This document shows positions 1 through 36,851 of a DNA stretch of 36,851 bases, in pieces. The stretch is from assembly GCA_014905635.1 (NCBI GenBank), contig JABVCE010000008.1, positions 1,426,001 through 1,462,851 of the forward strand. Direction: 5' to 3'. Each line of letters begins with the position of its first letter. The stretch's first letter is position 1. The notes below the pieces were generated by a model. That model was given only the letters and a program-made list of their open reading frames with translations. It had not been told where the DNA came from and did no database searches. Source of the DNA: Scenedesmus sp. PABB004. Taxonomy: Eukaryota. The position numbers and the translations under genes are program-made.

Positions 1-1118
1 GCGGGCCGGCAGCGCGATCTCTGGCCGGCCAGCAGCAGCTGGGCCTGAAAAACCCTGCTCCGCGTTCGCGCTGGTACCACAAAACGCCCGGCCGCGCAGT
101 CGCGCGCAGGCACGCCCCCTCTCACGCCGCTACTGCAGCTGGCCGTGCCACCGCCGCCGCAGGTGCTGCTGCGCGGCCACCGCTGCTGACCGACCGCGCA
201 CGGCAGGCGCGGCGCGGCGCGCCGCACAGCGAGCGTGGGTTCAGACATGATTACCATCGTCGCCGCCGGCGCGGCACACGCCGCGCCGCCCACGCCCCAC
301 TTTCTCATTGCCGCCGCCGTCGTCGCCCGCGCCGCGGGGGTCCATGCGTTTGCAGCATCGCGCTCGCGGGCCAGAGGTGGACAAGCTTCGGCGCGGGGGC
401 CCGCTGAGGGCGGGCCGCCCGCGCCCGACGCCGCATGGCGCACGGTGGTGTGGGAACGCGGAGCCTCAAGTGCTGCCGACAGCAGGTGCACGTGCAGAGC
501 GCGCTGCAAAGAGGGCAGCGCTGACGCGCGCGCACGCGCGGGGTGTCGTCCCAGCCTCCCCGCGCACCTCCCTCCGCGGCTGCCGTCGGGTCCGGGTCGC
601 TGACAAGCGCAACGCACGTTGCCGCCCCCTCCCCGCCTGCCTTCCCCCGCCCTCAATGTGTGCGTGGCTCCACCGCAAAGGCATGCCGCGCCGCTCCCCA
701 GGAAGGGGGCGCGGCGCGCAACGAGCAAATAGGCGCCGCCGAACGCTCGGGCCGCGCCGGCCGCCCAGCACACACGGCGTGGGCGGCGGCGGGCCGGCTA
801 GGGCAGCGCGCCCCCGCCACCACATGCGGCGGCGCGGGGGCGGCTGCTGAAGCATCTGCCGGTGCAAGTAATGAGCTGCTGCGTGTGGCCAGCAGCGCTC
901 GCGCGCGGGTCGCCATCCGCAGCTGAAACCATCGACGCGATCGGTTGCTTCCGTCCAACTGCGCCGCGCGCCCGCCTGCGGAGGGCGGGTGGGCGCCGCG
1001 GCGCCCGCTCCAGATCCGGCGCTCACATGGGCCCCTGTTCACGGGCCGCCCGGGCCGCTCGCACGAGCGCGCCCGTGTCCACGGCCGTCGCGCTGGCGGC
1101 CGGTCCGTCGAGTCGAGC

Positions 1119-1640
1119 CTACTTCTCGTGCTCGTGCTTGCCCTGGCTCTTGAAGAGCTCGTCGATCAGGTCATGGTCCGTGAGCGACTTGGTGGCGGGC
1201 GTCCGCTTGTAGGCTGCGCGGGGCGACGCAGCGAGGGATGGCGGCGGGGCGGCAGCGCAGAGAGTGAGGGCGGCGCGCAGCTGCCCGCAGCGGCCCATCA
1301 ACCTGCTGACACGCCGCTGTGGCCGTGGCGCGCGGCGAAGGGCAGCGCCGGCGGCTGCCCTGGCCGCGCCAGCCTGGCCCCGCTGGCGCCAGCTCGGGGC
1401 CGCGCGCGCGTGCAGCGCCGCCGCGCTGTGCAGCCCCGCCGGCACCATCCAGACCGCCCCACCGCGCGGCCCCCCGCCGCGCCGCCCCGCCCGACCGCGC
1501 TCCACGGCGCTGCGCGCACCGGACAGGCCCCGGCTGATTACGTGCGACGCCGCCGGCAGCGCCGCGCGGGCGGCCTCCATGACTTGGGGGGACGCCAGGG
1601 CGCTGCCAAAGTACTTGACGATGAGCAGCTTGTCGCTCAT
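1119..1640 (-). CDS. Small orphan protein, 71 aa, 2 exons (1640-1520, 1213-1119)
   Basis: ATG at 1640, donor G|GTGCGC at 1519, acceptor GCGCAG| at 1214, TAG at 1119-1121. Spliced product MSDKLLIVKYFGSALASPQVMEAARAALPAASHVISRGLSAYKRTPATKSLTDHDLIDELFKSQGKHEHEK has coding-like composition. Family not recognised. Confidence 0.6.
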   Translation of the reverse strand: MSDKLLIVKYFGSALASPQVMEAARAALPAASHVISRGLSGARSAVERGRAGRRGGGPRGGAVWMVPAGLHSAAALHARAAPSWRQRGQAGAARAAAGAALRRAPRPQRRVSRLMGRCGQLRAALTLCAAAPPPSLAASPRAAYKRTPATKSLTDHDLIDELFKSQGKHEHEK

Positions 1641-1791
1641 ATTGACTCGTGGGCGTTGCTGGGCCGACGTGGAAGTCGGGCCTCTCGCGTGCTGCGTGGG
1701 CGTTGGGCTTGGTGTCTCGTGTGGTTGGTCAATCGCAGACTGTTGGCGCGGCGGGGGGCGGGCGGCGACCAACGGGGAGCAGGGAGGATGT

Positions 1792-1796
1792 TTACA
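1792..1796 (-). promoter_or_regulatory. TGTAA polyadenylation signal of the dioxygenase-like ORF
   Basis: Chlorophyte poly(A) signal about 70 nt downstream of the TGA at 1865. Confidence 0.55.
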
Positions 1797-1864
1797 CAGA
1801 ACCTGCTGACCTGGCTTCCGGGCCGCGGCCAGGGCGGCGCGCGCGCTGCCACGAGCCTCAGGCC

Positions 1865-2410
1865 TCAGGTCACCTGCAGCATCTCGCCAAAGGCGGCCTC
1901 CAGGCCGGCGAGCTCCTGCTGCGAGAGCTCAGAGAGCGTGGCGGCGGTGGGCCCCTCCGCCTCGGCGACGAGCGCCTTCTCGATGCACGCGCGCAGGTCG
2001 TCGACCAGCTGCCTGACCGCGGGCGACGCGCCGCTGGTCGGGCACGGCACCCAGCAGCCGCGCAGGCGCAGCGACACGGTGTTGGGCAGCGCAAACATCT
2101 GGTGCTTCGTGAGGAAAGCGGCCTTGGCGCGCATGACCACCGTGCAGCCCGGGTGGATGATGAGGTGCTTGAAGAGCTTCGCGCCGCCGCCGTCGACCTC
2201 CTCCCACACCAGAAACATGGGCGCGCCGGGGCGCGCGGCGTCGCTGTCGATGGACACCACCGTGAGCGTGACCAGCACCTGTCCAGCGGGCTGCTGCAGC
2301 CGCTCCAGCTGCTCCAGCAGCTCCAGCAGCTGCGCCAGCAGGTCGGGGCACTGGTCGGTGTGCGCCCAGCTCGTGGCGCACAGCATCTGCGCGATGGCGC
2401 GCTTGATGCC
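1865..2410 (-). CDS. 2OG-Fe(II) dioxygenase (AlkB-like) catalytic domain; 5' end unresolved or truncated
   Basis: HxD (WAHTD, 2362-2354), strand VLVTLTVV, then HPGCTVVMRAKAAFLTKH (distal His 2104-2102) and TVSLRLRG. This order resembles the AlkB pattern HxD...PG-L-VM...H...SLTFR. In-frame ATG at 2386; TGTAA downstream. Confidence 0.5.
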   Translation of the reverse strand, partial: GIKRAIAQMLCATSWAHTDQCPDLLAQLLELLEQLERLQQPAGQVLVTLTVVSIDSDAARPGAPMFLVWEEVDGGGAKLFKHLIIHPGCTVVMRAKAAFLTKHQMFALPNTVSLRLRGCWVPCPTSGASPAVRQLVDDLRACIEKALVAEAEGPTAATLSELSQQELAGLEAAFGEMLQVT

Positions 2411-2416
2411 GGAGGG

Positions 2417-3070
2417 GGCGCGCTGGAGGAGGTCGGCGGCGTCGACGCGCGCGCCGCGCTCGACGCGATGCAGGCGCAGCAGACAGAGCTGCAGCAGGTT
2501 GCTGAGCAGCAGCAGCTGCTGGACGCGCTGCACATGGCGGAGTGGTTCATCTGCTGCTGCGGGCGCGTGTGGCGCTGCCGCGGGGCCGGCGCCAACTACG
2601 GCGGCCACGCCCGCTGCGAGGACTCGCGGCAGCGCCGCGAATTCATGCGCCGGTGGGGCATGAGCCCTGCAGTCGCGGCCGCGCTGGCGGCGGGCGCGCT
2701 GGAGGGCGGCGGCGTCCACGCGCGCGCCGCGCTCGACGCGATGCAGGCGCAGCAGGCGGAGCTGCAGCAGGTCGCTGAGCAGCAGCAGCTCAAGCAGCAG
2801 CTGCTGGCCGCGCTGCACATGGCGGAGCGGTTTGTCCTGTGCTGCGGGCGCGCGTGGGTGCGCTGCGGCGCCGACGCCAACTACGACGACCACGTCGCCA
2901 ACCGCTGCGAGGACTCGCGGCAGCGCCGCGAGTTCATGCGCCGGTGGGGCATGAGCCCCGCGGTCGCGGCCGCGCTGGCGGCGGGCGCGCCCGAGGGCGG
3001 CGGCGTCTACGCGCGCACCGCGCTCGACGCGATGCAGGCGCAGCAGGCGGAGCTGCAGCAGGTCGCCTGA
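2417..3070 (+). repeat. Coding tandem repeat, ~2.3 units (starts ~2417, ~2693, ~2984), encoding a Gln-rich helix plus CC..C..H..C putative zinc-binding module; possible CDS 2468-3070
   Basis: Direct repeats visible in DNA. Several differences between units are synonymous on the + strand (CCT/CCC, GCA/GCG, GAA/GAG, GTT/GTC, TTC/TTT). TGA at 3068-3070. Confidence 0.65.
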
Positions 3071-3347
3071 GTGTCGCCGTCGCCACACAGCTGGCCGCCC
3101 GCGCGGCGCACGCGGGCGGGCGCGCAGGCCGCTGCGCGCGCGGCAGGGGCGAGACCGGGATGCGGCGTGGCTGACAGCTGCGCGCGGGGCCCGGCGGCGC
3201 CGCGGCTGCGCCGGCGGCGGTCAGCGCGCCGCGCGCGCTGACTTGCCTGCCGGTGCGCGGGCCCCGCCCGGCCCGCCCGGTCGCTGCGAGTTGTATAAGA
3301 GGCGCGGGGTCGGCCGAGACGCCTCCTCGGAGCGCAGCGCCGTCGTT

Positions 3348-3352
3348 TTACA
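3348..3352 (-). promoter_or_regulatory. TGTAA polyadenylation signal of the pTAC3-like gene
   Basis: Lies about 45 nt downstream of the TGA at 3396. Confidence 0.65.
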
Positions 3353-3395
3353 GCCCACGCGCGCCGCGGCGCGCGGTCCAGTTTGCGGCTCCGCC

Positions 3396-6300
3396 TCAGC
3401 TGCCGGCGCCGCCGAGGCGCTTGGGCTCGCCGCTGCTGGCGGGCAGCTGCCTGGGGTCCATTCCCATCTCCTCCAGCAGCTCAGCGCTCAGGGCGGCGCG
3501 CTTGGCGCCGGCGGACGGGCCCATCGCCGCGGCCACGGCCGCCAGCTCCACCTCCGCGTCCAGCTTGCCGCCGGGGCGCATCCGGCCGTCCAGCACGTCG
3601 CTGCCGGCCTGCCGCACCAGCTCCAGCGAGCCTGGGGCGGCGGCGATGCGCGCGCGGCAATAAGCGCGGGCGGCGGGCGTGAGCCGGGGCACCGGGGCAC
3701 GGTGCGGCCGCAGCCTGCGCGCGGCGCGCGCGCCCGGGGGGCTCACCGCTGCGCTGCAGCCGCTCCAGGAACATCTGCTGCATCGCCTCCAGCTGCTGGC
3801 GCTGCTCCTCGGGCAGCGGCTTGAAGTCACCCGTCTCGTCGTCGACGTACTGCGCGCCGCGGCGCCGGCACCCGCCGGTCGGGCCGGGCGGCGCGGCGGC
3901 GCGGCGGCGCGGCGGCGCGGCGGCGCCGGCGGGCGCGGGCGCGCAGGCGCGCGCACCTCCTGCATGAGCGCCTCCGCCGCGCGCTCGGCGCCGTCCATCT
4001 GCTCGCCCATCACCTCCTGCAGCGCCTGCGCGCGCGGCGCGCGACGCGGGCGGCGCGCGGGCGGGCGTCGGGCGCGGGCTCGCGGCGCGCGCGCGCGCGC
4101 GCGCTGCCGGCCGCCGGCGCTGCGGCGGCGCGCTGCGGCCAGCCGCCGGCGCGCTGCCGGGCGCACCTGCATCATCACGTCCCAGTCCGCGTCGGCCTCC
4201 TCCTCCGCCTCGGCCGCCCACTCCTTGTACTCGGGCGTGCCCGGCCACACGAGCTTCCCGCTCGCCTCGTCCAGCATCAGCGGCAGCCCGTGCGCCTCCG
4301 CCTGCTCCAGCAGCCACTCCTGCGCCTCGGGCGACAGGCTGTCGTTGGCCGCGGCCTGCGCGCGGCGGCGGGCGGGCGGGCGGGCGGGCGCAGTGCGCGG
4401 CGGGGCGGGCAGTGGGCGGCGCCGGCGGCAGCAGGCGCGCGCTGCGCGCGCGCAGCCCGCCCCGCCTGCGCCCCCCGCGGGCGCCGCCTGCGGCTCACGT
4501 GCGCCAGCTGCAGCAGCGTCATGGTCTGCGGCGGCGGCGGCGGCGCCTCTGCGCCGTCGCCGCCCTCGCCCTCGCCCTCGCCCTCGCCCGCCGCGGCCGC
4601 CGCCGCCCTGGCGGCGGCCGCCGCCGCGGCCGCCGCCTCTGCCACGCCGCCGTCGTCCTCCGGCGTGAGCAGCACCGAGGGCACCCAGTGCATGTCCTGC
4701 AGGAGCGCCTCGGGCATGTCCAGCAGCTCCGACGCGTCGTCGGGGCTCAGGCCTGCCGGCGGCGGCAGCGGGCACGCGCGTGGGCGCCGCGGACGCGCGC
4801 GCGCGTGAAGCGTGCCCCTGCCCCGGGGCCCGTCCCGCGCCGCCCCGCCCCTGCCGCGGCGCCGCACCTGCGCCGCGGACGAGCGTCTCGGCGAGCATCT
4901 CACGGCGCTGGCCCATCGCGGCGATGCCCTCGTACAGCTCAGCCATGGCGGCCATGGCGGGGTCGTCCAGCGCCTCCTCGTATTCCTCCGCCTCCTCCTC
5001 GCTGGCCGCTGCGCCATCGGCCTCGGCCGCCGCGGGCGCGGCGGCGCCGCCGTCCAGCGGCGTCTCGGCCGCGGCCAGCGCCTGCACGTCGGTGACGGGC
5101 GGCTCCGCCAGCTGCTGCTGCTGCTGCTGCTGCTCCTGCTGCTGCTGATGCTCCTGCTGCGCCGCGTCGTCCGCCTGCCCGCCGTCCTGCTGCCGCTGCA
5201 GCTGGAGTTGCAGGTCCTCGTCCGTGGTGTCCACGCCCGCGCGCTCCAGCAGCGCCGCGTTCTCCATGCCCAGCCGCTGCGGAGGGAGGGAGGGGGGGGG
5301 GGGCGTCAGCACGGGGGGACAGCGCCCTGCACCGGCTGTCGCAGCGCAGCAGCGGGGCGCCGCCCGCGCCCACGCGCGCACGCGCGCACCTCGCCGCGGC
5401 GCGGCTGGCCGCGCAGCGCGGCGCGCAGGCGCGCGAGCAGCGCGTCGGCGGGGCGCAGCCCCGCCGCCTCGGCCGCCTCGAGCACCACGTCGGCCGCGCC
5501 GGGCGCCGCGTAGCGCAGGCACATGTCGGCGAGGGCCTCGTACTGCGCGGCCACCTCGTCGCGCGCCAGCCCCGCGCCGGGCTCGAGCAGCGCCGCGAGC
5601 CGCGGCGCGACCGCCGCGGCGGCGGCGGGGCTGCGCTCCGCCTGCGCGCCCGCGGCGAGCGCGAGCACGTCGGCGGGGCTCGCCGCGCCGCCGAGCACCT
5701 CGGCCACGCGCAGCACGTCGAGCGCGACGTCCATGCCCGCCACCAGGTTGGCCTCGTCGGTGTCGAGCTGCGCCGCCTCGAGGAACTGCAGCTGCGCGTA
5801 GCCCTGGGGCGGGGGTCCCAGCGACGTGCGGCACAGCGCGGCGCGCGCGTCGGCGCCCACCGCGCGGAGCAATCGGGGGGAGCGCGCGCTGCGCCGCGCA
5901 CACGGTCCCCCGCGCGCCGCACCTCCTGCAGCGTCTGCGGGTCGTGCGCGCGCGCCTCGAAGCTCTGCATCTTGCGCCACGCCGCCTCGTCGAGCTCGCC
6001 CTCCTTGGCGCCGCGCCGCGACTCGTCCTCGTCTGCGCGCGCCGGCGGCGGTGGCGGACGCGGCGGCGGCGGCGTGGGCGACGGCGCAGGGGGCGGGCCG
6101 CCGCCGGCGCGCGGCGCGCGCGCGCGCGTGCGCCGCGCGCACCGTCCTCGTCGTCGTCGTCGCCGCTGCCCGGCAGCAGCGTGGCAAAGCCCGACGCCAC
6201 GTCCTCGTCGCCCACGTTCATCACAGCCGCGGTGCCCTGCGCCGGCACAGGCCCGGCGCGGCTGTGCGGCCGCGCGGCGCGGGGCGCCGGCGCGGCGGGG

Positions 6301-9300
6301 CCCCCTGCACCTCTGCGCTGCGCTGCCCTGCCCGGCGCCGCGCCGCGCCGCGCGCGCGGCCACGCACCTCGTCGAGCATGCGCGCCTCCATGACCGCCTC
6401 GAGGTTGACGTCTTTGATCGCCTTGTTGCTGGCGACGCGGAACTGGTCGTCTGCGCGGGGCGGCAGCGGGCGGGGCGGGCGCGCGCGTGCGGGCCCGCGG
6501 CCGTGGGCGGCGCGTGGGCGGCGGCGCGCTGCGCGCACGTGCGCGGGCCCTGGGGCAGCCGCGGCGCGGTCGCTCGCGCGGGTGGCGGCCCCGGGCGCCA
6601 GGCGGCGCACCCATGGTGTCGATGCCGCCGAGCGCCGCGCCATCGAGCAGGAATTGGTCTGCTTCCACCAGCTGCCGCGCGACGGGGCGCGTCTCCACGT
6701 CGCCGCGCTCGTCCAGGCTCTGTGCGGCGCGGCGGCCGCGTGGCCGCGCGGTGGGAGGGCGGGCGCGGGCGGGGACGCCGCGGCGGCCGCAGCGGGCGCG
6801 CGGGCACGCGCGGGCAGGCAACGCAACGGTGCCGTCAGGGGTACAAGGGGTTTCGAATCAGCGCGCGGCCGCATAGCGTAGCGGCCGCGATCATACTGGT
6901 GCCAGTACCAGACATCACGCGGCTGGGCGCGCACGCACGAACGCGCGCAGCGAGCAGCACGCAGCACGCTGCACGCTGCACGCAGCAAGCGCAGACTGCT
7001 GCCAGCGCCGCGCCAGCGTGGCGCCGGCACTCACCCAGAGCTCGGCCTCCCAGCCGCGCGCGCCCTTGCTGGCTTTGGCGGCCGCCGCCTTGGTGGTGGC
7101 CTTCTTCTTGCGGCCCCCGGCGGGCGCGCCCTCGGGCAGCGCCACCTGGGCCTTCAGCACGTTGAAAGGCAGCCGCGCGCGCGCAGCCTGCGGGGGCGCG
7201 GGCCGCGCCGGCGCGGCGGCGTCGGCGGCCGGCCGGCCGCGCGGCCGGCGCGGCGGGCGCCAGCGCGGCGCGCCGCAGCCGCCTCCGGGCGGCGCGGCGC
7301 GCACCTTGAGCGCGGCGGTGAGCTCCGGGCGCTTCATGGCGCCGGGGTCGGCCACGCCGCGCGCCTCGGCCTCGGCGCGCAGCTGCTTCAGCGTGGCCTT
7401 GGCCAGCGGGACCACCAGCCCGTCGTCGCCCACCACGCAGCGCCCGGGGCCGATCGCGACGCCGTTGACGTACCTGCGAGCGGCCGCGGCCGCGCGCGGC
7501 GCTCGGCCGCGCGCGCCGGCCTCCGGGCCCCGCCGCTGCCGCCGCGGGGCGCGACCGGCCCCGGGCGGCCGGTGCCGCGGCGCCCCGCGCCTCCCCGCGC
7601 CGGCCCCGGCGCGGCGCGCACTCGATGTCTGCGGCGAGCATCGCCGCCTCGCTCTCGCGCGCCTCGGCGCGCGTGGCAATGCCCTCCATATGCCCCAGCA
7701 GCCAGCTGCTCAGCAGCGTGCGGCCCTCGGCGTCGCGCGCGAGCGCGCCCGGCGGCAGCCTGCGGCGCGCGGCGGTGGCGGTGTGCGTGCGCGCGTGGGT
7801 GGTGGTGGTGGGGGGGGGGGGGCTGTGGGGGGCTGGCAGGCCAGCGCAGCGCCACAGCAACGGCAACGTCAGCGCAACGGTGCCGTCAGGGGTACAAGGG
7901 GTTTCGAATCAACGCGCGGCCGCATAGCGTAGCGGCCGCAATCATACTGGTGCCAGTACCAGACATCACGCGGCGGGGCGCACACACAGGCAAGACAAGG
8001 TCACCGCAGCTCAGCACGACACGCGCAACGCAGGGGCTGCCGTCAGGGGTACAAGGGGTTTCGAATCAACGCGCGGCCGCATAGCGTAGCAGCCGCGATC
8101 ATACTGGTGCCAGTACCAGACATCACGCGGCAGCCCCCGGGACACGCGGCACGCAGCACGAGGCGCCGCGGCGCTGCGCGCGCGCGCTGTGTGCGGGCGC
8201 GCTGTGCGCGCTGTGCTGCGCCCGGCCCGCACCTGCAGCCGTCCTCGCTCATGAAGACCAGCAGCTGCAGCAGGTCCACCGGCATGTCTGCCGCCGACAG
8301 CAGCCGCAGCAGCGCCGCGAGCGCGCCGCCGTCCATCAGGCGGCAGCCCATCGCGCCTGCGCGGCGGCGGCGCGGCGCGCGGCGGCGCGGCGGCGCGGCG
8401 TCGGCGCGGCTGCGCCGCTGCGCGCGCTCCGCGGCGCGGTGCGGCGGCGCGCGGCGTGGGCCCACCGGCCATGGAGCGCATGCTCTTGAGCGCCGCCATC
8501 GCGCTGCGGGGGTCGCCGAGGTGGATGTGGCCCTCCGCCTCGAGCCGGAACGTGTGCTTGTCCGGCCGCACGCCGCTCTGCACCATGCGCGCGCGCGTCA
8601 TCGTGAAGCTGCGGCGTGGCGCGGCGCGGCGCGCGGCGCGGGGCGCGGGGCGCGGGGCGCGGGGCGTGAGGCGCCGCGCCGCCTGCCTGGCGGCTGGGCC
8701 GGACGGCGCAGCGCGCCCGCGCAGCGTGCCCCCCCCCCCCCCGCCTCACTCGTTGACCAGCTCGTCGCTCGCGGCGGCCTGCGCCTGTGCGAGCTGCGCG
8801 ACGAGGCCGGCGAGCAGGGCGTTGAACGTGCCCGCGTCGCGGCCCCAGCCGCGGCTGCCCGCCGCGTCGACGAGGCCCGCCGCGTCGGGCATGTTGCCGG
8901 CGAGCGCCTCGGCGGCAACGACGTAGTTCACGTGCCGCGCCTCCGGCCGGAAGCCGTAGCGCGCCGACAGGCCCTCCAGCACCTTCAGCGCGGCGTCCTG
9001 CGGGGCGGGGAGGGGCAGGCGCGCGGCGGCGGCGGCGGCGGCGCGGCGGGCGTCAGGCACGCGCGTGCCGCGGCGGCGGGGCCGGGCGGGCGCCGACGCG
9101 CGGGCGCACGCCTGCCCGCCTGCCCCCCTGCCTGCCGGCGCGGCGGCACGGCGCACCATTTCGCCGAGGTCGCACAGCGCCTTCACGTACGCCTCCGCCA
9201 CGTCGGCGTCCAGCGCCAGACCGCCCGCGAGGCCCTCGCGCACCGCCGCCGCCGCGTCGGCCGCAAAGCCCTTGGCCGACAGCAGCCGGCACAGCACCGC

Positions 9301-10538
9301 CCACGGCAGCTGCGCGGGCGCGCCCGTGCCGGCCAGCGCGGCATAGAGCGACTTGGCCACGCCCGGCTCGGGCGGGGAGAGCTCCATGTGGGCAAAGATC
9401 AGCGCAGCGTAGCTCTCAGGCAGCAGCTGCACGCCTGCAGGCCGCGGCGGCGCGGCGCGGCGGCGCAGCGGCAGGGGTGGCGGCGCAGCGGACGCAGCGG
9501 GCGACGTCGGCATCGCGCGGCGCGCGGGGCGCCGCGCGGCCGCGCGCGCGCGCGCGGCCGCGGCCGCGCACCCGCGGCCGTGGCGCGCTGCGTGACGGCG
9601 AGGCCGCCCTGGAGGTCGCCGGCCTTGAGGTGCGCGCAGAGCAGCACGTGGTACGCGCGTGGCCCGGGGGGCAGCCCCGCCGCCGCCATCTGGTCGAACG
9701 CCGCCGCCGCACCGTCGACGTTGCCCGCCAGCGCGGCGGCGTGGATGCGCCTGGCGGGCGCGGCGCGGCGCGTGAGCGGCGGGCGAGGGGGCGGCGGCCG
9801 CACGGCGCGCAGGCGCTGCCGCCGCTGCTCCAGCTGCCCCAGCTGCTGCTCCGCCTGCCGCCGCCGTCGCCCCACCTGTGGAAGGGGAAGCGCCGCCGGT
9901 CCTCCTCGCCCGCGGTCGACGCGGCGGCCTCGGCCCACGACCCGGGGCCCTGCGCGGGCGCGGGCGCGGCGCTGCGGCCGCGCTCGTCATCCTCGTCCTC
10001 GTCCAAGCCCTCCGGCTCCTCCACCCCCGCCGCGGCCAGCTCCTCCAGCTCGGCCTTGGTCTTGCGGCCGCGCTTGCGCGCGGCAGCACCGCCGCCGGCC
10101 TCGCCGGCAGCCTCAGCTGCATCAGGCGCCCCAGCCGCCGGCGCCGGGGCCTCCGGCTCCCCGGCCACGGTCTTGGGCTTGCGGCCGCGCTTCTTGGGCG
10201 CCGCGTCCGCGCCGCCGTCCGACGGCTCGACCGCGCCTGCGCCGCGTGCGCGGCAGGGGCGGCGGGCGGGCTCGGCGCCTGCTGCGCGCTCGCGGCCCTG
10301 CGCCGGCCGTCGGCCTGAAGCCGCCGCGGCGCAGCCCGGGCGCCATCGGCAGCGGCCCCCCGCGCCCCGGCAGCCGCGCGCCGGCCGCCGCTGCTGCCGG
10401 CGGCGACGCACCTGTGCTGCGCCGCGCCCTCGCCACCGGGGCCGCTCGCCGGGCCCCGAGAGCTGCAGGCAGCCGGGATCTGCCGCCCGGCAGGCCCACG
10501 CCCCGCTGGGTGCCGCGGAGCAGCGAGGCCGCCTGCAT
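3396..10538 (-). CDS. PTAC3: pTAC3/PAP1-like plastid protein (PPR-like repeats + SAP domain). 21 exons: 10538-10412, 10236-9876, 9750-9572, 9434-9157, 8997-8750, 8608-8466, 8356-8233, 7759-7622, 7473-7305, 7187-7035, 6719-6611, 6450-6368, 6236-6143, 6032-5923, 5803-5390, 5276-4868, 4752-4499, 4355-4167, 4025-3957, 3849-3747, 3631-3396
   Basis: GT-AG junctions throughout and an Arg/Ala-rich transit peptide. DQMAAAGLPPGPRAYHVLL resembles recalled plant pTAC3 DMIAAGLSPGPRSFHGLV, and RTLLSSWL resembles RTLVSSWI. PPR-like motifs (GVRPDKHTF, DAGTFNALL) and a SAP-like motif (ATLKQLRAEAEARGV...KRPELTAAL). Confidence 0.75.
6831..6923 (-). ncRNA. Intronic box C/D snoRNA-like RNA, copy A (intron 7034-6720)
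   Basis: Minus strand reads GCCG-C-GUGAUGU (box C) ... AUGA (D') - 9-bp hairpin - CUGAUU (C') ... CUGA (box D)-CGGC. Terminal stem present; same sense as host pre-mRNA. Confidence 0.8.
7882..7974 (-). ncRNA. Intronic box C/D snoRNA-like RNA, copy B (intron 8232-7760)
   Basis: Near-identical to copy A. One stem C>U change keeps a G-U pair. Confidence 0.8.
8039..8131 (-). ncRNA. Intronic box C/D snoRNA-like RNA, copy C (intron 8232-7760)
   Basis: Near-identical to copies A and B. A different stem C>U change keeps a G-U pair. Confidence 0.8.
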
Positions 10539-10969
10539 GTCGGCTGCTGCTGCCGCTGGCGGGCTCGCCGCGCGGCCCCGATGCGCGGCCGGCGCCCGGC
10601 TGCTGTCGACTAACTCTGTGCACCTCGGCGGCGGGGACAGGGCGCGTGCGGTTGACCGCGCGCTCAAACCCGGCCTAACGCGCGCGCTGAGGGCTGGCCA
10701 GGGCTGAGGGAGCCCCCTCCGCCTACTCGCCACCTCAGCAGCTCCGCCCCGCCCGCCGCCTCGCCGCCGCAGCCCGCCGCGCGCCGCCGCGGCCAACCCC
10801 CGCTGCCCGCGCGCCGCGGCCGACCACCTGCTGCCCGCGCAACGCCCGCCCTGGCCAGCGCGAGGGCGGGACCTCACAGCCGCTCGCGCCCGGCTGAGGC
10901 ACCCCGCGCCAGCTGCGCGACCACCGCGCGGCGCAGCGCCCGCCGCGCGGCGCAGCCTGCTGCTGCGCG

Positions 10970-11898
10970 ATGGGCGTGGTGTCGCCGCGCCACACGTATG
11001 GCAAGGTCTTCCGGCCCCCCGGCGCGCCGGCGGGCACGTGGCATCACACGCCCTGGTGGCACTGTGAGCCAGCGGCGCCGCGCGCCGACGAGGGCGCCGC
11101 CGCGCTGCGGCCGGGCGCGCCCAGCACGCCGCGCGGCCGCAGGCGTGTGGCACGACCCCTACGAGCGCATCAACTTCTGGAGCCACGCCCTGCCCGGCGC
11201 CGTGCTGCTGCTGCTCGGGCTCGCGGCGCACGCGGGCGTGGCGCGCGGCGGCGACGCGCTCGCCGTATTCTGCTGCTGCGCCGCGACGACGCACCTGCTG
11301 TCCGCGCTCACCCACGTCTGGCCGGACGACCACCTGCTCGAAAAGGCCGACCACATCGGCATCGTCGCGCTCATCGTCGGCACGCCGCTCACGCAGCTGA
11401 TGGTCCGCCGGCGCCGGGCGCCGCGGCCGGGCGCCACCGCGGCCGGGCGACGCTCGCCGCCGACCCTCGCCGCCGCTGCACCGGCGGCGCCACCGGCGCA
11501 GGCGCTGGACCCGGGGCACGACCGCACGACGCTGCTCGTCGCGAGCGCCGCGCTGCTGGGCGCCGCGTTCCTGCCTCCCGCGCCGCGCACCGCGGGGTTC
11601 ATCGGCATCGGCGCCGTCATGGTCTGGACGCTGCAGCACATCGTTGACGGGCCGCTCGTGGTGCAGTGCCTGCTCTACGTCGCGGGCGGCCTCGCGTTTG
11701 TGCGGTGCGCCGCCGCCGCCGCGCCGCGCTCGAGCGCACGCCCCCCGCCCCCGAGCGCACGACGCGCGTGCCGCTGCCTCCCCCAGGAACGGCGGGCACG
11801 ACCGCTGGCTGGGGCTGCAGGACCACCACTTGCTGCACTACAAGGTCACGCTGGCCTGTGCCATTCACGTGGCCGCGATCATGGCCCGCGCGTCGTAG
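10970..11898 (+). CDS. PAQR / hemolysin-III family membrane protein; exons 10970-11033, 11143-11402, 11502-11704, 11787-11898
   Basis: Family motifs ERINFWSH, SALTH, DHIGI, LLYVAGG and HHLLH, with multiple hydrophobic segments. The first intron needs a GC donor. Confidence 0.85.
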
Positions 11899-12249
11899 CC
11901 GGGCGCCGTGCAGACGCGCCGGCGGCACAGGGTTGTGCGTACGGGCGACGCTCTGGGGCGAGCTCTCTCTCCGATGCAGGAACACACCAGGCTCGTGCGC
12001 TCCCCCGCGACCGCGCCCCAGCAGCCGCCGTGCGACGTCCCGCAAGCAGCTTGCGCGCCGCCGCTGCCCGCCACCCGCGCTGCCGCTGCCGCGCCCCGCC
12101 CGCTCGCGCCCGGTCGCTCCCCGGTCCGGCACTCCGCCCGGCGACGCGACCGCGCGCCCGCGCGCCCGGCCGCGGCAGCGGCCGCCACGGCAGCGGCCGC
12201 CGCGGCATCCCGGCGCTGCTGCCGCCCGGCCGCCGGCGCCGCCGGCGCG

Positions 12250-12774
12250 ATGACGACGCTGCGCCGGTTCACGTGCAACGACCTGTTTACGTTCAACAAC
12301 GTCAACCTGGACATCCTGACGGAGACGTACAACCTGCCGTTCTATCTGCAGTACCTCGCGCGCTGGCCCGAGTACTGCGTCCTCGCGGAGGGCCCCGGCG
12401 CGCAGGCGATGGCCTACATCCTGGGCAAGGCCGAGGGCGAGGGCCGCCTCTGGCACGGCCACGTGACCGCCGTCACGGTCGCGCCGGAGTTCCGCCGCCA
12501 GGGCCTCGCCGCGCGGCTGATGGGCCTGCTCGAGGAGATCACGCACAAGGTGCACGACGCGTGGTTCGTCGACCTCTTCGTCCGCGTGTCCAACGCCGTC
12601 GCGATCGCGATGTACCGGGGCTTTGGCTACAGCGTCTACCGCACCGTGCTCAGCTACTACGGCGGCGGCGAGGACGCGTACGACATGCGCAAGGCGATGC
12701 CGCGCGACGCCGCGCGCGAGTCGGTGCGCCCGCTGCCGCGGCCGGTGCGGCCCGAGGAGCTGGAGTTTGACTGA
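12250..12774 (+). CDS. NAA20: N-alpha-acetyltransferase 20 (NatB catalytic subunit), intronless, 174 aa
   Basis: MTTLRRFTCNDLFTFNNVNLD..TETY, WHGHVTAVTVAPEFRRQGLA, FVDLFVRVSN and EDAYDMRKA are characteristic of NAA20/Nat3. Confidence 0.95.
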   Translation: MTTLRRFTCNDLFTFNNVNLDILTETYNLPFYLQYLARWPEYCVLAEGPGAQAMAYILGKAEGEGRLWHGHVTAVTVAPEFRRQGLAARLMGLLEEITHKVHDAWFVDLFVRVSNAVAIAMYRGFGYSVYRTVLSYYGGGEDAYDMRKAMPRDAARESVRPLPRPVRPEELEFD

Positions 12775-12983
12775 CTGACGCCGCCGCGCGACGCGGGGCG
12801 GGGGCCGGGGGCGTGGGCGGGGGCGGGGGCGAGGGCGGGGGACGGCTGCCCGCCCCCTGGAGAGGGGGGTGGGGGGACGCGCAGCGCGCGCCGGCGAGGC
12901 TGGCGGCGCAGCGCGTGCTGCGCGAGTGAGCGAGCGGGTGGCGCTCGGAGCAAGAGCTGCAGGGGCAGGGAGGCGCGCGCGCG

Positions 12984-12988
12984 TTACA
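12984..12988 (-). promoter_or_regulatory. TGTAA polyadenylation signal of UBLCP1
   Basis: Lies about 155 nt downstream of the stop at 13144. Confidence 0.5.
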
Positions 12989-13143
12989 GCCGGGCCGGCG
13001 GTGCTGCGAGACGCACCGCCGCGGCGCGCGCGCGCGCGCCGCGGGCAAACGCGCTGGGCGCGCGCCGCAACCGTCTCGAGACCCGCGCAACCGCACCACG
13101 CGGCGGGCGTGCGCCCGTCCGCCCGCGTCCGCGTTCAGCCGCC

Positions 13144-15002
13144 TCAGCCGCCGTGCTTCGCGAGGTAGCGCTCCCAGCGGCGGTGGTCGAGGCCGGCCAG
13201 GCTGTCGAGGCCGCCGACGAGCGTGAGGTAGCGCGCGAGGAGGAGGAGCTCGCGATCGCTGCCGCGCGTGAGGTGGGCGCGCTTGTACGGCCGGATGACC
13301 AGCCCGTTCTGGCGGTTCATGATGAAATTCCGCCTGCGGCCAAGGCGGCGGGAGCAGTGGGAGCGGGGGCGGGCGCAGTGGGCGCAGCGGGACCGGGACC
13401 GGGGCGGGTGGGGAGGCGCGGGGAGGCGGCGCCGCGGCGCGCGGCGGCGGCGGTGCGGGGAGAGGCGGGCGCCCTGGCGGGGCCGGGGCGCGGCGCCGCC
13501 GGGCGGGGGCCGCGCACCGCAGGTCATCGAGCATGACTGTGTTGCCCTCGTTGTAGTGCTCCGGGAACTTGGCCCAGATGAACGCGAGCGGCTTGCAGTC
13601 AAACACGCCGTACCGCTCCGTCTGCACCGTCACCATCGCCTGCGCCGCGGCGCAGGGGGGCGCGCAGGCGCGGCGCCGCTGAGCGTCTGCCAGGCGCGGC
13701 GGCGCCAGGCGCGGCGGTGCCAGGCGCGGCCGGCATGGGCCCGCAGCCTCGGCCGCGCCTTGTGGTCGAGCATGCAGACCAACTTGTACTGGCTGTTGCC
13801 CAGCACGCCCAGCTCCTGCATCTTCACCTGCGCGCCGGCGGCGCAGCGGGCGCGCGGCGCGGCACGGCGGCGGTCGGGGCCCGCGCCCACCGCCCGCTCC
13901 CCCCATTCCCTCAGCCCCTCTGCCGCCCCCCCCCCCCACACACACACACCCGCGCGCGCCCCGCGGCGGCGGCGGCGCACCTCGACCCACTTCATGTTTG
14001 TCGCGCTCCAGATGATGATGTCATAGTCGGCGTACGTCGCGGCGAGGAACTCGTGCAGGAAGGGCCGGGCGAGCTCGTCGGGGCGCTCCGCGCTCGAGTT
14101 GAGGTCAAACAGCGTGTAGTCAATGTCCAGCACCAGGCACTTCTTGCCTGACCACGCGGCGGGGAGGCGGCGGCGCGGCAGGCGGCGGGGCGCGCGAGTG
14201 TGAGGGAGGAAGGGGACGCTGCAGGGGCCGGGCGGGCGGCGGCGCCGGGGCACACGCACGGCGCACCTGGGCGCGGGGGGTTGAGGATCTTGACCTCGGT
14301 GCTCTTGATGCGGCGCTGCAGCTTCTCCAGCACCTCGGGCTGGTCCTTCACCTGCGCGCACGCGCGTGCGCAGGCCCCCAGAGCTCGACCGCGGCGCCGC
14401 CGCCGCGCCGCGCCGCGACTGCCGGCGCTGCGGGGAGCGGCCTGCCCCCCGCCGCGCTGCCCCGGCAAGGCGCTCGCCTGCACGCTCTGCTCCTCGCCCT
14501 CGCCGATGTCAAAGTCATCCTGCACCTCTGGCGCCGCCGCCGCCGCGGCCGCGGTCTGCGCGATGACGTCGTCGGGCTGGCCCATCATCATCACGCGCGC
14601 GCCCGGCTTGAGCGACAGCTCGCTCACCGCCGCGCCGTCGGGCGCGGGCTTGCCGTCGCGCGTCTTGAGGCCGAGCAGCTTCTGGCGCTTCGCGTCGACC
14701 TGCGCGCAGCGCGGCGGTTGCGGCGGTTGCTGGCGGGGGCCGCGGGCGGGCGGGCGGGGCGCGCGCGGCGCGCCGCCGCGGGCGCTGCACGCTGCCGCCG
14801 CCGCCACGCCGCGCTGGCCTGCTCCGCAGCCGCAGCCGCAGCCGCAGCCGCAGCCGCAGCCGCAGCGCCGCGCGGCGCGGCGCGGCGCGGCGCGCACGTG
14901 GGTCTGCTCCTGCAGCGCGCGCTTGAGGTCCTCCACGCGCGCGCCCTCCTCCAGGTCCACCGGGTACTCCTTGCCCGACCACTTGACCACGACCTGCGGC
15001 AT
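13144..15002 (-). CDS. UBLCP1: Ubiquitin-like domain-containing CTD phosphatase 1; exons 15002-14898, 14699-14478, 14351-14267, 14147-13981, 13827-13759, 13639-13518, 13333-13144
   Basis: N-terminal UBL ([20 protein letters not shown]), HAD motif [35 protein letters not shown] and DRELL. Confidence 0.93.
14826..14866. repeat. (GCAGCC)n microsatellite in UBLCP1 intron 1
   Basis: About 6-7 tandem hexamers seen directly. Confidence 0.85.
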
Positions 15003-15584
15003 GGCTGCCCCGGGCCGCGCCCACGGCGCCCGCGCCACGCGGCGGCGCCGCTGCCCGCTGCTGCTGTCGCCGGCGCGCGCCGGGAGCGAGCGCAGCCCCA
15101 CGCGCTGCCAAGCGGCGTCACGCCGCTGCGTCACACACGCTTGTGAGGGGAGCCGGGCGTGGGGTGCTTGCAGGCGCGCTGGCAGCGGCGGGGTGGACAG
15201 CGGCGGGCGGTGCGGACAGCGGTGGCGGCGCCTGCTGCTTGACGCGTGCAAGGCGGGTGGGCGGACGCGGGGGAGCGGTGATGCTTGAGCGGCGGGATTA
15301 AGGCGCGTGTTCAGCCGCGGGCGCCGCTGCGGTTCCCGGAGCGCGACGGCGCCGCCGGGCCGGCGGCGCCGTGCCCAGGCCGGCGGCGCCGGCCTGGGGC
15401 ACAGCTGGCCCCGCGGCGGAGCTGCAGCGCCAGCATCGCGCACAGGCTGGCCCCAGCGGCACCGCTCCGACCGGCCGCACCGCGTGCCGCGCGCGCGCGA
15501 GCCAGCAGCGGCGCCCGTCGGGGGCACCAGCGCCGCCGCGCCGTCCCGCTGCCTGGCGATCGCGGCTCGGCGCGCCCGCTCCAG

Positions 15585-15982
15585 ATGTCGGGCCGCCGGG
15601 AGCGGTGCGCGCACGCGGGGGCCGGCTCGCGCCGCCGGCGACGCAGGCGCAGCGTTTGACCGCGCCGCGCGCCCCGCTGCGCAGGGTCGCGTCGGCCGCC
15701 CCCGTGCCGCCCGCGCCGCCGGCGCGCCTGGAAAGCCCCTGGGGCGAGGCGGCGGCGCCCGCGCCGCCGTCGGCAGCCGAGCCGGCGGTGACGGAGCTCG
15801 TCGTGGCCGCGTTCGCGCCCCCCGCACCGTCGCCGCCGCCCGGGGGGCGTCCCGGCAGCGCCAACGAGTTCGACAGCCCGCCCAGCCGCCAGCCGGCCAG
15901 CCGCGCCGACCAGCAGCCGCCAGGGGGCGCCGACGGCGCCAAGGCCGGCGCGCCGCCGCCGGCCGCGCCGCCGGCTGCGGGC

Positions 15983-16023
<41 letters not shown>

Positions 16024-17239
16024 GCGGCCTTGCCGGCCGCCGCCGGGCGTGGCGGAGGTGCACCTCATCGGCGAGCTGACCGGCGCGACCGGCTTTGGCG
16101 CCGACTGCCTCTCCTGCAGGTGGGAGCTCGTGCACGACCCCGCGACCTGGTGCGTCAGCCGCGGCGCCGCGGCGGGCCGCACGGCCGCGTCGAGCCCGCT
16201 GCTGGCCGAGGACGGGGCGCTGTCGGGCGTCGTGTGGGAGGCGCCGCTCGACGTCGCGCTCACCACGACCAGCGCGCAGCACTGGCCCTGCCTCGTGGTC
16301 AAGGTCTTCCGCCGCAGCGTGCTGCTCGGCAGGTGAGCAACACAGCGCGGCGCGTGGGCGGACCGGGCAGCACGTGCGCCCAGCCCACGGCGGGGCCACG
16401 CGGCGCGCCGCCGCCGCGCAGGGATGCGTTCGTGGGCTACGGCCTGGCGAGCCTGCCGCGCAGCCCCGGGACGCACCACGTCAGCTGCCCCGTGTGGGCG
16501 CCGGTGGAGGCGCGGCGCAGCGTGCGCCAGGAGCTCACGAGTGCGCGGCCGGCGGCCAGCGGCGCAGCAGCCGCAGCCCTGGCGACGGCCGCCGCCGACG
16601 GCCACCCCCGGCCGCTGCCCGCGCGCCAGGCTGGTTGACGGGCCTGTCGCCGCAGCTGGTGGATGAGGGCTACATCACCAACCTGGAGCAGCGCTACGAG
16701 CAGGGCCAGGCCCTGCACACGCGCGGCGTCGGCGGCGCGGGTGGAGGCGGCTGTGGCGGCCGCGTCTGCCTGCGCCTGCACGTGCTCGCGCGCGGGCTGG
16801 GCCAGCTGCGGGGCCCGGGCGGCGGCGACAGCGTGGGCCGCTGCCTGGAGCGGCTGCGCGACAGCGTCGAGGCCATGCATCGCCACGCCGGGCTGCGCGG
16901 CCCCGCCGCGCCGCGCGACGCCAAGGTGGGGGTGCCGGGCGCGCAGGCGTGGCTGGCGGGCTGCCGCGCGCCGCGCTTCAGCGCCCACGCCGTCGACCGC
17001 AGGAGGAGGAGGAGAGCGAGGGCGTGCGCCTCGTGCGCGAAGGGCGCGCGTGGCGGCTGGCGGCGGTGCGCCAGCAGCCGTCGTCGCCGGGCGGCCGGCC
17101 CGCGAGCCGCGACGGCGCGGCCGGCCGGGACCAGGCGCACCAGGGCCTGCTGACGCGCCCCGACAGTGCCGGCAGCGCCAGCGGCGCCTCGCCGGCGCGC
17201 GTGTCGCGGGCGGGCCGGGGCGGTCCGCCGCCGCGTTGA
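15585..17239 (+). CDS. B9D2: B9-domain (ciliary transition zone) protein, B9D2-like; exons 15585-15604, 15685-16332, 16422-16540, 16630-16925, 17003-17239
   Basis: AEVHLIGELTGATGF, VWEAPLDV, WPCLVVKV, GYGLASLPRSPGTHHVSCPVWAP and GLSPQL match recalled B9D2 motifs. Junctions are in phase. Confidence 0.75.
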
Positions 17240-17772
17240 TCGCGGCGCCGCCTCTGTGACTGCGGCCGGTGACTGCGCTGCCACGCACAGCTTGCGTGCG
17301 CGGTGTGGGGAGGACGATGCGGCCATCAGCTCGGAACGCCACCGCACTGCAGTCGCACCTTGGCGGCACCAAACGGAATGTGTGCGCGCGATTGATCGCA
17401 AGCTCTCCACCGAGTCCCCCTCGACCAAATAGACTCAAGCCAGCCCCCGCGCCGCGCGGAGCTCGCCCGAGCGCGCGCCTGTGGCCGCGAGCCGCGCGCG
17501 GGCAGCAGAGCTCGCGGCCCGCGAGCGCGCACCGCCGCGCCAAGCCGCCGTCACGCGCCAGGCCGAGGCGAGGAACTCGGGCAATCGCCGCCAGCGCACG
17601 CCGGCGCGGCGGTGAGCCGCCGCGCCGCCAGCGCTGGCGCCGCCGCCCCGCGCCGCGCGCCGCCGCGACGTCGGCGCGCCCCCCGCAGCTCACCCCAGCC
17701 CGCTCCAACTGCTGGTGCTGCTCCGCAGCTCGATCGCGGCCGCCGGCGGGCGGCGGCCAACCGCCGCGTGCG

Positions 17773-18756
17773 ATGCCACGCGGCGGCCTCCTGCTGCTGG
17801 CCGCGCTGGCTGCGGCGGCGGCGGCGGCCGCGCCCGCCGCGCCCGCGCCGGGCCCCGCCGAGCCCGCGCGTCTGCCTGCGCCCGCCGCGCCCGCGCCGGG
17901 CCCCGCCGAGCCCGCGCGTCTGCCGACGTGGCGCGGCGCGGCGCCGTACGTCATCGCGCACCGCGGCGTGGGGTCGCTGCCGGAGCACACGCTCGGGGGC
18001 TACCGCGCCGCGGTCGACGCGGGGGCGCACTTCATAGAGTGCGACGTCCAGGTCACGGCGGACCTGGCCCTCATCTGCAGCCACGACGCCGACCTGAACG
18101 CGACGACCGACGCGTGGCGCCGCTTCCCCGGCCGCGCGGCGGCGCGCGTGATCGACGGCGAGGCGCTGACGGGCGTGTTTGCGGCCGACCTGACGCTCGC
18201 CGAGGTGGCCAGCCTGCGCGTGGCCCAGCGCTGGGGCTTCCGCGACCACGCCCACGACGGCGAGTGGGGCGTGCCGACGCTGCGCGAGTTCCTGGGCGTC
18301 GCGGCGGACGCGCGGTCGGCGGGGCGCGTCGTCGGCGTGTACCCAGAGGTCAAGCACGCGGCTTGGCACAACGTGCTGCCCGCGCTGCGGCGCGCGAACA
18401 CGACGATCGAGCGCCTGCTCGTCGATGAGCTGCACGCCGCCGGCTACGGCGCGTCGGCGCCCGCCGGCGGCGACGCGTGGGCGGCCGCGCCGGTGCTGGT
18501 GCAGTCGTTCGAGGCGTCCAGCCTGCGCGCGCTCGCGCGCATGACGGCCATGCCGCTGGTGCTGCTCCTCGGCGGCTGGCCGGGCTACGCCGCGCCCGAC
18601 AGCGGGCTGAGCCATGAGGAGATGACGAGCGACGCGCGCCTCGCCGAGCTCGCCACATTTGCGGCCGGCGTCGGCGTGTGGAAGGGCAGCCTCGCCGCGC
18701 CGGCAGCTGCAGAGCCGACGGGCGCGGCTGCCCACGACGGGCGCGGTGGCGGCGGC

Positions 18757-18804
<48 letters not shown>

Positions 18805-19176
18805 CAACCCAGCAGCGGCAGCGAGCCGAGCGCCGAGCCTGGCGGCGATGGCGGCCCCTGCCGCTCGCTGCACTGCTCGCAGCTCCTGCACCCGGACGCG
18901 GGCAGGGCCGGCGGCGGCGGCGGCGGCGCCGCCGGGGTGGTGGGCTCGAGCGGGCTGGCGGCGCGGCTGCGCCGCCACGGGCTCGCGGTGCACGTCTACA
19001 CGGTCCGCGACGAGCCGCAGTTTGTCATCGACGGCTGCGCCGACGTCGCGTGCGAGCTGAGCTGGCTGCTCGACGGCGTGGACGGCGTGGACGGAGTGTT
19101 TGCAGACTACGCCGGCACCGCGCGCGCGTGGCTCGACGCCCGGCAGGCCGCCGCCGCCGGCGTGGCGGCGGCGTGA
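17773..19176 (+). CDS. Secreted glycerophosphodiester phosphodiesterase (GDPD/GlpQ-like), intronless
   Basis: Signal peptide; VIAHRG, PEHTL, IECDV, ICSHD, YPEVKH, VQSFE, VHVYTVRDE and VDGVFADY motifs. Includes a 48-bp duplication (17830-17925) and a poly-Gly insertion. Confidence 0.93.
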
Positions 19177-19215
19177 GCCGCTGCGCGCGTGCGTGCAACG
19201 AGCTGTTGCGTTGGT

Positions 19216-19580
19216 CTGTGTTGCTCAGTACGCCGGGATGCGTCCTGGCAGGGTCCCAGGACGCGCAGGACGCTGACCGCTGGCCAGGACGCTGGCCAGG
19301 ACGTTGGCGGGACGCCGCCCGCGGTAGCAGCTAGCTGCGCGCGCTCAGCGCCTCCGCGACCCGCGTGCCGCGGCCACGCATTTCCCGCGACGTTTTAAAG
19401 CGAACGCGGGCGTTGCCCCGCGGCAGCGTGCAGCGTAACCGCCGCGGCGGCGCCGCCGCAGCTCAGCGGCTGCTGCGGGATCGCGGCGGTTGGAGTCCTG
19501 AGCGTCCTGCGCGTCCGTCGCGTCCCGGACGCGTCCCGGGTCAGGGAGTGGGCGTCCGGAGCACGTCCTGAGCATCACAG
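19216..19580. mobile_element. Non-autonomous DNA transposon (MITE), hAT-like, 365 bp
   Basis: 17-bp TIRs matching 15/17 (CTGTGTTGCTCAGTACG vs CTGTGATGCTCAGGACG). Perfect 8-bp TSD GCGTTGGT at 19208-19215 and 19581-19588. Inverted subterminal GGACG motifs. Confidence 0.88.
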
Positions 19581-19833
19581 GCGTTGGTTGCCCTCGCCGC
19601 CGCGGCCGGCTGCGGCCGCCCCACATGCCCGCCGCCCCAGGTCTCCGAGGTCCCAACTCATGCGGTGTGTCAGCGTCAGCAAAAGTCGGTCCGGGCGCCG
19701 CGCAGCGCCCACAGCTGCGGAGCAGGCAGCGCTCGACCCACAGCCCCTCCCCCGTCAGTCGGTCAAGGCAGTCCCTGAGCTGAGCAACCCCCAGCGCCCC
19801 GTGCGCCCGCCCGCCCTGCCGCCGCCGCCGCGG

Positions 19834-21540
19834 CTACTCGAGCGCCACGCCAGTGCCGCTCACGGCGCGGCTGCTCGCGCGGCTGCCCGCCCGCGCGGCG
19901 CGCATGCCCTCCAGCGCCTTGGCCAGCAGCGACAGCCGCCGGTCCGCGGCGGCCTGCGCGGCCTGGACCTCGCCAAACATGCCCGATATTGACGCGTGCT
20001 TCAGCGCGATCACCTGCGCAGACGGTGCGGCGCGGACTTGGCACGCAGCGCGCGGGCGGGAAGGGGCGGGAAGGGGGGAGGGCAGGCGGCGCTGCAGCGG
20101 CGACGCGCCCGGCAGCGGCCTCTGCGCGCCGCGGGCCGCACCTTGACGGCGTCCGCGCACGTCTGCGCGGTCGCGGCCACGCGCTCCTCCACCTCGGCCA
20201 GCCGCAGCGGCAGCGCCACGGCCGCGGCGGCGCTGGCCTCCGCCAGCTGCCCCGCCATGCCCGTGACAGCCTGCTGCAGGCCCTGCACCTCGCCCCGCAG
20301 CGCCGCGCACTCGCGCTGCGCGGCGCCGGCCGCGGCGCTGGCGGCCGCGGAGCCGCCGTCGGCGCCGGCGCTGGCGGGCGCCGCCGCCGCAGCCGCCTGC
20401 ATCGCCGCGACCGCCTGCTGCAGGCCCTGCACCTGCTCGGCCAGCGCCTCCTGCGCGCCGGGCGCCGAGGCGTCCGGCGGCACCGCCACCTGCAGCTGGG
20501 CCACCTTGAGCTCCAGCTGGCCGACCTGCTGCTGCACCGCCGCCAGCGCCGCCAGGCCCGCGGCGCCGCCCTCCGCGCCGGCGCCCGCGTCCTGCCGCTG
20601 CTGCAGGCCGGCGAGCTCCCGGCGCATCGCCTCGACCGCCTCCCGCTGCTGGTTGATCTCGCCCTCCAGGACGTTGAGCCGGTCGCGCGCCGCGCGGTCG
20701 CGCATCGCGGTGTCGCTGCCGAGGCTGCGCGAGCCCTCCAGCAGCTCCTGCTGGCTGCGCTCCAGCGCCGCCAGCTGCTCCTTGAGCGGCTCCAGCTGGT
20801 GCTCCGTGCCCGCCGCGGCAGCGGCGGCGGCCGCCGCCGCCACGGCGGCGGCCTGGGTCTCGATCTTGAGCGCCGTGCTGGCCTGCTGCGCCGTGAGCTC
20901 GGCCAGCTGGCCGGCCAGGTCGGCCACCGTGGCCTCCAGCTTTGCAACGGCCGCGCCGCCGCCCGACTCGGGCGGCGCCGGTGCCGTCAGCTGCGCCTGC
21001 TGCTGCTGGATGTGCTGCAGCTGCGCCTGCTGCAGCTCCAGCTGCGCGAGCTGCTGCTCCTGCAGCTGCGCGTAGCCCGCCTGGTGCGCGCCCAGCGCCT
21101 CCCCGTGCGCCGCCTGCGCCGCCTCCAGCGCCTGCACGCGCTGCTGCAGCGCCTTCACGCCGTCGGCCGCCGCGCCGAGGCCGCCGTGCAGCGCGGTGAC
21201 CTGCTGCGCCAGCGCCAGCTGCGCCTCCGCCGCGGCCTGCGCCAGCTCCAGCTGCGCGTGCGGCTGCTCGCCCGCGGCCTCGGCGGCAAAGCTGTCGGCG
21301 AGCGACCTGCGGACGCCCGGCTCTGCGGCGCCTCGCTCGGACGGCGCGGCTGAGCCGCCCGCCTCGGCGCCGCCGATGGCGGCCGCCGCGGCGTCGGCCG
21401 CGGCGGCAGCCGCCGCAAAGCGGCGCGGGCTGCTGTTGGGCGACAGCGCCGCCACCGACCTGCGCAGCTCCGCGAGCTGCTGCACGGCAGCGCCGTGCAC
21501 CGCGGCAGCCTGCGGTGACGGCTGCTGCTGCTGCTGCTGC

Positions 21541-21588
<48 letters not shown>

Positions 21589-24500
21589 GGCGGCTGCTGC
21601 TGCGGCTGCTGCTGCAGCTGCTGCTGCTGCTGTCCCAGCTGCGCCTTGACGCTCTGCAGCTGCGCCTCCAGCTGCGAGAGCTGCAGCCGCAGCCCCGCGC
21701 CGCCGCTGCTGCTCGCGGCGTCAGGCGTGCCGGGCACGGTCGGCGGCGGCACATGACGCGCCGCGTCCGACGCCGCCGGCGACCCGCCGCCGGCGGTGCT
21801 CGGCCGTGCCGGCGGCGGCTGCATGGCCTGCTGCACCGACGCCGGGAGCCGCGGGCTCTCCGCCTGCCACGCGGCCATGGTGGACGAGCGCAGCTGCTCC
21901 ACGGCCTGCTGCACCGACGCCGCGGCCGCCCGCACCGCGCCGGCGGGCGTCCCGCCCGCGCCCTGCGCCGTGCCTGGCCGCTCGCGCAGCGGCGAGGCGC
22001 CGGCGGCGCCGAGCGAGCGCGTGAGGGGCATGGCGGAGCCGAGGTTGACCATGTCGTCAGCCTCCGCGCCGCCGCCCGCCGGCCGGCCCGCCCCCGCGCC
22101 GCCGCGGGCGGCCGGCGACGCGCCGGCGCCGGCGCCGGCGGGCGGCCCCGACGCGCGCGGCGCGCGGCTCGGCGACCGCGCCTGCGCCGCGGCGAGCAGC
22201 GACGACATGAGGCCGTCCAGGCCCTGCACCGACTGCACCACGCCCGCGAGCATGTCGCCGAGCTCTGCTGCGCCGGGCTCCGGCTCTGGCTCGGGCCGCG
22301 GCGGCGACGCGGCGCCGCCGTCGGCGTGCGCGTCGAGCAGGAACGTCGCCTCCCGCGTCGGCGCCTCTGCCGCGTGCGCCGCCGCCGCCGGCCAGCCCGG
22401 CCCCGGGCTTGGCGGCCACTGCGCCGCGCGCTCGCCGCCGTCGCCGGGGCCCTGCTGCAGCGCCGCCATGGAGGCGACCAGGTGCTGCACCGGGATCAGC
22501 CCCGCCCGGGCGCTGCGGGCCGGCGAGGCGGGCGCGGGGCGCGCCGGCGGCGGCGACGCGAGCGGGCTCGCAGCCAGTTGCCGCGCCGCCTGCGCCTGCA
22601 GCTCCTGCAGGCGCTCCTGCGCCGCCTGCAGCTGCTCCCACAGTGCGGCGGGCTGCGCTGCCGCCGCCGGCGTCGCCGCGTCGACCGGGGGGCGCCGCGG
22701 CTCGTACGTCAGCGGCGCCACCGCGGCCGCACGCTGGTGCTGCTGCGGGTGCTGCTGCTGGGCCTGCGGCGCCGCCCACTCCATGGACGCAGCCTGCTGC
22801 AGCGGCGCGCCGGGGCTGAGCGGAGCCCGGCCCGCCGGCCGCCCGGTCGCGGCGGCGCCGCCGCCCGAGCTGCTGCCGGGGCCGATCGTCGCGGCCACGC
22901 GCTGCATCAGGCTCTGCAGGTTCTCGGCGATGCTCTCCACGCTGGGCACGCCCTGCAGCTGCTCGGCACGCCGCTGCAAAGCGGCGCCGCCCGCCCAGCT
23001 GCCGGCGAGCTCGCCCGGCGCCGCGTAGCGGCTGACGCGCAGCGCCGACTGCTGCAGGCCCCGCGCGTCGCCGCCGAAACCGCCGAGCGCCAGCGGCGTG
23101 GCGGTCGACCTCGGAGGGCTGACGTTGTGCGCCGCAGCTGCCGTCGCGGTGGACGGCGAGGGGCTGCTGACCGGCCGCCCGTAGCGCCCGACGCTGCGCG
23201 GCCACAGCGACGGCGCCAGGCCGTCCGCAGACGTGCGCAGGCCTGCGCGCGCGGGCAGGGCGGGGCGCGCGGGGGTGAGAGCGTGCACGGCGCTCGCACG
23301 CCACAGCCGGGCCGAGGCCAGGCCCCGTGCGCACCTGACAAGGCCCCCACCAGCGGCGCCCAGCCGGCCTCGCTGCCGCGCAGCGCGCTCGCGCTGCGCC
23401 GCACGAGCGGCCCGCCGCCGCCGCTGCCGCCGCCGCCGCCGCCGTCGAGCAGCTGCGCCACACGCGCGCGGTGCAGCTCCTCCTCCGCCTCCTCGCGCCG
23501 CAGCTGCGGGCTGCGCACCATGCTGCTGCGCGCGACGCCCGCGCTGGCGGCGCGCGGGCCCGCGCGCGCGGCCACCTGCGCCGCCGCCGCGGACGCGGCG
23601 GCCGCGTGGATGGCCGCGCCCGCGACGTCGGGCGAGCGGCAGCGCCCGCTGCGGCGCTCGGGCGAGGCGGCGCGCTGCGCGGCCAGGAGCGCCGCGGCGG
23701 CCGCGTCGCGGCGCTGGCGGCGCCGCGCGGCGCGCTCCTCGTCCTCGCGCTCCTGCGCCGCCAGGCGCTGCTGCTGGCGCCGCTGCTCCTTGTGATTGAG
23801 CCGCAGCGCACGCAGCGAGGGCTCGTTGCCGCTGCCGCGCCAGCCCTGGCTGCTGCCCTCGCTGCTCGGGCTGCCCGTGTCGCGCCAGGCCTCGCTGCTG
23901 CCGTCGTTGCTCGCGGCCGCCCTCCGCACCGCCAGCGGCTGCTCCAGGCTCTCCCGCAGCAGCCGCCTGAGCAGGCGGTCGCCGGTCGGCGCGCCGGCAG
24001 GCCCCGCGCTGCTGCTGCGCCGCCGCCCGGGCCCGCCACTCCTGCCGCTAGCGGCGCGGCCGCCGCGGCGGTCGTCGACGTCGCGGCCCCGCCTGGCCGC
24101 GGCGCTGGCGCGCGCGGCCGGCGCCGCCGCAGGCAGCTTGGAGTGGGGGCGCATCGAGCCGCCGCCGCGCGCCCCGTCGTCGTCGTACCAGGGCGCCCAG
24201 CGCGAGGCGCCCCGGCTCGCCCCGGCGCGCTCGGGGCTGCGGAACCATCCCTGCCCGCCCGCGCGCTGCACGTCGCGCCACACGCGGTCGCCCTCGCCGC
24301 CGTCGCTGCGGCTGCTGCTGCTGCTTGCCGCGCGGCCCCTGGCGGCCGACGGCGCGCGGGAGCGCTGCTGCTGGTCCTGCTGCTGGTGCTGGTGGTGGTG
24401 GTGGCGGTGCTGCCGCGCCGCCCGGCGCCGCGCATCCTCCTCCTCGCCGCTGGACGCCTCCTCCGCATCGGCCGCCGCCCGGCGCGGCGCGGCGAGGCTG

Positions 24501-25969
24501 GCGCTGCTGGGGCGGCTGCCGCGGGCGGCCGCCGCCGCCGCCGCCTCCTCGTCCGCCTGCGCGGCGGCTGCAAAGGCAGACATGCGCCGCGCCACCACGC
24601 CCGCCGCCAGCTCAGCGGGCTCCAACTGGTGCCGGCTGCCGTGCGCCCCAGCCGCCGCCGCGTCGAGCGCCGCGGCGCTGGCCTCCGCGACGGACGACGC
24701 TCGGCGGGCCAGGCCTGGCTCCGCGCGGGCCGGCGGCGGCTGCTCGCGCTCGCGCGCCGCGCGGCGCCGGTGGCCGCGGCTGCCGTCTCCATAGCCCGGA
24801 AGGTCGCGCAGGCCGCCGTCGTCGTCGTCCGAGCCGCTGCTGCTGGCTGGCGCCGGCGCGGGCGCCGCGCTCGCGGCGCGCCGCGCGGGGCTCGCGGCGC
24901 CAGGGTTTGGGCTGGCCACGCGCGCCGCCGCGTCGCGCGCCAGCTCCGCGTCGGGCGGCGGCAGCCCGGGCGAGCCGCCCAGGCCCAGACCGGCGTCGCG
25001 CGGGGGCGCGGGGCTGCTGAACCGGCGCGGCGGCGGCACGGCCGCCGCCGCGGCGGCGCTGGCGCTGCGCGCGCGCGCGATGGCCGCCGCCGCGCTGCTG
25101 GTGATCTCGCGCAGCTGCTGCGCCACCGAGGCGCCGTGCGCCGCGGCGCTCGCGCGCGGCGCGGGCGCCAGGCCCCCGCCGCGCACGGGGCCGTGGCCCC
25201 CGAGCGAGGCCAGCGAGGAGCGCGCGCTCGCCGCCGCCACGCGCTGCTGGATGGCCGACATGGCGCTGCTGCGCGGGCTCAGCGCGCCGGCGGGCGGCTG
25301 CGCCGGCGGCGTCGGCGACAGGCTGGCGCCCGGCGAGCGCGCGCCCGGCGCCGGCCCGCCGCCGCCGCCGCCGGCGGCCCAGCCGCCCAGGCTGGCCGAC
25401 TGCCGGCGCGGCGGGCTGCCGTGCTCGGCGCCGCTGCTCGGCGCGCGGAACTCAAACGCCGCCGCCGACGCGCCGCGCCGCGCGTCCAAGGGCGGGGGCG
25501 CCTCGCCGCTGCGGCGCGGCGGCGAGGCAAAGCTGGGGTAGAAGCTCGCCACGAGCGCCTCGGCGCGCGCGTCCACGAGCGACGCGCGGCCCGGGTGGAG
25601 GCGCGGCGGGCTGCTCGCGCCGCGCGGGCGCGCCGCCGGCGCCGCCGCCGCGGGCGCGGACTGGCGCACCAGCGGCTGCGACGCCGCGCTCGCGCGCGCA
25701 GCGGCCTTGGCGCGCTCCCGGCCGCCCGAGCGCGGCGGCGGCGGGCCGTCGTCGTCGCTCGACGACGGCGCGGCGCCGCCGCGGATGAGCGCCGACGCGC
25801 GGCGCCCGACCGCGCTCGCGCGGCCCGCCGCGCGCTGCTCCGCGCCGCCGCCGCCGCCGCGCGCCGGCCCCGGCGGCGAGGGGCTCCCCGACGCGCTGCT
25901 GTCGTCGGGCGCTAGCGAGGAGCGCATGTAGCGCGCCACGAGCTCACTCGCGTACGCCGGCGTGACCAT
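19834..25969 (-). CDS. Large (~1,970 aa) low-complexity protein with C-terminal coiled coils, function unknown; exons 25969-23335, 23242-20142, 20013-19834
   Basis: Two ~1,000-codon frames joined in phase by GT-AG introns. Ser-Pro-rich disordered N-terminal half, polyQ tract and Q/E/L/A heptad-rich C-terminus. Confidence 0.75.
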
Positions 25970-26486
25970 CGCCGCCGCCCGCGCACCGTGCGCACCGCGC
26001 CGTCAGCGCCGAGCAGGGCGTGCGCGCGCGTTCCGGCCGCCTCACGGCGGCATGCCTGCTCCCGCACCCACAGGCGGTCGCCTCAACAACAGCAGACCCC
26101 CAGCAAAACGCTGCTCCCGCGCGCTATGCAGCCCGCCCAGGCTGCTGCGGCCGCCGAGCGTGCGGACAGACCGGGTCTGCGACTCAACGGCCGTCGAGAC
26201 CGGCCGGCCGGCGCGAGGCGACGGCCGTGTTGCTCAACAATGCGCGCGCGAGCTGTCGCTGTGCCAGCGAGCGGGCCCCTGCACTGGGCGCTGATGCTGA
26301 AGAGGTGTGCGTCGTCGTCGCCAAGGGCGTGACCGGGGGCTCGCGCGGTGCGGCTTGCGAGCCCGGGACTCAGTTTGCGCGCGCGGGTCTTGCCCTGCGC
26401 CCTGCACGGACGCGCGCAGCGTCGGTTCAGGGCGTCCCCTGCCCCTCGCGCTGAGCCGGCGTGCCGCATCTGCGAAACCACTCCCA

Positions 26487-26522
<36 letters not shown>

Positions 26523-26607
26523 CCAGCAGCAGCGACTGCTGCCGCCGCGCCGCGCGCCGCGCCCGCTGCACGCCAGCCCGCCCGCGACCGGCCGCGATCG
26601 CGCCGCG

Positions 26608-27578
26608 ATGCAGGCGTCGCGTCTGAGTGGCAGCAGCGCCCGCGCGGCCCGCGCCGGCGGCGCGGGCGCCGGCGGCCGCCGCGCAGCGCCGCCGCGCGCG
26701 GGCCGCCGCCGCGTGGCCGCCGCCGCGACGTACCCGCGCGACGAGGTGGAGCAGGTCGATGACCCCGCCAGCCCTGTGGCCGCGCAGGCGCTGCAGGAGT
26801 ACTTTCAGCTCGAGCGCGCGGGCCCGCCCGAGCCGGCGGCGCTCGCGAGCCTGCGGTGCGAGCCTGCGGGCGCGGGCGGCCGCCGCCGCCGCTTGTCGCT
26901 CGTCGCCGCCGCGCGCCGCCGCCACCGCGCGGCGGCCGCGCGCGGCGGCCGCGCCCGCAGCCAGCCCCGCGCCCCCCGCCGCCCGCGCTGCGCGCGCAGG
27001 CTCAAGTACGGCATCCGGCGCGGCCCCGACGGCCGCGTGTCGCTGCGCACGCGCGGCGGCACGTGGATGCAGGCCAAGCTCGACATGGAGGTCAAGGGCA
27101 CGATGCTGCTGCGCAACTGCGACGACAGCTCGGTGCACGTGCTGCAGACCGACAAGCTCGAGCAGGTGCGCGGCCGCGGGCGGCGGCGCGCGGCGGCGGG
27201 CGGCGGCGCGCGGCGGCGCGTGGCGGCGCGCGGCGGCCGCTCGCGCCCGCGGCCGACCGCCTCACGCCCCCGTCCCCGGCGCGCCGGCGGCGGCAGATCG
27301 ACCTGTCTGACGACTACCTGCTGCTGATGCTCTTTGCCGACGGCGGCTGGGAGGAAACGACGACGCCGATCCAGCTCTCGGGCGAGGACGGCCGCCCCGA
27401 GGCGCTCACGGTCGGGGAGCAGCAGTTCAAGGACTTTGTGGGCATGCTCAAGACGCTGCAGGAGATGGAGGACGGCTTTGCCGCCGGCGGCGACGACGGC
27501 GACGACGCGGCCGGCGGTGGCGCCGGCGGCGGGCCGCGCACGATCGACGTCACGGCGGAGCCCGCCAACGGGCGGTGA
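26608..27578 (+). CDS. Uncharacterised plastid-targeted protein, paralog 1; exons 26608-26855, 27000-27165, 27297-27578
   Basis: Arg/Ala-rich transit peptide, in-phase junctions, TGTAA at 27626-27630, and clear homology to the adjacent gene. Confidence 0.8.
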
Positions 27579-28075
27579 GCCGCCGAGGCGGCGGCGGACC
27601 GGTGTGCAGCGCGAGTCCGCCACCATGTAACCATTCATGCCGACCGCTGGTCGAGCTGGTCCCGGGGCTGTGGCAGCGAGGTAGCCGCCGCCGCCGGCGC
27701 GGGCCGGTCAGCGGCGGCTCGGGGCCTGCCGGCGAACCGCGCCGCCTGCGCGGCAGCCCCGCTGGCCGCCCCGCTGGCCGCCTGCGCGGCAGCCTGTCGT
27801 CCTTCCCGTGCGCGTAGCGCGCGCTGTCGCAGCCACGCGCAGCCGGCTTCTGCTGCCGACCGACATCGTGCCGGCCCGCGCCTCCTCCGCCCGCGAGCCC
27901 GCCAGCAGGTGCGCCCGTCACCGACGCCGCCCAGGGCGCCGCCCATTGGCGTGCCAATGGGCGGCGCCCAGCTCTCCGGCTGCTGGCGGCGATCGCCGAC
28001 GGCCGCCGCTGCTGCCGCTGCTGCTGCGCAGGCCGCACCGCTCCTGCGCAGGCCGCACCGAGGCCGCACCCCCGG

Positions 28076-29169
28076 ATGATGCAACAGCACGCGCTTGCCA
28101 GGCAGCAGGCGCAGCGCGGCGGCGCCGCGGCGCCGCAGGCGCGGCGCCAGCCGCAGCGGCCGCCGCGCCGCGCGGCGCCGCCGCCGCCGGCGCCGCCGCA
28201 GGACGCGCCCGGCCGGCGCGCGCTGCTGGCGCTGCTGGCGGGCGGCGCGGCGGCGGCGCTGGTGGCGCCGCGCCGCGCGTACGCGGCGGCGAGCACCGCG
28301 GCGAGCAGCTCCGCGGCGCTGAGCGAGTACATGAAGCTCGAGGACGACAACAAGCTGCGCGACCAGCGCGCGCTCGACAGCATCCGGTGCGCGCGCGAAT
28401 CGCACAGCGCAGCGCTGCCGCGCGCGACGGCGGCGCCGCGGGCAGCGCTGCGCAGCGCGGCGCTACGCAGCACGAGCGGCGGACACGCGGCCGCGCCCGC
28501 GCGCCCGCGCGCGCGCGCCGCGGCCCCGCAGGGCCAAGTACGGCATCAAGCGCGGCCTGGACGGGCGCGTGCAGCTGCGCCGCAAGAGCGGCGCCTGGGT
28601 GTCGGTGCGGCTCGACATGGAGGTGCCGGGCGCCATCCTGCTGCGCGACCTCAAGTCCAGCGCCGTGTACGCGCTCGAGACCGACAGCCTGCCGCAGGCG
28701 CGCCGGGGGCGGCGAGGGCGCGTCCTGCGAGCCGCGCCGCGTGCGGCGCGCCGCTGCCCCTGCCCTGCCTTGCAGGCCGCGCCGCGCGCGCGCGGGCGGC
28801 GCGGCGCCGGCAGCGGCGTGCCCACGCCGCCGCCGCTCCGCGCGCGCGCCGCCGGCGGCGCTGGCGCAGGTGGACCTGTCTGACGACTACGTGCTGTTCA
28901 TGATGTTTGCGGACGGGCAGTGGGAGGACGACATGACGCCCATCGAGTTTGAGGACGACGCCGGCAAGTCCAGCCAGCTCACCATGACCGAGAAGGAGTT
29001 CCACGAGGCGTGCGCCGCTGCGCCGCCGCCGCTGCGCCGCACGCGCGCTCGCGGTGTCCGCGGCCCCCAGCCCCGCTCTGCTCACGCCGGCGCCGCCGCC
29101 GCCGCCGCCGCCGCGCCGCAGTTTGTGGGCATCCTCAAGGAGCCCGAGGACGAGCCCAAGCGCCGGTGA
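28076..29169 (+). CDS. Uncharacterised thylakoid-lumen (Tat) protein, paralog 2; exons 28076-28386, 28532-28697, 28870-29007, 29122-29169
   Basis: Transit peptide followed by GRRALLALLAGGAAAALVAPRRAYA. Shares KYGI.RG.DGRV.LR, LDMEV.G and DLSDDY.L...FADG.WE with paralog 1. Confidence 0.8.
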
Positions 29170-29638
29170 CGCGCCGGGAACTGTCTTCATGTCGTGTCGC
29201 GCGGTTTTTTGTGTTACGCTCGCGCGCGCCGCCCTACAAAGCCCGCCCCGCTTTCCCCCAGCTCACCACCGGTGTGCCCACGCACGGCGCGCCCAGCCGC
29301 GCAGCCAGCCGCCCCAGCAGGCAGCCCGCAACAGCAGACAGCGCGCGCGCCGCCGCCGCCCCCTGGTGGCCACGCCGCGCCGCCCCCGGCCGCGCCGCCG
29401 CGACCCCGAGAGTCCCTGACAGGTGCGGCGCGGTGTGCCGCGCGCAGCGGCGTGCCCGGCCGCCGCGGGGGGGGGGGCGCTCGCTGCGCGCTGGGCGCGA
29501 AGGCCGCCCCTGTGCGCGCCGCGCGTCTGCGGCCGCGGCCAGCGCGCTCTGGGGGTCCAAGTACCCGTACCCCGTGCCCTCACGCAGCCCCGCGCCGCGA
29601 CGCCCCTCCGCCGCGCGGCAGGGGTCGTCGCCGCGAGC

Positions 29639-30654
29639 ATGGCGCGCCCCGTGCGCGCCCTCGCCGGCCTGGTGGTGCTGATGGCCCTGCTCGCACGCTC
29701 CTCAGGTGTGTTGGGCGCCCGGACACCTGGGATTTCGAAGGCAGCCCGCGCCGCGCGCGGCGGGGGCCGCGCCGCCGCGCGCCGCCGCGCGCTGCTGTCG
29801 CCCCGCGCGCGCGGCGGCCCCCTCTCCTCCGTCGTGGCGGCCGTGTCGCCGCTCTTACCGCCCCCCGCGAACGCCGCCAGGCTGGCGCGCCGCCGCCGCC
29901 AGGCTGGGCTCACCCGGGGCGCGCCCCGCCCCGCGCCCGCCGCGCCCCCCCCCCCCCCCCCCCCCCGCAGCCACGCCCGGCTGCGACACGCACCTCGACT
30001 CCAACTCCACCATGTTTGGCGCGGCCTGGCTGCCCACCTACGCGCTGTACTACCAGGAGACGCAGTGGAAGCTCAAGGGCGACATCACCAAGGTCAACCT
30101 CTTCTACAACGCCGCCGAGGGCTGCCTGCGCGGCGTCAAGCCGACCTACGGCCCCAGCGCCGCCGACGCGATGCGCCTCGGCACCGAGGCCGACGCGGCG
30201 GGGCCCTTTGCCACCGCCGACCTCAAGCTCGGCGCGGGCGAGGTCTTTGTCAAGGCCGAGTACAAGTACACCACCAGGCGCGGCCGCGCGCAGGACGGGC
30301 GCGCGCGCTGCGCTGCGCCGCTCTGAGGCCTGTGCTGGCCCCTGCGCGCGCGCCGCGCGCCGCCGCCTGGCCGCGCCTCCGCCTGACCGCGCCGCCCGCG
30401 CCCCGCGCCGCAGCTGCATCACCTTCCTGCGGCTCACCACCAGCAAGGGGCGCGCGCTGGCCATCGGCAGCGCCTCCGGGCCGGGGCCGCTGATCAAGAG
30501 CGCGCCGCGCGTCGCGTCGCCGCCGGCGGGCACGACCAACTTCCTGGCCTTTGTCAAGGGCTACACCGACGTGCGCAACACCGACGCGCGCACCGGCAAG
30601 CTCCAGATGCTGCAGTTCTACTGGGCCGTCCGCGCCTGCCCCGCGGCGCCGGGC

Positions 30655-30706
<52 letters not shown>

Positions 30707-33694
30707 TCGTGGTGGTCGTGCCGACCAGCGACGACGGCGGCGCCGCCCCCGCGCCCAAGTGCGCGCCCTCGTCGCTGCTGGGCTGCGCCGCCGGGCGCTG
30801 CCCCACGCCCTTCTGCCCGCTCAGCGGGCTGGGCCTCGACGTGCTGCTCATGCCCTGCTACGGCGTCAACTCGCTGCCCTCGCTCGTGCCCTCCATCCTC
30901 AGCCCCTGCGCCAACCTGGCCTGCAAGGTGGGGCGCGCCGCGAGCGCGCGCGTCCCGGCTGCCACCGCGCGTGGCGGCGTGCGCGAGGCCCGCACGGCGC
31001 CGAGCCGCGCCGCGTCACGCCGCCGCCGCCGCCGTCGCGCTCGCGCAGTTTGACAAGCCCGGCTGCAAGAGCACCGGCCTGAGTGTGCTGAGCGGCACGG
31101 GCGCCAGCTACTGCACCGGCACGGTGGAGGCGGTCGCGCCGTCCGCGAGCCTGCACCCGCTGGGCAAGGCGTTTGTGGGCTACCCCTGCGTCGAGTTTGC
31201 GAGCCCCCTGCTGGACGTGCTGCCCACCATCGGCGACGTCGACGACGGTGCGCGCGCCCGTGCGCGCGCGCTTGCAGGACGGGCGCAGCATATGCTTGCC
31301 TCGGCTGCCTGAGCGCGCGCGCGCACGCCCGCCGCCGCCGCCGCCGCCGCCCGCGCAGCGAAGTATGTGGCCAAGGCGTGGAAGGTCTGCGACTGCCTGC
31401 ACGGCATCCCCGCGGCGCTCGCCAACCTCGCGGCGGGCGGCAACGTGAGCGTGGCGCTGCCCAAGATCACAACCGTCCCCTCCGAGGTGGTGGCGGCGCT
31501 CGCGGACGCGTTTGACGTGTCCCTCGGGCAGCTGGGCATGCCCGACGCGGTCGCGCAGTGGCTGTCCGGCTGCGCCGCGTCGCTGCTGCTGCCCAAGGTC
31601 GCGATCGACGAGCTCAAGCTCGCCGCGCTCAAGGTGGGCCGCCGCGGCGCTCGAGGGGCGCCGCCGGCGCCGCGCGGGCGCCGGCGGCCCGGCTCGTGCG
31701 CTTGCGCCCGGCCGCCCACGCGCCTCTCACGCCACTGCGCGCCGCCTCGCGCGCCGCAGGCGCTGCTGCCCGGCCTCAGCCTCCCCGCGCTCGTGGTGCC
31801 GGAGCTCGCGCTGCCGCTGGTGCAGCTGCCCGCCAACCTCACGCTGCCGGCGCTGCTGGCCATCCCGGCCGACAAGCTCGCCGCCGTGGGCGCGCTGCTC
31901 CCCAACCTCAGCGCGCTCGCCACGCTGCTCGTCGACCCCGCCGCGCCCGCGCTGTCCCTGCCCGGCGGCCTCGCGACGCTGACCGTGTCTGACCTCGCGT
32001 CGGCCGGCGTCAAGGCGCTGTCCGAGGCCTTCCAGCTGCCCGCGGGCGTCGCCGGCGCGGTGAGCAGCACCACCGCCGCGCTGCTGGCGGGCAAGGTCGC
32101 GCTGCTCAACATGACCGTCGCCGACGTCGTCGCCGAGTGGAGCGCGTCGGCCGACGCGCTGCTGCCGCTGCCCAAGCTCGCGCTCGCCGCGGCCAAGGTC
32201 AACGCGCTCAAGGTGCGGCGCCGCCCGCGCGCGCGCCTGCAGGCACCCCTGCGCGTTGCGCCGCGCGCGCCTCCTCTGCTGCGCCTCTCTCGAGCGGCTG
32301 CGGCTGACGCCCCCTGCCCCCCCCACCCCCGCCCCGCCCCCGCCCCCGCCCCGCCCCCGCCCCCGTCCCGCGCGCCCGCCCCCGCCGCAGGCGCTCGTGC
32401 CCGGCTTCACCGCGCCCGCGCTGCTGCTGCCCAACATCAGCGCCGCGCTCTTCAGCAAGCCCGCCAACTTCAGCCTGCCCGTCATCAAGATCCCAACCGG
32501 CACCCTCGCCAGCGTCGCCGCGCTGCTCCCCAAGCTCACCTCGCTGCCGACGTTCGTCGTGCCCGAGGTGCGCGCGCCGCGGCGCCGCCGGCTGGGCGGC
32601 CGCCCGCCGGCCAGCCGCCGCCGCCGCCGCGCACGTGGCGGCTCGCGGGGCAGCTCACCCCACCCCACCCCCCCCCCCTCCCGCCGCAGGCGCCCACGCT
32701 CGCGCTCACCCTCCCGTCGCTCAAGCTGCCCGACGTGGCGCTGCCGGGCGTGCTGGGCCGTCTCACGGCCAAGCTCAACCTCACCGGCGTGCGTGCGCCG
32801 CTGCCGGTCGCCCAGATGGGCCTCGCCGACGTCGTGGACCAGTGGCTCGCCGCCAACACGCTCAAGCTGCCCGTGCCCAAGCTCGCGATCGCCGAGGCCA
32901 AGCTCGCGGCGCTGCGCGCGCTCGTGCCGGGCCTGGAGCTGCCGGCGGTCGTGCTGCCCAACGTCTCGCTGCCGCTGCTCGCGCTGCCGCCGAGCCTCGC
33001 GCTGCTCGAGGTCAAGGCCTTTGCGCTGCCGCCCGCGGTGCTGCTCGACGCCGCCAAGCTGCTGCCCAACATGACGTCGCTGCCGACGCTGCTGGTCAAG
33101 AAGAACGGCACGGCGCTCGCGCTGCCCGACCTGCTGGTCCCCAACGTCACCGCGCTGGCCAAGCTCCGCTCGCTCGCCGCCGGCCTGGGCAAGGTCGTGG
33201 AGGGCGCCCCGGGCGCGCAGCTCGGCCTCGGCGCGCTGCCGCACCTGCCGAGCGCGCCCAAGACGCTGCAGGGCCTCGCGCTTGTCAACGGCACGGCGCT
33301 GTCCAAGTTTGTGGCCTTCCTCAAGGGCGGCCCCGCGCTGGAGCTGCCCGCGCTGTTCAACGCGTCCGCGCTCGCCGCGCAGGCGCAGGCGGGCTGGGCC
33401 GACATGACGTCCAACCTCGGCGTCCTCTTTGGCCTCAACCTCGGCGACGCCGCGGCGGCGCCGGCGCCGGCCGCGGCGCCGGCGTCGGGCGGCAGCACCG
33501 CCAGCGCGCCGGCGGGCATCACCGTGGGCGAGATCGTGGCCGGGGGCGCGACCGCCGTGCAGCCCGCGGCCGCCGACGACGCCAGCGTGGCGGTGGAGTA
33601 CGGCCCCGAGACCGCCTTCATGCCGCCCGCCGAGTTCAACGCGCTCTCCGCGGCGCAGCGGGACGCCGTGCTGCGCCTCTACGGCCTCGCATGA
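29639..33694 (+). CDS. Secreted glycoprotein: jacalin-like lectin domain, (PA)n linker, Cys-rich domain, 3 Leu/Pro-rich repeats; exons 29639-29705, 29971-30277, 30414-30927, 31049-31247, 31359-31633, 31760-32212, 32391-32567, 32690-33694
   Basis: Signal peptide MARPVRALAGLVVLMALLA. LKLGAGEVFVKAE...CITFLRLTTSKGR..IG resembles jacalin beta-prism strands. Many N-x-S/T sequons; junctions are in phase. Confidence 0.7.
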
Positions 33695-34071
33695 TCGCGC
33701 GCTCATGAGCGCGCGCGCGCCGCCGCCGGGGTCTGGGCCAACCCGGCGCGCGCAAATAAACACCGCCCCACCGTGCTGCTGCGAGCCAGCAGCGCGCGCG
33801 CGGGCGGGCGACCGTGCATCCTAAGACTGTGTGCGCTCGCACCTCTGTCGGGGCGCTGCAGCCGGCGCGCCGCTTGGCCCTCTGCGCAAGCGAGCCCGTC
33901 GGCCGCTCCTCAGAATAATAAACACCCGCCTGGCGGGCGCGCGTGTGTCGCGTGCACAGCAGCGGATGCAGCATCATTAGGTCTCTTCTTGCTTTCATGT
34001 GCGTGCAGGTGCTCATGCCATTGGACCAGAGGGGCTGTCTGTCTGGCTCGTCTCTGGAGTGCAGCGACGCG

Positions 34072-34478
34072 CGAGCGGTGCTGCAACAGGCACCGCCGCG
34101 CGGCTGGCGCGCTGGGGAACTGCGGCGGCACGGCGGGCTGCGGCCGGCGCGCGCGCAACGTGGGCCAAGAGGCAGTTACCAGTTGGCGATCGCAGCCACC
34201 CAACCCTTGCCGCGACGCGGCTTCGCAAACCGACTGAATTCACCCCCACCCGCCGACAGCGTCACACAACTCCGCAGCAAGCAAGCAACGGCCAGCAAGC
34301 ACATGGCTATGGTGCTGCCAATCCCAACGGTGCGCGGCCTGCCCCGCCCCAGCGCCATGCGCGCGCCTCTTTTGCAGAGGCTGCGGAGCGCATGCGCGCA
34401 CAACAGGGGGGTCAGCACAGCGCGCGTTGTGCACAAGCGGCGGCAGGCAAGCCGAGTCAACAGCTGCACAACCCATCC
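34072..34478. repeat. Direct repeat, copy 1 (matches 36456-36851)
   Basis: Near-identical over ~400 bp with only small indels. Right boundary is set by the window end of copy 2. Confidence 0.95.
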
Positions 34479-34751
34479 TGCGCGGCACGCGGCGCCGCGC
34501 CTGCCCGTCACCGCCACGATGGCGGCGGTGAGCGGGTGCGCACCACCACACAAGTCATCCTGCTGTACACAAGCATGTGTGGGGCTCGCGACCATGTGCG
34601 CTCTACAGCCGCACCCCGGCGCGGCGGCCGAGGGGGCAAAATCAGTCAGCCAGCCAGTCAGTCAGTCAAAAAGCCAACTCAGCGCGCGCGCCCGCGCCTG
34701 CAGTCCCGGCGCGGCGCGTGCGCGTGCAATGAAAGCCCCACCGCTCTGCAC

Positions 34752-35835
34752 CTAGGGCTTGCGAGCCTGCAGGCCAGCGAGCGCAAAGTCGCTGGGCAGC
34801 GCGCTCTCCTGGGAGGCCAGGCGCGCGTACAGGAGGCCGCTGCTGGCGGCCGCCTTGGCGCTGCCGGCCTGGCCCGCCGCCTGGGGCTGCTGCCGCTCAA
34901 GGTCGGCGCTGACGGCTTGCCGGATGGCGTCCTGGGCGGCGGTCAGGCCCAGCGACGCGCGGTCGCTGCGCTCCAGCGCCGACTGCTGCAGCAGGCGCCG
35001 CGCGCCGCCGTCGACCGCCTCGGCGGCCAGGCGCGGAGCGCTCCAGCGCAGGGCGTCGACGCGCTCGGGGCTGTCGCGCCATGCGCTGTCCGGGCGCTCC
35101 GGGTCCTGCAGCAGGCGCCGCGCGCCGCCGTCGCGCACGGCCGAGTCAAACTCGCGCTGGCCCGTGCTCTCGGCGGTGGACAGCAGCGCCGCCTTGGTGC
35201 CGACGGCCGTGGCGAGCGAGGCGTGCAGGCTGGCGGCGGCCTTGGCGATGGCGTCGCTGGTGTGCTGCAGCGCGTTGATGGTGCGGTCGCCGGCGTCATA
35301 CCAGGTGGTGCCGCCCACGGAGCGCCGCGCGCTGCCGCCGTTGCCGGGCTTGCCGCCGCCGCCGCCCTGAAGGAGGCGGCGGGCGCCACCACTGCTGCGG
35401 GCGGCCGCGTCGAGCTCGCCCAGGCCGGCGCCCTCGTCCGTTGCCAGCAGCGCGGCCTTGGAGCCGACCGCGGCGGCGAGCGAGGCGTGCAGGCTGGTGG
35501 CGGCGTCGGCGATGGCGCTGGCGACGAGCTGCTGCGCGGCGATGGTGCGGTCGCTGTCGTAGGAGGTCATGCCGCCCGTGGAGCGCCGCGCGTCGTCACC
35601 GCCGCCGGGGCTTGTCAGCGGCGGCCAGGCCTGCGTGCGGGGCGGCGCGGCACGGCGAGCGGGGGGTCAGCGGGTGCGCCTGGCGCGAGCGGCGGCGCTG
35701 CTACAGCGCAGGCGCACGCGGCAGTCGCGCTGAGGCGCGGCGCGGCAGGCCAGCAGCGCGCCGGCGCTCACCTGCCAGGCTGGTGACGAGCAGCAGCGCG
35801 ACCGCGGCGGAGGCGGCGAGCGTGGGGCGCGCCAT
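34752..35835 (-). CDS. Secreted repeat precursor with three GGARRLLQ motifs; exons 35835-35772 and 35630-34752; apparent +1 frameshift at 35607-35610
   Basis: Signal peptide MARPTLAASAAVALLLVTSLAGLAAA, donor G|GTGAGC, branch CTGAC and CAG acceptor. Removing one C from CCCC joins it to the 272-aa ORF. Confidence 0.65.
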
Positions 35836-36455
35836 GCCGGTGGTGAGCAGTGGGCGTGAGGCCAAGCGCGATCTCTATGCGAGCTTGAGCGATCGAGGTC
35901 GAGGCGAGTGAGCAGGAGGCTGCTGGTGAGCGAGGGTGCTTGAGCTGTCTGCTTGAGAGAGCTGAGTGGTGAGGCTGGCGCCCATCGCGCCCTATATGCT
36001 CCGGGGGAGGCCACCGAGCGGTCGCGGTAAGGGCGGGGGCAACAGGCGGGTCACCGCCGGCCCAAGCGGACCAAGGCGGTCAGCGGCGGTCCGCTCGGAC
36101 CTGATGGTCCTTGGAGAGTGCTCAAAGAAGTTCCAGGGACCGCCGTCGCTCCGCCGCAGGCGTGAGACGGGCGCGCATCACGGGCCCGCATCACGGGCGT
36201 GCATCACGGACGGCCGGCGGGCCCAGCGGCGGCGGCCGCCGCGGCGGCAGCGGGCAGCGCTGCCGCTGCGCCCCGCGCGCCGCGCCGCGCGCCGCGCGGT
36301 CGGGCGGGCGGAACCGCGCTGCTGCTGCTCGGCTGGTCAGCCGGCGGCGTTACAGCGGCGACAGAACTCGGGCCCGGCGCGGCGGCTGGGCGGGGGCGGT
36401 GGGCGGGACGCTGCCAGCGGGGCGGCACCACCAGTTGGCTGCAGCTGCTGCGGGT

Positions 36456-36851
36456 CGAGCGGTGCTGCAACAGGCACCGCCGCGCGGCTGGCGCGCTGGG
36501 GAACTGCGGCGGGCTGCGGCCGGCGCGCGCGCGCACGTGGGCCAAGAGGCAGTTACCAGTTGGCGATCGCAGCCACCCAACCCTTGCCGCGACGCGGCTT
36601 CGCAAACCGACTGAATTCACCCCCACCCGCCGACAGCGTCACACAACTCCGCAGCAAGCAACGGCCAGCAAGCACATGGCTATGGTGCTGCCAATCCCAA
36701 CGGTGCGCGGCCTGCCCCGCCCCAGCGCCATGCGCGCGCCTCTTTTGCAGAGGCTGCGGAGCGCATGCGCGCACAACAGGGGGGTCAGCACAGCGCGCGT
36801 TGTGCACAAGCGGCGGCAGGCAAGCCGAGTCAACAGCTGCACAACCCATCC
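36456..36851. repeat. Direct repeat, copy 2 (runs off the window)
   Basis: Starts 2,384 bp after copy 1. Confidence 0.95.

Follow-up and report, generated by a model that had tools for sequence, protein, structure and literature searches.

The analysed stretch of Scenedesmus sp. PABB004 DNA (the window, 36,851 nt) holds three copies of a 93-nt unit, all on the minus strand and all inside two introns of one protein-coding gene (Table 1). The best match of this host gene is P0001, an annotated homologue among Scenedesmus sp. protein models. As a tblastn search of P0001 on the window was swamped by low-complexity matches, exon borders were taken from exact peptide look-ups: the joins SEDGCR/LPPGAL and WEAELW/SLDERG fall at window positions 8233/7759 and 7035/6719, respectively. 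With these joins and a GT..AG pair at both introns, the intronic, host-sense placement of the units given in the preliminary description is borne out.

The host protein finds its best natural match in the Protein Data Bank in PAP1/pTAC3 (E value 1.9e-17, query residues 150-508 against chain residues 62-417) and also matches PPR10 there (8e-9), so that the name 'pTAC3-like' proposed from the DNA alone is a reasonable one. The Pfam hits of the protein are limited to PPR models below threshold and to Rho_N, which is SAP-like (E value 0.014), and the intron-read-through open reading frames gave a single weak PPR hit and nothing else. Seven homologues of the host protein came from the database, among them proteins of Scenedesmus sp. 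NREL 46B-D3 and Tetradesmus obliquus (P0004 and P0007), and none of the seven is a named pTAC3. A plastid-related snoRNA host had been called unusual, for which we find no support: the intronic snoRNA hosts of Ostreococcus tauri in Table S3 of PMC7671301 are already varied, including a NUDIX hydrolase, a cation ATPase, an Alfin protein and unnamed genes.

Table 1 Positions in the window of the host gene, its two introns, the three 93-nt units and their predicted elements
Feature	Position	Strand	Remarks
Host gene, PPR protein with SAP-like motif, PAP1/pTAC3-like	3399-10538	minus	extent approximate, from P0001 match
Host intron with copies C and B	7760-8232	minus	GT at 8232-8231, AG at 7761-7760
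Host intron with copy A	6720-7034	minus	GTGAGT 5' site at 7034, AG at 6721-6720
Putative snoRNA copy A	6831-6923	minus	93 nt; in 315-nt intron 6720-7034; 111 nt to either splice site
Putative snoRNA copy B	7882-7974	minus	93 nt; downstream copy in 473-nt intron 7760-8232; 3' splice site 122 nt away
Putative snoRNA copy C	8039-8131	minus	93 nt; upstream copy in intron 7760-8232; 5' splice site 101 nt away
Copy C plus flanks, external stem	8031-8139	minus	8 extra flank pairs
Box C, GUGAUGU	A 6912-6918; B 7963-7969; C 8120-8126	minus	one mismatch to RUGAUGA
Guide 1, paired part, CUGGCACCAG	A 6896-6905; B 7947-7956; C 8104-8113	minus	upstream of D'
Box D', AUGA	A 6891-6894; B 7942-7945; C 8099-8102	minus	geometry as read from the sequence
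9-bp GC hairpin, 8-nt loop	A 6864-6889; B 7915-7940; C 8072-8097	minus	between D' and C'
Box C', YUGAUUC	A 6855-6861; B 7906-7912; C 8063-8069	minus	
Guide 2, paired part, CCCUUGUACCC	A 6839-6849; B 7890-7900; C 8047-8057	minus	upstream of D
Box D, CUGA	A 6835-6838; B 7886-7889; C 8043-8046	minus	

Conservation of the units and their flanks

A repeat search of the window returned a single family with three members, and blastn with a word size of 7 found no full-length copies of the unit in the 36,851 bases other than these. Two sub-stretches of the unit have three exact matches each, all on the minus strand, and none of 100 shuffles gave any match, which confirms the triplicate 93-nt unit that had been described. 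When aligned, the copies differ only at columns 55, 61 and 83; each carries one private substitution, so every pair differs at 2 of 93 bases. Copies C and B are separated by a spacer of 64 nt, and the GC content of the units (0.62-0.69) forms dips against that of the host introns (0.77-0.96) and of the window (0.787).

The 30-nt flanks, in contrast, differ at 30 of 60 positions between copies A and B and at 42 of 60 in both pairs that involve copy C (Fisher p <= 5e-13 for the contrast between unit and flank), and their identity of 30-50% is to be read against the 34% of unrelated intron 30-mers. The flanks had been said to diverge within a few bases; this holds for copy C, whose similarity to the other copies stops exactly at the unit ends, but not for copies A and B, which have roughly 10-18 flank bases in common on each side. 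These common bases indicate that this duplication, at least, took place at the DNA level, and the difference between 98% identity in the unit and 50% in the flanks of the same two copies points to selection or conversion that acted on the unit only.

Box C/D architecture

As a class, box C/D snoRNAs are stable RNAs, about 70-120 nt long, that bind fibrillarin, Nop56, Nop58 and Snu13. Box C close to the 5' end and box D close to the 3' end are joined by a short terminal stem into a k-turn, and a further k-turn or a k-loop is made by the D' and C' boxes in the interior; the guides, antisense stretches of 10-21 nt, immediately precede D or D', and the nucleotide to be modified faces their fifth position (+5). 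Boxes C and D with a terminal stem, internal D' and C' boxes and guides in the +5 register are all found in the sequence of the units, and their length is within the range of 67-257 nt given for Ostreococcus C/D snoRNAs in Table S3 of PMC7671301.

A strict scan of the window, in which box C was allowed at most one mismatch to the consensus (RUGAUGA, as quoted in PMC4344503), box D had to be exact and the terminal stem had to have at least 4 bp, gave four hits, three of which are the units, with ends exactly on the conserved block. Such a motif is expected by chance 0.89 times per random window of like composition, and four hits occurred in 1 of 100 random windows. Every element that the preliminary description listed (box C, box D, the terminal stem, AUGA, YUGAUU and the 9-bp GC hairpin) was found again, and boxes C, D' and C' all depart from consensus; the first base of box C' is a C in copy A and a U in copies B and C.

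The terminal stem, GCCG/CGGC, has 4 bp in all three copies and is extended by flank pairs to 12 bp in copy C. The sequence reads as a terminal C/D k-turn made up of this 4-bp stem, a G-A/A-G tandem, a U-U and then a G-C pair. At C'/D' the G-A/A-G tandem and the U-U are possible as well, with a U-A (C' position 6 and D' position 1) in place of the usual G-C. We infer that the 9-bp hairpin would serve as the closing stem of an internal C'/D' k-turn, with which its geometry is compatible.

Two of the substitutions fall in this hairpin, at nt 35 in copy B and nt 41 in copy C, and both are C to U on the minus strand. In the minus-strand fold all nine pairs are kept, the changed one as G-U, whereas the plus-strand fold loses one pair in copy B and gains an internal mismatch in copy C. 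The pairing that had been put forward as a signal of strand and structure is thus confirmed, but as a statistic the signal is weak, with a chance of about 1 in 4. The folding z-scores of the units (-0.5 to -0.8) are unremarkable, with energies no better than those of shuffles, as is usual for box C/D snoRNAs.

The Rfam scan that had been proposed for the units was run and placed them in no family at gathering score: covariance models gave 0 matches at this threshold on both strands of the whole window. With E values of up to 10 allowed, a single C/D model scored in the window, SNORD88 (16.4 bits, where the gathering score is 46), and one unit searched by itself gave no C/D hit, including none of the snR40 or SNORD32 type. 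The B-box-like letters of the unit also raised the idea of a tRNA or permuted tRNA, which we rejected, as ARAGORN predicted 0 genes in the window and no T-stem could be drawn.

Predicted guides and their rRNA sites

As rRNA reference we used one complete rDNA unit (L037) obtained from a metagenome scan, and searched its 5.5 kb of rRNA for duplexes anchored at +5. For both guides, the best duplex in the whole rRNA starts 1-2 nt from D' or D. Guide 1, which precedes D', makes 10 of 10 Watson-Crick pairs (guide positions 2-11) with the universal 18S helix-18 sequence, its +5 nucleotide facing the second G of CUGGUG at 18S position 563 in L037 numbering, with a duplex energy of -23.7 compared to -18.9 for the next best site. 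Guide 2, which precedes D, makes 11 pairs (nine Watson-Crick and two G-U; guide positions 1-11) with GGGUAUAGGGG in the large subunit (LSU) rRNA at L037 position 1011. Its +5 nucleotide faces the A of that stretch, three bases to the 5' side of yeast Gm908, and its energy of -18.4 is ahead of the next best (-16.9) by a small margin. That second-best site, at about 18S position 355, was discarded, as it requires a bulge and matches no listed site.

In yeast, Gm562 lies in 18S helix 18, with G561 before and U563 after it, and is guided by snR40; the G is described as conserved from lower eukaryotes to human (G611) (PMC4344503). The only GGU of this conserved stretch is the one addressed by guide 1, and the predicted +5 position is the equivalent of yeast Gm562. 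The yeast modification was itself discovered late, and we know of no species other than yeast in which ribose methylation of helix 18 has so far been proven. For Arabidopsis, the list of methylations does not include the helix-18 G (At G564), nor do the targets listed for Ostreococcus in the tables of PMC7671301. On balance, we lean towards the helix-18 G as the real target of predicted guide 1.

Yeast snR40 (human U32A/SNORD32A) resembles the unit in having a D' guide on helix 18 with the same conserved G at +5 (PMC4344503), yet the two lack similarity at the level of sequence or covariance model. The same guide of snR40 also serves Gm1271, whereas the six best guide-1 duplexes of the unit do not include the 18S 1270 region, and its other guide addresses 25S Um898, whereas guide 2 of the unit falls three bases 5' of the Gm908 equivalent. 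Judged from these comparisons, snR40 and the unit probably do the same job at one site and are of independent origin.

The LSU stretch addressed by guide 2 (the UAUAGGGGCGAAAGAC region) is also that of the guides for 25S Gm908, snR60, SNORD80, At3gCDbox91 and Ot-CDsno8. Those guides have the first G after UAUA at +5, whereas guide 2 is shifted, with the A three bases upstream at +5, and Ot-CDsno8 has no sequence similarity to the unit. In the same LSU domain, SNORD38, snR61, At-U38 and Ot-CDsno44 are box C/D guides for an A (25S Am1133). An assignment of guide 2 to this U38/snR61 group was considered and rejected, as the guide of Ot-CDsno44 is complementary to a different stretch, AAGCAGAACUGGCG. 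No methylation is listed for the guide-2 A in yeast, human or Arabidopsis, and neither predicted site of the unit is among the Ostreococcus targets of Table S4 in PMC7671301. A literature search by the names of the candidate sites returned unrelated papers only, and the supplements of PMC5122169 contain no snR40, G562, G564, A912 or A905. The LSU A can be put forward only tentatively as the real target of predicted guide 2.

Competing explanations and the place of the cluster

The explanation that we favour overall, with a probability of roughly 0.78, is a single box C/D snoRNA of a very GC-rich scenedesmacean green alga, with the three units as its isoform genes; as far as their letters can tell, the units probably are a genuine but ordinary box C/D isoform cluster. 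The idea of an unlisted snoRNA family that spread by tandem duplication within an intron and by copying to another one is supported by the architecture, the guides, the conservation confined to the unit and the sense-intronic position.

The alternative that survives best keeps the box C/D snoRNP and takes the rRNA matches as coincidental, the RNA being an orphan, a chaperone or a guide for another RNA such as an snRNA, a tRNA or a pre-rRNA spacer. When the guides are shuffled, a +5-anchored duplex at least as good as the observed one turns up somewhere in the 5.5 kb of rRNA in about 7% of cases (144 of 2,000 for guide 1 and 138 of 2,000 for guide 2). Guide 1 is nearly palindromic and able to self-fold, a property that weakens the argument from coincidence and might keep the guide hidden; the 17-nt spacers are used only in part, and the guide-2 site is unlisted in three well-mapped species. 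Orphans also make up 17 of the 131 Ostreococcus snoRNAs in PMC7671301. We nevertheless consider coincidence unlikely: for both guides, the rRNA as a whole offers no better duplex than the one in the canonical register beside D' or D, the +5 position of guide 1 coincides with a proven yeast methylation, and no match to the printed Ostreococcus snRNAs was seen by eye.

If the units were dispersed short repeats of the SINE or MITE type, or snoRNA copies spread by retroposition, without function at these sites, the end of the similarity to copy C exactly at the unit borders would be accounted for. Against this, only three copies lie in 36.8 kb, in one gene and all sense; a reading of their flanks revealed neither target-site duplications nor a terminal inverted repeat of more than 4 bp, no part is tRNA-like according to ARAGORN, the flank bases common to copies A and B speak for duplication of DNA, and the boxes and both guides are intact in every copy. 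We hold such an origin to be quite improbable. Less probable still is a role in cis, as an intronic structure or as the precursor of a small RNA that affects splicing or expression of the host, to which the perfect 9-bp GC hairpin of all copies and sub-threshold miRNA-model hits nearby (MIR898, E value 0.055, at 6940-6993; mir-1544, E value 0.16) might point. A miRNA precursor would need a much longer hairpin, the miRNA-model hits score well under their gathering thresholds and fall mostly outside the unit, the unit folds no more stably than shuffles do, and all 93 nt are conserved, unpaired guides and boxes included. Very recent neutral duplicates, too young to have diverged, would fit the single private substitution per copy, but the co-duplicated flanks of copies A and B are already down to 50% identity against 98% in the unit, which leaves this reading a negligible chance.

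If the units are snoRNA genes, as we favour, they would be transcribed within the host pre-mRNA and freed from two introns. As two copies share one intron, splicing alone would be insufficient for the release of copies C and B, which would involve cutting in the spacer and exonuclease trimming back to the snoRNP. Each RNA would then assemble Snu13, Nop56, Nop58 and fibrillarin on two k-turns, and fibrillarin would methylate the riboses of the 18S helix-18 G and the 25S A. A fuller reading would join three elements: Gm562-type methylation also in chlorophycean algae, reached convergently through a guide unrelated to snR40; a lineage-specific Am three bases from Gm908; and an snoRNA output that rises and falls with the PAP1/pTAC3-like host, since all three copies would depend on host transcription and their output would follow a plastid-transcription factor. 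Taken jointly, these have a slim prospect of all being true, and the suggested coupling of cytosolic ribosome biogenesis to plastid transcription through the host is unsupported.

Chen and colleagues reportedly described, in Genetics in 2008 (179:21), intronic and polycistronic clusters of box C/D snoRNA isoforms in Chlamydomonas and land plants. Multi-copy isoform clusters are given as the rule in Chlamydomonas and plants in PMC7671301, and these resemble the present one in comprising near-identical isoforms of about 90 nt, in sense orientation, within one intron of a protein-coding host. The cluster would add an unlisted snoRNA gene family, of a routine kind, for a poorly annotated and extremely GC-rich green alga, and would illustrate that small RNA genes in such genomes can be spotted from a GC dip that coincides with an intronic repeat of sharp edges. 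The predicted helix-18 Gm is the single point of wider interest, and no new question is opened otherwise: a green-algal guide that is not homologous to snR40 would, if true, suggest that this site is modified more widely than catalogued. Among the titles returned by our literature search there was no snoRNA study of the Scenedesmus group, and a query combining Chlamydomonas RiboMethSeq with snoRNA led to one general review.

A scan of viral_contigs gave no match to a 27-base stretch of the unit or to an 18S primer. A freshwater metagenome run (0.09 share, compared at 80% likeness) left the units themselves uncovered, an outcome that weighs neither for nor against their expression; it contained mostly low-complexity GC matches from other organisms, together with one exact contig of 235 bases at window positions 6926-7160.

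Anatomy of the repeated unit

The window carries three near-identical 93-nt units, copies A, B and C, which when read on the minus strand look like a genuine and ordinary cluster of box C/D snoRNA isoforms, a kind already known. The preliminary description was correct in spotting a snoRNA-like trio here, as boxes, stems, edges of the conserved block and guide registers agree, and its placement of the unit was borne out by repeat alignment and by two sub-stretches with three exact matches each, always on the minus strand (0 of 100 shuffles match).

Positions of the three copies in the window and of the elements within the unit RNA
Feature	Position	Strand	Description
Copy A	6831-6923	-	93-nt repeat unit
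Copy B	7882-7974	-	93-nt repeat unit
Copy C	8039-8131	-	93-nt repeat unit
Terminal stem	nt 1-4 and 90-93 (RNA)	-	GCCG/CGGC
Box C	nt 6-12 (RNA)	-	GUGAUGU
Spacer 1	nt 13-29 (RNA)	-	guide 1
Box D'	nt 30-33 (RNA)	-	AUGA
Hairpin	nt 35-60 (RNA)	-	9-bp GC hairpin, 8-nt loop
Box C'	nt 63-69 (RNA)	-	YUGAUUC
Spacer 2	nt 70-85 (RNA)	-	guide 2
Box D	nt 86-89 (RNA)	-	CUGA

Judging from their sequence, boxes C and D can form a standard k-turn, with a three-base bulge, a G-A/A-G tandem, U-U and G-C. The hairpin sits exactly at the closing-stem position required for a second true k-turn from D' and C', and the C'/D' motif has U-A (C' position 6 with D' position 1) in place of the consensus G-C, probably a compensated deviation. 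With either hairpin substitution, all nine pairs survive in the minus-strand fold, the altered one as G-U, whereas plus-strand pairing is disrupted; the folds thus agree with what had been claimed of them, yet for two events such strand specificity has a 1-in-4 probability by chance. In copy C alone the flanks pair with each other, extending the terminal stem to 12 bp by eight more pairs, one of them G-U (8031-8139, minus strand), and this may help the first unit of a two-unit intron to be processed; copies A and B have the 4-bp stem. A strict scan for box C, box D and a 4-bp stem gave four matches in the window, including all three copies, whereas composition-matched random windows averaged 0.89; taken by itself the motif is weak evidence, and it gains its weight from ending where the conserved block ends. 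The fourth match, very GC-rich (36074-36187, minus strand), stands at about chance level.

Predicted rRNA targets and known families

The rRNA reference was eukaryotic rDNA collected from metagenome contigs via a standard 18S primer, and is not that of Scenedesmus sp. PABB004 itself; one complete unit from this set, L037, was used and holds 18S at 1300-3101, 5.8S at 3344-3496 and LSU at 3667-7228. The ten bases of guide 1 adjoining D' pair perfectly with CUGGUGCCAG in 18S helix 18, the fifth position facing the second G (563 in L037), and this duplex has the lowest energy anywhere in the rRNA (-23.7 versus -18.9 kcal/mol). According to the excerpted text of PMC4344503, yeast helix 18 is ribose-methylated at G562, between G561 and U563, with snR40 as the guide; conservation of the site as far as human G611 is stated there. 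Given the numbering and the unique GGU, the predicted target of guide 1 is the same nucleotide as yeast G562. Its presence in all fetched rDNA loci is by construction, as the primer includes it, and is not independent evidence of conservation. This G (Arabidopsis G564) is absent from the Arabidopsis methylation table and from the excerpted Ostreococcus target list (PMC7671301).

For guide 2, the eleven bases adjoining box D pair with LSU GGGUAUAGGGG (nine Watson-Crick, two G-U), the fifth position facing its A. This is the best rRNA site by energy, by a small margin (-18.4 versus -16.9), and the exact stretch occurs in 11 of the 19 LSU copies among the fetched loci. The printed guide of Ot-CDsno8, an snR60 homologue, puts yeast Gm908 (Arabidopsis G915) on the first G after UAUA, so that the guide 2 target would lie three bases upstream of the Gm908 equivalent; the yeast, human and Arabidopsis listings show no methylation at this A. 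The U38/snR61 site, an initial candidate for guide 2, was ruled out by the printed Ot-CDsno44 guide.

Shuffled guides found an equally good duplex, anchored at the +5 target register, somewhere in the 5.5-kb rRNA in 144 of 2000 trials (guide 1) and 138 of 2000 (guide 2), and a single match of either guide is only suggestive. A real box C/D RNA that is an orphan, above all as to guide 2, is accordingly possible; the case for targets is made by guide 1 falling on a proven yeast site and by the canonical register of both duplexes.

The Rfam search suggested in the preliminary description was run on the window and no model reached its gathering score; at E up to 10 the sole C/D match was SNORD88 (16.4 bits, threshold 46), and the isolated unit gave no C/D match over the same range. 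Whereas the unit RNA is predicted to do the job of the snR40 D' guide at one site, the helix-18 G, it has neither the sequence nor the other targets of snR40 and is thus not a member of that family. Of the findings, just this predicted guide for helix-18 Gm, non-homologous to snR40, is of mild interest. Chlamydomonas and plants are likewise described, in the available part of PMC7671301, as carrying several isoforms within introns of protein-coding hosts; by listed titles, the literature searched held no snoRNA study of Scenedesmaceae.

Host introns and constraint on the unit

The units lie within a minus-strand gene, one exon of which matches, at 99% identity (E 3e-47), a 1329-aa protein model of Scenedesmus sp. 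PABB004 named as a pentatricopeptide-repeat (PPR) protein, in which SEDGCR is joined to LPPGAL and WEAELW to SLDERG. These junctions fall at 8233/7759 and 7035/6719, with GT and AG at the intron ends, which places copies C and B inside a 473-nt intron, 101 nt from its 5' splice site and 122 nt from its 3' splice site, respectively, with a 64-nt spacer between them. Copy A sits centrally in a 315-nt intron that follows two exons further downstream, and all three are in host sense orientation, so the units are intronic and sense as originally described. Among solved structures, the natural protein that the host matches best is PAP1/pTAC3, from the plastid RNA polymerase (collinear across ~360 residues, E 1.9e-17), and Pfam gave sub-threshold PPR matches and a SAP-like match, no more; the earlier label of pTAC3-like is a fair one, short of proof. 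The suggestion that a host of this plastid-related kind is out of the ordinary gains no support, as intronic snoRNA hosts in Ostreococcus are varied and include a NUDIX hydrolase, a cation ATPase and an Alfin protein (PMC7671301, in part).

Both introns hold other features. Past copy B and before the 3' splice site, the plus strand carries a long G-run (7790-7834; a C-run on the gene strand), and read mapping skipped 7768-7834 as repeat. In the intron of copy A, an imperfect hairpin built from CAGCGTG-like repeats lies directly upstream of the unit (6940-6993, minus strand) and resembles the MIR898 model below threshold (23.4 bits, gathering score 75, E 0.055).

With blastn at word size 7, the 36,851 bases hold no extra full or partial copy of the unit, just chance matches to its GC-rich hairpin arm. 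Each copy has one private substitution, which makes 2 differences per 93 positions in any pair, whereas the 30-nt flanks show 30 differences per 60 positions for A against B and 42 per 60 for either against C (unrelated intron 30-mers of the region are 34% identical). The reported flank divergence thus stands with respect to copy C, but A and B have kept 10-18 flank bases in common, which points to duplication at the DNA level and decay since. A dispersed repeat is disfavoured by these shared bases, by the confinement of three sense copies to one gene, by the lack of flanking direct repeats and by the intact boxes and guides. A regulatory hairpin or miRNA precursor would leave the conservation of the unpaired parts unexplained, and its folding does not beat that of shuffled sequences. 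Recent neutral duplication is contradicted by the already decayed flanks. On these comparisons, some constraint is keeping precisely these 93 bases constant.

A GTTGCG-like word recurs in all three minus-strand 3' flanks, within about 15 nt of the unit (plus-strand 6811-6830, 7862-7881 and 8019-8038), and could be residual homology or a processing signal. The units are local GC minima (0.62-0.69, against 0.77-0.96 in the rest of the introns) in a window of 78.7% G+C. Window-wide, introns reach 0.9 and above while conserved exons and the snoRNA units form dips, a contrast that may be of use in screening this genome for small RNA genes. Among the strongest dips (0.51) is an intron-less ORF at about 12170-12770 on the plus strand, which resembles an N-terminal acetyltransferase catalytic subunit (NAA20-like).
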